This document shows, in pieces, positions 1 to 64,000 of a stretch of DNA of 64,000 nt. Source of the stretch: Nanobdellota archaeon (GTDB lineage: Archaea; Nanobdellota; Nanobdellia; Pacearchaeales; GW2011-AR1); contig JBBSXO010000002.1 in the NCBI GenBank assembly GCA_038045705.1, forward strand, positions 1 to 64,000, read 5' to 3'. The position numbers were made by a program, and so were the translations under genes. Every line of letters starts with the position of its first letter. Within the stretch, counting starts at the first letter, position 1. The notes below the pieces were generated by a model. It ran no database searches. It saw only the letters and a list, made by a program, of their open reading frames with translations, and was not told the DNA's origin.

Positions 1-63
1 GTTATTTGATATTTGTGTAAGGAGGCGAGTTTAGTGCGTATTTCCACTAATCACCAAATATTA

Positions 64-173
64 TTGTAATATCAACAATTAGAGGTGTTCGTTTCACATA
101 AAGTTCGAAATCCAAAAATGATTTTTCGCTATAAAATAATCTTAAAACCACACCTCTAAATTGAATATTACAA
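64..173. repeat. Imperfect inverted repeat, ~24-25 bp arms
   Basis: TTGTAATATCAACAATTAGAGGTGT (64-88) vs reverse complement of 150-173, TTGTAATATTCAATTTAGAGGTGT. Confidence 0.7.
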
Positions 174-311
174 ATTAACCAAGTCAAACTTCTATTTAAA
201 CCTATGCTTTTCCACCTTGTAGTCTAAGAATATCCTCAAGTCCATCAAAATAATCTCTAACTTCTTCAGGTATTTGAGGCATATCCTGGAATTGTGTGAC
301 ATACAATATAT

Positions 312-1082
312 CTAATTAGGAGTTTTCCTATTAAACAACCATATTGCTGTTGGTATTGAAACAATTAGTATTCCAATGCACCAGATAAATGCCAAAACTC
401 CAGCATCACCTATTGGAGTTCCAACCATCCAAGCACGCATAGCCTCAATTACTTTTGTAAAAGGTTGGTTTTCTGCAAACCATCTAACAACTCCAGGCAT
501 TCCTTCAGTAGGAACAAAAGCACTGCTTGCAAAAGTAAGAGGCATGATTATTACAAATGTCATCCATTGAATAGCCTCAAAGCTCTTAGCCAATAATCCA
601 AGAATAGCAGATAACCATGAAATAGCAAATGTGAATAATAACAATAATCCTATTATCATCATCCATTCGTTAAATCCCGCTGTAGGTCTAAATCCAACGA
701 GAAATGCAACTAAAACCATTATTACACCAGATATAACATTTCTAACAAGATCAGCTATAGTATGTGCAACTAATAATCCTGGAGAAAACATTGGTAGAGA
801 TCTGAATCTGTCAATAACTCCTCTTTTCATATCAAGCACTAAATTAATTGCAGTCGTACTTGCTCCAAATGCAAGAGTTTGTACTAAAATTCCAGCTACT
901 AAGAAATTAACATAAGTTGTTCCACCAGTGTCAATTGCTCCACCAAAAACATATCTAAACAATAACAAGAACATAATTGGCATTATTGCAACACCAAGTA
1001 GCTGATCCATATTTTTTACAATGTGTTTCAGACTACGATTAGTTAAAATCCAGCAGTCAAGTAAAATATCTTTTAGTTTCAT
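312..1082 (-). CDS. ABC-2 type transporter permease (DrrB-like)
   Basis: About six hydrophobic segments, GVIDRFRSLP and FASSAFVP motifs; overlaps the stop of the ATPase gene. Confidence 0.9.
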   Translation of the reverse strand: MKLKDILLDCWILTNRSLKHIVKNMDQLLGVAIMPIMFLLLFRYVFGGAIDTGGTTYVNFLVAGILVQTLAFGASTTAINLVLDMKRGVIDRFRSLPMFSPGLLVAHTIADLVRNVISGVIMVLVAFLVGFRPTAGFNEWMMIIGLLLLFTFAISWLSAILGLLAKSFEAIQWMTFVIIMPLTFASSAFVPTEGMPGVVRWFAENQPFTKVIEAMRAWMVGTPIGDAGVLAFIWCIGILIVSIPTAIWLFNRKTPN

Positions 1083-2050
1083 TTTTTAATCTCCTGATCA
1101 TGTTCATCTTTAGAAGCAGTATGTCCTGTTAAAGATAGAAATACATCGTCTAGAGTTGGTTTGTGTAAAGACAGACTATCCACTTTAATGTCAGACTTTT
1201 CAAGCTGTTGTAAAACTTCTTTGAGTTTTTCAGTTCCACCTTTAGATGCAACACTAATAATTCTTTTCTTCTTGTCTGTTTGCATTTGTTCACCCTCTAT
1301 CACACTAACAGCTTTTTCAAAATCACTTTCTTTAGAGATTATTATCTCAAGCCTTTCAGAACCGACTTTTGATTTTAATTCATCAGCAGTTCCTTCTGCT
1401 ATAACACGACCATGATCAATAACAACAATTCTGTCTGCAAGCTGATCAGCTTCATCCATATATTGAGTAGTCAATAATACTGTTGTTCCATCTGCAGCTA
1501 ATTTCTTAATTATATCCCATAGTGCTAGTCTACTTCTAGGATCAAGCCCTGTTGTTGGTTCATCTAAAAAAATTATTGGAGGAGAAGCAATTAAACTCAT
1601 AGCAAGATCAAGTCTTCTTCTCATACCTCCAGAATAAGTTTTAACAGCACGCTTTCCAGCATCTACCAAGTCAAATTGTTTTAGTAATTCTTTTGCTCTT
1701 TTTCGTGCTTCTTTTTTACTCAATCTATAAAGGCGACCCATCATCTCTAAATTTTCTTCACCAGTCAAGTATTCATCAACAGCAGCAAATTGTCCAGTAA
1801 GACCTATACTTTTTCTTACCTCATTAGGATATTTTACAATATTATAATTATTTACTATAACCTCTCCGCTATCAGGTTTAAGCAAAGTACTAAGAATTCT
1901 AACAGTCGTTGTTTTACCTGCTCCGTTAGGTCCAAGTAAAGCAAGAATACTACCTCTTTCAACATTTAAATGTAAACCCTTCAAAACGTGAAGATTCTTA
2001 AATGACTTTTTCAAATCTTTAACAACAATCACATAGTCATCTTTTTTCAT
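1079..2050 (-). CDS. ABC transporter ATP-binding protein (DrrA-like)
   Basis: Walker A GPNGAGKTT, signature YSGGMRRR, Walker B IIFLDEPTTGLDP. Confidence 0.95.
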   Translation of the reverse strand: MKKDDYVIVVKDLKKSFKNLHVLKGLHLNVERGSILALLGPNGAGKTTTVRILSTLLKPDSGEVIVNNYNIVKYPNEVRKSIGLTGQFAAVDEYLTGEENLEMMGRLYRLSKKEARKRAKELLKQFDLVDAGKRAVKTYSGGMRRRLDLAMSLIASPPIIFLDEPTTGLDPRSRLALWDIIKKLAADGTTVLLTTQYMDEADQLADRIVVIDHGRVIAEGTADELKSKVGSERLEIIISKESDFEKAVSVIEGEQMQTDKKKRIISVASKGGTEKLKEVLQQLEKSDIKVDSLSLHKPTLDDVFLSLTGHTASKDEHDQEIKK

Positions 2051-2127
2051 AATCTAAGAAAATTAACTAGATATTTAAATATAGTTTTCAGTTTATTTTT
2101 TAGCTCTACGTATGCTAATGGTTTAGC

Positions 2128-2637
2128 CTACGATGCATTTAATTTATCTCTTAAAGTTCTTCTAGCACGAAATAAATTTTTTCTAAATTTTGGATCATTT
2201 TTCCTTCCTGTATTTTGGATGTAAGAAGAAAATGCTTTTAACTGACAATCTGGTAAACACTCTACTTCTCGAGCGATAATTTCCTCAAGTTCTTTAGAAA
2301 GTAATTCATCAAAGGGAGTTATAGATCTTAAAGCAATTTTTCTTCCTACAAATTCTTCTTCAGTCGGTTTATACCCAGAATCTGTCCAACGATCTCTACA
2401 AAGATTACCAAAAGAAGTATAAATAAAAGAAGGCATAGTCTCTCGCCGAATAACCTTTCCACTAAATAGATATCTATGCAATTTAATATATAAATCTTGT
2501 ACAAAATCTTCAGATCTAGGAGAATCAAAACCAAACTTTCTTTTCCCATACCTTAGTAGTTTTGGCATTAACCCATTAACTGCAACAGCCAATTCTTCAT
2601 AACTTACTTGATCGGAATCTTTTTCAACAAAGTCCAT
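2128..2637 (-). CDS. ECF sigma-70-like protein (region 2 plus shortened region 4)
   Basis: SEDFVQDLYIKL...SFIYTSFGNLCRDRW resembles sigma region 2; LPDCQLKAF...LFRARRTLRDKL resembles region 4. Confidence 0.7.
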   Translation of the reverse strand: MDFVEKDSDQVSYEELAVAVNGLMPKLLRYGKRKFGFDSPRSEDFVQDLYIKLHRYLFSGKVIRRETMPSFIYTSFGNLCRDRWTDSGYKPTEEEFVGRKIALRSITPFDELLSKELEEIIAREVECLPDCQLKAFSSYIQNTGRKNDPKFRKNLFRARRTLRDKLNAS

Positions 2638-2706
2638 GAGTATAATATAAAATTTATTGAGATATATAGATATTTATATTTTTAAAAGTTCTGAGAAATA
2701 ATGTCA

Positions 2707-3258
2707 TTAAATTTCAATTTCCAAGACACCAACTCTAGAAAGTCTTTCTTTAAGTTTATCTCTAGCTCTATTAATTTTTGCCCTTTTAGCACCTGATTTA
2801 TATGCCTCTTTTAATTCACCTAATTGACTTAAAATTACTCTTTGATAATTTTTAGACAATTTAGATATCTCTTGCATTACAATTTTAGAATTTTCATCTT
2901 CAACTAATTGACTAATAGGTTCCACAGCATTTGTGTCAATCAAGTCATCATCAAGACATTCAAATTTGAGTCTTTTTCTAGAATTTCTTCTACGTAATTC
3001 ATCGATACAATTTCTATCAAATGCTCTTGCAATATAACCTTTTAGACCACTTCCAAATTCAACAAAATTTTCTGTCATTAAATTACGATAAACTTCAAGA
3101 GCAGTATCTGCCTTTAAATCTTCAGCAATGTCCCAAGGTAGCCCGTAAGATTTAGCTCTTCTAATAAGTTTTTCTTCAAGTTCATCAAATATTGATGGAA
3201 GTCTTTCTATCAGTCCAGCATTTATTTCAACATAGCCTATTTTAGTCATAGTGTCCAT
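2707..3258 (-). CDS. ECF sigma-70-like protein (region 2 plus shortened region 4)
   Basis: AEDLKADTALEVY...LKGYIARAFDRNCIDELRRR; LSKNYQRVI...AKINRARDKLKERL. Confidence 0.7.
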   Translation of the reverse strand: MDTMTKIGYVEINAGLIERLPSIFDELEEKLIRRAKSYGLPWDIAEDLKADTALEVYRNLMTENFVEFGSGLKGYIARAFDRNCIDELRRRNSRKRLKFECLDDDLIDTNAVEPISQLVEDENSKIVMQEISKLSKNYQRVILSQLGELKEAYKSGAKRAKINRARDKLKERLSRVGVLEIEI

Positions 3259-3480
3259 CTAAAATTAGACTATTTAAACGTGTGTATTTATTACTACTTT
3301 CTAGAGGTAATATTTATTTATTATCTGTTTTCTTGCTATTTTAAATCCCTTAACAATTCCAACTGTCAAAAGAGAATAAACAATAAATCTAAGAGATTGT
3401 TGTGGAATTAAAGAAACAGCATTTTCTAAAAAAATACTAATTTGATTTTTCATTTTATCCAGAACATTTAGGTTGTAAAA

Positions 3481-4758
3481 TTACTTCTTAGCTGTAATCT
3501 CTAAGCAAACGCCAGCTGCAACGGTGCTACCAGCATCTCTTACCGCAAATCGAGCCATATTTGGATTTGTAGCCTGTGTTTCAAGTACAAGGTTTCCAAT
3601 AGGTCTTATTCTAACTTTAGCAATATCTCCATTCTTCAAGAAGTCAGGGTTTGAAGCCTTTGTCCCATCAGGAGATTGTTTTTCAATCAATTCAATAAAC
3701 TGACATGGCACTTGAGCAGTATGTACATGGAAAACTGGTGTATATCCTTTAGCAATAACTGTTGGGTGTGAAATTATAGCAACTTGAGCAACAAACTCTT
3801 GTACAATTGATGCAGGTTGAGATGCGTCACAAACAACATCGCCACGAGCAATATCTTTCTTTCCAATACCTCTGATATTGATTCCAACATTATCTCCAGC
3901 TTCAGCTTGATTCATTTGTTCATGATGCATTTCAATAGTCTTAACTTCACCATTAATTCCTGTTCCTGACCTTCCAGGTAAAATAACAACCTTTTGACCG
4001 AGTTTCATAATTCCTGTTTCAATCTTTCCAACTGGAACAGTTCCAATACCAGTAATTTCATAAACATCTTGTAAAGGCATTCTTAATGGTAATGATGTTG
4101 GTTTGTTAGGTTGTTCAAATAAGTCTAACTGTTCTCTAACAGTTGGTCCCTTATACCATGGCATGTGTTCTGACTTCTTAACAACATTATCCCCAAGATA
4201 ACCAGCAGCAGGAATAAAAGCCATTGTTTCAGTCTTATAACCAGCTTGTTTTAATATAACTGAAACATCAGCAACAACTTTTTTATAAGCATCTTCTTTC
4301 CATTGAACAGTATCCATTTTATTAACAAGAACAGCAATCTGCTTAACACCCATTGTTCTTAAAAGCCAAGCGTGTTCTTTTGTTTGAGGTTGAACTCCTT
4401 CAGCTGCTGCAACTGTTAAGAAAGCAGCATCAGATTGTGAAGCACCAGTAATCATGTTCTTGATAAAGTCTTTGTGACCAGGAGCATCAATTATTGTAAC
4501 TTCATACTTATTTGTAATCAACTTTTGATAAGAAAGATCAATTGTAACTCCTCTTTCTCTTTCTTCCTTAAATTTATCCATAACATAAGCAAACTCAAAA
4601 CCAGCTTTACCATGTTCCTTTGCAATTGTCTTAAGCTTGTCTATTTCTTGCGCAGGGATAGCTCCAGCATCGAACATCAATCTACCAATAGTAGTACTCT
4701 TACCGTGGTCTACATGACCCACGAAAGCAACGTTTATTGTTGGTTTTGTTTTTGCCAT
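3481..4758 (-). CDS. tuf: Translation elongation factor EF-1 alpha
   Basis: GHVDHGKST, ERERGVTID, DAPGHKDF, NKMD; archaeal type. Confidence 0.98.
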   Translation of the reverse strand: MAKTKPTINVAFVGHVDHGKSTTIGRLMFDAGAIPAQEIDKLKTIAKEHGKAGFEFAYVMDKFKEERERGVTIDLSYQKLITNKYEVTIIDAPGHKDFIKNMITGASQSDAAFLTVAAAEGVQPQTKEHAWLLRTMGVKQIAVLVNKMDTVQWKEDAYKKVVADVSVILKQAGYKTETMAFIPAAGYLGDNVVKKSEHMPWYKGPTVREQLDLFEQPNKPTSLPLRMPLQDVYEITGIGTVPVGKIETGIMKLGQKVVILPGRSGTGINGEVKTIEMHHEQMNQAEAGDNVGINIRGIGKKDIARGDVVCDASQPASIVQEFVAQVAIISHPTVIAKGYTPVFHVHTAQVPCQFIELIEKQSPDGTKASNPDFLKNGDIAKVRIRPIGNLVLETQATNPNMARFAVRDAGSTVAAGVCLEITAKK

Positions 4759-4922
4759 TTTAATTTGTAATCAGTTTTATTTTTGTGGGTATTTAAACTT
4801 TGTGATTTTTGAAGATTATATTCGTTTAATAAATTAAAATTCAGACAATAAAAATAAAAATAATCAAGAAATATTGATAAGTCTAAGAAATATATTTAAA
4901 CTCTAAATCTCAAATAAAAAAT

Positions 4923-5102
4923 ATGGAAAAAGAGCAAGAGTTGATTGTTGAGCAGGGAGAATACAATTTAATTGCAAACACAGATAAAGATTTTAAAATA
5001 ACTCATTTAGTTCTAAAGGCAGCAAATGGATCAAAGAGAGTTTGGAAAGTAGAAGAACTATCTGAAAAAGAAGTTTCATTTAAAATAGAAAAGTTTGCAT
5101 AA
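4923..5102 (+). CDS. Small hypothetical protein (59 aa, MEKEQELIVEQGEYNL...), below the ORF-track cutoff
   Basis: Open frame from ATG 4923 to TAA 5102 with TATTTAAA ~25 bp upstream. Confidence 0.55.
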   Translation: MEKEQELIVEQGEYNLIANTDKDFKITHLVLKAANGSKRVWKVEELSEKEVSFKIEKFA

Positions 5103-5122
5103 TACACTCGATGAACATCAGT

Positions 5123-5329
5123 TCAGCAATATTTACTAAAACTATGTTGTATATGTTTAACAGTTTCTACTTTTTCAGTAATTTTCTTAAAATTTTTATT
5201 ATTTATCTTTGAGACTTCTTCTTTCAAAAAGTTCTCAACCCTCTTGCTCATGCTTATTCCATTTTTTTTACAATATGCAGAAAACTGTTTATACACTTCT
5301 TCCTCAATATTGAATGTTTTTATGCTCAT
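5123..5329 (-). CDS. Ribbon-helix-helix DNA-binding protein
   Basis: KTFNIEEEVYKQFSAYCKKNGISMSKRVENFL fits the RHH strand-helix-G-helix pattern. Confidence 0.7.
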   Translation of the reverse strand: MSIKTFNIEEEVYKQFSAYCKKNGISMSKRVENFLKEEVSKINNKNFKKITEKVETVKHIQHSFSKYC

Positions 5330-5330
5330 G

Positions 5331-5406
5331 TTCAAAACTCTCTTGTCCTGTATGCGTAGGCATACCAGTTTAGTTTTGAACTGCTAAAAATTTCAATTTT
5401 TTCCAT
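5331..5406 (-). promoter_or_regulatory. Conserved leader copy 1: 24-aa uORF plus 50-nt inverted repeat
   Basis: uORF MEKIEIFSSSKLNWYAYAYRTREF (5406-5332); TTCAAAACT..GTATGC-N4-GCATAC..AGTTTTGAA; near-identical to 10945-11020. Confidence 0.75.
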
Positions 5407-5513
5407 TCTCATCACTTATTATATAATGTTAATTAAGATTAATAAACCTTAGCATAAAAATTAAACAGAACTTTAACAAATACAAATATCTAATTAAAGT
5501 TATATAATATTAA

Positions 5514-5864
5514 TTAAGTATAACCTGGATGCAATGTAGCTCTTTGAGGAACAATTGTTTCAATTCTTCTTTTAACCCAGTCATATCCTGCGTTTCTCCA
5601 ATCATTACACTTTACCATTGCTCTATAACCTATAGCTCTTCCAAACTTATCCATAGAGTGCACTGAAATCGCTAAAGCATTACCTACTGCACCAAGAACT
5701 TTAACGTATGGTCTCTTGTAGAAAGGTATACTGCTTATTATAGGGGCTCCATCTTCAATATCTTCAACAAAATCCTCTTCAACAACCCTATCTAATGCGC
5801 TCTGTATTTCTTCTCTTAAATTTGGTTTAAGAGTCATATATCCAGGAGTCTCTTTTCTATTCAT
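5514..5864 (-). CDS. Hypothetical protein
   Basis: 116-aa ORF with ATG start and upstream TATA-like element; no recognised motif. Confidence 0.6.
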   Translation of the reverse strand: MNRKETPGYMTLKPNLREEIQSALDRVVEEDFVEDIEDGAPIISSIPFYKRPYVKVLGAVGNALAISVHSMDKFGRAIGYRAMVKCNDWRNAGYDWVKRRIETIVPQRATLHPGYT

Positions 5865-5898
5865 GGGTCAAAGTCAAACCAAAAGCAAATTAATAAAT

Positions 5899-6195
5899 CT
5901 ATCTTTGATTTTTAAGATAATTTATTGCTCTGCCTGATTTTTCTTCAGGCATTTTCAACAAAACCCTTCTACCATAACCACCACAAAAGACTGAAACTTC
6001 TAGAGCCCTTAAGAATGGATTATATTCATGAACTCTCATACCATTACCTTGAGCTCTATGAGTGAATTCTCTCCCTAACATAATTCCAGCTAAATCAGGT
6101 GTATCTTTTAGTCTTAGGATGAAAGGCAATATTCTAGGATCAAAAGATGCTGGACCACTAGAATATAGCTTTGCAATATCATTAGAAAAATCCAT
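5899..6195 (-). CDS. Hypothetical protein
   Basis: 98-aa ORF directly downstream of EF-2. Confidence 0.6.
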   Translation of the reverse strand: MDFSNDIAKLYSSGPASFDPRILPFILRLKDTPDLAGIMLGREFTHRAQGNGMRVHEYNPFLRALEVSVFCGGYGRRVLLKMPEEKSGRAINYLKNQR

Positions 6196-6207
6196 ATTAA
6201 ATTAAAA

Positions 6208-8397
6208 TTATTGATTAGCTGCTAACCCCTTTCTATCTCTAATTTTTCTAACCACATTTTCCTGTAATTCGCGAGGTAATTGTTTGAAGTCTTGAGTAAT
6301 CAAACTAGAAACTCCACGACCTTCAGTGAGACTTCTCAAATCACTTGCCCATCCAATCATTTCAGCTACTGGAATTCTTGCTTTGATAAATACATCAATT
6401 CCTTTCTGTTCTACATCAATTAAAATTCCACGTTTACTTGCAACCAAACCAGTAACAGAACCCATATAATCAACAGGTGCTTCAATTAAGTGTGTTTGAA
6501 TAGGTTCAAGCATTGCAGCTCCGCCTTTAGTCATTGCATCAAACATTCCTAGTCTTATGGCTGGATAAATCTGCGCAGGACCTCTATGCATATGGTCAAC
6601 GTGCAATTTAGAATCATGTAAAATGAATTTTGTCTTCATCAATGGTTCTTTAGACAAAGGTCCATTATCTATAACAAGTCTCCACCCATCAATTATTGAT
6701 TCAATTACTTCTGAAAGTAATACAAGACCTCTCGTCTGATCTTCAAAGACATTTCCCTTGTAAATGTCTCTATAAGCCCTAGCTTCATCGTTTGATATCC
6801 CTAAATCAGATAATTTTTTCCAAATGTCTTCAGGTTTTTTCTTAAGCCTTCCTTCAGGAATATCTCCTTTTTCAATAGAATCATAAACATTATCTTCAAG
6901 AGGCATCATTTCAAGGAAGAATATGTTGTGCCCATTAGGAGTTCTACTTTCAATTTCTCCACTTGATTTAATCAAAGTCTCTCTATAAACAATAATTGGA
7001 TTACCCATTTTAACTTCAAGACCTTTCTCCGTCTTTATACGACCTTCAATAATCTCTAAATGTAACTCACCCATTCCAGAAAGTAAGTTTTCTCCAGTTT
7101 CTTCATTAATCTCAATTTTAACTGAAGGATCTTCTTTTCCAACTTTACGCAAAACTTCAATCAATTTAGGCAAATCTTGTGGTTTAGTAACTTCAATAGA
7201 TTTAGTAATAACTGGCTGGAATATATGTTTCAACTCTTCAAATGGAATTTGCTCTCCAACAGTAATTGTCTCTCCAACATCAACATTAATTCCAGAAATA
7301 GCAAGTACATTTCCAGCAGGAACTTCTTCAAGTTGTTCTGGTTTAATTCCATTATAAACTAAAACTTGTTGAACTCTTGCTTTCTTTTTATTGTTATTAC
7401 AATAAACTTCCATTCCAGTCTTCATTGTTCCAGAATACAAACGACCAGCACAAATTTCCTTCCCAGATCTAGGATCAATAACAATTCTAGTAACTACAAA
7501 AGCAAGCTCACCATCTCTATTACAACCAATTAAATCTTGACCCATCTTACTATCAATATCTCCTCTCCATATTTTAGGGATTCTATATTTCTGCGCTTCC
7601 AAAGGATTAGGCAAGTGCTTAACAGCCATATCAAGAACTACTTCATGTAATGGAGCATTCTTCCAAACCCACTCTTTTCTAGCAGTTTCTTCCATATCAT
7701 AAATTTTGATTATATCACTAAAACTAATATTTCTCTTCTTCATAAAAGGAACAGACAAAGCCCAATTTTCTCTAGCAGAACCAAAAGCAACACTTCCATC
7801 TGCTACACTAACTCTCCATTTTTCAGCCAATTCTGGTTCAGCAATTTGTAAAATCAAAGTATTAAAATCCGCAATAACTTTAGCAAATTTTTCCTGCATT
7901 TGTTGAGGAGTGACTTTTAATTCTTTAATCAATCTATCAACTTTGTTAATAAACAAAACAGGTTTAACTCTTTCACGTAAAGCTTGTTTCAACACAGTTT
8001 CTGTTTGAGGCATTATTCCTTCAACAGCACAAATAAGTACAAAAGTCCCATCAATAGCTCTCATAGCTCTAGTTACGTTTCCACCAAAGTCAATGTGACC
8101 AGGGGTGTCAATTAAATTAATCAAATATTCTTTTCCATCATATTCGTGACCCATGCTAACATTTGCAGCGTCTACAGTCATCAATCTTTCTTGTTCGTCT
8201 TTATGAAGCCATGTACTCATTCCCTCTTCAAGATCTCCAGCATTCTTAGAAGCCATCATTCCAGCAGCAGCTAGTAAGTTATCTGTGAAAGCGGTTTTTC
8301 CGTGATGTATGTGAGCAGATGTAGCAACATTACGAATATTCGCTTGGTTACTTGTCAAACGTTCAATCTTCAGTAAACTTGTTTCTTTCTCTGCCAT
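6208..8397 (-). CDS. fusA: Translation elongation factor EF-2
   Basis: AHIHHGKT, DTPGHIDF, NKVD, GMGELHLE, diphthamide-loop HRGPAQ. Confidence 0.97.
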   Translation of the reverse strand: MAEKETSLLKIERLTSNQANIRNVATSAHIHHGKTAFTDNLLAAAGMMASKNAGDLEEGMSTWLHKDEQERLMTVDAANVSMGHEYDGKEYLINLIDTPGHIDFGGNVTRAMRAIDGTFVLICAVEGIMPQTETVLKQALRERVKPVLFINKVDRLIKELKVTPQQMQEKFAKVIADFNTLILQIAEPELAEKWRVSVADGSVAFGSARENWALSVPFMKKRNISFSDIIKIYDMEETARKEWVWKNAPLHEVVLDMAVKHLPNPLEAQKYRIPKIWRGDIDSKMGQDLIGCNRDGELAFVVTRIVIDPRSGKEICAGRLYSGTMKTGMEVYCNNNKKKARVQQVLVYNGIKPEQLEEVPAGNVLAISGINVDVGETITVGEQIPFEELKHIFQPVITKSIEVTKPQDLPKLIEVLRKVGKEDPSVKIEINEETGENLLSGMGELHLEIIEGRIKTEKGLEVKMGNPIIVYRETLIKSSGEIESRTPNGHNIFFLEMMPLEDNVYDSIEKGDIPEGRLKKKPEDIWKKLSDLGISNDEARAYRDIYKGNVFEDQTRGLVLLSEVIESIIDGWRLVIDNGPLSKEPLMKTKFILHDSKLHVDHMHRGPAQIYPAIRLGMFDAMTKGGAAMLEPIQTHLIEAPVDYMGSVTGLVASKRGILIDVEQKGIDVFIKARIPVAEMIGWASDLRSLTEGRGVSSLITQDFKQLPRELQENVVRKIRDRKGLAANQ

Positions 8398-8533
8398 TTT
8401 ACAAAATAGATAAATCGTCTTATTAAATATGGTTTTTAAACGTTGTGAAAAAGTGGGCTTTGTGTAAATAGTCTCTAGAGGAGTTCACTTTTTACATCAC
8501 TCACCTAATTCTTTGCCACAGGGAAATAAAAAA

Positions 8534-8872
8534 TTATCTCTTTTTCCACGCAGATGCTGAAAAAATTAAGTCTTTGTCAACACTCAAACCTTTTAACATA
8601 TTTCCACTACAAAATGCTTCAACAACTTTTCCTTCAAGTTGTGATGGCTGGCAAGTATTTGTTCTAGCAAAAAGTTCTTCTATATCTTTAGGATCTCCTA
8701 AAGACCATGACGCTTCACCATAACCTTTATACTTCAATTTAAACTGTAGTCTGCACCAATCATGTGAAAAATCAAAAGTTGGTTCTTCAATTCTTGCATA
8801 TTCCATTGTTAATTTTCTGACTTGTTCATCTGTCAATCCATTGCTATACCATTTATCAACTTGTATTGTCAT
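8534..8872 (-). CDS. Hypothetical protein
   Basis: 112-aa ORF with TTTATAAA upstream, between rps7 and fusA. Confidence 0.6.
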   Translation of the reverse strand: MTIQVDKWYSNGLTDEQVRKLTMEYARIEEPTFDFSHDWCRLQFKLKYKGYGEASWSLGDPKDIEELFARTNTCQPSQLEGKVVEAFCSGNMLKGLSVDKDLIFSASAWKKR

Positions 8873-9024
8873 AATTTATGGATAATAGACCCATTTATAA
8901 ACCTTTCTATATTTACTACTTTCAAGTTATACTACTTTCAGAAACTTACATATCATCCCAATAGGTATCTTTAAAGTTAAAATTAATCTTCGATATTTGA
9001 GTAGAAATCATTATTTTATGACAA

Positions 9025-9633
9025 TTATCGAGCAGAATCTGCTTGTTTTTCAGCTTCGTTTTTCTTGTTCATGGCATAACTTTCCATGTTTTGTTCTGAA
9101 GCGTTAATTATTTCTTGAGCAAGTGCTTCAGCCATTTTCTTCTTTTTTCCAAATGATTTTTGGAATGATCCTTGAATCATCCATCTAATAGCTAAGTTAA
9201 CTCTTCTTAAAGGAGATACATCAACTGCTTGAGGATATCTAGCCCCACCATATTCAATTGTTGTAATCTCATCACGAGGAGAAGCACTTTCAATAGCCTT
9301 TACAAGAATTTGAACAGGATTTGTTTTTTTCTTTTCAGCAATAATTGCTAATGCATTAATCATAGTCTGCATATTCATATTATATTTTCCAGAAGAGTGA
9401 GATGTAATTATTTTATGTTTTTTCCCAACGTGTCCTGGAACAGCTAATCTGTTCGCAAGTCTTTCTATAATATGAACCTTTGTTTGTGTAAATTTACCAA
9501 CATTTCTTCCATGAGATTTTACAAGTAATTTTGGTTGGATATTTATGTAAGGTGCTAATGCCGAATCAGTAACCTTTACTTCTTCCATGTCATATAAGTC
9601 AAATATTTTGAAGTTCATTGTGCTTACAGCCAT
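9025..9633 (-). CDS. rps7: 30S ribosomal protein S7 (uS7)
   Basis: NPVQILVKAIE, PRDEITTIEYGGARYPQAVDVSPLRR. Confidence 0.97.
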   Translation of the reverse strand: MAVSTMNFKIFDLYDMEEVKVTDSALAPYINIQPKLLVKSHGRNVGKFTQTKVHIIERLANRLAVPGHVGKKHKIITSHSSGKYNMNMQTMINALAIIAEKKKTNPVQILVKAIESASPRDEITTIEYGGARYPQAVDVSPLRRVNLAIRWMIQGSFQKSFGKKKKMAEALAQEIINASEQNMESYAMNKKNEAEKQADSAR

Positions 9634-10055
9634 TATCTTCTTCCCTTCTCTATCTTACCTTTCCACAATAAGTGAAGTGGCTGATCATTTACTTGAATAA
9701 CTCTAAATCTGATACCTCTAATGTTTCCCTTACTTCTTCCTTGTTTTCCACCGATTCTCTCAATCATAACTTCATCATGTTCATCAACAAATTTTTGAGC
9801 TAAGTTTCCAGGAATAAATGCTCCAACAGAAATACCACTTTTTACAAGCTGAACTTTGCAACACTTTCTCATACCAGAAGAAGGCTGTGCAGCTTCTTTT
9901 TGAAATTTGCTAACAACAATTCCCTTAGCTTGAGAAGCACCACCAAGTGGATCTGCTTTAACATTAAGCTTTAGAGTTCTAACCTTGTAAGTACGATCGT
10001 TCCATCTGAACTTTTTCCTATTCTTCATTAGCTTTTTAGCGTTGAATAAACCCAT
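9633..10055 (-). CDS. rps12: 30S ribosomal protein S12 (uS12)
   Basis: DPLGGASQAKGIV, QPSSGMRKC, DEHDEV. Confidence 0.96.
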   Translation of the reverse strand: MGLFNAKKLMKNRKKFRWNDRTYKVRTLKLNVKADPLGGASQAKGIVVSKFQKEAAQPSSGMRKCCKVQLVKSGISVGAFIPGNLAQKFVDEHDEVMIERIGGKQGRSKGNIRGIRFRVIQVNDQPLHLLWKGKIEKGRR

Positions 10056-10118
10056 GTATATCTCCTGTGTAAAATTGGTTTTTAAATCTTCCTCATAAGT
10101 GAATGTTAATTCAAAAAT

Positions 10119-10469
10119 TTATAGGTCATCTTTAATTGAAGGTCTTAATAATGTTTCATATGCTAAAGAGATTGCTTGAAATATTATAATTGGTTCATAA
10201 GCTCTAGAATCTATTGATTGATATAACTCTCTAAAAATATAGCCTCCAACAGCTAATCCAGATATTAAAGCAACCAGATTAGATGCTTTTTCAGATCTGC
10301 TTGCTCCCATCATATCTTCAGTATTCTCACGATAATCTCTAATGTCCTCAATTAAACTCCTTATAGCAGTTGGGACAGCAAATAATATTCCTAGAAAATA
10401 AATTGTCCCTCTACCAGAATTTTCAAATATTCTTTCAGATTCTGTCTTAGTAGGGAACCTATAATCCAC
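10119..10469 (-). CDS. Hypothetical membrane protein
   Basis: 116-aa ORF (GTG start) with 2-3 hydrophobic stretches. Confidence 0.55.
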   Translation of the reverse strand: MDYRFPTKTESERIFENSGRGTIYFLGILFAVPTAIRSLIEDIRDYRENTEDMMGASRSEKASNLVALISGLAVGGYIFRELYQSIDSRAYEPIIIFQAISLAYETLLRPSIKDDL

Positions 10470-10523
10470 AACATTTTGATCAATGATAATTATTTAAATA
10501 TATCCTCTCCGAACTTTCAAGGA

Positions 10524-10943
10524 TTAGACAACTCTAATTGTTTTTCCGAAATAAGATTCCATTATAGCACTTAATTCCATGAGCCTCATTTTATTTCTTC
10601 CAATTAGTGTTGCAGCTCTTTCTCTAGAGCCAGCAGTTATAATATAAGTTCCTTCTTGGATATCAAAACCATCAAAACCAGCAGGTGAAACAACAGATTC
10701 TACAAATCTAGCGACGGAATTTGGATCATCACCAGCATCTTTTATTATCCTTATTCTTTTTCCAAGTTGTTCTGAAAGCATTTTTGCATTTTCATTTTGG
10801 TTTCCACTTGCTTTAGAAAAGAATTTTGGAGGGACAGCAAAGTAAATCATATTGTTGTAAACAAAACACTTTGTTGCACGAACACGAGCAATTCTCTCGA
10901 AGAGATTTATATATCTCATCGTCTGCATATCTATTATTGCCAT
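10524..10943 (-). CDS. nusA: Archaeal NusA-like transcription factor (KH domains)
   Basis: MRYINLFE, LIGRNKMRL; canonical position between rpoA and rps12. Confidence 0.88.
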   Translation of the reverse strand: MAIIDMQTMRYINLFERIARVRATKCFVYNNMIYFAVPPKFFSKASGNQNENAKMLSEQLGKRIRIIKDAGDDPNSVARFVESVVSPAGFDGFDIQEGTYIITAGSRERAATLIGRNKMRLMELSAIMESYFGKTIRVV

Positions 10944-10944
10944 A

Positions 10945-11020
10945 TTCAAAACTATTTTGTGTTGTATGCGCAGGCATACCAGTTTAGTTTTGAATTGCTA
11001 ATAATTTCAGTTATTTCCAT
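10945..11020 (-). promoter_or_regulatory. Conserved leader copy 2: 22-aa uORF plus 50-nt inverted repeat
   Basis: uORF MEITEIISNSKLNWYACAYNTK (11020-10952); same nested inverted repeat, ending 1 nt before the nusA ATG. Confidence 0.75.
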
Positions 11021-11069
11021 TTTAAAACAAATTTATTCACGTAGTTAGTTTATAAAACTTCTGAAATAA

Positions 11070-14000
11070 TCATTCTTTTTTAGATTTATTCTTTATCTTC
11101 TTATCAACCAGAGCACCAGTTATTTTTACAAGTAATCCAGGTAGTCCTGTACCTACAGGTATAGGTTGGTTAAGAATAATATTTTCGATAACAGAAGCTA
11201 AATCATCTTTCTTACCTTGTATCGTAGCATTTACAAATTGTTTATCAGGTGTCTCGAAAGCTGCTCTAGCAAATATACTTGATTTGTTTGAGATAATTCC
11301 CATTCTTGTAACCCCTTTAACGAGGCCAGTATTTGTCATCGCATCAGATATTAAATCCAAGTGTCTCTCATCAATATCTAAACCTTGAGAGTCAAGAACC
11401 TTTTTAATTTCAAGTAATATAGCTTCTCTAGCAGCTTCAATTCCAAGAACTTGAGCAACTTCATGAACATTGTTTGTAAAGACTTTATTTTTATCAACTC
11501 CCTTAATTTCAATTACTTCTTTAAGATTACTTCCACTAGTTAGTACAACAAAGTCTTTTCCCCTATGAGCAACAACAACTTGTGATATATCTTTAACCCC
11601 TGAAATAATTGTTTTCTTTAATTTCTCTTTCATCTTATACATCTCTTTGAATCCTAATTCAGTTGTCTTCAAAATAATTGAATTATCTTTTTGTTTAGCG
11701 TCAATTCCTTTTTCATTTAATCTTTCTGCAATCTTTTGGGCACCAACATGAACTCTCTTAAGAGCATCAGAATCTAGTTCTATCTCTATCTTTTTTCCAG
11801 AAAAGTCCATTTTAACTTCTGAAGCAATTTCTTCAAGTTTGACTTCCTTAAGTTTTTCAGCAATGCTTCTTGCATCTTTTTCATTATTGAAATCTTTATC
11901 AAGATAAATCTCCATTGCAGGAGTAGAAGGTTCTTTTCTAGCATCAAATATTTCAATTAATCTAGGAAGACCTAAAGTAACCTGCACTTCAGCAACTCCA
12001 GCAGAGTGGAATACGTTCAAAACCATCTGCGTTGAAGATTCTCCAAATGATTGTGATGTTGTAACTCCAACAGATTCTCCAGCTTGTATTTTTTTACCAG
12101 TATGTAATTCAGAAACATCTCTACCATCTCCACCATATAAAAATTGAACAATATTCTGTGAAGCATCTCTAACAGTTCCATCATATTCCACTTTCAAATC
12201 TTGAAGAGCACTTACAAGTCTTCTATACAAGTAACCAGATTTAGGGGTTCTCAAAGCTGTATCCATTAATCCATCTCTTCCAGTAATTGCTCCAAAGAAA
12301 AATTCAGTCGGTTTCAATCCTTCAAAGAATGAAGATTTAATGAATCCCTTAGCCTCTGAACCAACATCTCCTTTCTTGAAGTGAGAAGTTGTTCTCCCTG
12401 CATACCCAAAACTAATACGTTTATTCCACAAGATCTGCTGTCCAACACAACATCCAATTTGTGTAACATTAGTTGCACTACCCTTAGCTCCAGAAAGAAT
12501 CATTTTACTTATGCTACTTTCACGAGAAATATTTTCCTTTACAATCTTACTTGCAGAAGATAGAACTTCGTTCAAAGCTTGAGAAATCTTAATTTCTTTA
12601 GTTTCATCAATAGTTTTACCGGGAAGCAATTCCAAGTCTCCAGATCTTGCATCTTCAGCAATCTTATTAGTTTTCTTTACAGTTTCTTCGATAATATTAT
12701 CTGTAAGTTCCTTAACTTTACCAGATACATCTAAATCACGTAAACCTATAGAGAAACCTCTTCTAGTCAAATATGAAACTCCAAGTGCAGATGCTCTTTG
12801 AATTGTATCAAATGTAGCATCTCGCCCATGCACTTTATCAATTTGTTTTACCATAGAACCATCTTCAAGTCCTAACGTTGATTCACTTGTGATATCTTTA
12901 GGTACAGTAAGCTCATTGCCCTTAGGAAGAATACCACCAAAGACATCTATCCCACTAATATTTTTTTGTTTAACATTAAATATCACTCCAGCACTAAACA
13001 GCAACTGTTCAGCGTCAGATTTTTCAAAATTATCCTTTCCTAAAACATAATTTCCAGTAAGAGAATCAAGAGTAAGTCCAATCAAGTTCGAATTGTTTTT
13101 CGTAGACATTATATTATGTTTAATATTAAGCAAAGTTTCAGCCTCAGATCTAGCTTCTTCAGTTTGTGGAGAGTGTATGTTAACTTCATCTCCATCAAAG
13201 TCAGCGTTATATGGAAATACAACTGCAGGATGCAATCTAAATGTCTTATAAGGCAAAACTCTAACATAATGAGCCATTAAGCTCTGCTTATGAAGTGAAG
13301 GATGTCTGTTAAACAGTACAATATCCCCATCAACCAAATGTCTTTCAACTTTATATCCAGGGACAAGTTCAGTGCAAATTTCTTCTTTTAATTCCTCTGT
13401 GATTCTCTTTTTCTTCCCGTCAGGTCTTATAACATAATTGGCTCCCGGGTGTTGATCTCCCTTTCTCACAAGTGCCCTCATATATTCTAAGTTTGTACTT
13501 GTAACCCCCTCAGCAACAGTGATTATTTTAGCAACTTCAAAAGGAACTCCAACTTCATCAAGAGCCAAATAAGGATCAGGTGAAACTACAGTTCTTGCAG
13601 AGAAGTTAACTCTTTTACCAGCTAAGTTCTTCCTAATTCTTCCTTCTTTACCTTTAATCCTTTCAGTTATTGTCTTCAAAGGCTGTCCAGACCTATGCCT
13701 TGCTGGAGGAATCTTAGAAATATTATTATCAAAGAATGTTGTAACATGGTATTGTAATAAGTCCCAAAGGTCTTCAATAATTACTTCAGGAGCTCCAGCA
13801 TTCAAATTTTCCCACAATCTCTGATTTGCTCTTATAATATCTGAAATCTTGTGAGTCAAGTCATCTTCACTTCTTTCTCCTGTGTCAAGAGTAATAGAAG
13901 GTCTCATTGTAACACTAGGTACAAGCAACTGTGAAAGAATTGCCCACTCAGGTCTAAATGTTTTAGGATTAACTCCAATCTTTTTTATTTCTTCATCCTT

Positions 14001-14513
14001 AATCTTAACAAGCATCTCTCTTATTTCGTTAGGGAATAATCTTTTTTTTCCAGTATAGAAAGAAGTTGGTTTCTCTAATTTTATTTTTTCAGCATCAACG
14101 TTACAGAAAGGACACTTTTTCTTATCTCTAGCCTTCTTAGCTCTTTCGATAGGTGTGTATTTCTTCTGTTTATCTTCTTCCAAAGTTAATTTTCCGCAAG
14201 AGTGACAGAAACTTCTCAAGAATAACTCAATCAAAGGAATATATTTAATATGCACAATAGGTCTAGCCAATTCAACACTACCGGGATGTCCAAGACATTC
14301 CTTAAGACGACCACCACAAGTTCTACATCTTACCCCAGGGTCAACAGCTCCAAGACGTAGATCCATAAGACCCCCATCTACAGGGAATCCATCAATATCA
14401 TAAAGTTCAGGTGTTACAATTTTAGCAGTACTTAACTTCTTAATTTGTTCTGGATTGACTAAACTAAATCTAAGTGATTTTACTTGCTTCTTTATTATTT
14501 CAGGGTTTGCCAT
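11070..14513 (-). CDS. rpoA: RNA polymerase subunit A (A' and A'' fused)
   Basis: CRTC/CLGH Zn site, catalytic YNADFDGDE, then A''-type TQMVLNVFHSAG and TLGLPRLIE in one frame. Confidence 0.97.
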   Translation of the reverse strand: MANPEIIKKQVKSLRFSLVNPEQIKKLSTAKIVTPELYDIDGFPVDGGLMDLRLGAVDPGVRCRTCGGRLKECLGHPGSVELARPIVHIKYIPLIELFLRSFCHSCGKLTLEEDKQKKYTPIERAKKARDKKKCPFCNVDAEKIKLEKPTSFYTGKKRLFPNEIREMLVKIKDEEIKKIGVNPKTFRPEWAILSQLLVPSVTMRPSITLDTGERSEDDLTHKISDIIRANQRLWENLNAGAPEVIIEDLWDLLQYHVTTFFDNNISKIPPARHRSGQPLKTITERIKGKEGRIRKNLAGKRVNFSARTVVSPDPYLALDEVGVPFEVAKIITVAEGVTSTNLEYMRALVRKGDQHPGANYVIRPDGKKKRITEELKEEICTELVPGYKVERHLVDGDIVLFNRHPSLHKQSLMAHYVRVLPYKTFRLHPAVVFPYNADFDGDEVNIHSPQTEEARSEAETLLNIKHNIMSTKNNSNLIGLTLDSLTGNYVLGKDNFEKSDAEQLLFSAGVIFNVKQKNISGIDVFGGILPKGNELTVPKDITSESTLGLEDGSMVKQIDKVHGRDATFDTIQRASALGVSYLTRRGFSIGLRDLDVSGKVKELTDNIIEETVKKTNKIAEDARSGDLELLPGKTIDETKEIKISQALNEVLSSASKIVKENISRESSISKMILSGAKGSATNVTQIGCCVGQQILWNKRISFGYAGRTTSHFKKGDVGSEAKGFIKSSFFEGLKPTEFFFGAITGRDGLMDTALRTPKSGYLYRRLVSALQDLKVEYDGTVRDASQNIVQFLYGGDGRDVSELHTGKKIQAGESVGVTTSQSFGESSTQMVLNVFHSAGVAEVQVTLGLPRLIEIFDARKEPSTPAMEIYLDKDFNNEKDARSIAEKLKEVKLEEIASEVKMDFSGKKIEIELDSDALKRVHVGAQKIAERLNEKGIDAKQKDNSIILKTTELGFKEMYKMKEKLKKTIISGVKDISQVVVAHRGKDFVVLTSGSNLKEVIEIKGVDKNKVFTNNVHEVAQVLGIEAAREAILLEIKKVLDSQGLDIDERHLDLISDAMTNTGLVKGVTRMGIISNKSSIFARAAFETPDKQFVNATIQGKKDDLASVIENIILNQPIPVGTGLPGLLVKITGALVDKKIKNKSKKE

Positions 14514-14514
14514 T

Positions 14515-17500
14515 TTATTGTTCGTATTTGTTTTTTAGTTCAAATGAAGTTAATATATGTAATCCTAGTAATTCTTCAACTAGAAGTTTGAAAGCGTAAG
14601 CAACTTCAATAGGTTCAATGTCATTTCCTCCACAGATAGGACAGTAAGTCTTGTTTCTAATTCCATCCTTAACCCCAATATTTCCACAAGATGAACAAAT
14701 GTAAATGGTAGTTTTATCAGAATCATATCTTTCTTTCAATAACAATGAAGCTCCATGCGCAACCAGTGCTTGTTGTTCCATTTCTCCAAGTCTTAATGCT
14801 CCACCTCTAGCTCTTCCTTCAACTGGCTGACGAGTCAACAATGTAACTTTACCAGAAGCACGAGCCTGTAATTTGTTTTTTACCATATGAACAAGTTTTA
14901 AGTAATACATATTACCAACATAAATTCTTGCATCCATTTTTCTTCCTGTAACTCCATCATACATTTCTTCTTTTCCATCAAAACTAAAGCCCATATGTGT
15001 CAATTGTTTTTCCAAATCTTCAACCTTAGCACCTGTGAAAGGCGTGCCATCAATGAATCTTCCAGTAATTGCTCCAACTTTTCCAGCAAGAACTTCAATC
15101 ATATACCCAACAGTCATTCTAGAAGGAATACCATGAGGATTGAAAATTAAGTCAGGTTTAACTCCCTTTGATGTGAATGGGATATCTTTCGGATCAGCCA
15201 ATAAACCAACTACACCTTTCTGTCCATGAGGTGTAGAAAATTTGTCTCCCGGTTCAGGTAGTCTATGATCTCTTATTCTTACTCTCGCAATTTTATTTCC
15301 TTCACTATCAGTTGTTATAAATACGCTGTCAACAATTCCTGATTCTCCTTGTTTAATCGCAACACTCCCTTCTTTCTTTGATTGTATACTTAAGTTCCTT
15401 GCTTCAGAAAGGAATTTAGGAGGCGTAGTTCTACCAATAATAACTTCAGATGCAGACAATTGAGCTTCAGGGTAAACAATTCCATCATCTTCAAGCAATC
15501 TGTAAGATGTTTCTGTCCTATATCCAGAAACGTCCTTATCAGGAATAGTAATTTCATCTTTTAACCCACCAGCATAATTGAATTCAATAGATTCATATGG
15601 TTTGAAATAAGTACTTCTACCCATCCCTCTTTCAACACTTGCTCTATTCAATATTGTAGCGTCTTCTAAGTTATATCCTTCATAAGGCATAACTGCAACA
15701 ACGATGTTTTGACCAGCAGGATAAAGCTTCAAAGTGTCAAAAACGAAACTCTTTACAAGAGGATTTTGTGGATAATGTAATATAGAAGAATTAGTATCCA
15801 TTCTAACTAAATAGTTAGCAGCATAAATTCCAAGGCTTTGACGTAAAGTTTTACTCCCTCTTAACAAACGTGAAGCCTGGTCATGATTTGCGAAAGGTAC
15901 AAGTGAAGTTACTAAACCAAATATAGCTACAGGGTCAATCTCCAAATGAGTATGTTTATCAGTTACACCTTCAAGTGTCTGAGCAACAAATGCATCTTCT
16001 TCTTCAGCAGCATCAATGTATTCTAAAACTCCCTCTTTCAATAACTCGCGCCAATTTAGCGAGCCTTGTTCAAGCAAAACTAAATGTTCATCTTTAAGCC
16101 TACTAGCGCCATGTTCGACGACTATCAAAGGTCTTAAAACTCTTCCAACTTCAGTAGAAATTATGACTGTCTTTGCTGGACTATCACTAGTGATACTTAA
16201 TTCAATAGGGAAATGTCCCTTTCTTCTTTCCTTTCTAACTGCATTTACAAATAATTCTACATCCTTAGACATTCCAATATATTTACCATTAAAGAATACA
16301 TCTTTACCATCTTCTTCATTCAATCCAAGAGATTGTATTTGTTTAACAAGATTTTTTTCATCAATATCAACAGCATTAGAAATCTTAGATAATATAGCAA
16401 GATTTTTTCTCAAACCAATTTCAGTTCCTTCTGGTGTCTCAGTAGGACAGAATCTTCCATAGTGAGTAGGATGCAGTGTTCTTGCTAAAAAGTTCTCTTG
16501 CTCATCAGGTAACATTGAAGAAACTCTTTGAAGAGAAGATAACATGTCAAGATAATTGTTCTTAGACATATTCTGAGTAACACCACTTCTCTCTCCAATC
16601 CAAGCACCTGTAGCAATAGCACTTTCAACTCTGTGTGTAAATAATGTAGACTTAGCAACAGTTTTTACTGAATAGAATTTCTTTCTTTTTGCAACTTTTT
16701 GTAATGTATACTGAATATCCTTCACAAGTATATTCATATTAACTCTAAACAAATCAGCAAGTAAGTCTCCAGAAAGCTTTATCCTCTTATTAGCATAATG
16801 GTCTTTGTCTGTTCTAAGATTATCATCTTGTTTTGCCTGTAAAAACTGCTTAAGCATCTTGCACAAGTTAATTGCCTTTTCAATCCTGTATTCTTTTGTT
16901 AAACCAATATGGGGTATAAAGTAAGAATCAACTCTTTGTTTTACTCTATCAAGGATCTCTTTTTCAGTTCCTTGTATTCCCGAAAGTTCAGCAACTATCA
17001 TAAAGGCATCTTTAGACTGTTGTATCTTAGCATATTCATATAAATTAACAATAACTGAATCATCTTGTCTACCAATATACTTAGCAATTTCAGCTTCAGT
17101 TAATACACCTAGTGCTTTAATCATGACAATAGCTGGGATATTCTTCAATCTTGAGAATGTAACCTCAAGAATTCCCTCTGCAGTTTCAGAAATTGTTGTG
17201 GGTATTCTATAAGGTCCCCTTTGAGAAAACATACGCAATGTTAATCCGCGTCTTCCCTCTTCAATAAATGGCTGATTAGGTGCAAGATCCTCTGCCATAA
17301 CAATTACTCTTTCATTTCCATTAACTATAAAATATCCTCCAGGGTCAAGAGGATCCATTAAAGATTCTCTTAATTCATCTTTAGACATACCATGGGTATT
17401 ACATGTATCACTCTTTACAATAACTGGTATTCTTCCAATTTCAACTTCAGCACTGTCAGAATTATCTCCAAAATTAACCGTAATTTCAACATAAATAGGC

Positions 17501-17766
17501 GCAGAATATGTAATTCTTCTTAACCTCGCTTCGGTTGGTGTTATCAACGAAATACTACCATCAGATTCAGTTACATTTGGTTTTCCAATTCTTATCTTTC
17601 CAAATTTTATCTTAACTTCCTCTTGAGGGATGGTATCATTTAATTCATAAACTATCTGTTGCATTCTCCTTGAAACAAAATCATTAAAGCTTCTTATACT
17701 TGATTCCACTAACGAATGCTGTTGCAAATATTTCTTAATCAAAATATGCTTATCAGTTACGGTCAT
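14515..17766 (-). CDS. rpoB: RNA polymerase subunit B (unsplit)
   Basis: GYFIVNGNERV, GDKFSTPHGQKG, LRLGEME, C-terminal Zn ribbon. Confidence 0.97.
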   Translation of the reverse strand: MTVTDKHILIKKYLQQHSLVESSIRSFNDFVSRRMQQIVYELNDTIPQEEVKIKFGKIRIGKPNVTESDGSISLITPTEARLRRITYSAPIYVEITVNFGDNSDSAEVEIGRIPVIVKSDTCNTHGMSKDELRESLMDPLDPGGYFIVNGNERVIVMAEDLAPNQPFIEEGRRGLTLRMFSQRGPYRIPTTISETAEGILEVTFSRLKNIPAIVMIKALGVLTEAEIAKYIGRQDDSVIVNLYEYAKIQQSKDAFMIVAELSGIQGTEKEILDRVKQRVDSYFIPHIGLTKEYRIEKAINLCKMLKQFLQAKQDDNLRTDKDHYANKRIKLSGDLLADLFRVNMNILVKDIQYTLQKVAKRKKFYSVKTVAKSTLFTHRVESAIATGAWIGERSGVTQNMSKNNYLDMLSSLQRVSSMLPDEQENFLARTLHPTHYGRFCPTETPEGTEIGLRKNLAILSKISNAVDIDEKNLVKQIQSLGLNEEDGKDVFFNGKYIGMSKDVELFVNAVRKERRKGHFPIELSITSDSPAKTVIISTEVGRVLRPLIVVEHGASRLKDEHLVLLEQGSLNWRELLKEGVLEYIDAAEEEDAFVAQTLEGVTDKHTHLEIDPVAIFGLVTSLVPFANHDQASRLLRGSKTLRQSLGIYAANYLVRMDTNSSILHYPQNPLVKSFVFDTLKLYPAGQNIVVAVMPYEGYNLEDATILNRASVERGMGRSTYFKPYESIEFNYAGGLKDEITIPDKDVSGYRTETSYRLLEDDGIVYPEAQLSASEVIIGRTTPPKFLSEARNLSIQSKKEGSVAIKQGESGIVDSVFITTDSEGNKIARVRIRDHRLPEPGDKFSTPHGQKGVVGLLADPKDIPFTSKGVKPDLIFNPHGIPSRMTVGYMIEVLAGKVGAITGRFIDGTPFTGAKVEDLEKQLTHMGFSFDGKEEMYDGVTGRKMDARIYVGNMYYLKLVHMVKNKLQARASGKVTLLTRQPVEGRARGGALRLGEMEQQALVAHGASLLLKERYDSDKTTIYICSSCGNIGVKDGIRNKTYCPICGGNDIEPIEVAYAFKLLVEELLGLHILTSFELKNKYEQ

Positions 17767-17969
17767 GCCACTACCCTAAAATAAACATTTATTTTATCTC
17801 TAAACTTTCTTTCAATTTGAATAATATCTCCAGCAACGCAGTCTTGAGGCAATGCAAGATCATCAGATTTAATTCTTGGTAATTGTGATACAGAAATGTT
17901 ATACTTCTCTAGAAGTTTCTTAACCTCGTCGGATTTTAGCTTTGAATGTTTTGGTTGAAGGGCGTGCAT
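17763..17969 (-). CDS. rpoH: RNA polymerase subunit H (Rpo5)
   Basis: HALQPKH...QLPRIKSDD...GDIIQIER...YFRVV. Confidence 0.93.
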   Translation of the reverse strand: MHALQPKHSKLKSDEVKKLLEKYNISVSQLPRIKSDDLALPQDCVAGDIIQIERKFRDKINVYFRVVA

Positions 17970-18148
17970 TTTTAGTCGCAAAAGCCACACATAAGTGATG
18001 ACCTTGAAGATAAAGACAATTGTAAAAAGTGGTTTTTAAATCTTCCTATTTATCGAGATTAATAGTCTACAAACTAAATAATTATAAAATTAGTGAAAAA
18101 TATCTAAAATAACAACAGTTAAATATGGATTTTTCAGATCTTTAATGT

Positions 18149-18223
18149 GGCCTCGTAGCTCAGCCTGGTCAGAGTACCGCGCTCTTAACGCGGGTGTCGT
18201 GGGTTCAAATCCCATCGGGGCCA
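18149..18223 (+). tRNA. tRNA-Lys(CTT)
   Basis: Acceptor GGCCTCG/CGGGGCC, anticodon stem CCGCG/CGCGG with loop CT-CTT-AA, T-loop TTCAAAT. Confidence 0.95.
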
Positions 18224-18256
18224 TAATTTTTAAACAAGTTTTATGTTATTTTTTAT

Positions 18257-18703
18257 ATGATAACATTTTCACATTCTCTAGAAGACCTAAAAGAAATAAC
18301 TAGACAAAGTCTGAGGGATAAATTTCCTTTATTCGAAGAAAGTCATAAAGTAGATGCAAGCCGATTATCTTCAAATAATTTATGGATAGGATATAGAACT
18401 AAATGGGGTAGTGCAATAGAAGTAATGGAAAATACTCATTTTGATCTAAATATAACTGCTGGAATATTTTATGGAGTAAGTTTATTTCTTGATCAAATCC
18501 AAAGAGGTAATGGCCTAGGTTGGAGATTATATGAGACAACTCACGAAGTAGCTAAAAAACTTGGATTTGAGTTTATTAGAAGAAGTCCTTCAGGGGGATT
18601 TCATAGGAGTGGCAAATTGATAGAATCAAGAAGAGATTATTTGTTAAGAAGGGGTTACATTCCAGCAGGAGAAAATCAACTAGATTTTAGATTAATTACT
18701 TAA
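18257..18703 (+). CDS. GNAT-like acetyltransferase
   Basis: Motif A-like QRGNGLGWRLY...AKKLGF. Confidence 0.6.
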   Translation: MITFSHSLEDLKEITRQSLRDKFPLFEESHKVDASRLSSNNLWIGYRTKWGSAIEVMENTHFDLNITAGIFYGVSLFLDQIQRGNGLGWRLYETTHEVAKKLGFEFIRRSPSGGFHRSGKLIESRRDYLLRRGYIPAGENQLDFRLIT

Positions 18704-19013
18704 TCTTTTCAGCCATCTTTACAATATCATTCTCGCTAAGAGCACCAACTCTCATATCAACAGCTTGTCCATTCTTGAAAGCAATAGTGCTCGGAATACT
18801 CATCACTCCGTAACGAATTGCAATGTCTTGAGCTCCATCAACATTAAGCTTTGCAAACTTAACTGAAGACACCTTAGTAGAGGCTTTCTCAAAAGCAGGA
18901 GCCATTATTTTACAGGGCCCACACCAATCCGCATAAAAGTCAACAATAGTTGAACCTTTAGAAATAACCGCATCAAAATTTTTAGAGTCTAAAACTTCAA
19001 TATTTCCAGCCAT
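18696..19013 (-). CDS. trxA: Thioredoxin
   Basis: DFYADWCGPCK, VMSIPS. Confidence 0.96.
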   Translation of the reverse strand: MAGNIEVLDSKNFDAVISKGSTIVDFYADWCGPCKIMAPAFEKASTKVSSVKFAKLNVDGAQDIAIRYGVMSIPSTIAFKNGQAVDMRVGALSENDIVKMAEKIK

Positions 19014-19045
19014 GTTATTTTTTCAGAGAGTATTGTTAATAAAGA

Positions 19046-19285
19046 TTATGGTGTGTTTTTAACAAAAACATTTTCGTTTGGATTAACACATATCCCAGGA
19101 TAAACTTGTATTATTGAACGTCCTGAAACAACACAATCATCAAAGTTACCAATAACATTTTCACCATCGTTGTTACTTCTATTATCAAAGTATTTCCCAA
19201 CTTCATAACAAGCGAAAGCTCCAGCTGAATAAACAACAAGCATAATTATTGCAAGTCCAATTATTTTTATCATGTCAGCAAGCAA
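19046..19285 (-). CDS. Small membrane-anchored protein
   Basis: N-terminal TM segment; FDDCV..G..I..YPGIC motif. Confidence 0.55.
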   Translation of the reverse strand: MLADMIKIIGLAIIMLVVYSAGAFACYEVGKYFDNRSNNDGENVIGNFDDCVVSGRSIIQVYPGICVNPNENVFVKNTP

Positions 19286-19465
19286 TATTTTTAGTATATA
19301 AAAGAATTCTAGACTTCAAAGCTATTTGAAGCATTAAATGACTTTATTCATTTTTATATTTTGTAATAACAAAATCCTATAATCCCAACGTTTATATAGG
19401 CATTTTTGACAAATATTATAATACTAGTCACAGATAACTTCTTTATCTTTTATTAGCAATTAACA

Positions 19466-20773
19466 ATGGAAAAATTTAAGCAATTAAATCTAAGCGAAGA
19501 TTTACTCGAAGCAATCCGCAGAGAAGGATTTGAAACTCCTAGTGAGATACAGGAAAAAACAATCCCTTTAGTACTAGCTGGAAAAGATGTCATTGGTTCT
19601 TCAGCAACTGGTTCAGGTAAAACTTTGGCTTTCGGAGCAGGTATTATAGATAAAGTTACAGCAGGACAAGGAATACAAGCATTAATTCTAACACCTACAA
19701 GAGAGTTAGCAGAACAAGTTGGAAAAACAATCTATAAATTTTCCCATAGAAAAGGAATTAGAGTATCTCAAATATATGGTGGGGTATCAATGGATCCTCA
19801 AGTGAGAGCAATTAGAAATTCAGACATTGTCGTGGGAACACCTGGAAGATTGCTAGATCATTTAGAAAGAAGAACTCTAAATCTTTCAAGAATTAAATTT
19901 TTAGTTTTAGATGAAGCAGATAGAATGTTAGATATGGGTTTTATTAGAGATGTTGAAAAAATAATAAAATCATGTCCTGCAAATAAACAAACACTATTAT
20001 TCACAGCAACACTTTCTCAAGATATCGAATATATGGCTAGAAAGTACATGAATAATCCAATACATATTGAAGCAGGAGAAAGAGTAGACCCTTCTAAATT
20101 ATACCAAGTATATTATGATGTCAACCATGAACAAAAGTTTTCTCTTCTTGCTCATTTATTAAAACAAGAAAAGAACGGAGTAGTAATGGTATTTTGTAAT
20201 ACTAGAAGGAACACAGACAAATTAACAAGAAACCTGTCAATACATGGAATACATGCAGAATCCATTCATGGAGGACACTCGCAAAATAGAAGGTCAAATA
20301 CATTACAAGCATTTCATGAAAGAGGAATCTTAATACTTGTTTGTACAGACGTGGCTGCAAGAGGTCTGGATATTAAAGATGTTTCTCATGTATACAACTA
20401 TGATATTCCAAAAACAGGATCAGAATATGTTCACAGAATAGGAAGAACAGCAAGAGCTGGAAAAAATGGAATTGCAGTTAGTTTTGTTTCAAGCGGAGAC
20501 CATTCAGAATTTAGACAGATAATGAGACAAGTGGATTCTGCGATAGAAAAACAGTCAATTCCAAAATTTGAAATTTTACAGACGCAATCAAAAACACAAG
20601 ATAGAGGTCACAACATAACTCATGGAAATAGAGAGAGCCGTTTTGGATCGCACAGAAAATTTGGAGGAAACTTCAGAGGGAGTAGAAATGACAGAGATAA
20701 CAGAAGTAGAGGAGACGAAAATCAAAATAATAGATATAATAAACAAAATGGGAGAAGATTTGGCAGGCGTTAG
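19466..20773 (+). CDS. DEAD-box RNA helicase
   Basis: ATGSGKT, PTRELA, DEAD, HRIGRTARAG, RG-rich tail. Confidence 0.96.
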   Translation: MEKFKQLNLSEDLLEAIRREGFETPSEIQEKTIPLVLAGKDVIGSSATGSGKTLAFGAGIIDKVTAGQGIQALILTPTRELAEQVGKTIYKFSHRKGIRVSQIYGGVSMDPQVRAIRNSDIVVGTPGRLLDHLERRTLNLSRIKFLVLDEADRMLDMGFIRDVEKIIKSCPANKQTLLFTATLSQDIEYMARKYMNNPIHIEAGERVDPSKLYQVYYDVNHEQKFSLLAHLLKQEKNGVVMVFCNTRRNTDKLTRNLSIHGIHAESIHGGHSQNRRSNTLQAFHERGILILVCTDVAARGLDIKDVSHVYNYDIPKTGSEYVHRIGRTARAGKNGIAVSFVSSGDHSEFRQIMRQVDSAIEKQSIPKFEILQTQSKTQDRGHNITHGNRESRFGSHRKFGGNFRGSRNDRDNRSRGDENQNNRYNKQNGRRFGRR

Positions 20774-20815
20774 CAAATAGCGAATATTTAAATACCCACA
20801 AATAAAAACATTAAT

Positions 20816-21007
20816 ATGAAAGGCAAAATAAAGTTCTTTAACGATATCAAAGGATTTGGATTTGTTACAGGCGAAGACGGAAAAGACTATTTCGTTCATA
20901 GCACTGGTATGACCCCTGGAACATCTTTAACAAAAGATGACGAAGTAACCTTTGAAATCGAGCAAGGCGACAAAGGTCCAAAAGCTGTTAAAGTTAAGAA
21001 AGCTTGA
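20816..21007 (+). CDS. cspA: Cold-shock protein
   Basis: RNP1 KGFGFV, RNP2 YFVH, KGPKA. Confidence 0.95.
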   Translation: MKGKIKFFNDIKGFGFVTGEDGKDYFVHSTGMTPGTSLTKDDEVTFEIEQGDKGPKAVKVKKA

Positions 21008-21047
21008 TTAAAAATTGTTTTATAGTTCAATTTATTGACTTTTTTAA

Positions 21048-21168
21048 TCACAAAACTCTGATGAGTTCTCTAGTGTTTTGTGAGTACAGTTGAAAATATA
21101 CAACATACTAACTCCAATCTTTAAATTGGAGATTTCAACTAGTATTAATTAATATCCGTTGAAATCTC
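21048..21168. other. Cluster of inverted repeats in the intergenic region
   Basis: TCACAAAAC/GTTTTGTGA (21048-21083), CTCCAAT/ATTGGAG (21112-21131), GAGATTTCAAC/GTTGAAATCTC (21129-21168). Confidence 0.6.
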
Positions 21169-21306
21169 AAAACTATTAGTAAAATCTAGAGTTAAAACCT
21201 ATAAAGTTTGGATTTACATTAATCCTTGTTGTATTAGTTTATTTGTGACCCTTATACTCCTAGGTCTAGACGCATAATCTTGAAGTTATCTTGAACTGTT
21301 TTATTC

Positions 21307-21843
21307 TTAGATCAACTCTTTTTGTATTAACTTATGAGCTCCATTAATCTTCTGAAACATCTCATGATTTCCTTCTGGCATATCTGGATGATATTTCTTT
21401 GCTAAATTCTTGTATTTCTTGCTTATTACTTCAAAATCTTTCTCATTTTCATCTACATCTAATGTTTTTCTTGCCTCTATAAGTTGGTTAGGTAAATCAT
21501 CATCTTCAGAAAACTCTTGTTTAAATTCATCAAGAGTTATCTCTCCATCAATTAGTTTTTGTATATAAATTTTTAGAATTTTATCAATAACTGCCATGTT
21601 CTCAACAAACTTAGGCATTAAAGAATAAGTATATTTCAGGTTTCTACCGTCAAAATAAAAAGATGCAGAAGCAGGGGCTTTTTTACGAGCAATCATCTCA
21701 AGTTTTATTTCAGTGTCATAACGAGTAAGACCCAAAAGTCCAAGAGTATCTATGATGCTATTCTTAAGTTGAATAGCCCTCCTATCAAAAGAAGTCTCTA
21801 TATTAGGAGCTTCTATCTCATTTCCTTTAATCTTAATAATCAT
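21307..21843 (-). CDS. Protein with C-terminal DnaJ (J) domain
   Basis: YKNLAKKYHPD...FQKINGAH. Confidence 0.85.
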   Translation of the reverse strand: MIIKIKGNEIEAPNIETSFDRRAIQLKNSIIDTLGLLGLTRYDTEIKLEMIARKKAPASASFYFDGRNLKYTYSLMPKFVENMAVIDKILKIYIQKLIDGEITLDEFKQEFSEDDDLPNQLIEARKTLDVDENEKDFEVISKKYKNLAKKYHPDMPEGNHEMFQKINGAHKLIQKELI

Positions 21844-21924
21844 AAAAAGATACCAAAAAATCGGTATTTAAAGTTCTCTAATTACTTACTTTGAGATTTT
21901 ACCTTATCTAACTATAAAATCTAT

Positions 21925-22239
21925 TCACCGATGAATACAACCAGCCCAACAACAAGGCCTTCGTTTTCCTTCCATAAGTTCTGTGCATGTCCTTTCGATT
22001 CTATGAGTTCTAGTCTCCGTTTTCTTAGCGTCCTCAATCCAGCAGATAAACTCGTTCCTAGCAAGGGGTGTAATATCATTCCATGCCTCTCTTGCTTTTG
22101 GGAAAGAAGTAAGAACTATCTTTAAATCAGCTGGTACTTTATGCACCACACCTGATGAAATCTCTTTTTTCATAATAATAATATTCATCAAGATTTTATA
22201 AAAATATGCTCGAGACGAACCTATGACTCTTGGATTCAA
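21925..22239 (-). CDS. YdeI/OmpD-associated family protein (true start probably later, at MKKEIS)
   Basis: VPADL...TPLARNEFICWIEDAKKTETR..RI...GKRRPCCWAGCIHR. Confidence 0.8.
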   Translation of the reverse strand: MNPRVIGSSRAYFYKILMNIIIMKKEISSGVVHKVPADLKIVLTSFPKAREAWNDITPLARNEFICWIEDAKKTETRTHRIERTCTELMEGKRRPCCWAGCIHR

Positions 22240-22253
22240 TTGATGGAACTAAA

Positions 22254-22352
22254 TCAAACTAAAAAAATCTTATTCATGGCTTCTTTAATTTTAGGAATAT
22301 CGTTCTTTACAATATTCCAAACCATATGCATACTTACTTCATAGTAGCTATG
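22254..22352 (-). pseudogene. C-terminal remnant of a DUF86/HepT-type HEPN protein
   Basis: Translates as HSYYEVSMHMVWNIVKNDIPKIKEAMNKIFLV*, like the H-x-Y..VW..V..D-IP end of DUF86; no start codon or N-terminus. Confidence 0.55.
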
Positions 22353-22360
22353 CCATATAA

Positions 22361-22705
22361 CTAAATACTGAAGCCTTCAGGACCTAAATTTGTTAATATC
22401 TTCTTTATCTCATTGATTGTTTCTTGTTGATCTTTTTTATTTGACATTCTAACAAATCTTATTAGCAAATCAACTAAATTTGCCTCATCCATGACCTTTA
22501 GTTTGTATCCATCTGTAATAAAGTAAAATCTAAAATTTTTATATTTTAATTCTTTTATTACTATTCCTCCAACTTGGCCTAACATTTTGCCCTTTTTTGG
22601 ATTATTCTCCAAAGTTTCTAATAAATCAATAATTTCGTGTGCTTCTCCTTTAAATTTTTTCTGAATTTCTTCAAATAAAGATTTGATTATTTCGACCTTG
22701 GCCAT
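22361..22705 (-). CDS. Putative RelE/ParE-like toxin
   Basis: LENNPKKGK...IKELKYKNFRFYF; overlaps a small upstream partner gene. Confidence 0.55.
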   Translation of the reverse strand: MAKVEIIKSLFEEIQKKFKGEAHEIIDLLETLENNPKKGKMLGQVGGIVIKELKYKNFRFYFITDGYKLKVMDEANLVDLLIRFVRMSNKKDQQETINEIKKILTNLGPEGFSI

Positions 22706-22899
22706 TTTTTATTCAACTCTTTTCTAGCCTCTTCTATAGAAATAGTGCCTTCTGAGGAAAGTAGGAATTCTCTTAGTTGTTCTTTAACTGCTAGAGAATA
22801 AATTCTTTTAAGAATTTCTTCATAACTTTCATTCTTTGTTCCAAATGAAGAGAGCTTATCTTTCATTTCTTTGCTTAATTGAATTGTTGTTATGTCCAT
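22687..22899 (-). CDS. Putative antitoxin / small DNA-binding protein
   Basis: TTIQLSKEMKDKL...ESYEEILKR N-terminus and ISIEEA tail typical of archaeal antitoxins. Confidence 0.6.
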   Translation of the reverse strand: MDITTIQLSKEMKDKLSSFGTKNESYEEILKRIYSLAVKEQLREFLLSSEGTISIEEARKELNKKWPRSK

Positions 22900-22977
22900 T
22901 TTAACCTATAGTCACCATAGTAGCTATAGTTTATAAATCTTTTCATTAGTTTTAAACTCTTGCGGTAAAACTTCAGT

Positions 22978-23047
22978 GTTTACATGTACCTAAGAAATGA
23001 AGATACTAAAAGTCGAGTAGTCAGCAATTCGATTTTCCCTGAGACCA
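22978..23047 (+). pseudogene. Degenerate copy of the intron-containing tRNA-Val(TAC)
   Basis: GTTTACAT..AAGAAATGAAGATACTAAAAGTCGAGTA..TTCGA..GAGACCA aligns with the anticodon, intron and 3' exon of 62389-62489. Confidence 0.7.
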
Positions 23048-23100
23048 TTAATTAAGAGATATTATAAACCTTAATTGCCTTAACAATTAAAGAAAGTAAA

Positions 23101-24195
23101 ATGAAAAAGAGATTTATAATAATTGGGACAATTATTGTAGTTATAGTATTACTTCTTGTATTAAAACAACTTACAAATCCAGAAAAAAACGAGTTAAATA
23201 CACAGACAATGCAAAATGAACAAATAAACCAGCAAAGTCCAGGAAATGTAAGAAATGAAGAAGAAACAAATTGTCCTCCGGTGTTTAGTTATGAATTCAC
23301 AGACTTTTCAAAGATTGATGCATTTCAGCCTATCGGTTCAATCGCAGGAGCATCACGTGGCAGAAGTTATATTAATGTAAAAAATGGGGTGAGCGTACCA
23401 GTCTATGCTCCTATGGATGCTACTTTAGTTTCAATAATCTATGCATATCGCGGACCTGAAGCAGATCATGGAGAATATGGATTAAAATTTGATACTAAAT
23501 GTGGTGTGATCTTTCTTCTTGATCATTTAGATTCTGCATCAGATGAAATAAAAAAATATGCTCCAGCAGAACCAGTTAGATCAACAGCTACGAATGACAA
23601 TTTAGCAATTCCAATAAAAGCTGGAACTCTTTTAGGTTATACTGATGGCACTCCTCAAGCAAGGACTTTTGACTTTTTAGTAATAGACCAAACAAAAAAA
23701 GCTTATTATATTAATCCAGAAAGATGGAAATGGGAACAATCTCTTTATTCAGTTTGTCCTTATGATCTCTATACAGAGGATTTAAAGGAAAAATATTATC
23801 AAAAAATAGGAGTAGCATATGATGGCGGTTTTAAAAAAGCTGAAAATTGTGGAAACCCTTCATATGACGTTGAAAACACAATTTCAGGAGGGTGGTTTCT
23901 AGACGAACAAGCCACAGATCTTAAAGGAGAATTCCTGTTAATAGGAAAAGCAATGGGCTCTGTTGATGTAGTGGTTAAAGAAGAGAGCGAGGGAACAAAA
24001 TTAAGAATAACAGATAATAATCCAGAGAAAAACCCAATAGATATTGGAATTGGCGAATCAGTTTGTTATGAAGGATTTAACAATAATTGGGCATATCTTC
24101 ATTTAGTTGATAAAACAACAATTGAATTATCTAGCGGACAAGGCGAATGTCCGTCATCTTTTCCTCAAACTAATTCAAAGAAATATTATAGATAA
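23101..24195 (+). CDS. Secreted/membrane-anchored protein with M23-peptidase-like region
   Basis: N-terminal TM; PVYAPMDATL...LDHL...IKAGTLLGY resembles the M23 scaffold; HxxxD not evident. Confidence 0.5.
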   Translation: MKKRFIIIGTIIVVIVLLLVLKQLTNPEKNELNTQTMQNEQINQQSPGNVRNEEETNCPPVFSYEFTDFSKIDAFQPIGSIAGASRGRSYINVKNGVSVPVYAPMDATLVSIIYAYRGPEADHGEYGLKFDTKCGVIFLLDHLDSASDEIKKYAPAEPVRSTATNDNLAIPIKAGTLLGYTDGTPQARTFDFLVIDQTKKAYYINPERWKWEQSLYSVCPYDLYTEDLKEKYYQKIGVAYDGGFKKAENCGNPSYDVENTISGGWFLDEQATDLKGEFLLIGKAMGSVDVVVKEESEGTKLRITDNNPEKNPIDIGIGESVCYEGFNNNWAYLHLVDKTTIELSSGQGECPSSFPQTNSKKYYR

Positions 24196-24374
24196 AAAAT
24201 AATTAAACTAATTAAGTTATATTATTATTTTAAGTCTAGGAAATATGTTATGGTTTACACCAAGGATATGGTTTTACTAACCAATATTAATAACCTTTTT
24301 ATTTACTTAAATAAAACAAAAGATTAATTATATATATTAAATGTCTCTTGAGATCATGGAAATAAAAATCTTTC

Positions 24375-24764
24375 TTAATTTAAGAAAGTTTGAGCATAAT
24401 TAATATATTCTCCGGTTAAAAAAAGAGTTCTTTTTTTACCATCTGGTCCTATTGGCTTTCTTTCAGGACTATTAAAGTATCCAATGCCCATTTCTCCTTC
24501 TTTGAACTTAGAGTGTTCTCTTAAGAGATTTCGATAACTCCTCAATTGTCTTAATCCAGGCTTTAGACGATGAATATAGTCTTCTATTCTCTCACCATCT
24601 TCTCTAACATGTAATCTCACTGCACTTAATGAAGCACAAATATTCCCAATAATGTGGCAAAAATGTCCTTGATTTCCTTTATTTTCTTCAATAAGGCTCT
24701 CTTGTAGATCTCTGCCTGCTTTAGCTACTCTCTCAAATCTTCTCAATATTTTTTCCGTATCCAT
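24375..24764 (-). CDS. Hypothetical protein
   Basis: 129-aa ORF with upstream TTTAAA. Confidence 0.6.
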   Translation of the reverse strand: MDTEKILRRFERVAKAGRDLQESLIEENKGNQGHFCHIIGNICASLSAVRLHVREDGERIEDYIHRLKPGLRQLRSYRNLLREHSKFKEGEMGIGYFNSPERKPIGPDGKKRTLFLTGEYINYAQTFLN

Positions 24765-25051
24765 AAAAGACCTAAAAAATAACTCTTTTTAAACATAACT
24801 AAAACTACTAGTTCTGAGAGTAAGCCTACTCCACCATTAGCGTTAAACCTGTTCTCGAGCCTATTGGTATACCAAGTCCAGAGCATAGCTTTACTTAATT
24901 TGACCAGCCATTGCTTTATATTATTACAAGGACTTTCCTCGTTAAAGAATTTAAAATGTTCTTATTCTCCATTAGATAAATCATCTTACTATTTACACAA
25001 ATAACCTAATTTTTACTTAGCAAGTCTTCACCAGAAAAATCCCTATAAAAA

Positions 25052-27919
25052 TCATTCACCACAACCACTACGCTGTGTAGTATTGCAAGAACTACATTTA
25101 ATCGCGCAATTGCCAATTCTCTTCGCAGGGCCACCGCACAAACCACAGACTAAACCCTCATCACTTGTAAAAGATATTAAGTCTTTTTGTTCTTCATTCA
25201 CTAATGGATTTTCCATTTGAGGAATTTCTAACTCTATTGCTTGAGCTTTCCCAAATGTATTCAACATAAATTGTGCAATATAATCTACAATACTTGATGC
25301 TGTTCTGATTGGGGATTGCATCTCATCTAAGGCTCCGCGTTCTTCAGCATTCCTAACAAATCCGCTAGGTTCAAACTTCTGATGTCTAAATTTTCCGAAC
25401 AAATCTTTAACAGTTACACCATACTGTAAGTTCATTGACATAGATAATGCCCATGCATCAATCAGACCGCGAACAGTAGAACCTTGTTTTGCAATAGTCA
25501 CAAATATTTCTCCAGGACGACCATCATCATATAATCCTACAGTCAAGTAACCTTTATGGTCTGCAAGCTCAAACTTATGAGTTATAGACCTTCTAGTCTG
25601 AGGAAGCTGTTCCCTACTCTGTTTAACTGTTACAACATCTGCCTTCTTAGTCATCTCACCTTCTGTCTTCTTTACATTCAAAGGCTGACTTCTTTTTGAG
25701 TTCTCTCTATAAATTGCAACCGCTTTCAATCCTCTCTCCCAAGCAAACATGTAAGCATCCATTATCTCTTCAACAGTCGCAGATTCAGGCATGTTAATCG
25801 TCTTAGAGATAGCCCCAGATACATAAGGCTGACAAACCGCCATCATTAAAACATGACCTTTATAGTGAATAGATCTTTTACCTTTAGCAGCCTTGAAAGC
25901 ACAATCAAATACTGGTAAATGTTCAGACTTTAGGTAAGGAGTCCCTTCAATAGTATCATTCTTATTAATATAATCAAGAATGTTTTTAACATCATTTTCA
26001 CCATAACCTAGTCTATTCAAAGCAAGCCCGACAGAACGATTAACTATTTTCAACATTCCTCCGCCAGATAAGACTTTATACTTTACCATTGCAATATCTG
26101 GTTCGATCCCAGTTGTATCGCAATCAAGCATAAAAGATATAGTTCCAGTCGGAGCAAGTACTGTGGCTTGTGAGTTTCTAAAACCATATTGTTTACCAAG
26201 TTCATAAGCATCGCTCCATGAGTCCCATGCTTCATTTACCAAATATCTCAAATCATAAGGAATCTTATTTACATCAATATCTTTAACATGATCGCGATGC
26301 ATCTTAATTACTTCTAACATTGACTCGCGATTTTCATTATATCTTGGAAATGGTCCAACAATAGAAGCAATGTTTGCAGATGCCTTGTAAGCTTGTCCAC
26401 ACATCAAAGCAGTTATTGCAGCACTAACTGCACGACCTTCATCTGAATCATAAGGTAATCCAAAACTCATAAGTAAGGCACCTAAGTTAGCATATCCAAG
26501 TCCAAGAGGACGAAAATCATGAGAATTCTGAGCTATCTTTTCAGTTGGGTAACTAGAACCATCAACTAACAATTCCATTGATGTGATAAATCTATCAACT
26601 ACTTTCTTAAATGATTCAGTATCAAACTTTCTATCATTATTCAAAAACTTCATCAAATTAATTGAAGCCAAATTACAAGCAGAGTCATCTAAAAACAAAT
26701 ATTCAGAACATGGGTTAGAAGCATTTATTCTTCCTGAAACTTTAGAGGTATGATATTTGTTAATTATTGTATCGAACTGCATTCCAGGGTCACCACAAAC
26801 ATGTGTTCCTTCAGCTATTTTGCGCAAAATATCTTTGGCCTTAAAAGTTTCGCAGACTCCACCAGTTCTGACAAACTTAGTCTGCCATTCCCCATCTGTT
26901 TTAACCGCATCCATAAAATTATCAGAAGCCCTAACTGACATATTACAGTTCTGAAAAGCAACACTTGCATAGGCTTCACCATTCATCCCACCAGAATATC
27001 CTTGCTCTATCAATGCCCAAGCTTTTCTTTCTTCTTTCTGTTTAGATTCAATAAAATCAAGAACATCAGGATGATCAACATTAAGAATTTCCATCTTAGC
27101 AGCACGCCTAGTCTTGCCCCCAGATTTAATAGCTCCAGCGTAAGCATCATAGCCCTTCATAAAAGACATAGGACCACTAGACCTTCCACCACCAGTTAAC
27201 TTTTCCTTACTGCTCCTAAGAGTAGAACGGTTAGTTCCAGTCCCACTTCCAGCTTTAAATAAATTAGCTTCAGCAACTTGAACAGCCATTATAGAGTCCA
27301 TTGTGTCTTCCATGCTTTGTATAAAACAAGCAGAACATTGAGGTCTATCCATTGTCTTCTGAGATTTTATAATTTTATCACTAATAGAATCCCAAACATA
27401 AGCAGAAACTCCTCCTGCATTAGAATCATACTCTTGAATTCCAACGTTAAACCAAACAGGAGAGTTAAAAACAGCCATTTGATGCAAACAAATAGAAGCT
27501 ACCTCATCTCTCAAAGAATCAGCTTGTTCTTGATTGAATAGTTTCTGTTTAACAGCTTGTCTTCCAATAAATTTAGAAACCCTGCTAATAATTTTTTCAA
27601 CAGAATCTTCTCGTTCATTTTTTACCTGATCCCCCCAGAAATATTTACTAGCAACAACTTTCAAAGCAAGAGAGCTCCAAAATTCAGGTTTCTTAACATT
27701 TTTTTGAGTAAATACAACTTTCCCCATATCATCTGTAACCGCAACATCTTCACTAACCCAGTTAATCTCATTTCCATACATATTGTATCTAAAAGCATCC
27801 CTTCCAAGCTTAGTAAAGTATCTATCGACTAAAGAATTTGGATTTGCAAAATCAGAGGCCTGTTTTGAAACAAATATAGAAGAATTTTTATCTTCAGATT
27901 CGTTGTTTTCAAGGCTCAT
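25052..27919 (-). CDS. nrdJ: Class II (adenosylcobalamin-dependent) ribonucleotide reductase
   Basis: PQCSACFI, SNPCSEY, ACNLAS, LAPTGTIS, C-terminal TSCPD-like domain and Zn ribbon. Confidence 0.95.
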   Translation of the reverse strand: MSLENNESEDKNSSIFVSKQASDFANPNSLVDRYFTKLGRDAFRYNMYGNEINWVSEDVAVTDDMGKVVFTQKNVKKPEFWSSLALKVVASKYFWGDQVKNEREDSVEKIISRVSKFIGRQAVKQKLFNQEQADSLRDEVASICLHQMAVFNSPVWFNVGIQEYDSNAGGVSAYVWDSISDKIIKSQKTMDRPQCSACFIQSMEDTMDSIMAVQVAEANLFKAGSGTGTNRSTLRSSKEKLTGGGRSSGPMSFMKGYDAYAGAIKSGGKTRRAAKMEILNVDHPDVLDFIESKQKEERKAWALIEQGYSGGMNGEAYASVAFQNCNMSVRASDNFMDAVKTDGEWQTKFVRTGGVCETFKAKDILRKIAEGTHVCGDPGMQFDTIINKYHTSKVSGRINASNPCSEYLFLDDSACNLASINLMKFLNNDRKFDTESFKKVVDRFITSMELLVDGSSYPTEKIAQNSHDFRPLGLGYANLGALLMSFGLPYDSDEGRAVSAAITALMCGQAYKASANIASIVGPFPRYNENRESMLEVIKMHRDHVKDIDVNKIPYDLRYLVNEAWDSWSDAYELGKQYGFRNSQATVLAPTGTISFMLDCDTTGIEPDIAMVKYKVLSGGGMLKIVNRSVGLALNRLGYGENDVKNILDYINKNDTIEGTPYLKSEHLPVFDCAFKAAKGKRSIHYKGHVLMMAVCQPYVSGAISKTINMPESATVEEIMDAYMFAWERGLKAVAIYRENSKRSQPLNVKKTEGEMTKKADVVTVKQSREQLPQTRRSITHKFELADHKGYLTVGLYDDGRPGEIFVTIAKQGSTVRGLIDAWALSMSMNLQYGVTVKDLFGKFRHQKFEPSGFVRNAEERGALDEMQSPIRTASSIVDYIAQFMLNTFGKAQAIELEIPQMENPLVNEEQKDLISFTSDEGLVCGLCGGPAKRIGNCAIKCSSCNTTQRSGCGE

Positions 27920-28126
27920 TATTTTTTGTTTTCTCCTTTTTATCGAATGTAAAAAACACTTCATCGCTCATTTCTTACAATCTGATTTCTCAATACAAAA
28001 TCTATATTTAAACTTTTATGTAATTCACTATTTATCTAATTAATTTTTCAGTAGTAATGTTCGTTTTACTGTAAAAAATAAAAATTTTTCAGAAAGTTAT
28101 TTAAACCAAAACTATTTATTAAAATT

Positions 28127-28381
28127 ATGAATCCATTACTAAGTGATTATCAATTTTTGGCAAATATCCCCCCAATTCTGTTAGCAATAGTATTGATTTG
28201 GTCTTTAATTTGGAAAGGTCTTGCATTATGGAAAGCTTCAAAAAGAGATAGTAAGGGTTGGTTTGTGGCAATTTTAATAATTAACACAGTAGGTATTTTA
28301 GAAATTCTCTATTTCTTTCTGTTCTCAAAGATAGATTTAGATGAAAAGAATAGTAAATCTAAAGTGAAGAAAAGAAAGTAA
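28127..28381 (+). CDS. Small membrane protein (DUF5652-like)
   Basis: WSLIWKGLALWKAS..WF..INTVGILEILY. Confidence 0.75.
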   Translation: MNPLLSDYQFLANIPPILLAIVLIWSLIWKGLALWKASKRDSKGWFVAILIINTVGILEILYFFLFSKIDLDEKNSKSKVKKRK

Positions 28382-28383
28382 TT

Positions 28384-29295
28384 TTATTTAGCAGTTTCAG
28401 TAAACTGGACGTCGTCGGGTAAAAAGAGAACTGCCTTTTTCTGAATTTCTTCATAGCTTTTTATGAGCTCATCGTAATTTGTGTTATTATCTTTTTTATA
28501 ATTACACCAATCACAATATCTACCATTGCAAGATGGCCATTCAGTTGTAGACTCTATCTTTTTTATCAATTCAATGGTATCATACCTTAATTTATCAAGT
28601 TGTTCAGGAGTTCTTTCAGAAACGACCTGTTTATTAAAATTAAGGAAATGCCAAATTAATTTTACCTTTATTTCTTTTCCAAATGCTTCTTTTAATCCAA
28701 TATGGTACAGTGCAAGTTGTCTATCATTCTCAAAGTCCTCTTTCTTTTTCATGGACTGATTTGTCTTATAATCATGAACTTCATAAGTTCCATCCTCAGC
28801 CATATCTAACCTATCTATAAATCCTTGAATTTTATATTTTCCTTCTGGGTCTAATGAGAATAAGACTTTACGTTCTATAGCCAAAACATTTTGCTTAAAC
28901 GGTTTGTTCTTAGTATAATAATCTGTCAAAAACCTAACCCCTTTATTATAAGCTTGAATATCATCTCCATCCTCTGCTCTTAGACTTTCATCTTGAAGAA
29001 GAGAAATCCATCGTTCAGTAAAGTATTCCATTAATTCATCAATACTAACTTCTCTATGTTTTACCTGGTAGTATAACCATTCCAAAGCCTCATGTACAGC
29101 ACTCCCCAAAAAGAGAGGAATTGTAGTAGGCATTTGAGGTGCTTTCTTATCAATATATTTCAGTTTGTAAAATTCAGGGCAACTCTCGTAAAGCCACAAT
29201 CGAGAGTGTGAATAGATAGTTTCACCACTCCCATTACTCGATTTTCTCATCACCATGTTACAGACACAAAAATGTCTATTATAAAAATCTATCAA
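28384..29295 (-). CDS. PD-(D/E)XK RecB/Cas4-like nuclease
   Basis: YESCP, GSAVH, GFIDRLD, DYKT, QLALY, C-terminal C-x4-C-x2-C. Confidence 0.88.
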   Translation of the reverse strand: MIDFYNRHFCVCNMVMRKSSNGSGETIYSHSRLWLYESCPEFYKLKYIDKKAPQMPTTIPLFLGSAVHEALEWLYYQVKHREVSIDELMEYFTERWISLLQDESLRAEDGDDIQAYNKGVRFLTDYYTKNKPFKQNVLAIERKVLFSLDPEGKYKIQGFIDRLDMAEDGTYEVHDYKTNQSMKKKEDFENDRQLALYHIGLKEAFGKEIKVKLIWHFLNFNKQVVSERTPEQLDKLRYDTIELIKKIESTTEWPSCNGRYCDWCNYKKDNNTNYDELIKSYEEIQKKAVLFLPDDVQFTETAK

Positions 29296-29612
29296 TCATC
29301 AACAAGTCTATTTTTCTGAATCCAATCTCTCTTTGCCTGACAATGCATTTCTCGAGTAAGTCCATACCCCAGATCAATATCTGTATTTGTATATCCTGAT
29401 GGTTTTCTACATAGGGGTGGAAAATCTTGTTTCATTAAATCCATTGATGGAAATTCTCTTTTTCGATGAGTAAGACCAGATTTACCAATAGTTGCACGAT
29501 GAGTTATATAGTGTTCTTTTCCATTAGAATCTACAAAAAGTAATGCACTACAAATAATTCTATCCATTTCAATACAACTTAACATTTCTAATCTTTGGGG
29601 CATGAAAAACAA
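29292..29612 (-). CDS. Hypothetical protein
   Basis: ~103-106-aa ORF; no motif. Confidence 0.5.
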   Translation of the reverse strand: MFFMPQRLEMLSCIEMDRIICSALLFVDSNGKEHYITHRATIGKSGLTHRKREFPSMDLMKQDFPPLCRKPSGYTNTDIDLGYGLTREMHCQAKRDWIQKNRLVDD

Positions 29613-29654
29613 CTGAAACCATACATATTAAAATCTTTTTATAGCCTAAAACAA

Positions 29655-29732
29655 TTATCTTCCAGCAACTCTTCTATTTACTTTTCTCTTAAGAATTGCT
29701 TTTCTTCTCGATCTTCGAACTGTTTTCCTCAT
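29655..29732 (-). CDS. 25-aa highly basic peptide MRKTVRRSRRKAILKRKVNRRVAGR
   Basis: ATG-TAA frame, 13 of 25 residues R/K, TTTAAAAA ~25 bp upstream. Confidence 0.55.
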   Translation of the reverse strand: MRKTVRRSRRKAILKRKVNRRVAGR

Positions 29733-29762
29733 AATAAAATAAGTAAGAACTAATTTTTAAAC

Positions 29763-30878
29763 CTATCTAATTAATTCTTTCAAAATCTTCAAAAAATAAT
29801 CTGCATCTTTCTTTGTAATATCAACTGGAAGAGATATACGAATAGAACTTTTTATCTTCAAAGTAGATAAACCAATAGCTTTCAAGACACTATCTTCTTT
29901 TTCTTTCTTAGAATCACAAGCACTCCCTATAGAAACATAAACTCCTTTATTTGACAAGTCATAAAGTAATTTTTCAGCATTAATCCCAGAAAAAGTAACA
30001 AAGATATTATTTTGGATTCTACATTTTGATGAACCGACAAGTTTAGCTCCAAAATGTCCTAATTTCTCAATTAAATAATCTCTAATTTCAGAAACAGCTT
30101 TCCAATCATTTTTATATGAAATATCAAGAGACTTAGAAAAACCAACAATTCCAGGAACATTTTCAGTACCACTACGAAGACCATTTTCTTGTCCACCACC
30201 ATAAATTAAAGGTGTAATTTTAACTCCGTCACGAATATAAAGTAAACCTATTCCTTTAGGTCCTGAAATCTTATGAGCAGAAGCAGAAAGTAAATCTATA
30301 TTCCAATCATGCACAAATATCTTCATCTTTCCAAATGTCTGGGCTACATCTGTATGGAATAAAACATTCTTGTTTTTACAAATATCCCCAATTTTCTTCA
30401 AATTCTGAATAGTTCCAAATACATTATTTCCATGAATAACTGAAACAACTAATGTGTTAGAATCTATATTCCTTTCAATAAAATTCAAATCAACAAACCC
30501 ATCATTATCTACAGGAATTTCAACTATTTTGTATCCAAGATGTTCTAGTCTTAAGCAAACCGCTCTAACAGAAGGATGTTCAATAGAAGAGATTAATATT
30601 TTTTTCCTGTTCGGATAAGATTTCGCAAGTCCAAATAAAGCCCAGTTATTCGATTCTGTTGTTCCAGAAGTAAAGAATATTTCATTTGCTCTAGCACCAA
30701 GATGTCTAGCAATATTTATCCTAGACTCAAGAACAATCTTATTAGAAGAATCACCGAAAGCATGAGAAGAACTAGGATTTCCATAATCTTCAAGCATAAC
30801 TTTATTCATTGATTTAACTACTTCCTCATCAACACGAGTAGTTGCGTTATTGTCAAAGCATAGTTTTTTCATACACAA
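29763..30878 (-). CDS. iscS: Cysteine desulfurase (IscS/NifS)
   Basis: DNNATT, GNPSS, SAHKISGPKG, RSGTENV, GSAC. Confidence 0.93.
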   Translation of the reverse strand: MCMKKLCFDNNATTRVDEEVVKSMNKVMLEDYGNPSSSHAFGDSSNKIVLESRINIARHLGARANEIFFTSGTTESNNWALFGLAKSYPNRKKILISSIEHPSVRAVCLRLEHLGYKIVEIPVDNDGFVDLNFIERNIDSNTLVVSVIHGNNVFGTIQNLKKIGDICKNKNVLFHTDVAQTFGKMKIFVHDWNIDLLSASAHKISGPKGIGLLYIRDGVKITPLIYGGGQENGLRSGTENVPGIVGFSKSLDISYKNDWKAVSEIRDYLIEKLGHFGAKLVGSSKCRIQNNIFVTFSGINAEKLLYDLSNKGVYVSIGSACDSKKEKEDSVLKAIGLSTLKIKSSIRISLPVDITKKDADYFLKILKELIR

Positions 30879-30922
30879 TGAAGCAAGATAAGACTTTTAA
30901 CCTTAACCTTCTAAACAAAACA

Positions 30923-31681
30923 ATGAAACTAGTCTCATGGAATGTCAATGGAATTCGTTCAGTATTAGGAAAAGATTTTATCAAAAGCATAGAACAAGAA
31001 AATCCGGATATTTTATGCATTCAGGAAATAAAAGCACGCCCTGAACAAGTTGACAAGATTTTATCCCAATATCAAGAACATATATGGAATCCAGCTGAAA
31101 AGAAAGGTTATGCTGGAACAGCAATATTCAGCAAATTAAAGCCTATTTCAGTAACTTTAGGCAAGCAAATTTTAGAAGATACAGAAGGCCGAGTTATAAT
31201 AGCAGAATTCTCACATTTCTATTTAGTTAATGTTTACACCCCTAACTCACAAAGAGGTTTATTGAGACTGAAGCACAGGCTCGAGTGGGATAAGAAATTT
31301 ATCCAGCTATTAAAAGATTTAGAAAACCAAAAACCAATAATCTTCTGTGGAGATTTAAATGTAGCCCATGAAGAAATAGATATAGCAAGACCAAAAGAAA
31401 ATGTAAAAAATGCAGGTTTTACTCCAGAGGAAAGAGAAAGCTTCAGTAGTTACATCAAACACGGTTTTATAGATGCATTTAGACATTTTCATTTAGAAGA
31501 AAAGAACCATTATAGTTGGTGGAGTTACATGCATAATGCAAGGACAAAAAATATAGGATGGAGAATAGATTATTTCTGTATTTCAAACTCATTAAAGAAC
31601 AATTTAGTTTCAGCTCAAATTTTAAAAAACATTTATGGAAGTGATCATTGTCCAGTTTCAATTAAATTGAATTTTAGTTAA
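30923..31681 (+). CDS. xth: Exodeoxyribonuclease III / AP endonuclease
   Basis: SWNVNGIR, QEIK, GDLNVAH, GWRIDY, GSDHCP. Confidence 0.95.
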   Translation: MKLVSWNVNGIRSVLGKDFIKSIEQENPDILCIQEIKARPEQVDKILSQYQEHIWNPAEKKGYAGTAIFSKLKPISVTLGKQILEDTEGRVIIAEFSHFYLVNVYTPNSQRGLLRLKHRLEWDKKFIQLLKDLENQKPIIFCGDLNVAHEEIDIARPKENVKNAGFTPEERESFSSYIKHGFIDAFRHFHLEEKNHYSWWSYMHNARTKNIGWRIDYFCISNSLKNNLVSAQILKNIYGSDHCPVSIKLNFS

Positions 31682-32087
31682 CATCACAACCAGAGATTTT
31701 AATAAGATCATCCAAATTCTTCAAACCATAATAAGTCTGTTTTCCAATAGTCCATGCAGGAACTCCTCCTTCAGGACAAGATTCAGCATTTTCACAAACC
31801 ACAACATTCAAGATTTTAGAAGCATCTCTCCCAAACAGTTCAAGCTGTTTTTCACAGTCTGGACATGTACTTGAAGTGTAAAAAACAGCATTCTTAGTAC
31901 CTAAACAGCTGGCAAGTTTTGTTTTCTCATCATCTCCCAAAACATAACCAGTTGTTCTAGAAAACCAATCACTAAAATAATACAAGCCAAACAATACAAT
32001 AACTAAAACTCCGAAAGTAATCATAGTCTTTCTGTATTGTTCCATAATTACTAAATAGATAGAACCTATAAAAACATTTATAATCAA
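31674..32087 (-). CDS. Membrane-anchored thioredoxin-fold protein
   Basis: TM segment, CPDC..Q..LFG, VPAW. Confidence 0.65.
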   Translation of the reverse strand: MIINVFIGSIYLVIMEQYRKTMITFGVLVIVLFGLYYFSDWFSRTTGYVLGDDEKTKLASCLGTKNAVFYTSSTCPDCEKQLELFGRDASKILNVVVCENAESCPEGGVPAWTIGKQTYYGLKNLDDLIKISGCDVN

Positions 32088-32105
32088 GAGTTTTTACAAA
32101 AGAAC

Positions 32106-32654
32106 ATGTTAACTTGGATTTTATTGGTAATTGGAGTAATAGTAGTGATAATGTTCATATATTATTACAATCGCCTGGTCAGTTTAAGTAATCAAATTGA
32201 TAATTCCCTATCACAAATAGATGTTCAATTAAAGAAAAGAGCAGACCTAGTTCCTAACTTACTTGCTTCAGTTAAAGGATATATGAAACATGAAAAAGAA
32301 GCAATATCAGAGGTAACAAATGCTAGAAAAGCTCTTCTAGGAGCAAAGTCATTTGAAGGAAAAGTAAAAGCAGGAGCACAATTAGAATCTGCTTTAGGCT
32401 CAATATTTGTAATCGCAGAAAATTACCCTCAGTTAAGAGCAAGTGAAAACTTTATACAGCTACAGCAAGAATTGTCAGCAATAGAAGATAAAATAGCATA
32501 TGCCCGTCAATTTTACAATGATGGAATACTATCTTATAATAATACATGTACAACATTCCCTGGAAAAATATTCGCATCAATATACAATAGAAAAGAAAAA
32601 ACATTCTTGCAAATAACAAAGGAAGAAAAAGCTGTTCCAAAAGTTAGTTTCTAA
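32106..32654 (+). CDS. lemA: LemA family protein
   Basis: IDVQLKKRADLVPNL, AENYPQLRA, ARQFYN. Confidence 0.95.
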   Translation: MLTWILLVIGVIVVIMFIYYYNRLVSLSNQIDNSLSQIDVQLKKRADLVPNLLASVKGYMKHEKEAISEVTNARKALLGAKSFEGKVKAGAQLESALGSIFVIAENYPQLRASENFIQLQQELSAIEDKIAYARQFYNDGILSYNNTCTTFPGKIFASIYNRKEKTFLQITKEEKAVPKVSF

Positions 32655-32686
32655 AAATTTAAATAGCCTTTAAATTTATACACATC

Positions 32687-32956
32687 ATGGTTTCTTACCA
32701 AGGTAGACCTGAGTCAGCATATTCTGACAATCTAAAAATATTAGAAGCCAGACGAGTTCAAACAGGAGATCTGAAGCTAGTTCTACGGGATAATTCTCTT
32801 AGAAAATATGATCATACTGTACCAGCAAAAGAATCTAAAAGTCTCGGAAGTAAACCTGTCAGAGGACTTGAGGGTAGAAATGTTTTAGGAATTATTAATC
32901 TCAGAGGTCATAGCTTAACATTAAAAGCAGTTTTTTTAGATTATATGATACCTTAA
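32687..32956 (+). CDS. Hypothetical protein
   Basis: 89-aa ORF with upstream TTTAAA. Confidence 0.5.
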   Translation: MVSYQGRPESAYSDNLKILEARRVQTGDLKLVLRDNSLRKYDHTVPAKESKSLGSKPVRGLEGRNVLGIINLRGHSLTLKAVFLDYMIP

Positions 32957-33004
32957 AATCCAAGAATTCTAAAGATTTAAATATGTCTTAAACTTAACAG
33001 AAAC

Positions 33005-33643
33005 ATGATAAAAAGAGTTTTTGTTTCAAGTATAATAGCCTTACTTATTATGTCAACATTTGTTTTGGCAGCGGGATCATCTTCTGGAAATGCTCGAGTA
33101 AGTCCAACCACTGCAGATCGAGTAGCAGAATCAACAGTTTCAACATGTGAAGACAAAGAAACGGTAAGAGATAGAATCAAATGCAGGATCGAAAACCCTC
33201 AAGTTGCTAGAGCTGAAGCTTATGATGCAGTTGAAGAGGCATGTAGAGATAGCGATAAAAAAGATGCTTGTGAAAGATTATATAAATCTTCAGCTTACTG
33301 TTATGATCAAACAGATCCAGCTGAAAAGAAAAGATGTTTCTTGAAAGAATCAGGAGTAAACATTAATTCTAAAGGTACATTTAGAGCAGCTCCAGATGAA
33401 ACAAAAAGAAATTATGTAGTTTTATTATTCTATGAATTGCAGGAAAGAATCGAAAAAATGCAAGAAGAAGGCAAAATAACTGCGGATCAAGCAACAAGTC
33501 TTATTACAAAAATAGTAGAGATAAAGAAGATGATTATAGCTGGAGAAAAAAGAGAAGATATAGTTGTCAAAATAATAGACTTTAAAAAAGAATATAGATC
33601 CGTTGTTTCAAGCTTCATTCCAGGAGTTGCTAACGACTCATGA
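33005..33643 (+). CDS. Secreted Cys-containing hypothetical protein
   Basis: Signal-peptide-like N-terminus, several Cys, helical C-terminus. Confidence 0.65.
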   Translation: MIKRVFVSSIIALLIMSTFVLAAGSSSGNARVSPTTADRVAESTVSTCEDKETVRDRIKCRIENPQVARAEAYDAVEEACRDSDKKDACERLYKSSAYCYDQTDPAEKKRCFLKESGVNINSKGTFRAAPDETKRNYVVLLFYELQERIEKMQEEGKITADQATSLITKIVEIKKMIIAGEKREDIVVKIIDFKKEYRSVVSSFIPGVANDS

Positions 33644-33837
33644 AAATTCTTATTTGGATTATAGTTGCGTTAGTTATAGTTGGTGGATTAGCTTGGTTTA
33701 TGTCAGGAGATAAAGAAACAAGCACAAACACCCAACAAAACAGCCTAGAGAATACAGGAATAACAGAATCAAGTAGCATTGGATCAGATGATCAAGTATT
33801 TACAGAGATAGATAATGCATTATCAGAATTAGAATGA
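33640..33837 (+). CDS. Small membrane-anchored protein
   Basis: N-terminal TM and acidic tail; overlaps the upstream stop. Confidence 0.6.
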   Translation: MKILIWIIVALVIVGGLAWFMSGDKETSTNTQQNSLENTGITESSSIGSDDQVFTEIDNALSELE

Positions 33838-33840
33838 AAT

Positions 33841-34269
33841 TTATTTTTTATCTTTTTTCTTATCACCTTCAATATCCACTAAATTAGAAAGACTAATAAT
33901 AGAATAACCAATTAATAAAACATATAATCCACACATCAAATCATGGTCGTCTAAAGTTAAATGTTCATTATTCCAGGTATCATATCTTCTGACATCATTA
34001 GACTCCACTAAAATTTCAAGGTTTTTATTAAATTTATCTATCTTGCTATCTAAATGAACAAGTTTATGATCATTTTCTTGCAAAGATGCTCTTTGATTCC
34101 ACAAGCTATCTAAAGAATAAATAGTCTCTTTATACTTATTAACAACCTCAATTTGAGAGTATGGATTTGCACAACTGTTACTGGTTGCATTATAAATTCC
34201 AGCAATAGGCAAAATAGGCAATGGAATCAGAGCGAGAGAAATGATACGGTCAAGTCTTTTTGAAACCAT
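33841..34269 (-). CDS. Hypothetical membrane protein
   Basis: Two TM segments flanking a coiled region. Confidence 0.55.
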   Translation of the reverse strand: MVSKRLDRIISLALIPLPILPIAGIYNATSNSCANPYSQIEVVNKYKETIYSLDSLWNQRASLQENDHKLVHLDSKIDKFNKNLEILVESNDVRRYDTWNNEHLTLDDHDLMCGLYVLLIGYSIISLSNLVDIEGDKKKDKK

Positions 34270-34354
34270 GCAGAAAACGAATAACTATAATTTATAATGA
34301 TTGTTATGCCTCGATTTTCAAAGGCTTTATATAATTTAAAATACACATAATAAA

Positions 34355-35260
34355 ATGAAAGAAAGATTATCATTTCACACAGAAATTCAAAATAATAATA
34401 TTAAATCTATTGTATTGATGATTTTTATGATTCTAATCCTTATAGGAATTGGATATATTGTAACACTTTTCTTTGACCCATCTTATTTCTTCTTCATCAT
34501 GATTTTATCAATAATTATTTCTTTAAGTTACACAATTTTTAGTTATTACAATTCAGATAAAATAGCGTTAGCTTCAGTAAAAGCAAAACCAGCTTCATCA
34601 ATTTATCACAGACAACTACTAGCCTCAGTTGAAAATATGGCCTTAGCTTCAGGTTTACCGATGCCAAGAGTTTATGTGATGAATTCGCCACAAATTAATG
34701 CCTTCGCTTCTGGAAGAAACCCAAAAAATGCAGTAATTTGCGTAACAACAGGGACATTAGAGAAATTAAGTAAACAAGAATTAGAAGGAGTAATAGCTCA
34801 TGAAATGTCTCACATAGCAAACTATGATATAAAATTCATGACATTTACTGCAATAGTAATAGGGATGATTTCGATCATAGCAGAGATATTCTTGAGAAGT
34901 TTATGGTTCTCAGGAGGCAACAATAATAGAGACGGTAAATCTCATGCTTTTCTTATAGTTATGGGTATAGCCCTATCAATAATAGCACCGATACTTTCAA
35001 ATTTAGTTTCACTAGCAATATCTAGGAGAAGAGAATATACAGCAGATGCAACAGGAGTTAAATTAACAAGATATCCAGTAGGTCTTGCATCTGCATTAAG
35101 AAAAATTAAGAGTGAGCACGTTTCAGAAGAGGATAAGCATAGATTTCCTAAAGCAGTAGCACCACTATTTATTTCAGATCCATACAAGAAAAAATTTAGA
35201 AATCTTTTCTCAAGCCATCCACCTATAGACAATAGAATCGCGAAGTTAGAGAGAATGTAA
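34355..35260 (+). CDS. htpX: M48 zinc metalloprotease HtpX
   Basis: INAFASG, HEMSH, SRRREYTAD, SHPP. Confidence 0.93.
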   Translation: MKERLSFHTEIQNNNIKSIVLMIFMILILIGIGYIVTLFFDPSYFFFIMILSIIISLSYTIFSYYNSDKIALASVKAKPASSIYHRQLLASVENMALASGLPMPRVYVMNSPQINAFASGRNPKNAVICVTTGTLEKLSKQELEGVIAHEMSHIANYDIKFMTFTAIVIGMISIIAEIFLRSLWFSGGNNNRDGKSHAFLIVMGIALSIIAPILSNLVSLAISRRREYTADATGVKLTRYPVGLASALRKIKSEHVSEEDKHRFPKAVAPLFISDPYKKKFRNLFSSHPPIDNRIAKLERM

Positions 35261-35448
35261 CCTAAAGTTCTCTTTAATATATAACAAAAAATCATAGAAA
35301 AGATTATAAACTAAATAATATAAAAGATAAGATGAGTAGACATACAAACAGTATAAAAACAAAAAATACTAATTGGAAATCTACTAAAGTTAAGTTTTAC
35401 GGCATTAATTAGTTGCCATCTAAATTTCCTTTAAATTCTTATCACAAA

Positions 35449-35787
35449 ATGAGCGACAACATCAACAATTCAAATGAAATTCTTTTAAAGAATAATCTTA
35501 GTAGGCAAAGCTGTGTTCGAGTAGTCAGAAAATCAAATCTACCACTTATACTTAAAGCGGAAGCAGAAAAATTCATAGAAAGAAATATCCTTCAGGATTG
35601 CGGAATGGTTCCACCAAATTGTTTAAAAGCATTTATGTTAAAAACTGCTCAGAAAATGGGTTTGCAAAAAATAGTTCCTTATGTAAAAGACTTGTTTAGA
35701 TCCAAAATAGGTTATGATGGCTATTATTTAGATGGAGGAAAGCTGTTCAGAGTTGATTTGGTTGATAACTCCAGAGACTTTACTTAA
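35449..35787 (+). CDS. Hypothetical protein
   Basis: ORF with likely ATG at 35449; its 3' end overlaps the HAD gene. Confidence 0.55.
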   Translation: MSDNINNSNEILLKNNLSRQSCVRVVRKSNLPLILKAEAEKFIERNILQDCGMVPPNCLKAFMLKTAQKMGLQKIVPYVKDLFRSKIGYDGYYLDGGKLFRVDLVDNSRDFT

Positions 35788-36420
35788 ATCAGTAAGTAAA
35801 TAGTCAGGTCTTTTTTTAATTATATCTTTCCTTGAAGACCATGAACTTTGATTCGAAATAATTATACTATATACTCCAGCACATCTTGCCACATCAACGT
35901 CAATATCTTTATCACCTATATAGATTATTTCTGACCTGGATAGACCATACTTTTTGCGCAACTTATCAATCATCCAAGATTTATTATGTTTAAATCTATC
36001 CGCTCCATAAACGCCATCAAAGAAGTTTGCTTTCAGAAAATTCAGAGATTTTTCAATAAAGAAAGTAACATTATTAGAAAGAATTATTTTTCTTATTTTA
36101 ATATTTTTAACACTCATAAAGTTTTTACAAGGTTTTATTTTATGATATTCTTTAAAAAAGTCATCATGGATTCCAGCGCAAACACTTCTGACTAAATCTG
36201 TAGGAAGCCCAGTAAGCATCAAATAATGTTCTAAAGGAGTATTCCCAAAAAATCTAATCAAATCTTTAGTCAAAGATATTTCAAAAGAAAAAAGATGTTT
36301 TTTTATTATGCGCAAAAGTAACTCCCTTGTATCTGCAAGTGTACCATCAAAATCAAAGATGACTAACTTTATCCCAGGATCCTCTCTATTAGAAATTATC
36401 CTCCTAAAAAGATATGTCAT
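35728..36420 (-). CDS. HAD-superfamily hydrolase
   Basis: FDFDGTLADT, YIGDKDIDV. Confidence 0.9.
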   Translation of the reverse strand: MTYLFRRIISNREDPGIKLVIFDFDGTLADTRELLLRIIKKHLFSFEISLTKDLIRFFGNTPLEHYLMLTGLPTDLVRSVCAGIHDDFFKEYHKIKPCKNFMSVKNIKIRKIILSNNVTFFIEKSLNFLKANFFDGVYGADRFKHNKSWMIDKLRKKYGLSRSEIIYIGDKDIDVDVARCAGVYSIIISNQSSWSSRKDIIKKRPDYLLTDLSKVSGVINQINSEQLSSI

Positions 36421-38501
36421 TATTTATTCCTATCGGAAAACCTTTTAATAAAATCTTTACTAGAGGAATGATCTATTACTCTAAGTACTTCCCAAACACC
36501 TTGAAAAGGAGATCTTTCAGCTTTAACTGTACTTATTACTTTTCTCCTTATAGAATCTGAAATCAAAAGCTTTGTATTAGATGCATTGGCAAGTCTTTTC
36601 GCATAACTTATTAGATTGCCTGTACTCGTGAAATGAAATTTATTATTTTCAACTTCACTTATTATTTCCCCATCACTAACTCCAATTCCGAAGTTTATTC
36701 CATCATTATTAATGCTACTATGTTCAAGGAATAAAGCTTGTATACGCCTTGCAACACTAATTGCAGAGGATTCATTATCTTGACTTCCAGTCAATCTAGG
36801 AGATAACAAAACTATCTTATATTCACCGTCCACGTAGACTTTAGCTTTAACTTCTTGTGCAAGGGACAATGCTCTATTAAGAGTCTCAGAAACAGAAGGT
36901 GAATTAGCATGTATATATAATGCAATAGCTACAGCTCTCTCTCTAATTCCCTGTCCTTGAGTTCCAAACAAATTGGTAGGACTTACTTTAGCAACAGGTA
37001 AAAATGAATTAACACTTGAAGTTGCTGAAGATGGAACTTTAGGTTTATTAAACCAAGACATATCAAACTTACTCTTATTATCAGAAGAATCAAATATATT
37101 GCTTCTAGTATTGGGTGTAAACTCGGTCTTGGCAGGCTTCATCTCAACCTTATTTGAAGACATGCTAGAAATTGAGGATCTAGGGTTAACTTTCTGCATT
37201 CTAAGCCTAACCTGAACAAGTATTATCACCAAAATTAAAAGAATTACTCCTAGCCACCAAATTAAAGGATTAGTAAATGTATAAATAACATCTTCTCTGA
37301 AATCTGTTACTTTTACCGCATTTCCAGTTAGAAAAGCACTACCAAGTGTCTTAATTTCACCAGCTTTATCTGAAACAGCAATTGAATAATCTCCATCAGG
37401 TGCTCTCAATGTAAACTTCTGAGTTTCTCCTGGACCAAGCTTAACTTGTTTAACTTCTACAAACGAACCAATAGTTATCTCTAACGGTCCAGAATAAGGA
37501 GCATTTCCAACATTAGTAACTATTAGAGTATTATTTATCAAACTAGTCTGTAAAGTATTTATTTCAGAAAGATAAAATAATTTTCTATTCAATAAACCAT
37601 CAACATCTGTTTCAATACTCCAGTAACCAGGACTATCATTAAGAAAGAAACTTATTTTCTGATCTTCTCCAGATTTAACAATCTTCTTAATAAATGGAAT
37701 CCCTTTAGGTTTATTTACGGTTAGACTAACTTCCTTATCTATTAAATCTCCTGCCTGATCAAGCGTATCAATTCTAAAAATAAATTCAGACTCGGGTTTT
37801 GCAATTTCATCATTCAAATGAATGTTAACTTCTTTCAATATTTGACCAACACTAAAAGTATTATAATAAGAACCAGAATTTATTTTTCTAGAATTATAAT
37901 CTGTATTATGCACTTCAACGGTAAAATTATGATCTCCAGATTTTGAATTAGATGGTAAAACGATAGTAATATTAAAAAATCCATCAATAACAAGCGCAGA
38001 TTTATACAGATTTAAAGCAGGAATAAAAAGTTCGGCGAATCCATCAACAGGTACACTACTTCTCTTAATTGCGCTTCCAGAAACATATAATGTCTGTCCA
38101 GGATTAAGACTCTCAACTTCGAGTTCCGCGTCAACATCTATCAATTTAGAAATCATAAACGAATTGCTGTTCACAACCTCATTTGCAAAACTAGCCCTCA
38201 AAAAGCAAGAACTTGTCATATTTTCTAGAAGAGGGCTTAAAAGCTCTGTAGTGACAGTCACAGGTATTTCAACATTAGCTTGAGCTTCAAAAAAGCTATT
38301 AAAAACATTAGCAGTAAAATTTGTCCCGCACTTTAAGTCTACAACATAATGGGAACTAGTGGTTACAGATGGAACTATTGTTGTATCAACACTAACTTGA
38401 TCCCCATAATTATAAATCTGTCTCAAAGGTTCAACAAAAATACTCGACGATACCAAAGGCAACACCAAAACTAGTAGAACTAACATCAACCTCACTTTCA
38501 T
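36420..38501 (-). CDS. Single-pass membrane protein with beta-rich ectodomain and C-terminal class III nucleotide-cyclase-like domain
   Basis: Signal peptide, TM near aa 415-432, FGIGVSDGE...TGNLISYAKRLA..LLISDS. Confidence 0.6.
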   Translation of the reverse strand: MKVRLMLVLLVLVLPLVSSSIFVEPLRQIYNYGDQVSVDTTIVPSVTTSSHYVVDLKCGTNFTANVFNSFFEAQANVEIPVTVTTELLSPLLENMTSSCFLRASFANEVVNSNSFMISKLIDVDAELEVESLNPGQTLYVSGSAIKRSSVPVDGFAELFIPALNLYKSALVIDGFFNITIVLPSNSKSGDHNFTVEVHNTDYNSRKINSGSYYNTFSVGQILKEVNIHLNDEIAKPESEFIFRIDTLDQAGDLIDKEVSLTVNKPKGIPFIKKIVKSGEDQKISFFLNDSPGYWSIETDVDGLLNRKLFYLSEINTLQTSLINNTLIVTNVGNAPYSGPLEITIGSFVEVKQVKLGPGETQKFTLRAPDGDYSIAVSDKAGEIKTLGSAFLTGNAVKVTDFREDVIYTFTNPLIWWLGVILLILVIILVQVRLRMQKVNPRSSISSMSSNKVEMKPAKTEFTPNTRSNIFDSSDNKSKFDMSWFNKPKVPSSATSSVNSFLPVAKVSPTNLFGTQGQGIRERAVAIALYIHANSPSVSETLNRALSLAQEVKAKVYVDGEYKIVLLSPRLTGSQDNESSAISVARRIQALFLEHSSINNDGINFGIGVSDGEIISEVENNKFHFTSTGNLISYAKRLANASNTKLLISDSIRRKVISTVKAERSPFQGVWEVLRVIDHSSSKDFIKRFSDRNK

Positions 38502-38557
38502 GTAAATAGCAGTTATGTAAGATATATAAATATTATCAAAAAGCTTTTGACATCAAA

Positions 38558-39214
38558 TTATCTATTTGATGATCTCTGAGTTGCTAAACTACAAGCGCAT
38601 TTTAGTAAGAGATCACGGTTTGATTCAATACGTTTTTTAAGCCCGCCCATTCCATTAATTTCAGCATTTAAATATTCCTCACGATTAGCATATTCAATTG
38701 CAGCTTCTCTGATTCTTCCTTTATTAAGTAATTCGCGAGTCTTAGGACTATCTGCAAGATCTCCTCTATAAGCCATATCAACAAGAGCTTTTTTTCCATT
38801 CAAAGGGAAATTTTTAAAATCAGGAACAAGTCTTTGAGCAACCTCTAAATGTCTCTTTAAGTCAGCTAAAAACAAAATATTAACTTGTTTATCAGTTAAG
38901 AAAATTTTTCCGTTTTTTACTGAATCATAATCTACTCCTTCTAAAGCATCTTCAAATGTTTTTTTGGATCTAGGTGCCCCAAGATAATGTCCTATCCCTA
39001 TAGTTGGTTCATAAACTGTAGCAGAAGGATTAGCATCATATACCTTATTTCTTCTGCCCTCGAAACTCCCAGTATATTCTGCAAAGATTTGCATTTCATC
39101 AATCAACCTAAGTTCTACATTTGCCAGATCTTTTCTAAATAAATATTTTAATCCAATAAATCCAACAGTAAAACCAGTCAATGCTAACAAAGATTTTTTT
39201 AATGTTTTGTGCAT
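38558..39214 (-). CDS. GH24/T4-type lysozyme-like protein with N-terminal membrane anchor
   Basis: FEG..VYD..TIGIGH (as in T4 lysozyme) and ALVDMAY. Confidence 0.8.
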   Translation of the reverse strand: MHKTLKKSLLALTGFTVGFIGLKYLFRKDLANVELRLIDEMQIFAEYTGSFEGRRNKVYDANPSATVYEPTIGIGHYLGAPRSKKTFEDALEGVDYDSVKNGKIFLTDKQVNILFLADLKRHLEVAQRLVPDFKNFPLNGKKALVDMAYRGDLADSPKTRELLNKGRIREAAIEYANREEYLNAEINGMGGLKKRIESNRDLLLKCACSLATQRSSNR

Positions 39215-39321
39215 AAAAATAAAACTTTAATCTCTTTTTAAAGTTTACTATTTAATGTCATAAATTAGTAGTAACGATAATAAAGAGCATATTTTAAATA
39301 TTATCTAATTGTATATCAAAT

Positions 39322-41046
39322 ATGAGGATACTTACATTACATTGCGACTATATCAAGTTCAAAGCTCTTAAAAAAGCAATAAAGAGCATAGAAGATTTAT
39401 CTGAAGAAGAAAAAGAGTCTAAAGAAGTGAAAGAATGTCTTGTTATTTTAACTTCAATAGAACAAGGAGACACAGAAAAAACAATCCATCAATTAGTAGA
39501 AGCGGTTGAAAAAACAGCAAAAGAAGTCAAAACAGATAAAATAGTACTATATCCTTATGCACATCTGTCATCAAACTTAGCAAAACCACAAATAGCTTTA
39601 GAATTATTAAAAGAAGCAGAATCTCAATTAAGTAAAAAATTCAAAACAATTAGAGCTCCATTTGGTTATTATAAGGAATTTGAATTCAAATGCAAAGGTC
39701 ATCCATTGGCAGAGTTAAGTAAGGAATTTAGGCAAGAAGACTCAGTAGAGACTAAATCAAAAATGGTCTCGAAAGAAGAACCAATAGATTCTTCAAAATT
39801 ATTAAATCAAATATCTCGTTCAAAGCTAGATACATCAAAACTAAAAGACAACGACCACAGAATCCTAGGACAAAGACTTGACTTATTCAGTTTCAATGAA
39901 GTAGCTCCTGGAATGGTTTTCTGGCATAATAACGGTTTAACAATATATAATGAATTAGTGGGCTTCTGGAGAGATGAACAGAAAAAAGAGAATTATCTAG
40001 AAATAAAAACTCCTCAAATAATGGATTCAAAATTATGGAAAGTATCAGGTCATTGGGACAAATATAAAGAAAATAACTTTATCACAGATTATGAAGGCAG
40101 ATCATTCCTTGTCAAACCAATGAACTGTCCTGGAGGAATGCTGGTCTTCAAAGCAAACTCAAAATCCTACAGAGACTTACCTTTAAAAGTTTCAGAAATG
40201 GGGACAGTTCACAGAACTGAGCTTTCAGGTGTCATTAACGGACTGTTTAGAGTAATACAATTTACCCAAGATGATGCTCATATATTCTGCGCAGACGAAC
40301 CTCAGGCAGAATTAGAGATATTAGAAGTAATAAAACTAATAAAAAGATTTTATGAAAAATTCAAATTAGAATTTGATCACGTAGAACTCTCAACAAGACC
40401 TGAAAAAAGAATAGGTTCTGACGAAATGTGGAATAATGCTGAAAGTTTGTTAGAAAAAGCATTAAAGAAAGCTAAGATTAAATATGGTGTAAAAAAAGGA
40501 GAAGGTGCATTCTATGGTCCAAAAATCGACTTTCACGTGAAAGACTCTTTAGAAAGAACTTGGCAGGTTTCAACCATACAGCTTGATTTTGCGATGCCCG
40601 AAAGATTCGAATTAGAATTCACAGATAAAGATAATCATCAAAAAAGACCAATAATGCTTCACAGAGTAATCTATGGTTCATTAGAAAGATTTATAGGCAT
40701 TTTACTAGAGCACACAAACGGAGCTTTACCATTATGGTTATCTCCAAGACAAGTCAGAGTTATATCATTTACAGATAGAAATGATAAGGCAACTGAAAAA
40801 CTAGCTCAAGAACTAAAAGAATTAATCCCATCAATAAGAATAGATACTGATACTCGTTCAGACACAGTTCAATCAAAGATCAGAGATGCAGAAATGCTAA
40901 AAGTAAATTATACATTAGTTGTAGGAGATAAAGAAGAAGAAAATGATACTCTAGCTATAAGACCTAGAGGTGGAAAACCGCAATTTAATGTAAATAAAGA
41001 TAAATTTGTAAAACAGTTAAAAGAAGAATTATCCAAAAGACTATAA
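39322..41046 (+). CDS. thrS: Threonine--tRNA ligase
   Basis: Archaeal editing domain (YPYAHLSS, APFGYYK), KPMNCPG, AFYGPKID, GSLERF. Confidence 0.97.
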   Translation: MRILTLHCDYIKFKALKKAIKSIEDLSEEEKESKEVKECLVILTSIEQGDTEKTIHQLVEAVEKTAKEVKTDKIVLYPYAHLSSNLAKPQIALELLKEAESQLSKKFKTIRAPFGYYKEFEFKCKGHPLAELSKEFRQEDSVETKSKMVSKEEPIDSSKLLNQISRSKLDTSKLKDNDHRILGQRLDLFSFNEVAPGMVFWHNNGLTIYNELVGFWRDEQKKENYLEIKTPQIMDSKLWKVSGHWDKYKENNFITDYEGRSFLVKPMNCPGGMLVFKANSKSYRDLPLKVSEMGTVHRTELSGVINGLFRVIQFTQDDAHIFCADEPQAELEILEVIKLIKRFYEKFKLEFDHVELSTRPEKRIGSDEMWNNAESLLEKALKKAKIKYGVKKGEGAFYGPKIDFHVKDSLERTWQVSTIQLDFAMPERFELEFTDKDNHQKRPIMLHRVIYGSLERFIGILLEHTNGALPLWLSPRQVRVISFTDRNDKATEKLAQELKELIPSIRIDTDTRSDTVQSKIRDAEMLKVNYTLVVGDKEEENDTLAIRPRGGKPQFNVNKDKFVKQLKEELSKRL

Positions 41047-41292
41047 TTATAACACAAATACCCAATATCTATCTTTACGCTCTTCAAGTGAATAAAAACT
41101 TAAAGTCTTGTTATTTGGCAAAACAAATGTTCTTTTTAAATAAGGATCTAAATCAATCCTTTCAAGACCTAAGACATCACAAAATGCCCTCTGTATTTCA
41201 GAGTATGATCTATAACCACTAGACCACCACCCTAACAACCTTCTTTTTAGTACAGGAATTTCTCTTCTAGTTATCAAAGGTTCATCTTCCAC
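41047..41292 (-). CDS. Hypothetical protein
   Basis: 81-aa ORF (GTG start). Confidence 0.45.
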   Translation of the reverse strand: MEDEPLITRREIPVLKRRLLGWWSSGYRSYSEIQRAFCDVLGLERIDLDPYLKRTFVLPNNKTLSFYSLEERKDRYWVFVL

Positions 41293-41356
41293 AATAATAC
41301 CATGAAAATAGTATTATTAAACTTAATTTATTATAACCCATTTATACATTAATTAT

Positions 41357-41893
41357 TCAATCATCTCTATCTTGAGATCTACAGTATTCTCCAACAGATT
41401 TTATTGCGTTCCTTATTCTTCTACAAACTTCCTCCATTTTCAATCCAAGTAATTCAGAAATTTCTTTATAATCTACGCCATTAAGCGCAAGAGAAAGAGC
41501 TTCACCGCGACGACGAGGAATCAGGGGTAATACTCTTCTTACTTTTTCAAATTCTTCCCGTTCAATAATTTTATCTAATGTATTAGGAGCCTCTACATAA
41601 CAAATCAAACTTGGATTTTTTAATGATTTTAATCTTTTCGCATTGCGGAAGTAATCCATACAAGAATTAGTAAAAATAACATATGCGAGTCCTCGTAAAG
41701 TTCTAGGTATTAATTTACCATCTCTGGCAAGAACAAGTAATTTATAAGCAGTATCTTGAAAAAAGTCTTGAGCTACATCTAAAGAAAGATTATATCTCAT
41801 ACGACCCAAATTAACTAGGAGTCGTTCCAAATAGACTAATGACTCAGCTAAATCAGTATCTTTTTCTTCAATAGTTTCATCAAAACGAACCAT
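41357..41893 (-). CDS. ECF sigma-70-like protein with intact region 4 HTH
   Basis: AQDFFQDTAYKL...AYVIFTNSCMDYFRN; GVDYKEISELLGLKMEEVCRRIRNA. Confidence 0.8.
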   Translation of the reverse strand: MVRFDETIEEKDTDLAESLVYLERLLVNLGRMRYNLSLDVAQDFFQDTAYKLLVLARDGKLIPRTLRGLAYVIFTNSCMDYFRNAKRLKSLKNPSLICYVEAPNTLDKIIEREEFEKVRRVLPLIPRRRGEALSLALNGVDYKEISELLGLKMEEVCRRIRNAIKSVGEYCRSQDRDD

Positions 41894-41997
41894 GACTTAA
41901 AAATTATAAATTTACTTTTAAAACTATCTCCTGTGGTAAAAATTGGCGACATATTTATATATCAATTATTCAATAACTAAATATCAAGAGGCTCATA

Positions 41998-42633
41998 ATG
42001 AAAATTCAACCATACGTCCAAAAACTTCAAACATCTGAAAAATATAAAAAGTTTATAAAAGAAAACGCAGAATCATTTCTAGTCGCAGGATTCTTTGTTT
42101 TAGATTATGAGGCTGGGATGAATGTACATCAAATAGATTATTATGTACCATCGAAAAGACAAGTTGCAGCATTTAATTTAGACGGGGAAGTCGAAGTTCG
42201 TCTTTTAGATATGATGCATAAAGAAAAAAAACCTGAAAAATTAGATATTAGAACAAAAGTAGATCTTGACGCATTAAAAGGAATTCTTGAAGATGAGATG
42301 AAGAACAGAAATATAACTGAAACTATAAAAAAATGTGTTGCAGTTATTCAGATGGTAGATGGCAAAAAATTATGGGTATTAAATTGTGTCCTTTCAGGCA
42401 TGGAAATATTAAAAGCCCATGTAGATGATGAATCAAGAACAGTTTTAAAAATGGAAAAATCTTCAATGCTTGACTATGTAAAAAAAATGCCTGCTATGCC
42501 TCAACAAAGTCCTAAAGCAAATAAAGAAACTCTTCAAAAACAAATTGAGCAATTAAATAAATTAAAAGAACAATTAGAGAATGAAAAAGCCCAATTAGAT
42601 AAGCAAGGAAAGTCTAGTGAAAACGTAGAATAA
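41998..42633 (+). CDS. Hypothetical protein with coiled-coil tail
   Basis: 211-aa ORF with housekeeping-like composition. Confidence 0.7.
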   Translation: MKIQPYVQKLQTSEKYKKFIKENAESFLVAGFFVLDYEAGMNVHQIDYYVPSKRQVAAFNLDGEVEVRLLDMMHKEKKPEKLDIRTKVDLDALKGILEDEMKNRNITETIKKCVAVIQMVDGKKLWVLNCVLSGMEILKAHVDDESRTVLKMEKSSMLDYVKKMPAMPQQSPKANKETLQKQIEQLNKLKEQLENEKAQLDKQGKSSENVE

Positions 42634-43182
42634 TTATTTATTTCTCAATGACCAAAGTTGTTTTGTGTAACCCCTTTGTTCACAATCAGACTCCTTAAAC
42701 CCAAGACTATTCCTAACATCTATAATTTTATTTCTAGCAACATTAACCTCTTTAATAGAACACAGAACTTCCAATTCTAAAAACCAACCTAATTTCTTAA
42801 CATAATTCAGTTCTATATTTACCCCACTCTTAGTCTTATAAAGTTCAGTAGTTTTTTCCTTATGAAGCCACTTTCTAAAACCAAAGTCTTTAATCAAATC
42901 AAAAAAACCATCAATATCAGATATCTGGAACTGGACTTCTTTTTTTGCATGAATACAATTAGATAAGTTAATTCTTTTCTTAAAATTAACCTCTCTAATT
43001 TTTCCCATATCTCTAACACGAAGGCTCTTTTCAGGATACTGAAAATATTCTAATGTATAATAATCATCTTTTTTATTTTGTTTTTTAACAAACTTAGCAA
43101 TTTTTTTTATTCTATTTCTAACGCTATACAAATCTTTTTTTTCAAATGGTATTTTAGTTTCAACTTCTATCCAGCTCATCAT
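42634..43182 (-). CDS. CYTH-domain protein (class IV adenylate cyclase/triphosphatase family)
   Basis: EVETK, LRVR, LGWFLELE, GY tail. Confidence 0.85.
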   Translation of the reverse strand: MMSWIEVETKIPFEKKDLYSVRNRIKKIAKFVKKQNKKDDYYTLEYFQYPEKSLRVRDMGKIREVNFKKRINLSNCIHAKKEVQFQISDIDGFFDLIKDFGFRKWLHKEKTTELYKTKSGVNIELNYVKKLGWFLELEVLCSIKEVNVARNKIIDVRNSLGFKESDCEQRGYTKQLWSLRNK

Positions 43183-43217
43183 AACCTCAATTAATTCTAG
43201 TTCTTTGTCTTTTTAAA

Positions 43218-43745
43218 TTAAGGCACATAAGTATCACAAATAACTTGTTGTCTTGTAGGATTACAAATAGTATCTGATTTTCCTACAACTGCACTAACAG
43301 TTACAGACAAAGGAGTGTAATCAAGATTCCTAACTGCAGCTTCAACAGAGTTGTATTCAACTAACCTAGAGTAATTTGTATCAATATTAATATCTAGTAT
43401 GTCTAGTTCAACTGGACTCTCAACATGCAAATTGCCAATATCATCTGTAACTGAAAATCTCAAATCATTAATATCTTTACCACCCGGAAATCTTTCAACA
43501 TTAATAAGAATTCCATCACCAGTAGTACCAGGTAATCCGATACTCTGAAGAAATTCTCTTGTGAAAATAAGACAATTATTTACTTCTAAATCTATCCCAA
43601 AACATAAAGAAGAATCTCCAGAAGTGTTTTTATTAACATTTCCAAGGTAAGCTCTTAAAAATATAGATGTCCCTACAACAGCAATAAGAATAAGAATAAT
43701 ATAAGCAACAACAGAACCAACGCCATTTCTTTTCATACTAATCAT
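43218..43745 (-). CDS. Archaeal type IV pilin-like protein
   Basis: Class III signal KRNG|VGSVVAYIILILIAVV. Confidence 0.7.
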   Translation of the reverse strand: MISMKRNGVGSVVAYIILILIAVVGTSIFLRAYLGNVNKNTSGDSSLCFGIDLEVNNCLIFTREFLQSIGLPGTTGDGILINVERFPGGKDINDLRFSVTDDIGNLHVESPVELDILDINIDTNYSRLVEYNSVEAAVRNLDYTPLSVTVSAVVGKSDTICNPTRQQVICDTYVP

Positions 43746-44515
43746 CTAACTATTGTTATAGACCCTCCAGTATTAGGATTAACTTGACAACAAACAGTTT
43801 TATTTCCAGGAGGTAATATTCCATTTATTAATTGACGAGTAATTGGATTAATTGGATAAGATTGATCCATTCCATTATAACACTCACTGTAATTAACAGG
43901 GTGTTGACAACAATTCCCAGCCCTATTACTATTAGAATATGTTCCTCCAGTATATGTATTATTAGACACATTTCCAAGTGGAGGGGTCATAGTTACAGAA
44001 GGACATCTTACAGAGTTGGATGCAATAGGGCAGACATCTTTATTTTTTCCAATTAAAGCAGCAACACGTAATAAATGAGGTTCTCCCGCCTGAACAGGTA
44101 TAGCATCATAAGGATCTGTAAATTGTAAACTCTGTAATTCTCCCAACCCAATTGCATTTAAATTTCTATCATAAGTACCCTTTCCCCCAAGCCAATTTTC
44201 AAATATAAATCTTAGACCTGTTACATTTCCTTGTCCAACACTTCTTTTAACAAGAACATTTGCTTCATAATAACCGCCTCCAATTTGATAATTACATGCC
44301 CCATAAGTCTGACAGTTCATAAGTTCAAGATTAACTGTCAAGCAATCAGGATCAACAATTTCACTAGAAGCGTTTTCTATATTTTTTGAAATAAATGCCC
44401 AAAGTAACGCTACTCCTATAATTGCCCCAAGAGTTATTAGTGCAACAGAAACAACAGAACTAATACCTCCCCGATCAATCATCAATAAAAATATAATTCC
44501 ATTATTTATAAACAA
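43742..44515 (-). CDS. Archaeal type IV pilin-like protein with Cys-rich tail
   Basis: DRGG|ISSVVSVALITLGAII. Confidence 0.7.
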   Translation of the reverse strand: MFINNGIIFLLMIDRGGISSVVSVALITLGAIIGVALLWAFISKNIENASSEIVDPDCLTVNLELMNCQTYGACNYQIGGGYYEANVLVKRSVGQGNVTGLRFIFENWLGGKGTYDRNLNAIGLGELQSLQFTDPYDAIPVQAGEPHLLRVAALIGKNKDVCPIASNSVRCPSVTMTPPLGNVSNNTYTGGTYSNSNRAGNCCQHPVNYSECYNGMDQSYPINPITRQLINGILPPGNKTVCCQVNPNTGGSITIVR

Positions 44516-44620
44516 TACCTCGCCATATCCATAACTATATATAATCTCAAATGACGTTAATTTAAGTTATAAGACAAATAAGGCTTTGAAAATCGCATAT
44601 TTCTTTATAATCAAAGCTAA

Positions 44621-44821
44621 ATGAATAATCGTAGAAATAGTTTTTGGAACAAAGCAGACACAACAAGAAGTTGTTCGTGTGGTAGAACTCTAAAACAAAA
44701 GAAAAGAGTTAACTATCCATTCGGTAGAAATTCACAACCCATAGTAACAAAATTCTACAAATGCGACACTTGTCAGAAAAATCTAAAACCCTTAGTTAGG
44801 GAAAGTAAAAAATTAGTATAA
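44621..44821 (+). CDS. Small basic Zn-ribbon protein
   Basis: CSC...CDTC; YPFGRNS. Confidence 0.55.
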   Translation: MNNRRNSFWNKADTTRSCSCGRTLKQKKRVNYPFGRNSQPIVTKFYKCDTCQKNLKPLVRESKKLV

Positions 44822-44851
44822 AAAATAAAATAAAAAATAAATAGTAATTAA

Positions 44852-45304
44852 CTAACAATCAATAGGTTGTGTAGTTATCTGACACAATTGTCCACCACTA
44901 ACAACGACTGTATTAACACTTATAGCGTCAAATGTTGAAGAAGTTGTACCTACAACTGTCAATGTACTAAGCTCAGATAAAGTAGTGTCACTAGCAACAG
45001 GAGTTGTTACAACTTTTTGAGTCTCTTCATTAGCATTTTCAAATACAAGATCTACAGAATCAAATTCTCCGGCTCCCGGGTTACGTTTCACTACGACATT
45101 CCATTGACCTTCAGTACTGCCAGGTACACAACTAATCGGCTCCACACTAACTGTAAAACAATCAGCTTGAATTCCAGCAGCGCCCTTATCAATTGTTGGT
45201 TTTACAACAGACCATATAACAGCAATTCCGACAATTACCAGAAGTACTATGAGGACATTAGCGACAACTTCACTCACTCCTTTTTTTGAATTAAACATTC
45301 TCAT
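44852..45304 (-). CDS. Archaeal type IV pilin (candidate major pilin)
   Basis: KKG|VSEVVANVLIVLLVIV; SD-like AGGAGG just upstream. Confidence 0.8.
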   Translation of the reverse strand: MRMFNSKKGVSEVVANVLIVLLVIVGIAVIWSVVKPTIDKGAAGIQADCFTVSVEPISCVPGSTEGQWNVVVKRNPGAGEFDSVDLVFENANEETQKVVTTPVASDTTLSELSTLTVVGTTSSTFDAISVNTVVVSGGQLCQITTQPIDC

Positions 45305-45359
45305 AAACCTCCTTTACAGTTAAGACAATATCAAGGACTTTATAAATTATTCGCCCAAA

Positions 45360-47036
45360 TCAGGGGTGTGAAAACCAATATTCAGCAATCTCTTCATGAA
45401 CTCTGTCAAACTTTACAAACCCAAACCTTTCAAACTGAACAACCGTTCCAGACTTTATTTTAGCGCCAGCAGGCTCTACAAAACCTGCAATCCAATTCCC
45501 ATCAGGCATCAATATTCGAGTTTTTACTGCTCCAGATGAAACCCAGTTTATTTTAGGTATCTTCTTATTATCTATAGAAGTAATTTCAGTTCTCTCTCCT
45601 ATTTTTACATTAAATAAATGTAAAAGTCTAACTTCATTTCCACGATTTTTATCAAAGTCTTTTCCAGAAATTGCAATATCATCACTAACTAAAACCTCTC
45701 TAGTATCTTCAGGTCTATCTGGATGATTGGGTACAATAATTCTATCTACCCCATTCATTTCAGAAGCAGAGATATTCAGCTTCTTAGGGTCCTCAACAAA
45801 AGAATAACGTAAAGTTTCTGAATCAATCATCTGACGATTTATTGCATAAAGAACATCAATAGGCACAATAATATCTTGTTTATTCAAACCAATTCTTTTA
45901 ACAAACTCTCGTATAGCTTCAGGTTTTATTCCTCTTCTAGCTAAACTCTGAACGCTCCAAGTTCTAGGATCATCCCATCCGCTAAACTCTCCAGAACTAA
46001 CTTCTTTAGCAGCTTTTGATTTAGAGATTTTAGCACCAACACCTTCAAGCCTAATAACTCCAACGTGAATTAAAATAGGGTGCTTCCACTTAAATAAATC
46101 CCAAATATATTTTTCCATATCACTCTCAATCATTAATTCATTTCCTCTTATTATATGTGTAATTCCAAGCAAATGATCATCTACTGCCCAGCACATTTCA
46201 AGAGTTGGCCAGACTCTATACTTCGTTCCTACTCTAGGATGAGGTCTATCCGCAATTCTAAAAAGTACTCTGTCCCTAAAAGCAGGATTAGGATGTTGCA
46301 TATCCGTTTTAATTCGTAAAACTGCTTCTCCTTCTTTAACTTTAGAATTGAACAATTCTTTCCATCTAGAATGTTGAATTCCAGTGGGATATTGTCTGCA
46401 AGAACATTCTTTTCCTTCGGCTCTATTTTGCCTTAATAATTCAGCCTTGCAGTAGCAAACATAAGCTTTATTCATTTCAATTAATTTTTCAGCATATTCA
46501 TAATAAATCTCGAGCCTATCTGATTTAAAATAAGTCTTTTTATAATTAATTCCAAGCCATTTAAATGCATCAGGAATTAAATCATAAGCCTCCTTCACAA
46601 TAGGTTTTTCAACACTTCCTATAGTATCATCCATAACAAGAAGCAAATCCCCGTTATATTTTTCAGCATATAATGCATTAAGCAAGTAAGTCTTAGTATT
46701 TCCTATATGCAATGCTCCAGATGGAAAAGGCGCAAGTCTCAAGACCATTTTTTTACCAATATCTGAAGGTGGTAATTCAGGAAGTTCATAATCTTCAGTT
46801 TTATCAGTTTTCTTAACTAAATCTTTAACACTATCAAATAATTTAGCCCTATTTTTCTCATTTAATAAATTAACATCATCAACAGTTTTGTTAACAATCT
46901 TCATAACAAGAGGGATTTCCTTCTTATCCAAACCATGCTGAAACAGTTTTGTTAAGACTCTTGAAGCATCTGCCTTGCCATGTTCCATGGCATTTTGTAA
47001 TGCATATGCCAGTATTTCCCTAGAAAAATCTTTCAT
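45360..47036 (-). CDS. gltX: Glutamate--tRNA ligase
   Basis: APFPSGALHIGN, KISKS, QFERFGF. Confidence 0.96.
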   Translation of the reverse strand: MKDFSREILAYALQNAMEHGKADASRVLTKLFQHGLDKKEIPLVMKIVNKTVDDVNLLNEKNRAKLFDSVKDLVKKTDKTEDYELPELPPSDIGKKMVLRLAPFPSGALHIGNTKTYLLNALYAEKYNGDLLLVMDDTIGSVEKPIVKEAYDLIPDAFKWLGINYKKTYFKSDRLEIYYEYAEKLIEMNKAYVCYCKAELLRQNRAEGKECSCRQYPTGIQHSRWKELFNSKVKEGEAVLRIKTDMQHPNPAFRDRVLFRIADRPHPRVGTKYRVWPTLEMCWAVDDHLLGITHIIRGNELMIESDMEKYIWDLFKWKHPILIHVGVIRLEGVGAKISKSKAAKEVSSGEFSGWDDPRTWSVQSLARRGIKPEAIREFVKRIGLNKQDIIVPIDVLYAINRQMIDSETLRYSFVEDPKKLNISASEMNGVDRIIVPNHPDRPEDTREVLVSDDIAISGKDFDKNRGNEVRLLHLFNVKIGERTEITSIDNKKIPKINWVSSGAVKTRILMPDGNWIAGFVEPAGAKIKSGTVVQFERFGFVKFDRVHEEIAEYWFSHP

Positions 47037-47066
47037 TAAAATTACAAATTAATTGTATATTTAAAA

Positions 47067-47285
47067 TTACCTTCTATAATCAATATAAGCAAGATGTTTA
47101 TCAGAATCCTCTGATTCTGAAATGATTTCAAGATTACTAATTTCATCCCTCTTACCTGCAGAAGAAGATAGAGATCCATATAGACCAATTCCAAGGCTCA
47201 AAAGAATAATGGACAAATCAATCAAATAATTATTTCTAGAAGATTCATGCACAGGAACATATTGTCCGCGTAACATAATCAACAA
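47067..47285 (-). CDS. Small membrane protein
   Basis: One TM segment. Confidence 0.45.
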   Translation of the reverse strand: MLIMLRGQYVPVHESSRNNYLIDLSIILLSLGIGLYGSLSSSAGKRDEISNLEIISESEDSDKHLAYIDYRR

Positions 47286-47305
47286 AGAACTATTTAATAT
47301 ATAAA

Positions 47306-49294
47306 CTATTCTAAAGGAGCTCCAGAAAATGAGCTATTATTTGCTTTTCCAGGAATTTCTCCTCCAAGAGATGCTGGCAGACCACTAAACCCTCCCCCAT
47401 AAACTGAATGGTGTATCTCTGGGTTAATAGGGCCTAGTCCACCAAAGTAACCTCCATCATTCATTATTGCGCTATTCCAGTAAGCAGACCCAGCATTACC
47501 CATTGAACCTTCAGCATACACTGGAGCAGTCAATCCAGAAAGAGATTCAGCAACAGGCGTCTTAGTCATTCCTAACCCACCTTGACGTGAAAACCAGTCT
47601 CCTGTTTCTATTGCCTTTTTAGCCTTTCTAAAATTTTCCCCCCATTCCTGATTGTTAAGAATTTCATCAATAGGAACGTTACCCATTCCAGCAGGCAATT
47701 CAGCATCTTCAAACCCTAAGTTATCAGCAATATGCATATGCTTAACATGTTTAGAGATTGTTTTAGCCTGATTCAAAACATCTTGTCGATTATAACCCCA
47801 TTTCTGAATTGAATTAATATGTCCAACGTCCCAAGTTGCTCCAATAATTTTTTCAGCTGTCTTTTTTGCCTCATCTTTAGAAAGACCCAATCCACCATTT
47901 TTTGTAGGAGCACTAGCTTTTTCAATAAATTTCCTTTGAGTTTCTTCAACAAGTTCAGCAATTTCATCAGCCCTGGTTAATCCAGACATTCCAGCAGGAG
48001 GATTTTCAATACTAATTATTCCAGGAGCAAATCCATGTTTTTTAGCATTTTGATAAGCATGTATTGCAACATTAGAAAAAGTATCAGACCCTTTATCAAC
48101 GGCAAATTTTCGAAGTGGCTTAAACAACTCAGGTTTAATCCCCTCGCTACCTAGCAGTCTCGTACCTTCCGAAATTTTATCTTGTAAATCAACAAAATTA
48201 TAATCTTTATTGAATCTATCCCATGCACCCATTAACTCTTTCTTATAATTTCCAAGTTTAGCCAAAGCCTTTCCATTATCTTTTTCTTTATTTCTCAAAG
48301 CTTCACCATAAGCCTCACTATACAAATCTTTAAGCTGGTCATAAGATTCTCTGACGAAAAAATCAGCATTTTGTAAACCTGAAACTCCATTATTAATTAA
48401 AGAAGCAACCTGCGGATTTTTCTGCCTTATTTCTTCAAGATCTTTTTTATATCTTTCATAATCTTTGCTATAAACCTTATAACCCTCAAAAAGACTCTCT
48501 GAATATTCAGGTGCAATTTCTTTTATCTTTGAATTATTTTCTTTCACATTAGTTAGATTCTCAATAACTTCTCTATTCACCCGAGTATTATTAACATAAA
48601 CAGATTCTATTTGTTTTTTCCACTGCTCCTTATTAAATTCATCAAGAGTTTTTTTCATTTCATAGTCTTCTTTTTTGCCATCATCAAAATAATCTTTTTT
48701 TGGAATAGGCAAATTTCCAATCTGTCCAGAACGCTCATTATAAACAGCCATCTGAACTGTCTTTTCTCTACGATCATTCTTATCATCAACAACAATAATT
48801 TTTCTTTCAACTTCAGGTAATCCATTATTAGAGTGAAATGTCATTACTATTCCCTTCTCTTTATCATCTGAATTCATCTGCTGTGCCAATTCAACAGCAG
48901 CCTTCATCTGTTTTTCAGCTTCAACTCTCTGATCTTCAGACCAATTACCTCTAGAAAATCCAGTAGACTCAACAAGAGGTCCATGAAAAGTTAAATCAAC
49001 ACCAGTCAGTTTTCTAAGTCTGTCTATTTCTTTCCAATGCTGTTTAGGAATGGAAGCTAAATGTTTCATAGGCCCTGCCCCACTTAACCCAAGACCTGAA
49101 ACCTCGATAGTCTGAGCACCAGTATTCAATTTATCAGAAACTTTTTTCAACTGATTGGCAGTCAACGGATCAGTAGGATATGCAATATCTTTCACAGAAG
49201 GGTGATAAGCTTTAGCACCTAAGAAACCACCATATGGTTTCTCAAAAGGATAACTAGAACCATTTTCAGGATAAAAAGTCTCGTAACTTGCCAT
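47306..49294 (-). CDS. Xylose-isomerase/AP-endonuclease-2-like TIM-barrel protein with large helical insertion
   Basis: TFHGP, ISIENPP, TWDVGH, HMHIADN..DAELPAGMGNVP. Confidence 0.7.
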   Translation of the reverse strand: MASYETFYPENGSSYPFEKPYGGFLGAKAYHPSVKDIAYPTDPLTANQLKKVSDKLNTGAQTIEVSGLGLSGAGPMKHLASIPKQHWKEIDRLRKLTGVDLTFHGPLVESTGFSRGNWSEDQRVEAEKQMKAAVELAQQMNSDDKEKGIVMTFHSNNGLPEVERKIIVVDDKNDRREKTVQMAVYNERSGQIGNLPIPKKDYFDDGKKEDYEMKKTLDEFNKEQWKKQIESVYVNNTRVNREVIENLTNVKENNSKIKEIAPEYSESLFEGYKVYSKDYERYKKDLEEIRQKNPQVASLINNGVSGLQNADFFVRESYDQLKDLYSEAYGEALRNKEKDNGKALAKLGNYKKELMGAWDRFNKDYNFVDLQDKISEGTRLLGSEGIKPELFKPLRKFAVDKGSDTFSNVAIHAYQNAKKHGFAPGIISIENPPAGMSGLTRADEIAELVEETQRKFIEKASAPTKNGGLGLSKDEAKKTAEKIIGATWDVGHINSIQKWGYNRQDVLNQAKTISKHVKHMHIADNLGFEDAELPAGMGNVPIDEILNNQEWGENFRKAKKAIETGDWFSRQGGLGMTKTPVAESLSGLTAPVYAEGSMGNAGSAYWNSAIMNDGGYFGGLGPINPEIHHSVYGGGFSGLPASLGGEIPGKANNSSFSGAPLE

Positions 49295-49334
49295 CTCCCC
49301 TCTATATAATGATTAATTCAGAATATATAAACCT

Positions 49335-49823
49335 TTAAAGGTCTCGTCTTCTATCTTTTTTCTGTTGATCTTGTTCACGCTCGCCAACATAGGTTCTACC
49401 AGGATTTATCTCTCCTCTTGATTGTTGTTGTTCCACCTTATTATTTTGAAAAGTTCTATCTTGTTCAAAATTTCTTTCTCCAAAGTTTCTAGTGCCACTA
49501 TCTGTTGCCTCAGCAGAACCAACAGGTTTGTAATTATTACCTTGATAAGAATTATTTCCCCCTCCAACATAAGATGGTCTGAAATCAATCTCATCTCTAT
49601 CTTTTTTAGCAACTCTAACTGACCTTTCTTCAGGAGTACTTTGAGAACCTTCAGTAGCATCTAAAGTTGAAGTTTTGTTAAATCTTCTTACAGAAACCGA
49701 AGAGAAATCATTTCCTGCTTCTTCAAATTCTTCTTCATCAAACTCATCATCTATAGACTCAACTTTTTTTGGAATTTCTTTAATGGGAGATTCAATTTTC
49801 TTTATTTCTTTTATTTTTGACAT
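49335..49823 (-). CDS. Low-complexity hydrophilic hypothetical protein
   Basis: Acidic and Q/R-rich 162 aa. Confidence 0.6.
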   Translation of the reverse strand: MSKIKEIKKIESPIKEIPKKVESIDDEFDEEEFEEAGNDFSSVSVRRFNKTSTLDATEGSQSTPEERSVRVAKKDRDEIDFRPSYVGGGNNSYQGNNYKPVGSAEATDSGTRNFGERNFEQDRTFQNNKVEQQQSRGEINPGRTYVGEREQDQQKKDRRRDL

Positions 49824-49856
49824 ATTTATTTAGATTAAGGATAGTTAAATATTTTC

Positions 49857-51497
49857 CTATTGAGCATCATATGGATTAGCATGTGAAGGCATACCATGTG
49901 CTTTCTTATAAGTATCAAATATAGTAAAACAAGATTCTCTTGCACTTAATGCAGTTTGAGAACGCACAACCTTTTCATATTCATTATCAGGATCTACACC
50001 TTTAGTTAAATCTGCTTTTTCTTTGTCTTTTTTCTTAATTCTAAAAGCAGAAAAGAAAGCTTTCAGACCAAAATCATCTCCTGAACCTTTCTTTCTTTTT
50101 TCATCTTCTTCTTTCTTTTTCTTATCCTCTTCTTCTATTTCCGATTCTTCTTTTCCTTCGGTTAATGCCCTAATCTCTTTCTCAATCTGTTTCAAACTAT
50201 CATCAGTTACACCTTGAACAAGTTTCAAAACACTATTAAGATCGTCTTTCTCAAGCTCATCTTTTAAAACCTTAAGCTCTTGTTCATTTAGAGCATAACT
50301 AGTAAATTTAACTTCAGTCTTTCCACCAAAAGACCAATCTCCTCTTTGGGATATTCTTTGTGGTATACCTCTAAAACTTAATTCTAAAATTAGAACTTTA
50401 TTATACTTCCTATCAAACTTAATTTTTTTAAATAAATCTGGAAGCAATCCAGCATCAACATCATCTTTAATATCGTAAGGTGAATTTGCAATTAACTGCA
50501 ATTCTAAAATCATTGTGTTAAAAGCAGTAACAAGAGCAGGATTTTTACTTTCTATGTTTTGTGCAAGTTTTTGTGCAGCAATTAAGTAAGGTTTAACCCA
50601 CCTTGCATACATCTTAAGCATATTTACTTGAGATTTTAAGTAATTTCTTTCTATTTCATATCTCTGTTTAAGAGATGTATGAGACTCATCTATCCACATA
50701 AAGAATTCCTGAGCTCTCTGTTGTAAGATTCTTTTTACTCTCTCATTTAAATCAATACCTTCTCCTTTCGCATTCTGTAATTTATCATTTACTACAGACA
50801 TAAAAGCATCACGAAGTGTCACAAAGTCTAATTCCCCTGAAGATAAAGCGTTAATACTTCCTCTGCCCTTACGAATATCTACATTATCCAGCCAAATCTG
50901 TTTTAAGGAAAGCAACTGTTTATTTTTATCATCTTTGCTAGATTTTTCATCCATATAAACCTTGTAAGGTTTCAACCTTAACCTAAACTCTTTCAGATCA
51001 TAGACTAAATTAAGAACAGATTTCAAAACGGTATTTACATTTCCCATTGTTCGTGAAGCTTCCTGTTGCATTTGAGTAGCCTTTCCCTGTAGTTCTGAGA
51101 AATGTCCAGATCCTGGAGAAGAGATAAAATTATCAGTTATCTTGTTTATTTCTCCACCTGCATATATGGCCTTAAGAAAATCTAGTAACCAAAAATAAAT
51201 TGGTTCTAAACCTTCTGCAGGAGAATCATAAGTAAGGCTATGTTCTTCTTTTGGAGATTTCAGACCCCATAAATTTAAAGCATCAGCTTTAGCATCATCA
51301 TAATTATAAGCAGGAAGGCTACTAGATTTAATTGGTTTAACTTCCTTCATTACTTTATCAGAAGAATAACCTTCTCGCTTAACAAGTTCCCTTACAATCT
51401 TAACTAAATCTATAGTCTTTCCATTCTCTCCTTCTTTAGTTTTCTCACAATAAATCTCGGGACTAATAGCTGCAATTAACTTATGAATATCAACCAT
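49857..51497 (-). CDS. Hypothetical protein (546 aa)
   Basis: Long ORF with conserved-looking cores (EPIYFW, FISSPGSGHF); no family recognised. Confidence 0.75.
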   Translation of the reverse strand: MVDIHKLIAAISPEIYCEKTKEGENGKTIDLVKIVRELVKREGYSSDKVMKEVKPIKSSSLPAYNYDDAKADALNLWGLKSPKEEHSLTYDSPAEGLEPIYFWLLDFLKAIYAGGEINKITDNFISSPGSGHFSELQGKATQMQQEASRTMGNVNTVLKSVLNLVYDLKEFRLRLKPYKVYMDEKSSKDDKNKQLLSLKQIWLDNVDIRKGRGSINALSSGELDFVTLRDAFMSVVNDKLQNAKGEGIDLNERVKRILQQRAQEFFMWIDESHTSLKQRYEIERNYLKSQVNMLKMYARWVKPYLIAAQKLAQNIESKNPALVTAFNTMILELQLIANSPYDIKDDVDAGLLPDLFKKIKFDRKYNKVLILELSFRGIPQRISQRGDWSFGGKTEVKFTSYALNEQELKVLKDELEKDDLNSVLKLVQGVTDDSLKQIEKEIRALTEGKEESEIEEEDKKKKEEDEKRKKGSGDDFGLKAFFSAFRIKKKDKEKADLTKGVDPDNEYEKVVRSQTALSARESCFTIFDTYKKAHGMPSHANPYDAQ

Positions 51498-51576
51498 CTT
51501 CTTTTAATTACAAATAGAATCTATTTATTTAAAGGTGTTGGAGTATATTTATATAAGATAAAACGCTAAAAAGAAG

Positions 51577-51963
51577 ATGTTCAAAAAAAGAGAAAGTATA
51601 GAGATTTTAGATATTCCAGAATTGCATAGAAAAAAATTAATCAAATTACCAGAAGTACAAAAAGAAGAGTCTACAAAAATAACAAATGACGGTTTTTTTG
51701 ATCTTTCACAAATTACTCCTCAAAACAACAATATTTCTGAAGTAACTCAAAAAAATGAAGAAATAAAAACTCAAGAAACTAACCAGTTAACAAACTTCTT
51801 GACAGATTTTGCTTCAATAGGAACATCAAACCCAACACAAAATGTCCAAAAAGAAACAAAAACAGAAGACAGCTCTGAAGTAAAAGACTTAAAATGGAGA
51901 ATAGAAAATCTAGAGTTTAAATTAGAGCAATTAATAGAAAAAGTAAACTCAATAAATGAATAA
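51577..51963 (+). CDS. Hypothetical protein with C-terminal coiled coil
   Basis: 128-aa ORF. Confidence 0.6.
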   Translation: MFKKRESIEILDIPELHRKKLIKLPEVQKEESTKITNDGFFDLSQITPQNNNISEVTQKNEEIKTQETNQLTNFLTDFASIGTSNPTQNVQKETKTEDSSEVKDLKWRIENLEFKLEQLIEKVNSINE

Positions 51964-52020
51964 TTACACCTCCGGAGTAATGTTTAAATAATGCTTTATC
52001 ATTAAAACGTCGAGAGGAAG

Positions 52021-52860
52021 ATGAATAAAGAAAAAATACCTAGCAAGCCTGTTAAAAAGAATTATTCTAAATTCAGAACAGACAAAGATATTGCAATGGA
52101 CTTTGCGACAAAAGTTCAAAGAAAATTTGACCATTTAATTAAAGCAACAGTTCTATTTGGTTCACAAGTTTCAGGAGAAATAAAACCAGGTTCTGATATA
52201 GATATTGTAATAATTTTAGATGATGCATCAATAAATTGGGACATGGAATTAACTGCATGGTACAGAGAAGAGCTGTCAAAATTAATTACAGAACAAAACT
52301 ATTCTAGAGACTTACATGTAAACACAATTAGATTGACGACATGGTGGCGCGATTTATTGCACGGAGACCCAGTAGTACTAAACATAGTGAGGCAAGGTCA
52401 AGTCCTAATTGATATAGGAGGATTCTTCAATCCAATAAAATCATTAATGATTCAAGGTAAGATACACTCAACTCCTGAAGCAGTTTATGCCGCGTTACAA
52501 AGATCTCCTTATCATTTAACGAGAAGCAAAATGTCTATGCTAAACGCAGTAGAAGGAGTTTATTGGTGCATGGTAGAAGCAGCCCAAGCAGCTTTAATCA
52601 CTTTGGGAAAATTACCTCCTTCACCAGAACATATAACTAAAATGTTACATGAAAATTTTGTTGAAACAGGAGTCTTAAAGTCAGAATTTGTAAAATGGTA
52701 CCATAACATACACATTTTACACAAACAAATAGCTCACGGCGAAATAAAAATGGTAAAAGCACAAGAAATAGAGACATCCCAAATAAGAGCAGAAGAATTT
52801 ATGAAAAAAATGGTTGAAATTATAGACAAATTAATAGAAGCTCGTAAAGATCAAAAATAA
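52021..52860 (+). CDS. Pol-beta-family nucleotidyltransferase plus HEPN-like domain
   Basis: LFGSQ...SDIDIVIILDD; AAQAAL...HKQIAHG. Confidence 0.8.
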   Translation: MNKEKIPSKPVKKNYSKFRTDKDIAMDFATKVQRKFDHLIKATVLFGSQVSGEIKPGSDIDIVIILDDASINWDMELTAWYREELSKLITEQNYSRDLHVNTIRLTTWWRDLLHGDPVVLNIVRQGQVLIDIGGFFNPIKSLMIQGKIHSTPEAVYAALQRSPYHLTRSKMSMLNAVEGVYWCMVEAAQAALITLGKLPPSPEHITKMLHENFVETGVLKSEFVKWYHNIHILHKQIAHGEIKMVKAQEIETSQIRAEEFMKKMVEIIDKLIEARKDQK

Positions 52861-52874
52861 AGATTGATAAAAAA

Positions 52875-53609
52875 TTAAGCTGCTTTCTTCTTAGCGCGTT
52901 CTTTCTCTTTTTCAACACTATATTGAGCAACAGCTATTCCAAGACCATAAGCTTCAGCAGGTCTATCTTTATCTTTTGTAGCATCATATCCTGCCATAGC
53001 ATATCCTCTTAAAAGATCATCTTCTAAAGCATCGAAAGCCCTTATTTTATTAATAGCATCAGTTTGCACAGCACTCTTAGCAATGTTAAGATTATTTCTT
53101 AATACCCATGCAATAGAACCCTTTAGAGAGTTAGATTTGGCTCCATTGATAAGATCTTCATTATATTTATTAGCAACTTCATTCAAAGCATTTTCATCAG
53201 TAAGTATTTGTTGTGCATTGTAAGCATCTTTATGTGCTTTAATTACATCAGTAAGACCAAATGGTAACGAGAAAGGTTTCTTACTCATTAAATATTGTCT
53301 TAAAGTTTTACCTCCAATACCATCAATAGCTTCACGTACATCAGATTGCACTTCAGTCACAACTCCACTAAAGACTTCTCCCAAATAAGCTTCAAGCCTT
53401 TCTCCTTGTCTAGCGGAAGTCATGTCTGCAGAATAAGCCTGTAAATGTTCCCATCTTTCAACATCCTTAGGATTTTTTGATTTATCAAGACCTTGCATCT
53501 TAGCAATTTCTAAAGCAGCATTTAAACCCCTAACCTTAGTAAATTTATCTCTGAAAGCCTCAGCTACCATTGCACCATTACCTGCTTTTATGATTGTTTC
53601 CAATGTCAT
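52875..53609 (-). CDS. Hypothetical alpha-helical protein
   Basis: 244-aa Ala-rich ORF. Confidence 0.65.
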   Translation of the reverse strand: MTLETIIKAGNGAMVAEAFRDKFTKVRGLNAALEIAKMQGLDKSKNPKDVERWEHLQAYSADMTSARQGERLEAYLGEVFSGVVTEVQSDVREAIDGIGGKTLRQYLMSKKPFSLPFGLTDVIKAHKDAYNAQQILTDENALNEVANKYNEDLINGAKSNSLKGSIAWVLRNNLNIAKSAVQTDAINKIRAFDALEDDLLRGYAMAGYDATKDKDRPAEAYGLGIAVAQYSVEKEKERAKKKAA

Positions 53610-53671
53610 AAAAACAATATAAGTTCGTACTATTTAAATCTTTCTATTTTGTTCACACTATATAGTAACAA

Positions 53672-56428
53672 CTATTCAGCAGACTCAATTTGACCCTGAG
53701 GCTCAAGCATCTTTCTAACAGCAGGATTATTCTCAACTTCACCAAACACAATAGCATCAAATAATATATCCTGCTGTACTTCATAAGGTATCTCTGAAAC
53801 TTCCATTTTTTCACTAGATAACTCAATAATCTCTTCTTCAACTTTTTTAGAAGCAAAATCCTCCGAACTCAAAGACATAGAGTCATTCAACGCTGGTATC
53901 TCACTAGAAGCCCCCTTTCCAGGATTATAATCTCCCTCTTCAACACCCCAACTTTCTATATGTTTCATAACATCATTATGAGCTATGGCAGGTTCAACAT
54001 GCTCAGAAGCTTGAAGCATAGGCCTTATAGTCTGCAAACCAATCCCTTGAGAAGGCGCATGGTGAACTGGAGTATCAATTCCATGAGAGATTCTCTTTAT
54101 CTTTACAGTTCTTTCTACATCATTAAACTTCTCATGAACTTTAGTCTTAGTATTTTCGATCTCATTAATCAAAAGAGAAACAGCATGTGCGGCATCAGCA
54201 TTTACTGAAATACTGTCTATCCCCTCTGAAATTAAAAACTTGACCATCTCAGGCTTACTTCCAGCCTGTCCACAAATAGATGTTTCAACACCATATTTCT
54301 TACAACGTCTTATAACATAAGAAATAGAATTAAGTATAGCAGGATTAAGCTCATTATACAAATTCTGAACATCTTCATTATTTCTATCTAGCGCTAAGGT
54401 ATACTGAGTTAAGTCATTAGTTCCAAAGCTAACAAAGTTAATCCCTTCTTCACAAAGGTCATTTATTATTTGAACAGCAGCTGGTGTTTCAACCATGATT
54501 CCTAGTTTAACATTACTCGGAAATTTAACTTTAGAAGCAATTCTTTTGGCAGACTTCACTTCATCAACAGAGATTATCTGAGGAAACATCACACCAAATA
54601 TTTTTTTACTATATTCGTCAGCAAGCTCTTTAATAGCCATGAATTCAGCTTCAAGTAAATCTTCATTCTTTAAACTAAATCTTATTCCGTGATCTCCTAA
54701 CATCGGATTCATCTCTATAGTTTCAGGAGCACCTTCCAAATTTCTATATTCATCACTTCTAATATCTGAAGTTCTAATCCACATTTCATCAAAATGTTTT
54801 GCTATTTTCTTAAGACCAGAGTGTATAGTTGAAACATACTCATTCAGTTTATTCTTTTTGACAAACCAAACTGGATGTTTACCAGAAGTAGCAATTAAAG
54901 TCTCCAATCTAATCAAACCTACACCAGTAACACCAGATAAAGCAGCACGTTCTGCATAATCTGGCAAATCAACTATTGTTTTTATCTTTGTCTTTTTAGT
55001 TGGAACTATCTGTTTAATTTCCACCTTTTTTTCAAAAGTCTTTCCGTCAAATATACGACCAGTAAATCCATCAACAGTAACTAATTGTCCATCCTTAAGT
55101 CTTTCAGTAGAATTGCGAGTTCCAACAACCGCAGGAATTCCCATCTCACGAGAAATAATAGCTGCATGTGATGTTGCTCCACCTTCATCCGTAATTATTG
55201 CTGAAGCCCTTGCCATTGCAACAACCATATCAGGATTAGTCATCTTAGTTACGAGAATAGACCCTTTACTAACTTTAGAAAGCTCATCAAGAGAATGAAC
55301 TATTTTAACTATTCCAGATGCAACTCCAGGAGAAGCAGCTAAACCAGAAAGTAAAACATTACCTTCTATTTCTTGATTACTTTCATGAACTTTGGTAGTA
55401 ATGGGTCTTGATTGCACAATATAGACGCCATCTCTATCTATAGCAAACTCAATATCTTGAGGTTTACCATAATGCTCTTCAAGTTTCAGACCATATTGAC
55501 CTAGAATCTTAAGCTCATGACCTGTCAAAACTTCCCTATTACTTATTTCATGACTTAATTTTACTTCTTCGGTTTTTCCTGAAGAGCTTCTTGTTAAAGC
55601 TATTTTTTTATCTGATATTTTATGATCTACCAAATCAAGCTTGGAATTCATCACATAATGATCTGGAGAAATCATCCCAGAGACTATCCCCTCTCCTAAA
55701 CCAAAAACAGCTTCAATAACAATATTTCCATCGTTCTTCAAAGGATTTTTAGAAAACATAACACCAGATTTTTGCGAATCAATCATTCTTTGAACTACAA
55801 CAGCTAAATATCCTTTTTCAGTTGCAAACCCTTTCTTTTTACGATAATAAATTGCTCTAGCAGTAAACAAAGAGGCAAAACATTTTTTTACAGACTCAAT
55901 TAAAGAATCAGCCCCTTTAACATTTAAGAAAGTCTCTTGTTGCCCTGCAAAACTAGCATCTGCTAAATCTTCCATCGTAGCACTAGAACGAACTGCAACA
56001 AATGGAGGTTCATGAGAGTTCTTCAATATTGATAGGGCTCCATCAGTCATCCCTTTATGTTTGATTCTTTCCCTCTCAACATCTAAAACTTGATATGCTT
56101 CAGCAATATCATTTCTCATTTCATGAGACATAGGAGCATCGACTATCAATCCTCTAATCTTTTTAGCAGTAGACTCAAGTTGTTTTGTATCATCAACATC
56201 AATTGAATTTACAAGATTAATTATCTGATTTCTAAGTCCAGATTTTTCGATAAAATAATCATAAGCCTGTGCAGTTACAATAAATCCAGGAGGCACAGGA
56301 AATTTATTGTTATACATCTCCGCTAAACTTGCACCTTTACCACCAGCAATGGAAATATCCTTATTACTCAATTCGGAAAACCATTTAACAAATCCTTTAT
56401 TAGCATCACCCATAAAGAAAGAAAACAC
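53672..56428 (-). CDS. ppsA: Phosphoenolpyruvate synthase with C-terminal extension
   Basis: GGKGASL, AVRSSA, GGATSHAAI, SFGTNDLTQY, ICGQ. Confidence 0.95.
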   Translation of the reverse strand: MFSFFMGDANKGFVKWFSELSNKDISIAGGKGASLAEMYNNKFPVPPGFIVTAQAYDYFIEKSGLRNQIINLVNSIDVDDTKQLESTAKKIRGLIVDAPMSHEMRNDIAEAYQVLDVERERIKHKGMTDGALSILKNSHEPPFVAVRSSATMEDLADASFAGQQETFLNVKGADSLIESVKKCFASLFTARAIYYRKKKGFATEKGYLAVVVQRMIDSQKSGVMFSKNPLKNDGNIVIEAVFGLGEGIVSGMISPDHYVMNSKLDLVDHKISDKKIALTRSSSGKTEEVKLSHEISNREVLTGHELKILGQYGLKLEEHYGKPQDIEFAIDRDGVYIVQSRPITTKVHESNQEIEGNVLLSGLAASPGVASGIVKIVHSLDELSKVSKGSILVTKMTNPDMVVAMARASAIITDEGGATSHAAIISREMGIPAVVGTRNSTERLKDGQLVTVDGFTGRIFDGKTFEKKVEIKQIVPTKKTKIKTIVDLPDYAERAALSGVTGVGLIRLETLIATSGKHPVWFVKKNKLNEYVSTIHSGLKKIAKHFDEMWIRTSDIRSDEYRNLEGAPETIEMNPMLGDHGIRFSLKNEDLLEAEFMAIKELADEYSKKIFGVMFPQIISVDEVKSAKRIASKVKFPSNVKLGIMVETPAAVQIINDLCEEGINFVSFGTNDLTQYTLALDRNNEDVQNLYNELNPAILNSISYVIRRCKKYGVETSICGQAGSKPEMVKFLISEGIDSISVNADAAHAVSLLINEIENTKTKVHEKFNDVERTVKIKRISHGIDTPVHHAPSQGIGLQTIRPMLQASEHVEPAIAHNDVMKHIESWGVEEGDYNPGKGASSEIPALNDSMSLSSEDFASKKVEEEIIELSSEKMEVSEIPYEVQQDILFDAIVFGEVENNPAVRKMLEPQGQIESAE

Positions 56429-56505
56429 AATCAGTTAATAAATATTACTTCAATTCAAGCTGATCTTTTATTATGATGTCATAATCTTCAACAACATTAA
56501 ATAGG

Positions 56506-57588
56506 TTATGTTTTCTCTGTAGAAAGCTTAGTTTTAACGAATTCAATAATATTTTTCTTAAATCTATCCAAATCTTTCTTCATAAAACTACCACCAGATG
56601 CATTAGGATGTCCAGCACCCATTGCATTTTCAAGTCCTTTAACTCCATATCCAAGCATTTCATTCATAAAGTAGATAAGTTTATCAGCATTATTACGAAC
56701 AGAGACTTTTAGCCTATCAGTTCCATTAATTTCAGAAAAAGTAATTATTGTAGAACCCCTATGTCTGACAGAGAGTATTGTAGACATTTTTGAACCCATA
56801 GAAAATCGAGATTTAAATAAATAAAAATACAAATGATTATCAAAATGTCTTTCAGCATTTTTCTCAAAATCTTGTAAACACCTCTCCATTTCAGAAGAAA
56901 CTTCAGAATGAATATTGTCAATAACCTCAAAATCTTTCTTTAGTAAAATATCGTAAGCTTTTAAAGAATCTTTTGAATAATAAATCACTAAAGAACTTGT
57001 CTTATTTACAACATTAAATATTTCTGAATTCTCAACATTCTTTGCATCAAAATCAGGGTAATGTTTCTGTATAAATTTCAAGTTCTCATCACCCTTATAA
57101 GAAAACTCTGAAATAGCAGTAACACAAGCTAACCAAGTCCATTTACTATAATCTATTATTCCTTCGCCAAATCTATAAATAACTAGCCCAGTACAATCAT
57201 GACCATCTGTTTTAATCACATTCTCATCCATTATTAATTTAAGATTAACAGGGTGATGATCTATAAAACAAACATTAAAATTTTTTCTAAATTTTTCAAA
57301 TTCATCTATCATCTCCATATCAACATTCAAATCAAGAACAAAAACCCTCTTTATTTCAATTTTGTTAAATCTTTCAGCAAGTTTGTCAAGAGCCCCAGTG
57401 GTATAAGAGATAAAATTAATATCTGCTTTAATTATGGGATACTTCTTTTTCAATATCTCAACCATAAAAATAGCAGAAGTCATACCATCAAGACAATTAG
57501 CATGTGAAACTATTCCAACCATTTCTTCATCTTTCAAGCTATCTAAGAAATTAAAGAAATTTCTTTTATGTTTTTCAAAATCCTGCAT
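56506..57588 (-). CDS. DHH/DHHA1 phosphoesterase
   Basis: CLDG, LDL, IDHHP, GAGHPNASGG. Confidence 0.85.
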   Translation of the reverse strand: MQDFEKHKRNFFNFLDSLKDEEMVGIVSHANCLDGMTSAIFMVEILKKKYPIIKADINFISYTTGALDKLAERFNKIEIKRVFVLDLNVDMEMIDEFEKFRKNFNVCFIDHHPVNLKLIMDENVIKTDGHDCTGLVIYRFGEGIIDYSKWTWLACVTAISEFSYKGDENLKFIQKHYPDFDAKNVENSEIFNVVNKTSSLVIYYSKDSLKAYDILLKKDFEVIDNIHSEVSSEMERCLQDFEKNAERHFDNHLYFYLFKSRFSMGSKMSTILSVRHRGSTIITFSEINGTDRLKVSVRNNADKLIYFMNEMLGYGVKGLENAMGAGHPNASGGSFMKKDLDRFKKNIIEFVKTKLSTEKT

Positions 57589-57653
57589 TAATCAAAACAA
57601 TAAAAGCTATATAAAATCCTTTCTAAAATGAAACACCTTTGAGTTCCTCATAA

Positions 57654-58223
57654 TTATTGAGAAACAGGAGTAGGAGAATGAGCCTTATCTTCAACTTTAT
57701 CAAACAAAACACGAGTTCTACAAGGCAACTTTGCCTTAGCCATAGAAATTATTTCTCGAGCTACCTTAACGGTAGATTCAGAATCACAAGCAACCATAAA
57801 TAATTCCTGACCTCCCAAAACACGAGCAGCTCTGCCCTCAATAATACCAAATGACTGTTTCATACCAGTAGATAAACGGTCTGCTCCAGCCCCAGCAGCT
57901 GCTTTATTATTTCTCAAAATGTGATGTGGGTGTATCTTAACCCAAAGATAAAATTTACCAGCTAATCTTGTCTCAAGATTCTTAGTCAAAACCATTCTTC
58001 CAGCTTCAATTGCTAAATCTTTAATAACAATCATCTCATCTGAAATAAGTCTTAAAATAAAAGGTAACTTTCCTTCAACAAAAGCCTTCTGATTCCCAAT
58101 ATTATATTTAACAACTTTATTTGGAGGAACAACTTTAATGTAAGACTTTGATTTTGCTTTAGAAACACGAGTATAAGGTCTATTGTGTTTTTTAGAATAT
58201 GAAAGGGATTTACGAACAGCCAT
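57654..58223 (-). CDS. rpl10e: 50S ribosomal protein L16/L10e (uL16)
   Basis: AIEAGR, HPHHILRNNK...GADRLSTGMKQSFG, AKLPC. Confidence 0.95.
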   Translation of the reverse strand: MAVRKSLSYSKKHNRPYTRVSKAKSKSYIKVVPPNKVVKYNIGNQKAFVEGKLPFILRLISDEMIVIKDLAIEAGRMVLTKNLETRLAGKFYLWVKIHPHHILRNNKAAAGAGADRLSTGMKQSFGIIEGRAARVLGGQELFMVACDSESTVKVAREIISMAKAKLPCRTRVLFDKVEDKAHSPTPVSQ

Positions 58224-58306
58224 GTTAAATTTTATCCTCGAAAATGAAATTCAATTCACTGTTATATTGTGAGTGAAGGCGAGCAGTGTGAGTTAAATAA
58301 ATCATT

Positions 58307-58561
58307 TTATTTTACTTCCACATCTGTTGTTACAGCTTGTCCAGGCAATCCAGTTTCAAAAATAGCTCTAACAAGACCTTTATTTCCATGAGCATCACTT
58401 ATCTTTCCATGAATTGCTTTTCCAGCTGTACTCTTCCAAATAACCTGTTTTCCAACAAGTTTTTTAGCATCATCACGAGAATTAAACCCTAAGTCTAGTA
58501 AGTAGTGTCTTTCATGAATCCTGTGTCTGCTTCTTCTAAACTGCACTATAATTCCTTTCAT
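58307..58561 (-). CDS. rpl35ae: 50S ribosomal protein L35Ae (eL33)
   Basis: GKI..AHGNKGLVRAIFETGLPGQA. Confidence 0.95.
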   Translation of the reverse strand: MKGIIVQFRRSRHRIHERHYLLDLGFNSRDDAKKLVGKQVIWKSTAGKAIHGKISDAHGNKGLVRAIFETGLPGQAVTTDVEVK

Positions 58562-58608
58562 CTTTTTACGATAGAAAATAGGGTTTTTAAAGCTTGCTTG
58601 TAAGAGCC

Positions 58609-58923
58609 CTAACGTTGATATTTTCTTTTATCAAATACATTGGATGCAATTTCTTCTCCAAGAAAAGACCCAATATAAGGTAATGTAGGTACTCGATCTT
58701 TCCACATAGCATATGAAACACCAGTAAAACCAGCAATAGAAATCCCCCAAGAAACAGGATCTTCAAAAAAAGGACTATCTATAAAACCATTAATTGCTAA
58801 ATATGAAAGACTCTTTATTAAAAAGATAGGGACAAAAAAACCCAAAACACACCCAATAGTTCTTCCAGCCACTGAAATAACCTTATCTTCAAGCTTAGAT
58901 TCGATACCCATACAAAAAAACAA
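58609..58923 (-). CDS. Hypothetical membrane protein
   Basis: 2-3 hydrophobic segments. Confidence 0.55.
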   Translation of the reverse strand: MFFCMGIESKLEDKVISVAGRTIGCVLGFFVPIFLIKSLSYLAINGFIDSPFFEDPVSWGISIAGFTGVSYAMWKDRVPTLPYIGSFLGEEIASNVFDKRKYQR

Positions 58924-59021
58924 GATACATTATTTTTAAAGCTTTAGATCAAATTTTTAAAAAGACATATTACTATAAAATAAGAGATTATAATCCTATG
59001 TTGTCGTGATTTTGCAACAAA

Positions 59022-60842
59022 TCACAGTAAAATCTCAAAATCTCCAAGTTCTTTACTTAAGGCAGAAAGTACAGAAGAAGAAATTTTAACCTGAGTTTTA
59101 TCATTCTTATGAGTTACTAAGGCTTTCTCCAAAGCAATACTATCGCTCAACTTGAAAGAATTACCGACTATCTGCATCACACGACCAGATTCAATAAAGA
59201 AATTTCCAGAACCAGTCAAAACAAGTTCTCCTTTTTTATCTCCAAAGACAACTTCAACAACTTCTTTTTCCTCAAGAAGCAAATCAGCTCTCTGTGTATA
59301 ATCAAGCAATTCTTTAATCAATTCAATTGCATCTCTACGAAGAGCACCCATTTCCAAAGAAGTAATTTTTCCAGATTTAACCCTAGATTTCATAGCAACA
59401 ATTTCTTTCAAAGGCTTGGCAAATCTAGGTTGCAATTTACCCTTGGCAATCAGTTCATTATTTACATCCTTAACAAGAGCATCAACACTCTTATCACCAA
59501 ATATTTTCTTAAGTAAATCAAAAACCTCTTTATAGCTACGATCAGCATCATGAACAATCAATCTAGCTTCTAGTTTTTTCCTTATTTCTTGAAGTTTCTT
59601 ATCATATTTTTTAGACTCTTCAAGTAGCTCATCAACTTCTTTTCCAGGAATAGTTTTCAAAGTTCCATGTTCATAATCTTTATACAATTTAATAACTCTT
59701 TCAAGGAACTTCAATTCATTTACAGACATTATTTTTTCCGTATCGACTAAAACTTTCTTAACATCTGCAACCATATGTTTTGGAGCAGGAGGAGCATGAC
59801 CTGCAAGCATCACAAGAGCTTGCGTAGGAGTTACGACTCCCCAATAAATATCAACCATCGCATCAATTAATCTTCTAGTGACAAGAGACTCATTTTGCTC
59901 TCCATATTTCATAAATTTATCGACCGCCTCAGGAGATGGCTTAACTTTACCCATCTGGAGTAATAATTTCCAAGGCAAGAATGTACCCCTGTCATACATT
60001 GGTACACCATCACGAATAAAGGTAAACATTACAGGATTTGCATCTTTAACATTATCCCAGAAATCAGTCAACAAATAGACTTGAACATTTAAAACATTTT
60101 TAGTTCCAGATAAAGCAGTTGCTTCACGAATATAATCATGAATCATTCCCCTAAGTTTTTCAAGCAACTGTAACCGAGGCATTCTTTTTACATCAGTATC
60201 ATCAATAATAACAAAAGTATCTACATCACTTGTTTTATCAGCAGTACCTCTAACAAGACTCCCACCAACAACATAACTAGCAACATATTTTTCAAACTTA
60301 CGTAAAACCAAAGTCTTATGGATATTAGCAAGTCTCATTGAACCAAGCAAACCTTTATCATGCAATGGGAAACTGGAAGCAATAGCATCAACAAATTCAA
60401 ATTTGCTATCTAAACCATAATTCCACAAATCAACTTCAGTTTTTATGTGAACCCATAACTCTTGTTTTGATTCCTTAACCAACTTCAAAATCTCAGGTTT
60501 AATCTTCTTAGGAATATTCTTAAATTCATCTTCGGGAATAAGCATAACCATGTGAATAGGCTTTTTAGCAATTTCTTCAGGAAGCAAACCTTCATCTTCT
60601 TCAAACAACTTGAAAGCAGGCGCAGGCAAGATACTCAAAAAAGTAGTAAATGGAAACTTCTTAACTAATTTTTTCTTAAAATCCTCAAAACTTTCCTTGA
60701 GTTTCTCATTCTTAGCTAAATTCTCATCAGAAATTTGAGGCATAGAACCAGGAATATTCCCAGGTGGAACATAAGTATTAGTAGAAGACATAGCATCACT
60801 CAGGCCATGAGATTTCTTTTCCTGCATATCAACAAAAAGCAT
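59022..60842 (-). CDS. Nucleotidyltransferase (degenerate plus intact NTase) with HEPN-like domain
   Basis: VGGSLVRG...SDVDTFVIIDD; paralogous to 52021-52860. Confidence 0.8.
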   Translation of the reverse strand: MLFVDMQEKKSHGLSDAMSSTNTYVPPGNIPGSMPQISDENLAKNEKLKESFEDFKKKLVKKFPFTTFLSILPAPAFKLFEEDEGLLPEEIAKKPIHMVMLIPEDEFKNIPKKIKPEILKLVKESKQELWVHIKTEVDLWNYGLDSKFEFVDAIASSFPLHDKGLLGSMRLANIHKTLVLRKFEKYVASYVVGGSLVRGTADKTSDVDTFVIIDDTDVKRMPRLQLLEKLRGMIHDYIREATALSGTKNVLNVQVYLLTDFWDNVKDANPVMFTFIRDGVPMYDRGTFLPWKLLLQMGKVKPSPEAVDKFMKYGEQNESLVTRRLIDAMVDIYWGVVTPTQALVMLAGHAPPAPKHMVADVKKVLVDTEKIMSVNELKFLERVIKLYKDYEHGTLKTIPGKEVDELLEESKKYDKKLQEIRKKLEARLIVHDADRSYKEVFDLLKKIFGDKSVDALVKDVNNELIAKGKLQPRFAKPLKEIVAMKSRVKSGKITSLEMGALRRDAIELIKELLDYTQRADLLLEEKEVVEVVFGDKKGELVLTGSGNFFIESGRVMQIVGNSFKLSDSIALEKALVTHKNDKTQVKISSSVLSALSKELGDFEILL

Positions 60843-60912
60843 TAATGCTATTTAAGGCTTACCAAAAGCGTTAATAAAGCTTAATCTCTTTAATAAAAAG
60901 GAAAAAGAAAAG

Positions 60913-61455
60913 ATGCCACAAGCAGTTACACACGTTTTAATACCTATAATTTTATTATCAATATTTAGACACATCTATCAAAAAAGAACTAATAAAAAAT
61001 TCCCATTACAATACGTCTTAATAGGAGGTCTAGCAGGAGTAATTCCAGATTTAGATATTCCTTTATTCTGGATAATGCATTACTTCGGCTACAGCCTAGA
61101 ACAAATCCATCGAACTTTTTTACACACAATTTTCATCCCGCTAATTTTTTTAGCACTGGCATTTATATCAAAATATACAATAAAAAAGAAAATTGGCAGA
61201 AATAAACTTTCAATTCCAGTGATCTTAATTTTATTTGCATTTGGCAGCACAATACACCTTATCCTAGACTCAACTTTGGCAGGATATATAACTCCATTAT
61301 ATCCATTTTCAGAAACAAAGTTTGGAACAGGTTTTCCATTCAGCATCTTACCCGAACATCTAGCAATATTTTTCTTAGCAACTTTAGATGGAGTTCTATT
61401 TATATTATGGATTTTATATCTAGAAATAAAACACAAAATATCGGATTTTATATGA
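60913..61455 (+). CDS. Membrane metal-dependent hydrolase (YdjM-like)
   Basis: TH, PDLD, HRTFLH, HLILD. Confidence 0.85.
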   Translation: MPQAVTHVLIPIILLSIFRHIYQKRTNKKFPLQYVLIGGLAGVIPDLDIPLFWIMHYFGYSLEQIHRTFLHTIFIPLIFLALAFISKYTIKKKIGRNKLSIPVILILFAFGSTIHLILDSTLAGYITPLYPFSETKFGTGFPFSILPEHLAIFFLATLDGVLFILWILYLEIKHKISDFI

Positions 61456-61871
61456 ATATATTATTTCTATGCAAAGCAAATATGTTCAGAAGCCAAATGG
61501 CAGAAGCATGGTGCAACCTTCTGTCTAAAAACAAAGTAAAAAGTGCAGCATTAATAGCACATGAAGGGAAATTATCTTGGTTAGTTATAGATTCTAGTAA
61601 AGAATTTGGATTAGATCTATCAAATCATATATCTAAAGACGTAACCAAATCAATGATTCAAAAAGCAGATCTTATCATAATTATGAACAAAAATTTACGT
61701 GAACATTTTGAGAAATATAAAAAGTTGCTAAAGAAAAATGCTTTAGTTGAAATGTGGGAAATTCAAGATATAGTAGCAAAAGATACAGACAATGATATTT
61801 ATCCTGAATTTGTTAAAACTTGTAAAATTATAGGGGAAAAAGTAAAATCTTTAGTTAAAAGATATGGATGA
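61452..61871 (+). CDS. Low-molecular-weight phosphatase / arsenate reductase family
   Basis: LFLCKANMFRSQMAEA P-loop. Confidence 0.85.
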   Translation: MNILFLCKANMFRSQMAEAWCNLLSKNKVKSAALIAHEGKLSWLVIDSSKEFGLDLSNHISKDVTKSMIQKADLIIIMNKNLREHFEKYKKLLKKNALVEMWEIQDIVAKDTDNDIYPEFVKTCKIIGEKVKSLVKRYG

Positions 61872-62003
61872 AGAAATAGACTCTAATTATGTTTGTGAAG
61901 CTCGTGGTTATCAATCACTAAATTCTTCTATTGCTTTTATACTATCCAAAATTACTTGGTGTAAATAATATTGTCTTAAAGGTTAAATTCTTTGTTATAT
62001 GAA

Positions 62004-62270
62004 TTACATTGCTCTCAATTTATCTTTGTATTCATGAAAAGAAATTTCAGCTGGTCTTATATCTAGTACTTCTTTAAGTCTTGAAGCAATACACCCAAGC
62101 TGAGAACCTGCTTCAAAAGGACCCTCTACAAGCCCTAATCTAACAGCTTCTTTTAAATCTTGAAAACTCTTTCCTTCTTTGTAACCTGCAACCTTCTCTA
62201 GACTGTTTGCATCTATTCCTTCAAAAAAAATCCTCTCGACAAGAGCAACGTAATATCGATGATTCTCCAT
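62004..62270 (-). CDS. Hypothetical protein
   Basis: 88-aa ORF. Confidence 0.5.
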   Translation of the reverse strand: MENHRYYVALVERIFFEGIDANSLEKVAGYKEGKSFQDLKEAVRLGLVEGPFEAGSQLGCIASRLKEVLDIRPAEISFHEYKDKLRAM

Positions 62271-62331
62271 TGATGTTTATTTAATTAATATGTTTTTAAT
62301 AATTTGTGTAATCTGACTGTATATTACTATA

Positions 62332-62370
62332 TGGCCCGTGGAAGAATCGGACTTCCGCCTTCTCGGTGTA
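62332..62370 (-). pseudogene. Orphan tRNA 3' half (Val-TAC-like)
   Basis: TAC-AC-CGAGA-AGGC-GGAAG-TCCGATT-CTTCC-ACGGGCC-A; perfect T stem; no matching 5' half in the window. Confidence 0.7.
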
Positions 62371-62388
62371 TAAATGCTCTTCTTATAA

Positions 62389-62489
62389 TGGCCCCACGCA
62401 GACTCGAACTGCGAATTACTCGGCTTTTAGTGTCTTCATTTCTTCCAACAGATGTAAACGAGTCGTTTGAACCCTTAGACTATGGGGCC
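62389..62489 (-). tRNA. tRNA-Val(TAC) with 29-nt intron at 37/38 (62424-62452)
   Basis: GGCCCCA/TGGGGCC acceptor, ACTCG/CGAGT anticodon stem, BHB core TTTA/TAAA, T arm CGCAG-TTCGAGT-CTGCG; weak D stem. Confidence 0.85.
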
Positions 62490-62493
62490 ATAC

Positions 62494-63441
62494 TTACGAT
62501 TTTATTTTACTTATTATAAACGTTTCTACCTGTTCTTTTTTTGGTACTTTTCCAGTTCTTAGAAACTCTTTATATTTGTAATTATTCTTAAAATTTGAGA
62601 ATCCTATTTTATCATAAAAATCTTTTACTTTCTCTTTTGTATAAATCATAATTCCTTTGTTGTATACTCCATGCTTTATTTCTAACATCTTTAACCCTTG
62701 ACTTACAGAATCTATTAAAGACTTTATTGTAATGGATAAATGAATCATTATTTTTGAATTTGGGTGTGAAGATAAACTTCCATCTGTATCCATTAATCCC
62801 CTTATACAAGACGCCACGGCTTCTTTATTAGCCATAATATAACCAGGAATTACTGGATTTGAGCCATATTTTACTCCTATTGGAAATCCGCATTTGTTTA
62901 GATATTCTGCTACTTTCTTACTATAAATTAAGCACCTTATCACCCTTTCTCTTTTATTAGTATAAATTTTTGGATAAAATCCAAAGAGATTATTAATTAG
63001 ATTATTCAAAAAATTGTTATAATAAAAATAGTCCACTATTTTATCTCCTGTAATAGATGTAGCTTTTTTATCTGAAAATATGCACCCATCTCCTAATAAT
63101 ACTCCATACAATTCTGCAAAATGAGGATTTTCTTTATCTGGAAAAGTTACTTCTTTTATTTGTAACTTCTGACCCCAGAAAGGTTCAGTTCTTTTAATAT
63201 CTAATTTAGTAATATCAACATCTGCTAATTTTATTAATTTATTAAACTTTGATGATGCAATTGTTCTATTAGGTATTAACCAATCATGAATTACTGCTTG
63301 CAGGTTAATTTCTAGTTTAGAGGCTAGTTGCTTCCAAGTTAGATTATTCTTTATCTTAGCTGAATTAAGAATTTCTTTTAAAGATCTCTTATCTAATAGT
63401 ATTCTTTCTTCTATAAACCTACCGTCAGTTGTTCTTTTCAT
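62494..63441 (-). CDS. Free-standing LAGLIDADG endonuclease-like protein with N-terminal HTH
   Basis: Two motifs AELYGVLLGDG and IRGLMDTDG; N-terminal LTWKQLASKL; no intein splice residues. Confidence 0.85.
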   Translation of the reverse strand: MKRTTDGRFIEERILLDKRSLKEILNSAKIKNNLTWKQLASKLEINLQAVIHDWLIPNRTIASSKFNKLIKLADVDITKLDIKRTEPFWGQKLQIKEVTFPDKENPHFAELYGVLLGDGCIFSDKKATSITGDKIVDYFYYNNFLNNLINNLFGFYPKIYTNKRERVIRCLIYSKKVAEYLNKCGFPIGVKYGSNPVIPGYIMANKEAVASCIRGLMDTDGSLSSHPNSKIMIHLSITIKSLIDSVSQGLKMLEIKHGVYNKGIMIYTKEKVKDFYDKIGFSNFKNNYKYKEFLRTGKVPKKEQVETFIISKIKS

Positions 63442-63543
63442 TTCTTTTAATAATGCTCTTTTATTTATATTTATTCATACTACTAGACTAATATTATGAT
63501 TAGAATAAAGCTTTATAAAACCTTTCTGTCCACTAACAAATAA

Positions 63544-63647
63544 GCGCGGGTAGTATAGTGGTTAGTATACGACGTTGCCACTTTTTCCCTTTAGTAAGAA
63601 GAGAAAGCAAAGACGTTGTGGCCCGGGTTCAATTCCCGGCCCGCGCA
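63544..63647 (+). tRNA. tRNA-Gly(GCC) with 32-nt intron at 37/38 (63581-63612)
   Basis: GCGCGGG/CCCGCGC acceptor, CGACG/CGTTG stem, BHB core TTGC/GCAA. Confidence 0.93.
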
Positions 63648-63727
63648 TACCTCCATCATGGCTCCTTTCATGTGAACTCGCCTTATTGTCCGAACCTTTC
63701 ATTAAAAAAAATATAAACTCTTTTAAT

Positions 63728-64000
63728 CTAAACTTCTTTAGAAAGATTCCATAGAAAGTCAAATTGCTTTCTAAAAGTATTAAACACTTCTTCATTCTTG
63801 ATTACCACCCCAAGAGGCTCTCCTGAATAGACTATTATAGCAACTTGATCCTCAAACAGCATAATCTCAGTTACCTGAATTAATTGTCGAGGCAGTTTCT
63901 TACGTTCGCTAAGAGCTTTAGTTATTCCAACTGTATTCTTAAAATCTGCATTAAAAAGGAGATGTTCTTTTATTTTACGATTTTTTCTTAACTGATTAAA
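63728..64000 (-). CDS. C-terminal part of a probable TrmB-family regulator (cut by the window edge)
   Basis: ...IMLFEDQVAII...GVVIKNEEVFNTFRKQFDFLWN*. Confidence 0.65.
   Translation of the reverse strand, partial: FNQLRKNRKIKEHLLFNADFKNTVGITKALSERKKLPRQLIQVTEIMLFEDQVAIIVYSGEPLGVVIKNEEVFNTFRKQFDFLWNLSKEV

Follow-up and report, generated by a model that had tools for sequence, protein, structure and literature searches.

[quoted passage not shown] Bacterial sigma factors use their sigma2 domain to dock on beta-prime. A bacterial anti-sigma gene is usually located downstream of the gene of its sigma factor, and at many bacterial ECF envelope-stress loci genes for an exporter and a small hydrophobic protein lie close by. 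PhyR of Alphaproteobacteria contains a sigma-like domain, an ECF-derived anti-anti-sigma that no longer reads promoters and works by protein-protein contacts. To our knowledge, no sigma domain has been seen to function together with an archaeal RNAP.

Genes of the sigma-70 class in DPANN archaea have been described by Castelle et al. 2021 (PMC8204110). The paper reports the highest prevalence for Woesearchaeota, rules out mis-binning, mentions that anti-sigma factors were not found, and calls the mechanism controlling these genes unclear; its abstract speaks of DPANN as episymbionts of other archaea. A literature search on archaeal sigma-70-class genes found no treatment besides this one. Here we compare two adjacent sigma-like genes of a Nanobdellota archaeon, called sigA and sigB, with these systems.

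Host genome and gene order

The host is a Nanobdellota DPANN archaeon from groundwater. Its genome (844 kb, or 0.84 Mb, in 10 contigs) is 91.5% complete, with a contamination estimate of 0.45%. The window, that is the whole stretch of 64,000 nucleotides that was analysed, belongs to contig C2. TBP and TFB are encoded in the genome, and the archaeal RNAP operon, with Rpo1 and Rpo2, lies within the window, so the organism is of the TBP/TFB type assumed in the preliminary description of this DNA. Upstream of the locus there is a classical archaeal cluster (rpoB, a fused 1147-aa rpoA, S12, S7 and EF-2), of which aEF-1alpha (tuf) is the last gene. On the minus strand, from 4758 to 1, aEF-1alpha is followed by a 50-aa ORF, sigA, sigB, the DrrA-type ATPase and the DrrB-like permease (Table 1). 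Both ORFs of the pair were found as first placed, with 169 and 183 aa, and they do follow tuf; the sole Ribosomal_S10 match of the genome is on another contig (C6:55030-55311).

For sigA the second ATG, at 3249, was taken as the likely start on the basis of the subfamily alignment, in which an M-T-E opening is common to all relatives aligned, of the 180-aa database form P0001, and of the conserved upstream region.

Table 1. Position of the sigma-like genes, their neighbours and related features in the window
Feature	Position	Strand	Evidence
ABC-2 (DrrB-like) permease	312..1082	-	Pfam ABC2_membrane E 1.6e-30
DrrA-type ABC ATPase, directly downstream of sigB	1079..2050	-	TIGR01188 drrA 375.9 bits (cut-off 312); Pfam ABC_tran + DrrA1-3_C
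sigB (ORF1), ECF sigma-like, 169 aa	2128..2637	-	NF058625 + AlphaFold2/VIA
sigA (ORF2), ECF sigma-like, 180 aa	2707..3249	-	TIGR02985 + AlphaFold2/VIA; ORF to ATG 3258 = 183 aa
sigA promoter region	3271..3301	-	TTTAAATA box 3271-3278; GAAAGTAGT block 3293-3301; four intergenic regions aligned
Small ORF, 50 aa, one hydrophobic stretch, between EF-1alpha and sigA	3301..3453	-	conserved position in 4/4 genomes
aEF-1alpha (tuf), conserved anchor upstream of the module	3481..4758	-	TIGR00483 603 bits; NCBIfam EF-1 alpha 603-616 bits
81-aa ORF, next downstream after the third paralogue	41047..41292	-	homologue beside orthologous sigma-like gene in G016
Third paralogue, full ECF-type sigma-like, 178 aa, sigma4 HTH kept	41357..41893	-	TIGR02937 52.3 bits; Sigma70_r4_2 E 4e-5

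The genes are resident in the archaeon

Sigma factors being bacterial genes, it had to be considered that a bacterial fragment was mis-joined or mis-binned into an archaeal contig. Two other sigma-like fragments of the genome, C5:84436-84894 (within about 250 nt of a contig end) and C6:6044-6220, encode arginine/alanine-rich proteins unlike the rest and would suit such an explanation. The locus itself does not. The G+C content of sigA and sigB is 0.30-0.32 and their GC3 is 0.12-0.16, like those of the neighbouring genes. In four runs, which come from two studies, Logan contigs bridge each of the ABC-sigB-sigA-tuf junctions without differences and with even depth, and sigA lies directly after tuf also in G012, G013 and G009, three genomes of the same genus (the genome studied here is G000). 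Host-like composition, the bridging of the junctions and the adjacency to tuf in three more genomes show that the genes are resident and that the chimeric bacterial insert, which had been named as an outcome that would overturn the original claim, is not there. With a contamination estimate as low as 0.45% in addition, the artefact is refuted for positions 2128-3258, and we give it practically no chance.

Relationship to sigma-70 factors

In profile searches sigA matched TIGR02985 (E 6.1e-9), TIGR02937 (E 9.7e-7, 28.6 bits) and Pfam Sigma70_r2 (E 0.0017, 18.5 bits), and sigB matched NF058625 (E 6.4e-8), TIGR02937 (16.8 bits) and Sigma70_r2 (E 0.077, 13.2 bits). Both proteins stay below all curated sigma-family cut-offs (42.9 bits for TIGR02937 and 24 bits for Pfam Sigma70_r2), though the E-values are significant, down to 6e-9. 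The two ORFs had first been recognized by their region-2 patterns; their sigma likeness is far beyond chance, with NCBIfam E-values of 6e-9 and 6e-8. The Pfam search divided the expected domains: Sigma70_r2 was found, if below threshold, whereas neither Sigma70_r4 nor r4_2 matched sigA or sigB at E <= 1.

The two proteins are 21-24% identical to each other. A profile built from the pair and its orthologues found, among 1.84 billion representatives, 2245 proteins at E <= 1e-3, 23 at E <= 1e-10 and five at E <= 1e-30. In the alignment used for folding, drawn from these proteins, Pfam Sigma70_r2 was detected in 68 of the 91 sequences, as was r4_2 (68/91), and the clusters returned by a protein language-model search were all of the bacterial sigma-70 family. 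A word-index homology search was narrower and returned, for each protein, itself and one orthologue (77-80%), or five proteins when the alignment was the query. Proteins of the sigA type have in common an M-T-E start, an RNCxD motif and a GVLE-like tail, the first two of which are invariant; the C-terminal halves of sigA and sigB have a pI of 9.1-9.6. At NCBI the orthologues of the pair carry the label 'hypothetical protein', and the nearest named full-length relative is a 'sigma-70 family RNA polymerase sigma factor [Candidatus Woesearchaeota archaeon]'. Taken together, sigA and sigB are diverged descendants of ECF (group 4) sigma-70 factors.

Predicted structures

AlphaFold2 models of sigA and sigB had pLDDT values of 87.8 and 88.7, with values >90 over the sigma2 helices. 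The top Foldseek matches of both models were sigma-70-family chains, mostly ECF, with E-values from 1.4e-3 and a probability of ~1.0; over the whole chain the E-values are weak, since the orientation of the two domains differs. Taken singly with VIA, the domains matched clearly. The sigma2 domain of sigA (residues 10-97) superposed on 4lup_A and 7qh5_A with Z 9.2-9.3 and rmsd 2.3-3.4 (82-84 residues aligned), and that of sigB (residues 8-93) on 7qh5_A with Z 9.8 and rmsd 2.3 (82 aligned). For the second domain, sigA residues 109-180 fitted the sigma4 of SigL, 3hug_A (Z 9.4, rmsd 2.3, 72 of 80 residues aligned), and sigB residues 112-169 fitted region 4 of sigmaE, 2h27_D (Z 7.4, rmsd 2.1, 58 of 69 aligned). 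Since Z values of this size are common among helical models, the assignment to the sigma fold is based on the match lists, which consist almost entirely of sigma-family chains, and on the coverage of whole domains, not on Z alone. Lack of a sigma2 fold had been given beforehand as grounds for giving up the sigma identity; the fold is present in both models (Z 9.2-9.8). Their architecture is that of ECF factors: 169-180 aa, two helical domains and a low-confidence linker, with neither region 1.1 nor region 3.

The alignment with full-length relatives located the main peculiarity of the pair. Eight to nine residues are missing from sigA and sigB exactly at the '..EIA..' first helix of the sigma4 HTH, where the models have a 4-residue turn in sigA (150-153) and a loop in sigB (141-148). 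In the sigB proteins of G013 and G009 the gap at the sigma4 HTH amounts to ~25 residues. The deletion and the turn or loop bear out the early remark that the 'EIA..LG' helix is lacking. The last, basic helix of the C-terminal domain is kept in both proteins. According to the models, then, the sigma2 domain is complete, and the C-terminal domain is still sigma4-shaped and basic, with the first HTH helix lost; it does not contain a complete HTH, although it still superposes on sigma4.

The accessory module and the sigA promoter

In G013 and G009 the gene order is tuf, small ORF, sigA, drrA, drrB, sigB, an ITPase-like gene and a TPR-like gene, while in G000 sigB precedes drrAB. G012 has sigA and sigB and no exporter, and in G006 and G001 the ITPase-like gene directly follows tuf. 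A DrrB-like permease was found in three of the 17 genomes of the genus, all of them carriers of sigA and sigB, and always at the sigA/sigB locus. The exporter, located between or beside the two genes, is thus present in 3/4 of the carriers and in 0/13 of the other genomes of the genus, figures that come from four closely related carrier genomes and are not independent counts.

The small ORF is intact in all four genomes, with 42-50 aa and in the same position. A comparison of G000 with G013/G009 gave 50-55% identity for it and only 31% for sigA. It has a hydrophobic stretch of ~15 residues and matched no Pfam or PHROG family, and its product is a candidate membrane-anchored partner. Neither a zf-HC2 nor a NepR-like anti-sigma was found in the G000 genome, which is 91.5% complete. 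These comparisons show that sigA and sigB belong to a small accessory module after tuf, made up of the small hydrophobic ORF, sigA, a DrrAB-type ABC exporter and sigB.

The TTTAAATA box is located 21 nt before the ATG at 3249, and all four genomes have it, at 21-24 nt from the start of sigA, which agrees with the TATA-like element reported upstream of the pair. It is preceded by the GAAAGTAGT block, also conserved, with one base different in G012. The block was also considered as a possible wider operator. Exact GAAAGTAGT sites occur 10 times in the genome; at only two loci, sigA and the ORF 8534-8872, the site lies 10-18 nt before a TATA-like box. Among five relatives this combination of block and TATA occurs once each in G013 and G009, at sigA only, and it was absent from G012, G006 and G001. 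Judged by its conserved elements, the region upstream of sigA fits a leaderless archaeal promoter with a TATA box. An ECF-type promoter was also considered for sigA and rejected: a -35-like GAAAG is conserved, but the '-10' reads CGTT, TATT, CTTT and TGTT in the four genomes.

Evolutionary rate, paralogues and phylogeny

Between G000 and G012, sigA is 77% identical (dN/dS 0.51) and sigB 80% (dN/dS 0.39), as compared with 95% (dN/dS 0.05) for EF-1alpha; the ratios of the sigma-like genes are about ten times that of EF-1alpha. Between G000 and G013 the identities fall to 31% for sigA and 27% for sigB, where dN/dS is not reliable because dS is saturated, and are 79% for drrA (dN/dS 0.11) and 90% for drrB (dN/dS 0.06). 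Both sigma-like ORFs are intact in the four genomes despite identities down to ~26-31%. By these comparisons the pair is fast-evolving and under selection.

A six-frame search of the G000 genome gave eight TIGR02937 matches at E <= 0.01, of which one, the paralogue at 41357-41893 (52.3 bits), is above the cut-off. The expanded and diverged family with this third paralogue, proposed from the window alone, was therefore recovered. Above the cut-off, TIGR02937 was found in 17 of 41 related genomes; in the control set the 10 bacteria had it and none of the four model archaea did. At E <= 1e-5 it was found in 12 of the 17 genomes of the genus. The sigA/sigB subfamily is much narrower, with strong matches in four of the 17 (G000, G012, G013 and G009), and the sigA profile had no match at E <= 1e-6 in 400 other sampled genomes of the phylum. 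Among protein representatives there are ~20 related 50%-identity clusters with the same motifs, and a related-locus search with a three-row alignment found one locus in genome contigs and two in metagenome contigs, all of them ~78% orthologues.

The 81-aa ORF next to the third paralogue has a homologue in G016 (blastp E 8e-7), likewise adjacent to the orthologue of that paralogue. In G005, too, the orthologue has a small ORF at its side, which is similar and shares a KRRLxG-like motif. The 81-aa ORF matched no Pfam or PHROG family. It is a candidate cognate partner of the third paralogue.

A quick tree was calculated from 78 rows of 140-230 aa, without seven long or fused proteins, representatives beyond P0080 and the sigma2-only P0011 and P0018. 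The 11 sigA rows formed one clade (SH-aLRT 86). All sigA and sigB rows fell, with seven of the eight known archaeal rows, into one group of 28-31 rows (SH-aLRT 87 / 76), apart from the 46 other representatives; within it, the placement of G000/G012 sigB is ambiguous owing to its long branch. With modest support, the tree and the Woesearchaeotal annotation of the nearest named relative suggest that sigA and sigB diversified inside an archaeal sigma-like clade.

Possible functions

Our preferred reading, held tentatively and at somewhat less than even chances, is that sigA and sigB are domesticated accessory regulators acting inside the archaeon and coupled to the exporter and small-ORF module. 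They would no longer serve as bacterial-style promoter-specificity subunits, and would regulate their own module and perhaps a few other promoters. In this view sigma2 and the last, basic helix may contact DNA, the transcription machinery or both, and the product of the small hydrophobic ORF would be the membrane-side partner, by analogy with the ECF sigma/anti-sigma envelope-stress circuits that drive exporters. The coupling to the module is supported by the small ORF, which is present in four of four genomes and better conserved than sigA, and by the exporter, which within the genus was found only in carriers of sigA and sigB.

Several observations run against a regulatory role. Erosion of the HTH disfavours ordinary DNA reading of the -35 type, and dN/dS values of 0.4-0.5 could also reflect relaxed constraint. 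No RNA run was found to contain positions 2050-4800. Only four genomes, near kin of one another, underlie the co-distribution, and G012, which lacks the exporter, shows that the coupling is not obligatory. The hydrophobic stretch of the small ORF is only ~15 residues long, and the ORF lies upstream of sigA, not downstream.

A bacterial sigma2 domain might also have been co-opted to the archaeal apparatus, docking on RNAP (for example on the clamp coiled-coil) or on melted promoter DNA and being checked by the small hydrophobic protein; we consider this improbable. A co-fold of the RpoA clamp (1-330, 24-row alignment) with sigA (91-row alignment) gave a score of 0.00, and, made without controls, it counts neither way.

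Instead of regulating promoters, the two proteins could be sigma mimics in a partner switch, binding neither promoter nor polymerase and titrating an anti-sigma-like protein, by which they would control the full-length paralogues, as in the PhyR model. In favour of this, sigma4 has lost the helix that reads DNA although the general shape of both domains was kept, PhyR sigma-like structures turn up lower in the list of structural matches (3t0y, Z 7.5), and the genome does contain full-length paralogues, one of them with a conserved small neighbour. We nevertheless regard the partner switch as rather unlikely: sigA and sigB have no receiver domain, end at 169-180 aa and show no Response_reg match, a NepR-like or zf-HC2 anti-sigma was not found in the genome, and the pair is present in 4/17 genomes of the genus as against 12/17 for TIGR02937 (E <= 1e-5). 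The high dN/dS (0.39-0.51, when EF-1alpha has 0.05 and the ABC genes have 0.06-0.11) raises the further question whether the genes are decaying relics under relaxed selection, open by chance or weakly useful, with no specific role. Progressive loss of sigma4, from 8-9 residues in sigA and sigB to ~25 in sigB of G013 and G009, would agree with decay, as would the patchy occurrence in 4/17 genus genomes and in 0/400 sampled others of the phylum (E <= 1e-6). But relics would hardly be intact as ORFs in four genomes at ~26-31% identity, with invariant family motifs (M-T-E start, RNCxD), a conserved promoter and upstream small ORF, and both domains predicted with high confidence; decay, too, has only a small probability in our estimate.

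The preliminary description had also thought of effectors or decoys that act on the RNA polymerase or anti-sigma factors of a bacterial partner, to which they would have to be delivered. In its favour, sigma2, which docks on bacterial beta-prime, is intact, and fast evolution would suit an arms race. Against it, no hydrophobic N-terminus was seen on inspecting the two translations, the module looks cytoplasmic, and there are no secretion genes in it. Furthermore, the relatives fall within the archaeal sigma-like clade of the tree, and DPANN are described, in the abstract of PMC8204110, as episymbionts of other archaea. This part of the earlier proposal is not supported and is highly improbable.

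Sigma-family genes under selection in many DPANN genomes are an unexplained anomaly, mentioned only in passing in the literature searched. The locus described here is a compact and tractable case of it: both proteins are short, the small ORF offers a candidate partner and DrrAB a candidate target, and the promoter is defined. The natural loss of the -35-reading helix narrows the possible roles of sigA and sigB. If the two proteins touch the archaeal RNAP or its promoters, a domain of a bacterial initiation factor would be functioning on a polymerase of the archaeal and eukaryotic type; if they touch neither, the sigma fold would have been re-used once more as a protein-binding module. Co-option, if true, would mean that an archaeon has an ECF-like sigma/anti-sigma switch for envelope stress, with a DrrAB exporter under its control.

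Comparison with known systems

Bacterial ECF factors (sigmaE, SigW, SigL, SigH) resemble sigA and sigB in their two-domain size, in the sequence profile match, in sigma2 (rmsd 2.3-3.4 over 82-84 residues) and in the sigma4-like domain (rmsd 2.1-2.3 over 58-72 residues), and the neighbourhood of an exporter and a small hydrophobic ORF is a further likeness. Unlike them, sigA and sigB lack the first sigma4 HTH helix, score below the curated cut-offs, and are encoded by a host with archaeal RNAP, TBP and TFB, in the genome of which no zf-HC2 anti-sigma was found; in place of an autoregulated ECF promoter there is an archaeal TATA box at sigA. To the sigma-like domain of PhyR the likeness consists in a weak structural match (3t0y, Z 7.5). 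In contrast to PhyR, the two proteins are archaeal and carry no fused receiver domain: Response_reg was not detected in either at E <= 1, both end after the sigma4-like helix, and a NepR-like protein was not found in the genome.

Close to the pair, too, are the genes of fam00359 (Castelle et al. 2021, PMC8204110), which, by the main-text description, are likewise sigma-70-family genes in bona fide DPANN with no anti-sigma found. Compared with that description, sigA and sigB are a narrow subfamily with an eroded HTH, present in four of the 17 genomes of the genus. The locus had at first been put forward as an undescribed system, a claim that cannot be upheld given that sigma-70-class genes of DPANN are already reported in the main text of PMC8204110 and that a near relative is named sigma-70 at NCBI. 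The pair is an HTH-eroded variant of the published DPANN sigma-70 oddity.

Small ORF adjoining the full-length sigma-like gene

The full-length sigma-like paralogue of the window (41357-41893) is adjoined by a small ORF, and two related genomes have the same arrangement (Table). In one of them (G016) a homologue of this ORF (blastp, E 8e-7), in the other (G005) a small ORF with a KRRLxG-like motif in common, was found next to the orthologous sigma-like gene, and in both genomes the locus is flanked by ThrRS, as it is in the window. These small ORFs are 81-102 aa long. No family was found in Pfam or PHROG for the ORF of the window. It may be a lineage-specific partner of the sigma-like paralogue, for example an anti-sigma analogue.

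Another membrane-side partner arrangement is possible in the relative G042. Here a full ECF-like gene, with matches to Sigma70_r2 (E 1.2e-8) and r4_2 (E 7.4e-14), is directly followed by the gene of a SpoIIM-family membrane protein, and the ORF before it codes for a multi-pass membrane protein of 276 aa.

Positions of the features in the window, elsewhere in the genome and in related genomes
Feature	Location	Strand	Remarks
Small ORF beside full-length sigma-like paralogue	41047-41292	-	81 aa
Counterpart small ORF beside orthologous gene	L016:1160-1450	-	
Counterpart small ORF beside orthologous gene	L037:1097-1405	+	
Full ECF-like gene and neighbours	L028:1408-2577		G042, other genus of the family
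Two more sigma-like matches of the genome	C5:84436-84894, C6:6044-6220		outside the window
Longer sigma-70-family ORFs	L013, L015, L018, L019, L021-L023		G029, G002, G007, G026, G040, G020, G035
Unannotated ORF	8534-8872	-	112 aa, between S7 and EF-2 genes
ORFs inside RNAP/ribosomal-protein/EF cluster	5514-5864, 5899-6195, 10119-10469, 10524-10949	- (all)	98-141 aa
Largest RNAP subunit, single fused ORF	11070-14513	-	1147 aa, Rpb1 domains 1-5
tRNA	63544-63647	+	Rfam, 104 nt spanned vs 71-position model

Other sigma-like sequences

The two matches on contigs C5 and C6 may represent foreign or mis-joined DNA. Their translations are rich in arginine and alanine, unlike the AT-rich host, one of them lies about 250 nt or less from a contig end, and the G+C content of the two contigs is slightly above that of the others (0.35 vs 0.31-0.33).

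Sigma-70-family ORFs of 286-361 aa are also present in relatives (Table). Translations read by eye contain region 2, 3 and 4-like stretches, by which these ORFs look group-1/3-like rather than ECF. One is on a contig longer than 360 kb (G026:C1); several others come from contigs a few kb long, whose binning is less secure.

Promoter motif, tRNA and the RNAP gene cluster

The 9-mer GAAAGTAGT, conserved in the promoter of sigA, the upstream gene of the tandem ECF sigma-like pair, has 10 exact copies genome-wide. A tandem pair of it (8915-8939, minus strand) lies immediately 5' of a TATA-like box, behind which the unannotated ORF is located.

The tRNA, which ARAGORN did not report at this position, is probably an intron-containing archaeal tRNA.

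The four cluster ORFs gave no credible Pfam match at E <= 0.01, the sole match being a sub-threshold one of 10524-10949 to G6PD_N (E 0.001). The ORFs 10119-10469 and 10524-10949 occupy the place that L30e and NusA usually have in archaea. In the same cluster the largest RNAP subunit is encoded by one fused ORF, and across the order the corresponding open frames of 38 further genomes are 1095-1203 aa long; in most archaea this gene is split into A' and A''.

Follow-up and report, generated by a model that had tools for sequence, protein, structure and literature searches.

The window, i.e. the whole 64,000-nt stretch that was analysed (positions 1–64,000 of contig JBBSXO010000002.1 from a Nanobdellota archaeon), carries two short leader elements of subtype 1a, each placed directly 5′ of a minus-strand gene. 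Copy 1 (5330..5406, minus strand) ends at the ATG of a small ribbon-helix-helix (RHH)-type gene (5123..5329, minus strand; 68 aa), the product of which matched Pfam DUF6364 (E 6.8e-7, 30.1 bits, above the cut-off) and gave no match in an NCBIfam search; orthologues of this gene are present in 17/17 genomes of the genus. Copy 2 (10944..11020, minus strand) ends at the ATG of a divergent archaeal nusA-like gene (10524..10943, minus strand; 139 aa) with rpoA on one side and rps12 on the other. Its product matched NCBIfam TIGR01952 (nusA_arch) at E 7.5e-10 over 127 of the 141 profile positions, the 39.3 bits lying under the cut-off of 74.35. A third copy, which is a degenerate composite of type-2 pieces (58224..58305, minus strand; nhmmer E 0.0095), precedes the gene for ribosomal protein L10e/uL16 (57654..58223, minus strand; Pfam Ribosomal_L16, E 2.5e-22).

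The element starts with an ATG. A weak A/U-rich hairpin (P1) follows at once, and behind it comes a strong nested hairpin (P2/P3) that extends with its 3′ arm to the ATG of the gene. In copy 1, the upstream open reading frame (uORF; 5406–5332, ATG at 5406–5404) comprises 24 codons and a TGA (5334–5332), after which AC and the ATG of the RHH gene (5329–5327) follow; P1 occupies about 5401–5386, the P2 arms 5381–5372 and 5339–5330, and P3 5365–5350 with its loop at 5359–5356. In copy 2, the uORF (11020–10952, ATG at 11020–11018) comprises 22 codons and a premature TAG (10954–10952), separated by 8 nt from the ATG of the nusA-like gene (10943–10941), with P1 at about 11015–11000, the P2 arms at 10995–10986 and 10953–10944, and P3 at 10979–10964. 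The uORF of copy 3 runs over 26 codons from its ATG (58305–58303) to a TAA (58227–58225), then one C and the L10e ATG at 58223.

Copies 1 and 2 are 88% identical over 81 nt (E 1.4e-23), and a 31-nt core pattern occurred twice in the window compared to 0 occurrences in 100 shuffles. This agrees with the preliminary description of two homologous leaders encoding related peptides, the translations of which were exactly as given there, and the nested inverted repeat that it reported, TTCAAAACT/AGTTTTGAA outside and GTATGC-N4-GCATAC inside, was seen in both copies. The repeat had been said to end 1 nt before the ATG, which is true of the 9-bp outer arm; an extra pair, G-C in copy 1 and A-T in copy 2, makes the arm abut the ATG. 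Differences between the copies do fall mostly in unpaired positions, as had been claimed, except for two compensatory double changes, i.e. the extra outer pair and an A-T to T-A exchange in P1 (alignment A3, columns 12/23). All 8 codon differences, read by eye from the alignment, are non-synonymous. The two copies fold modestly better than shuffled sequences (z −2.7 and −2.9), and just as well on the opposite strand.

Both leaders belong to a larger family. The genome from which the window derives (G000, 844 kb) contains at least 6 copies, 3 of them within the window and 3 elsewhere. Across the 17 genomes of the genus, covariance model R1 located 29 places in 13 genomes and model R2 82 places in 15, giving a union of 87 places in 15/17 genomes. 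Outside the genus, R2 matched in 1 of 40 genomes of the family (G027, a sister genus, 6 matches) and R1 in 1 of 147 genomes sampled from the order. These copy numbers are lower bounds, with about 110–150 candidates scored per genome, and all genomes surveyed are incomplete metagenome-assembled genomes (MAGs), G000 being 91% complete. Most copies measure about 60–110 nt and hold no enzyme-sized ORF; tandem and nested copies exist in the genus, and Rfam covariance models gave 0 matches in window positions 4000–12500 at E up to 1. The element family is a multi-copy, lineage-restricted, small and non-autonomous repeat, and it is probably young. The wider range of genes, the degenerate copy at 58224–58305 (minus strand), the three further copies in the genome and the 5′ hairpin P1 had been missed by the preliminary description.

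Placement of the element is extremely non-random. When all 87 places were examined, 79 finished at the start codon of an ORF (78 ATG, 1 GTG), 7 ran up to the following element in a tandem pair and 1 lay inside a 16S-rRNA-like stretch; 87/87 were co-oriented with the gene or element that follows. No copy was found in a neutral location or reversed, where a selfish element inserting at random should have left some, which argues that insertion is precisely targeted or that a leader function is positively selected. The many copies anticipated for a MITE-like repeat were therefore found, but not the random places and orientations that had been named with them. Many copies lie within operons, 1–6 nt past the stop codon of the preceding gene. 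The element precedes dozens of unrelated genes, so that a device specific to nusA and RHH genes was not upheld: among 48 downstream proteins scanned, 17 were ribosomal, from 15 families, and other downstream genes encode Spt4, an RNA polymerase subunit, nusA-like, DnaG-like, FEN1, gyrase A, DnaJ and DnaK proteins. The L10e site is filled in at least 8 genomes of the genus (G000, G002, G005, G006, G007, G011, G012 and one more), in others by fuller copies than copy 3 of the window, and different species carry different element subtypes at the L10e and RHH sites. The repeated filling of these two sites, together with the share of ribosomal proteins, could reflect either function or insertion hot spots. 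A Shine–Dalgarno (SD)-like GGAG/GAGG was present at −18 to −10 in 19/30 copies, partly within the 3′ arm of P2, and the 3′ end of the 16S rRNA contains CCTCC. Gene junctions in G000 are generally tight, with a spacing of −4 to +2 nt for 160 of 240 proxy gene pairs, and such short intercistronic distances are required for translational coupling according to the available part of PMC10666635.

Conservation of the stems in relatives, a check suggested at the outset, was evident as strong covariation. In 10 type-1 copies, both partners had changed in 8/16 pairs and 95.6% of cells were paired, a level reached by 0/500 shuffles; slid controls stayed at no more than 50%. For 72 distinct copies, in an alignment that had been fitted to the covariance model, double changes were seen in 20/21 pairs and 91.5% of cells were paired (slid controls ≤53%). 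P1 of at least 5 bp was predicted in 26/30 copies, with stem sequences differing between subtypes. Judged from these alignments, the stem structure is under selection, all three helices covarying. In P2 and P3, A.C mismatches outnumber G.U (38 vs 10), the asymmetry being reversed in P1 (4 vs 11), although these counts do not represent independent events. Since A.C on one strand reads as a wobble pair on the other, the A.C excess fits selection on the DNA or bottom strand, not on mRNA. Sense and antisense folded equally well (17 vs 15 of 32 copies). In the minimum free energy (MFE) folds, nearly all copies formed two hairpins independent of each other, and a conserved, mutually exclusive alternative hairpin was not seen.

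The reading frame is likewise preserved, also in relatives. Stop codons interrupt frame 0 in 3/27 copies, compared to 25/27 and 24/27 in the other two frames, and the size variants checked are all in frame (−6, −15, −18, +51 and about +102 nt), as are the 51-nt hairpin pieces nested in some copies. The uORF stop lies −4 to +3 nt from the gene's ATG in 26 of 33 copies, usually 1–2 nt ahead of it and less often with a 4-nt overlap; the spacer is 5 nt in 1 copy and 8 nt in 2, and 4 copies are excluded from the count (G003_C23, two without an ATG at the expected spot, and window copy 3, with 1 nt by eye). The distance from ATG to ATG is not a multiple of 3 in 28/29 copies with a detected uORF, the exception being G007_C12 (177 nt). 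The N-termini are recurrent (MEKIEIF, MAKIEIF, MKKIDIF, MKIS...), residues encoded by the hairpin track the stem nucleotides (YAYAY, HDFSC, HAFAC, SSPSL), and the C-termini are variable with premature stops tolerated. The open frame thus appears to be under selection, the peptide sequence not. Peptides differ among the subtypes compared and include neither conserved regulatory codons nor an arrest peptide. The earlier suggestion of a leader-peptide attenuator fits the conserved anatomy in so far as a putatively translated uORF runs through a hairpin that would mask the start region, but it does not hold for a gene-specific attenuator; a trpL/ermCL-type mechanism was rejected for want of conserved regulatory codons and, in the MFE folds, of alternative hairpins.

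Comparison between species showed that each site is mostly empty in sister species, with ordinary junctions. Sites at the dnaG, parA, S19, L39e, FEN1 and GTPase genes are empty in G000 and filled in sister species, whereas the L15e site is filled in G000 only, among 15 genomes compared. Among 16 RHH orthologues, 5 have the element, 10 lack it and 1 is cut by a contig end. One contig from metagenome run X6, at a low depth of 3.7, joins 5329 to 5418 via 8 other letters, copy 1 being exactly absent. As most sister species do without a copy at any given site, none of the genes depends on it. Subtype 1b copies at the genes for L15e (G000), a Tat-signal-like protein (G012) and FEN1 (G014) share 94–97% identity over 77 nt, whereas the L15e genes of these three genomes are 77.5–80.6% identical in their coding sequences (57–61% at third positions, 86–90% at first and second positions), which makes the elements too alike for vertical descent. 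Evidently, the element has changed sites and crossed between species. Decay was also seen, with the inner hairpin lost in G006 and G009 and premature stops in copy 2 and G014, besides the degenerate copy 3.

A source of mobility was sought within the genus, whose genomes are incomplete MAGs. Y1 transposases (PF01797) were found in only 6/17 genomes and were absent from the copy-rich G000, G012, G005, G006 and G014; a TnpB-like gene was found in 1/17. Four Y1-transposase loci and one TnpB-like locus showed no similarity to the element, the four Y1 loci had no hairpins comparable to those of the element, and no parent transposon with matching ends was found. Terminal inverted repeats are absent, as ATGG... 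at one end is no inverted copy of ...GAAC at the other; the element's inverted repeats are internal and form the hairpins P1 and P2/P3 separately, with hairpins near both ends. A classical MITE, considered on account of the small size and many copies, was rejected on the lack of terminal inverted repeats and because no parent transposon was found in these incomplete genomes. No target duplication of consistent length was seen across the sites compared. The ATG is repeated at every copy, and some sites repeat 7–11 nt of the gene start (G009 10 nt, G013 7 nt, G005 9 nt, G004 11 nt, L15e of G000 10 nt), others only 3–4 nt. The mean shared prefix was 4.56 vs 3.87 on permutation, a value reached in 54/5000 permutations of sites that are not independent. 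On the bottom strand, CAT precedes every copy and each copy ends in ...CAT, a pattern inseparable from the need for start codons.

On balance, we lean towards explaining the leaders as copies of a mobile palindromic mini-cistron, which is tolerated because it preserves translational coupling. We infer here the translation of the uORF, the coupling, the mechanism of mobility and the role of the hairpins at the DNA level. Ribosomes would start at the ATG of the element, which lies close to a promoter or is coupled to the cistron before it, melt P1–P3 during translation and terminate beside the ATG of the gene, which would then be translated via termination–reinitiation and/or ribosome-driven unfolding of the masked start region; both RNA-unfolding and reinitiation models of coupling are covered in the available part of a review (PMC12548453). 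The spacing of stop and start has the geometry of termination–reinitiation, and dependence of the downstream gene on upstream translation is putative. As a coupled mini-cistron, the element could lie within operons of tight coupling and leave the gene that follows unsilenced. At the DNA level, its spread probably requires the hairpins, and it would be the open frame that makes it tolerable.

A possible but rather unlikely alternative is a selected cis-regulatory leader that tunes or co-ordinates translation of ribosomal-protein and other information-processing genes, as a shared leader with some resemblance to a regulon signal, its spread between genes being secondary. In cis it would work like the mini-cistron, with uORF translation opening P2 and passing the ribosome to the gene. 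The strict placement and orientation (79/87 at gene starts, 0 reversed), the ribosomal proteins (17/48) accompanied by Spt4, RNA polymerase subunit and nusA-like proteins, the repeatedly filled L10e (at least 8 genomes) and RHH (5) sites, the covariation of all three helices and the SD-like motifs, with CCTCC at the 16S 3′ end, argue for it. Against this stand the empty sites with ordinary junctions in most sister species, the decay of copies (inner-hairpin deletions, premature stops, degenerate copy 3), peptide and loop sequences that vary across subtypes, and the excess of A.C over G.U in P2/P3, which is unusual for an mRNA helix under selection; the 94–97% cross-species identity at different genes requires movement anyway. 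It is very improbable that the uORFs are genuine small-protein genes (about 20–40 aa) acting in trans with incidental hairpins, as the frame open in 24/27 copies, the in-frame indels and the recurrent N-termini would suggest, since hairpin-part residues follow the stem nucleotides, the codon differences between copies 1 and 2 are non-synonymous throughout, variable C-termini and premature stops are tolerated, and nucleotide covariation explains the conservation. Least probable of all is a DNA operator for the RHH protein or another dimeric regulator of itself, nusA and other genes: the perfect 16-bp inner and 9–10-bp outer palindromes, which at the RHH and nusA sites separate the gene from its likely promoter, the 2 of 6 G000 copies ahead of small RHH-type genes (the RHH fold of the second read from its sequence by eye) and the few G.U pairs, as DNA symmetry would give, speak for it, but 10/16 RHH orthologues lack the element although the gene occurs in 17/17 genomes, many copies are intra-operonic and far from any promoter, type-2 inner stems retain a conserved non-palindromic TC/CT mismatch, wholly different stems between subtypes leave no single recognition sequence, and the conserved open frame and stop–start geometry are irrelevant to an operator, so that the RHH operator envisaged in the preliminary description for joint control of the RHH gene and nusA was not supported.

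The mobile mini-cistron was compared to known systems. REP/BIME sequences and IS200/IS605-derived hairpin elements (PATEs) are short, non-autonomous, hairpin-defined and strand-specific, and are moved by Y1 transposases. The present element resembles them in being short, non-autonomous and defined by hairpins, without terminal inverted repeats, and its wobble asymmetry hints at a folded bottom strand; it differs in that G000 and other copy-rich genomes lack a Y1 transposase and that no sequence link to IS loci of the genus was found. We know of no reports of REP or PATE elements docking at start codons or carrying a coupling ORF. In synthetic bicistronic designs, a short leader ORF with an embedded SD sequence ends at the start of the gene of interest, as does the uORF here, and ribosome unwinding frees expression from local structure. 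Masked-start coupling (phage f1 genes VII/IX, MS2 coat/lysis) and archaeal termination–reinitiation, as far as covered by the available parts of PMC12548453 and PMC10666635, likewise involve an upstream ORF translated through a hairpin, which ends just before the start, with a stop–start gap of a few nt. Those junctions are fixed between two real genes, whereas the element is a portable cassette of 20–40 codons that would recreate such a junction at its landing site. Leaderless short-ORF attenuators are known in mycobacteria, according to the available part of 10.1101/834739; these are gene-specific sensors with regulatory codons and bicistronic designs are engineered, while the element is a natural repeat without conserved codons.

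Rickettsia palindromic elements (RPEs), which are reviewed with other ORF-carrying small repeats (intragenic ERIC, BOX) in PMC10969869, are similar, as far as the available part of that review goes, in being small multi-copy palindromes of a reduced genome with an open frame, located in or next to essential genes, and in surviving because translation reads through. RPEs, however, interrupt host ORFs without breaking the frame and end up in the encoded protein (PMC10969869, available part), whereas the element is a separate cistron at the start codon, where it supplies an ATG and a stop of its own and reads in another frame than the gene in 28 of 29 cases. An RPE-like in-frame fusion was rejected on these grounds, although the separate 51-nt hairpin pieces nested in some copies do insert in the RPE manner. 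The available text of the review (PMC10969869) contains 0 mentions of 'start codon' or 'Shine-Dalgarno'.

Tentatively, and at somewhat less than an even chance, the element may represent an undescribed form of selfish DNA, i.e. a start-codon-homing hairpin, perhaps transposase-free, that moves between DPANN species and is harmless as a self-contained coupled mini-cistron, with some sites possibly co-opted. Template switching between similar gene starts, e.g. ATGGCAAAA, would be a possible route of spread, and at sites such as L10e and other ribosomal-protein genes the element may have become a shared translational leader. If true, this would be a kind of selfish DNA that has not been described previously.

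In this region of the window, genes are encoded on the minus strand; their order is rpoB, an unsplit rpoA, a nusA-like gene, rps12, rps7, EF-2, several unknown small ORFs, a small RHH-type gene and EF-1alpha. The two homologous leaders claimed in the preliminary description were recovered on this strand with 88% identity over 81 nt, as element 1 before the RHH gene (5330-5406(-)) and element 2 before the nusA-like gene (10944-11020(-)), and both have the anatomy reported for them: an ATG at the start, the peptide, a nested inverted repeat and an end at the ATG of the next gene. For a 31-nt core, two occurrences were counted in the window and none in 100 shuffled sequences, and two of the differences between the elements are compensatory double changes. 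An Rfam scan of window positions 4000-12500, with E-values up to 1, returned no match. The leader is not a device of the nusA and RHH genes alone; with blastn, it proved to belong to a family with homologues before different genes in relatives.

Two features of the surrounding cluster were recorded separately. RNA polymerase subunit A, which is split into A' and A'' in most archaea, is encoded at 11070-14513(-) by a single ORF of 1147 aa with Rpb1 domains 1-5. Four ORFs of 98-116 aa (10119-10469, 8534-8872, 5899-6195 and 5514-5864, all on the minus strand), for which no Pfam and no NCBIfam matches were obtained, lie between the genes of the rpoA-nusA-S12-S7-EF2-EF1alpha cluster, which is conserved in other respects; since a contig of the public metagenome run X4 has 25 other letters in place of 5448-5927, population variation affects at least one of these ORFs.

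A typical copy spans 77 nt from its own ATG, which opens a uORF, to the ATG of the gene. P1, an A/U-rich hairpin of 6-9 bp, begins 1-4 nt past the element ATG, and P2, a stem of 9-11 bp enclosing P3, ends with its 3' arm 0-2 nt short of the gene's ATG; in type 1, P3 has 6 bp and a CNNC tetraloop, and in type 2 a conserved TC/CT mismatch separates two segments of 2 bp each. The uORF terminates within the 3' arm of P2 with TGA or TAA, and the resulting junctions include TGA-AC-ATG, TAA-AC-ATG, TGA-C-ATG and an ATGA overlap; in two copies, element 2 and one in genome G014, the stop comes 8 nt before the ATG. In 19 of 30 copies, an SD-like GGAG or GAGG is found at positions -18 to -10, in part inside P2, and CCTCC stands at the 3' end of the 16S rRNA.

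Stem sequences are wholly different between subtypes (TTCAAAACT/AGTTTTGAA, TTCAGAATT/GAATTCTGAA, CAAACTCCC/GGGAGTTTG and TTAATTTCC/GGAAATTAA). Among ten type-1 copies, changes on both sides were found in 8 of 16 pairs and 95.6% of cells were paired, which was reached in 0 of 500 shuffles, slid controls giving at most 50%. With 72 distinct copies aligned to the covariance model R2, double changes were found in 20 of 21 pairs and 91.5% of cells were paired versus at most 53% after sliding, the alignment being fitted to the model and the copies being related. P1 with at least 5 bp was predicted in 26 of 30 copies, the sequences differing. Folding energies of sense and antisense strands did not differ (mean -0.2 kcal/mol; 17 versus 15 of 32 copies; 41 versus 48 G.U in MFE folds). 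P2 and P3 together hold 38 A.C mismatches versus 10 G.U, and P1 shows the reverse (A.C 4 versus G.U 11), these counts being of non-independent events. On the basis of the A.C excess in P2/P3 and the equal folding of the strands, the hairpins may have their role as DNA or in the bottom strand. Likenesses to BHB introns, K-turns and integron attC sites were dropped for misfitting geometry, as judged by eye.

For the family search, covariance models were built from ten ungapped type-1 copies (R1) and from five type-2 copies (R2). The window's own genome, G000, holds six copies, located before the RHH gene, the nusA-like gene, L10e (degenerate, 58224-58305(-)), L15e, L13 and a second small RHH-like gene; blastn with element 1 returned the two window copies only, and the other four were obtained with the covariance models and nhmmer. 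Within the genus (17 genomes including G000), R1 matched 29 places, spread over 13 genomes, and R2 matched 82, spread over 15, with an overlap of 24 and a union of 87 places. Copy counts are lower bounds because about 110-150 candidates were scored per genome and the genomes are 70-91% complete. Among 40 genomes of other genera of the family, R2 matched one (G027, of a sister genus), which has six short copies; its form (L145-L151) measures about 67 nt, contains P1 and P2 only, has a uORF of 19-21 codons with mostly an ATGA overlap, and precedes L31e, an acylphosphatase and unknown genes. R1 gave a match, a weak one, in 1 of 147 other genomes of an order-wide sample. A degenerate 20-nt pattern searched in all species genomes gave 10 places, 4 of them real, in records titled Nanoarchaeota, Pacearchaeota or Woesearchaeota MAGs (one read, three by title). 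The other six (bacteria, a cyanobacterium and a Thermoproteota MAG) were rejected as chance matches, the rest of the element being absent and their number being about that expected by chance; a single viral-contig match to the pattern was likewise attributed to chance. The second small RHH-like gene of G000 (contig C9:4821-6796) encodes 43 aa, and its GTG start overlaps the uORF stop; it overlaps by ATGA the gene of a 616-aa protein with an N-terminal hydrophobic stretch, a 569-aa protein being next, and its orthologous small genes in G003 and G002 also bear elements.

All 87 places in the genus were inspected: 79 end at a start codon opening an ORF (78 ATG, 1 GTG), 7 at the ATG of a second, tandem element, and 1 lies in a 16S-rRNA-like stretch. 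Many copies are intra-operon, with the stop of the preceding gene 1-6 nt ahead of the element ATG. Many copies at random positions and orientations had been named beforehand as the case against a leader; the genome-wide search did yield many copies, but neither their placement nor their orientation is random. The single place in the 16S-rRNA-like stretch, at L063:about 1380-1600 (contig C20 of genome G001), adjoins sequence like the 900 region of 16S rRNA, identified by eye, and may sit in an insertion within an rRNA gene; no other place lies away from gene starts. Downstream proteins were subjected to a Pfam scan of 48 sequences, which comprised a subset of the 79 and four from G027; most repeats of named genes (RHH, nusA, several L10e and parA sites) were left out and three DnaG sites were kept. 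Ribosomal proteins accounted for 17 of the 48, in 15 families, and 12 had no Pfam family at 1e-5; other downstream genes encode Toprim/DnaG-like, FEN1, ParA-like, GTPase, Spt4, Rpb1-type RNA polymerase subunit, exosome RNase PH, DnaJ, Hsp70 and gyrase A proteins. A selected common leader keeps real weight as an explanation, as no copy was found in a neutral position or reversed relative to its abutting gene, and genes for ribosomal proteins are over-represented downstream.

Several observations point to mobility. Sites occupied in one species were found vacant in others, where the junctions are tight as normal (in G000, for example, TGAACATG before a GTPase gene and TAATG before S19). Among the 15 genomes shown, only G000 has an element at the L15e site, and there a promoter-like CTTTTTAAA box precedes the uORF ATG in place of the gene's ATG. 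Three different subtypes occupy the RHH site in 5 of 16 orthologues. In a contig of the non-source metagenome run X6, element 1 is exactly missing, with GAGGAGTG before the ATG (depth 3.7, flagged low); in contigs of four DNA runs, the RHH site was the only one with an element-skipping joint among the joints listed, with none at the nusA site. Copies of subtype 1b at three different genes in three species share 94-97% identity, and the L15e genes of these species reach 77.5-80.6% identity (57-61% at third positions). The family also includes tandem pairs and nested inserts. Empty sites, the metagenome allele, the identity across species and the tandem or nested arrangements together call for recent movement of the element, also between species. 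A conserved CTTTTTAAA-type box lies about 20-30 nt ahead of the L15e ATG in 15 genus genomes (L091-L105), a closeness which suggests a leaderless or near-leaderless mRNA; in G000, it is the ATG of the element that stands at this distance.

The preliminary description had also offered an operator bound by the RHH protein, which is contradicted by ten RHH orthologues without the element and by the copies inside operons. The RHH gene is preceded by a conserved region with repeated GTTTATTAA/GTTATATAAC-like boxes (L108-L122), and these boxes are a more plausible candidate for its own operator than the element is.

With the last 12 nt excluded, stops occur in frame 0 in 3 of 27 copies, and in the other two frames in 25 and 24 of 27. 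The frame is kept in the size variants checked, whether they are shorter by 6, 15 or 18 nt or enlarged by nested inserts of 51 or about 102 nt. The residues encoded by the hairpins vary with the stems (YAYAY, HDFSC, HAFAC, SSPSL), and all eight codon differences between elements 1 and 2, read from the alignment by eye, are non-synonymous. Since residues change with the stems while the frame stays open, the target of selection is, on these comparisons, pairing and an open frame, not the peptide; a functional small-protein family is contradicted by the missing peptide conservation. Some elements enclose, once or twice, a further and smaller hairpin unit of roughly 51 nt that comprises 17 codons and two short hairpins (L073:1370-1470 in G012, L064 in G007 and L054:928-964). 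The uORF always stays open there, and the unit acts like an in-frame palindromic insert; blastn did not detect it in G000.

Tight junctions are general in the genome, with distances of -4 to +2 nt in 160 of 240 proxy gene pairs. According to experiments in Haloferax and E. coli, termination-reinitiation coupling collapses when the distance rises to about 20 nt (PMC10666635), and a review describes that ribosomes translating an upstream frame can open hairpins that mask the downstream start (PMC12548453). A bare 80-nt hairpin put in a tight junction would mask and uncouple the next gene; wrapped in an ORF, the same hairpin would restore the native geometry at both ends and the next gene would stay coupled. 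This would account for the kept frame, the indifferent peptide, the position of the stop and the tolerance in ribosomal-protein operons. We infer that the element most likely acts as a translationally coupled cistron at a native-like junction.

As candidate mobilisers, Y1 transposases and TnpB were rejected, because their loci bear no similarity to the element. IS200/IS605-type Y1 genes are present in 6 of 17 genus genomes, none of them copy-rich, and a TnpB-like gene in 1 of 17 (loci L075-L079 of both kinds, in G008, G003, G002, G015 and G013); both kinds are notable in genomes below 1.1 Mb. No terminal inverted repeats were found on the element. The uORF start tends to match the start of its own gene, with up to 10-11 identical nt (in G009, for example, ATGGTGATAA); shared prefixes have a mean length of 4.56 versus 3.87 in permutations, 54 of 5000 of which reached the observed mean. 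Subtype 1b opens with the same ten letters as L15e in 11 of the 15 genus genomes shown. Both resemblances suggest exchange between neighbouring or similar gene starts, by which the element might spread via template switching or gene conversion; such exchange would account for its orientation, ATG docking and precise loss.

The closest comparisons are with palindromic repeats that carry ORFs, REP/PATE elements defined by their hairpins, classical coupled junctions whose start is masked, and engineered bicistronic leaders. The best known of the repeats with an ORF, the Rickettsia palindromic elements (RPEs), become inserted in frame within genes, as described in a 2024 review of prokaryotic MITEs (PMC10969869), in which a term search gave no mention of start codons. 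None of these systems is known to combine portability, start-codon docking and a self-contained coupling ORF. Literature searches yielded no description of such an element, and a mention in MITE surveys or supplements is possible. We rate the kind as already known, namely small palindromic repeat elements, and its way of living inside operons as unusual.

For DPANN annotation, caution is advised, since small ORFs and 80-nt 'leaders' recurring before core genes can shift predicted starts. On either reading, the polymorphic sites are usable as strain and species markers. If the regulatory alternative were true, ribosomal-protein genes of an archaeal lineage would for the first time be seen to share a leader signal. 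If instead the element is a mobile, translationally coupled cistron, nature would have its own equivalent of engineered bicistronic leaders, and archaeal termination-reinitiation and unfolding by ribosomes could be tested on it directly. Mobile DNA could then colonise the most crowded, essential parts of a minimal genome, its ribosomal-protein and transcription operons, and would do so by mimicry of the native stop-start junction rather than by avoidance of genes.

What the first reader, a model, noticed from the sequence alone, without database searches (positions are those of the whole stretch)
41357..41893. Third sigma-like paralog with a complete region-4 HTH, 38 kb away
Seen: AQDFFQDTAYKL and NSCMDYFR (region 2) plus GVDYKEISELLGLKMEEVCRRIRNA (full region 4.2), with TTTAAA ~25 bp upstream and no anti-sigma-like neighbour. 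It is clearly divergent from the two at 2.1-3.3 kb. Inference: long residence and diversification rather than one recent transfer, giving full-length and HTH-truncated variants with possibly different roles.
Basis: partly seen in the sequence, partly recalled or inferred. Interest (0 to 1): 0.75.

Follow-up and report, generated by a model that had tools for sequence, protein, structure and literature searches.

The report
Fast-evolving sigma-like gene in DPANN archaeon
This is an intact gene for a bacterial-type (ECF) sigma-factor-like protein in a tiny DPANN archaeon that has no bacterial RNA polymerase; such genes were already reported in these archaea, and what they do there is still unknown.

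Summary
Window 41357-41893 (-) is an intact 178-aa ORF carrying the quoted motifs. It passes NCBIfam's sigma70-ECF model (52.3 bits, cut-off 42.9). It folds as sigma2 plus sigma4 (pLDDT 84.7), and its best structural matches are ECF sigma factors.

The host is a Pacearchaeota/Woesearchaeota-type DPANN archaeon (844 kb). Its only RNA polymerase large subunit is archaeal.

That is the genome's sharp TATA-box mode (38 of 458 long ORFs), so the gene carries a native archaeal promoter.

New here:
- The gene and an 81-aa winged-helix-like ORF fill a ~900-bp hypervariable slot between thrS and a conserved 211-aa gene.
- Congeners keep the flanks at 62-89% protein identity, but their slot sigma-likes are 22-29% identical to this one.
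- Orthologous slot sigma-likes in relatives have dN/dS 0.25-0.31; the neighbouring gene has 0.03-0.09.
- A careful tree puts all three window paralogs in one clade (98/90) with other archaeal copies.
- No close relative exists in 1.84 billion representative proteins (best 30%).

Sigma-70 genes in DPANN without anti-sigma partners were reported by Castelle et al. 2021. This is therefore a new member of a known, functionally unexplained kind.

The parts
41357..41893 (-). Gene for a 178-aa ECF-type sigma-70-family protein
   Evidence: ORF. TIGR02937 52.3 bits against a cut-off of 42.9. AF2 model pLDDT 84.7. Foldseek best matches are ECF sigmas.
41621..41860 (-). Sigma2-like domain (residues 12-91; three helices; holds AQDFFQDTAYKL and NSCMDYFR)
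   Evidence: Helices 12-33, 38-57 and 66-91. Weak Sigma70_r2 stretch at 33-87. N76 is nearly invariant among 104 aligned ECF-like proteins.
41363..41581 (-). Sigma4-like domain (residues 105-177; four helices with the region 4.2 helix-turn-helix)
   Evidence: Helices 105-124, 127-137, 142-149 and 153-177. Sigma70_r4_2 at 116-165, E 4e-5. Foldseek match to E. coli sigmaE region 4 on -35 DNA (2h27_D): TM by target 0.78, rmsd 2.1 over 64 columns.
41405..41479 (-). Region 4.2 motif GVDYKEISELLGLKMEEVCRRIRNA (residues 139-163)
   Evidence: Translation. It aligns to the HTH of ECF sigmas.
41917..41922 (-). TTTAAA, archaeal TATA-box-like element starting at -29 from the ATG
   Evidence: Position. TTTAAA starts at -29 in 38 of 458 ORFs of 200 aa or more in this genome, against 0-4 per position away from the -31 to -26 peak.
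41047..41292 (-). Co-directional 81-aa ORF (GTG start) of a fast-evolving small-protein family; weakly winged-helix-like fold
   Evidence: Homologs in the same slot in 9 other same-genus genomes, with BLASTP hits to this ORF at 34-37% identity. AF2 pLDDT 90.4, pTM 0.79. Best fold matches are weak only: VIA Z 5.3 to the MCM8 WH domain, Foldseek E 0.077. No Pfam family.
41047..41940 (.). Hypervariable slot between thrS and the promoter of the conserved 211-aa gene
   Evidence: Nine same-genus loci were compared by blastn. Homology ends at window 40942-41077 in the 8 loci that include thrS. It resumes at 41939-41954 in all 9. No match lies in between.

Best explanation
Shown. This is an intact gene for a two-domain (sigma2 + sigma4) ECF-type sigma-70-family protein. 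It is resident in a Pacearchaeota/Woesearchaeota-type DPANN archaeon. It belongs to a lineage-specific, rapidly diverging set of archaeal sigma-like paralogs, and it carries the genome's standard TATA box. With a small winged-helix-like ORF it fills a hypervariable slot between two conserved genes.

Inferred.
- It is transcribed by the archaeal machinery as a leaderless or near-leaderless mRNA.
- The protein acts as a sequence-specific DNA-binding transcription regulator through its region 4.2 helix-turn-helix, and possibly region 2. It does so in a cell whose only RNA polymerase is archaeal.
- It therefore cannot act as a classical sigma subunit of a bacterial core enzyme encoded by the same genome.

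Open: whether it touches the archaeal polymerase or works as a stand-alone activator or repressor.

I put about 0.9 on the identity and residence part and about 0.4 on the regulator mechanism. The confidence figure below blends the two.
For: Family and fold.
- TIGR02937 scores 52.3 bits against a cut-off of 42.9.
- The AF2 model has pLDDT 84.7 with a sigma2 and a sigma4 helical domain.
- The best Foldseek PDB matches are ECF sigmas (SigE, SigH, sigmaE, AlgU). Region 4 matches sigmaE region 4 on -35 DNA with TM by target 0.78.
- The best PDB sequence hit is RpoE, 9n9q_C, E 4.5e-5.

Archaeal host.
- The window holds Rpb1/Rpb2-type polymerase genes, aEF1A, aEF2 and the archaea-specific ThrRS editing domain.
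- TFB is present on contig 9.
- The bacterial beta' model TIGR02386 gives only sub-threshold matches, all inside the archaeal Rpo1.
- Relatives' record titles read Woesearchaeota, Pacearchaeota or Nanoarchaeota.

Native expression signal. TTTAAA starts exactly at -29. That is the mode for 38 of 458 long ORFs, and the same position as in thrS and in the paralog at C5:25688-26290.

Residence and diversification.
- One clade (98/90) holds the target, the two other window paralogs, G000 C3 and 10 congener copies.
- The AU test gives p 0.997.
- One unlabelled clade member is named by NCBI as a Woesearchaeota sigma factor on a 325-kb contig.
- TIGR02937 is over its cut-off in 17 of 41 relatives.
- It is over its cut-off in 131 of 301 high-quality genomes of the phylum. 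This tally includes the unpublished G283 and G284. At the same E <= 1e-8 threshold, 0 of 4 reference archaea and 10 of 10 bacteria matched.

Constraint.
- Slot orthologs in G002, G003 and G016 have dN/dS 0.25-0.31, against 0.03-0.09 for the neighbouring gene.
- R83 (region 2) and R162 (region 4.2 helix) are nearly invariant across 12 archaeal sigma-likes.
Against: - No experiment or transcript data bear on function.
- Both single Pfam domain models are below their gathering scores.
- The target has no ortholog above about 30% identity, so its own selective regime is unmeasured.
- The family is patchy. A full-length sigma-like sits in the slot in only 4 of 16 genus loci, and there is one sigma2-only remnant.
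- Two paralogs in the same window lack most of the HTH. This fits relaxed constraint or ongoing decay as well as it fits regulation.
- dN and dS between the target and the other slot copies are saturated (dN 0.75-1.10, dS 0.75-1.22). Orthology by descent versus replacement cannot be settled.
- No target promoter motif was sought or found.
Confidence: 0.55

Rival explanations
1. It is a slowly decaying remnant of an old bacterial gene family with little or no present function. It survives only because the ORF has not yet been hit.
For: - Patchy presence: 4 of 16 genus loci carry a full-length copy in the slot, one carries a sigma2-only 100-aa remnant, and three have no ORF of 70 aa or more there.
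- There are HTH-truncated paralogs in the same window.
- dN is 2.3 to 7 times that of the neighbouring gene.
- It is a singleton with no relative above 30% identity.
- No bacterial polymerase is there to serve.
Against: - The frame is intact and both domains are modelled with confidence.
- The TATA box sits at the exact modal position.
- dN/dS is 0.25-0.51 in the measurable relatives, well below 1.
- The family is kept in 131 of 301 genomes of a phylum with strongly reduced genomes.
- Key arginines are conserved.
Confidence: 0.2
2. It still works as a true sigma subunit, but for a bacterial-type RNA polymerase that this genome does not encode. That polymerase would belong to a bacterial partner or to a mobile element or virus.
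For: Regions 2.1/2.2 and 4.2 keep the ECF consensus, which in bacteria serves core binding and -35 recognition (roles from textbook knowledge). The genome is 91.5% complete, so a gene could be missing.
Against: - There is no bacterial beta' anywhere in 844 kb.
- tblastn of the protein found nothing in 50,697 phage or 72,556 plasmid records at E <= 0.01.
- There are no PADLOC hits, and only a weak PHROG sigma hit.
- The gene's own promoter is archaeal.
- The protein has no secretion signal that I could see. This was not formally tested.
- Known DPANN hosts are archaea (recalled).
Confidence: 0.08
3. The slot is a cassette-exchange hotspot. The sigma-like gene, with the small ORF, was swapped in from a distant relative by recombination and did not diverge in place. 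Its role is tied to conflict, such as virus or host interaction.
For: - Homology breaks sharply at both edges of the slot in all loci compared.
- There are three very different sigma-like types in the same position: G000; G002/G003/G016; and G005, where the gene order is reversed relative to the small ORF.
- Two DNA contigs from one study fit the window up to 41362 and up to 41923 and then run on unlike. Those are the edges of the gene plus its TATA box (one contig each in X4 and X7).
Against: - The family's measured rate excess is 2.3 to 7.1 times the neighbour's dN. It predicts dN 0.34-1.05 for G000 vs G016, and the observed value is 0.91. Divergence in place is therefore enough (my arithmetic).
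- The small ORF diverges just as fast and is present without a sigma gene in 6 loci.
- There are no defence or phage family hits.
- No flanking repeats were examined.
Confidence: 0.17

Closest known systems
Bacterial ECF (group 4) sigma factors, e.g. E. coli sigmaE, M. tuberculosis SigH/SigE, P. aeruginosa AlgU
   Same: Length of about 180 aa. Sigma2 + sigma4 architecture with no region 1.1 or 3. Region 2 and region 4.2 motifs. Passes NCBIfam TIGR02937. These are the best fold matches.
   Different: The host is an archaeon with no bacterial core polymerase. The gene's own promoter is an archaeal TATA box, not an autoregulated ECF promoter. No recognisable anti-sigma partner. Identity to any database protein is at most about 30%.
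Sigma-70-like protein family of DPANN archaea (fam00359 of Castelle et al. 2021, PMC8204110; I read the one passage found with 'sigma')
   Same: Sigma-70-class genes in DPANN genomes, most prevalent in Woesearchaeota. No anti-sigma factors found. Co-occurrence with TBP/TFB/TFE. Control mechanism unknown. My phylum scan agrees (131 of 301).
   Different: The paper's family list is in a supplementary table that I could not open, so membership of this protein is not checked. In the passage I read, the paper does not describe the hypervariable slot, the rate excess, the TATA position or the truncated paralogs.
SigmaE of the dCas12f RNA-guided transcription complex (PDB 9n9q chain C; PMC12259090 and PMC12259091 seen in a search listing only)
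   Same: Best PDB sequence match (E 4.5e-5, residues 27-167) and second-best Foldseek match. NCBIfam's Bacteroidota-type model NF058625 is the second-best family for the target.
   Different: That protein is 261 aa and works with bacterial RNAP and a Cas12f homolog. No Pfam family was found for the adjacent ORFs here. The score is far below that family's cut-off (37.5 vs 130 bits).
Archaeal general initiation factor TFB
   Same: If the protein does contact the archaeal polymerase at promoters, it would work in the same step as TFB. TFB is present in this genome.
   Different: No sequence or fold relationship. TFB matched the sigma model only through its last HTH-like stretch (16.5 bits).

Membership tests
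ECF-type sigma-70 family (NCBIfam TIGR02937; Pfam Sigma70_r2 + Sigma70_r4_2) | Whole-protein score above the curated superfamily cut-off | tested here: met
   52.3 bits against a cut-off of 42.9, E 4.8e-14, residues 19-167 on model positions 7-161 of 165.
ECF-type sigma-70 family (NCBIfam TIGR02937; Pfam Sigma70_r2 + Sigma70_r4_2) | Each Pfam domain model above its gathering score | tested here: not met
   Sigma70_r4_2 23.6 vs 25.7. Sigma70_r2 12.4 vs 24. The protein is a divergent member. The superfamily model and the fold still place it here.
ECF-type sigma-70 family (NCBIfam TIGR02937; Pfam Sigma70_r2 + Sigma70_r4_2) | Two helical domains, sigma2 and sigma4, joined by a short linker, with no region 1.1 or 3 | tested here: met
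   AF2: helices at 12-91 and 105-177, with a low-confidence linker at 96-99. Foldseek best matches are ECF sigmas.
ECF-type sigma-70 family (NCBIfam TIGR02937; Pfam Sigma70_r2 + Sigma70_r4_2) | Conserved region 2 (D..Q....L, N.C.D..R) and region 4.2 HTH motifs | tested here: met
   D43, Q46, C78, M79, D80, F82, R83, E144, I145 and G150 are invariant in a 5-protein alignment. N76 is nearly invariant among 104 proteins.
ECF-type sigma-70 family (NCBIfam TIGR02937; Pfam Sigma70_r2 + Sigma70_r4_2) | Acts as the promoter-specificity subunit of a bacterial core RNA polymerase | not testable with these tools
The genome has no bacterial beta', so the partner that defines the function is not encoded alongside it.
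ECF-type sigma-70 family (NCBIfam TIGR02937; Pfam Sigma70_r2 + Sigma70_r4_2) | Co-encoded cognate anti-sigma factor (typical, not universal) | tested here: inconclusive
   No known anti-sigma family among the neighbours. The downstream 81-aa ORF is of unknown function. It also occurs without a sigma gene in 6 same-genus loci.
ECF-type sigma-70 family (NCBIfam TIGR02937; Pfam Sigma70_r2 + Sigma70_r4_2) | Autoregulated ECF-type -35/-10 promoter upstream of its own gene | not tested
   I only saw that the upstream region carries an archaeal TATA box at the modal position. No ECF promoter search was run.
DPANN sigma-70-like family (fam00359, Castelle et al. 2021) | Membership in the paper's protein family | not testable with these tools
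Only the text passage was read.
DPANN sigma-70-like family (fam00359, Castelle et al. 2021) | Sigma-70-class protein encoded on a bona fide DPANN contig, with no anti-sigma partner | tested here: met
   The same contig carries archaeal RNAP, EF1A, EF2 and ThrRS. The flanks are shared with 15 congeners. No anti-sigma family was found.

The most novel reading that the evidence does not exclude
Nanoarchaeota-type DPANN archaea have turned an acquired ECF sigma scaffold into their own rapidly diversifying family of transcription regulators. These would work with, or beside, the archaeal TBP/TFB/RNAP machinery. They sit in hypervariable genomic slots next to equally fast-evolving small winged-helix-like proteins. 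That pattern would fit a role in conflict or partner-specific interaction (host or virus) rather than housekeeping.
Probability: 0.3. Interest if true: 0.8.

Novelty: new member of a known kind. Interest (0 to 1): 0.5.

Why it matters
Sigma factors are the textbook bacterial solution to promoter recognition, and archaea use TBP/TFB instead. A sigma-fold family kept in nearly half of the sampled genomes of a genome-reduced archaeal phylum, with native archaeal promoters, raises a question: what can a sigma do without its polymerase?

This locus offers a compact test case. It is a full-length copy with a complete HTH. HTH-truncated paralogs lie on the same contig, and positional orthologs in relatives allow evolutionary-rate work.

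The presence of such genes in DPANN is already published (PMC8204110). The present gain is in anatomy and evolution, not in discovery of the phenomenon.

Tried and rejected
- Complex prediction. I ran complex prediction of the archaeal Rpo1 N-terminal 350 residues (with the clamp coiled-coil; 26-row alignment) against the sigma-like protein (104-row alignment). The score was 0.00 in two runs and the controls were not folded. The verdict was 'no answer', so it is no evidence either way. Two earlier submissions found the queue full.
- Expression. No RNA holder was listed for window 41000-42000. All 8 listed runs are DNA, from 2 studies.
- Named relatives. The search for related loci in genome contigs with alignments A2 and A3 failed because no stretch was conserved enough. 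The single scan was then spent on EF1A for taxon labels.
- Close homologs. The search for homologous proteins gave only the protein itself.
- Phage or plasmid origin. tblastn found no match at E <= 0.01. PADLOC gave no hit. PHROGs gave only a generic sigma family at E 1.3e-6.
- Quick tree. It placed the target outside the archaeal clade, next to P0002 (support 83, long branches meeting). The constrained search found a tree 73 log-likelihood units better, and the careful search then placed the target inside the clade. I rely on the careful tree.
- Small ORF. There is no Pfam family. Foldseek gave no PDB match at E <= 0.001. The best VIA wide score was Z 5.3, below the level that tool's notes call common for unrelated models. 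'Winged-helix-like' is therefore only a lead.
- Sigma-like genes next to EF1A. Across 80 Pacearchaeota/Woesearchaeota loci only 3 had any hit, so that arrangement is genus-level.
- ESM Atlas. The look-alikes are all large bacterial ECF clusters. This adds nothing beyond the family name.
Full report
1. The observation

Window 41357..41893 on the minus strand is an ATG-started ORF of 178 codons. Its translation contains AQDFFQDTAYKL (residues 41-52), NSCMDYFR (76-83) and GVDYKEISELLGLKMEEVCRRIRNA (139-163).

NCBIfam's superfamily model TIGR02937 (sigma70-ECF) matches residues 19-167 at 52.3 bits, above its curated cut-off of 42.9, E 4.8e-14. The two Pfam domain models match the right places but stay under their gathering scores: Sigma70_r4_2 at 116-165 with 23.6 vs 25.7, and Sigma70_r2 at 33-87 with 12.4 vs 24.

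An AlphaFold2 model built on 104 aligned relatives has mean pLDDT 84.7. It shows a three-helix domain (12-91), a poorly modelled linker (96-99) and a four-helix domain (105-177).

Foldseek against the PDB gives 12 chains at E <= 0.001. The best ones are ECF sigma factors in initiation complexes or bound to anti-sigmas: M. tuberculosis SigE, SigH and SigL, E. coli sigmaE and AlgU. Whole-chain TM-scores are low (0.34-0.43) because the two domains are oriented freely. The region 4 match to sigmaE region 4 on -35 DNA (2h27_D) has TM by target 0.78 and rmsd 2.1 over 64 columns. By sequence, the best solved relative is RpoE of an RNA-guided transcription complex, 9n9q_C, E 4.5e-5.

2. The host

The same contig carries Rpb2- and Rpb1-type RNA polymerase genes (14515-17766 and 11070-14513), ribosomal proteins S12 and S7, aEF2, aEF1A and a ThrRS with the archaea-specific editing domain. 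Rfam finds a 104-nt tRNA at 63544-63647, which I read as intron-bearing.

The genome held for this window is 844,273 bases in 10 contigs and 91.5% complete. GC is 0.30-0.36 across the window. Records of the nearest EF1A relatives are titled Candidatus Woesearchaeota, Pacearchaeota or Nanoarchaeota archaeon.

The bacterial beta' model TIGR02386 finds only sub-threshold pieces, all inside the archaeal Rpo1 gene. TFB is present on contig 9. The cell therefore has archaeal transcription machinery and, as far as assembled, no bacterial core enzyme.

3. The promoter

I tabulated TTTAAA starts upstream of the first ATG of all 458 ORFs of 200 aa or more in the genome. 38 start at -29, 12 at -27, 9 at -28 and 7 at -30. 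Positions away from the -31 to -26 peak have 0-4 each. For TTTAWA the count at -29 is 74.

The target shares the exact modal position with thrS and with another sigma-like paralog, C5:25688-26290. With the usual archaeal TATA-to-start spacing (textbook knowledge), this implies a leaderless or nearly leaderless transcript made by the archaeal machinery. That step is inference. No RNA run was available (see Tried and rejected).

4. Paralogs in the genome

TIGR02937 rings at eight places in the genome at E <= 0.01. Only the target is over the cut-off.
- Low-GC sigma-like ORFs are the target, 2707-3258 and 2128-2637 in the window, C5:25688-26290 (200 aa) and C3:127200-127832 (210 aa).
- Two further hits have GC 0.62 and 0.58. 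They lie in GC-rich ends of contigs C5 and C6, and I treat them as foreign or chimeric.
- The other two hits are TFB and an unrelated HTH protein.

The target is 28% identical over 61 aa to 2707-3258 and 30% over 83 aa to 2128-2637. R83 and R162 are nearly invariant.

5. The slot

This is the main new point. The 211-aa gene divergently upstream (41998-42633) is found in 16 of 17 genomes of the genus, G000 included, at 62-89% identity.

In the 16 loci:
- thrS, where it lies in the locus, is 46-84% identical and the CYTH gene 64-85%. The space between thrS and the 211-aa gene varies.
- A full-length sigma-like ORF sits there in 4 loci: G000, G016, G003 and G005.
- G002 has one on a separate contig. 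Its slot is cut by a contig end.
- G001 has a 100-aa sigma2-only ORF (E 9e-11 against my ECF profile).
- A small ORF of 79-110 aa from one family (shared IKRRLxG and YxVYV motifs) is present in 10 loci, 6 of them without a sigma gene.
- Three loci (G014, G011, G008) have no ORF of 70 aa or more in the slot.

By blastn against nine of these loci, homology to the window ends at 40942-41077 and resumes at 41939-41954, with no match between. The variable block is thus about 41047-41940. It holds the small ORF, the sigma-like gene and the sigma gene's own TATA box. The conserved sequence resumes at the promoter of the 211-aa gene.

6. Rates

The slot sigma-likes of G002, G003 and G016 are clear orthologs of one another (58-69% identity).
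- Their NG86 dN is 0.22-0.28, dS 0.87-1.03 and dN/dS 0.25-0.31.
- For the same genome pairs the adjacent 211-aa gene has dN 0.03-0.12. Its dN/dS, where dS could be computed, is 0.03-0.09.
- The rate excess is 2.3 to 7.1-fold (my arithmetic).
- The small ORF behaves alike. Between G009 and G013 it has dN 0.126 against 0.012 for the neighbour.

The target is only 22-28% identical to the other slot sigma-likes in global alignment and 25-29% by BLASTP, with dN 0.75-1.10. Both dN and dS are saturated.

The neighbour's dN between G000 and G016 is 0.148. The measured rate excess predicts 0.34-1.05 for the sigma gene, and 0.91 is observed. Divergence in place at the family's own rate is therefore enough to explain the difference. 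Replacement by a distant allele cannot be excluded.

The window's other two paralogs have orthologs in G012 at 77% and 80% identity, with dN/dS 0.51 and 0.37. Their positional counterparts next to EF1A or the ABC transporter in G009 and G013 are only 23-32% identical.

7. Relatives elsewhere

The search for homologous proteins returned only the protein itself. The exhaustive profile-free search of 1.84 billion representatives gave 147 proteins at E <= 1e-3 but only the query itself at E <= 1e-10. The best other is 30% identical, E 4.4e-8. The top hits are ordinary ECF-like proteins.

Among 41 related genomes, the protein finds matches in 7 (G000 included). These are 6 of 16 other genomes of the genus and 0 of 24 outside it, at 26-33% identity.

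The family model is over its cut-off in 17 of 41 relatives. It is over its cut-off in 131 of 301 genomes sampled evenly across the phylum, all at least 90% complete, and 136 of 301 match at E <= 1e-8. Two of the matching genomes, G283 and G284, are unpublished; without them the figure is 134 of 299 at E <= 1e-8. At that same E <= 1e-8 threshold, all 10 bacteria and none of 4 reference archaea matched. Many matches lie on contigs of hundreds of kilobases.

8. Tree

I aligned 19 archaeal sigma-likes with 69 database hits, 88 rows in all. I left out the 100-aa G001 remnant, two database rows identical or nearly identical to archaeal ones, and database rows longer than 260 aa. 185 columns were kept.

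The quick tree put the target outside a starred 17-row archaeal clade. An AU test holding the target with that clade found a tree 73 log-likelihood units better, p-AU 0.997.

The careful tree then gave the following (the ultrafast bootstrap had not fully settled, correlation 0.986):
- The target, 2707-3258, 2128-2637 and the C3 copy fall in one clade of 22 rows (UFBoot 98 / SH-aLRT 90). It also holds 10 same-genus sigma-likes and 8 unlabelled database proteins.
- An inner 19-row clade (91/90) holds all 14 archaeal rows and 5 unlabelled ones.
- The C5 200-aa copy falls outside on a long branch.

Of the 8 unlabelled rows, one (P0071) is named by NCBI as a sigma-70 family factor of a Candidatus Woesearchaeota archaeon on a 325-kb contig. 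The other 7 carry no organism.

Caveats:
- The database rows were picked as hits of the target only.
- Branches are long.
- Several rows have deviant composition.

The result supports, but does not prove, one archaeal radiation that includes all three window paralogs.

9. What is known

A full-text search for 'sigma factor' with DPANN, archaea and horizontal, and one for 'sigma factor' with Woesearchaeota, found one paper that deals with this. It is Castelle et al. 2021 (PMC8204110).

I read the one passage found with 'sigma'. It reports the following:
- There are sigma-70-class genes (fam00359) in DPANN genomes, particularly in Woesearchaeota.
- Mis-binning was ruled out.
- No anti-sigma factors were found.
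- The control mechanism is unclear.

Its family table is a supplement that I could not open. Searches for 'ECF sigma' with 'archaeal genomes', and for the ECF re-classification with 'archaea', brought nothing on archaeal ECF function in their listings. The phenomenon is therefore in print, and the function is open.

10. Mechanism

Shown:
- an intact sigma2 + sigma4 protein
- an archaeal context
- a native TATA box
- family-level purifying selection with a high rate
- a hypervariable location

Inferred: the protein binds DNA through the region 4.2 HTH and regulates transcription in an archaeal setting. How, or whether, it contacts the archaeal polymerase is unknown.

Rivals are decay of a functionless relic, service to a foreign bacterial-type polymerase, and cassette exchange tied to conflict. 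Their odds are given in the Rival explanations section.

The downstream 81-aa ORF folds with confidence (pLDDT 90.4, pTM 0.79). Its only fold matches are weak ones to winged-helix domains. It is co-directional with the sigma gene in all three loci that have both (G000, G016, G005). Because it also occurs alone, it is not a dedicated anti-sigma.

11. Verdict

This is a new, very divergent member of the already reported DPANN sigma-like proteins. The new anatomical and evolutionary detail makes it a reasonable test case. It is not a new kind of system on present evidence.

Noticed in passing
G000:C5:72000-85135 and G000:C6:1-14000 (outside the window): Two contig ends of about 13-14 kb have GC 0.54-0.61 in a genome of GC 0.32. 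Each carries a GC-rich sigma-like hit: C5:84409-84900, 163 aa, GC 0.62, and C6:5978-6304, 108 aa, region 4 only, GC 0.58. They could be two halves of one foreign island or chimeric assembly ends.
   Followed up: partly
G000:C5:25688-26290 and G000:C3:127200-127832 (outside the window): Two more low-GC sigma-like ORFs (200 and 210 aa). The C5 one has TTTAAA at -29, like the target. The genome therefore has at least five such paralogs, not three.
   Followed up: partly
L025:1098-1400 (G001, slot between thrS and the 211-aa gene): A 100-aa ORF matches only the sigma2 half of the ECF profile (E 9e-11). It looks like a truncated remnant of a slot sigma-like gene.
   Followed up: partly
window 41362 and 41923: In DNA contigs of runs X4 and X7 (one study), one contig each fits the window up to 41362 and up to 41923 and then runs on unlike. 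These places are the stop-codon edge of the sigma gene and the outer edge of its TATA box. This hints at a co-occurring variant at the cassette edges.
   Followed up: no
L036 (G002:C67:2000-3800) and G002:C67:7265-7900: A 357-aa sigma-like ORF (TIGR02937 77.9 bits) lies about 4 kb from the archaeal Rpo1 gene on the same contig. Many phylum members carry such longer sigma-like ORFs, with open frames of 280-1000 aa.
   Followed up: no
window 11070-14513 (-): Rpo1 is one 1147-aa ORF covering Rpb1 domains 1-5. The open frame is 1133-1203 aa in 26 of the 29 related loci of the order listed; the other three frames (1089, 423 and 87 aa) start at or near a contig end. From memory, most archaea split this subunit into A' and A''.
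   Followed up: no
window 63544-63647 (+): Rfam finds a 104-nt tRNA (53.1 bits) that ARAGORN did not report. It probably carries an intron.
   Followed up: no
window 38558-39214 (-): A 218-aa ORF has a Phage_lysozyme domain (E 6.9e-6) just upstream of thrS in an archaeal genome. The adjacent 693-aa ORF has no Pfam family.
   Followed up: no
window 2128-3258 vs L014 (G012): The two HTH-truncated paralogs have dS of only 0.26-0.32 against their G012 orthologs. Every dS computed for genes at the thrS slot was 0.58 or more, for other genome pairs. The G000-G012 background dS was not computed, so the contrast is unverified.
   Followed up: no
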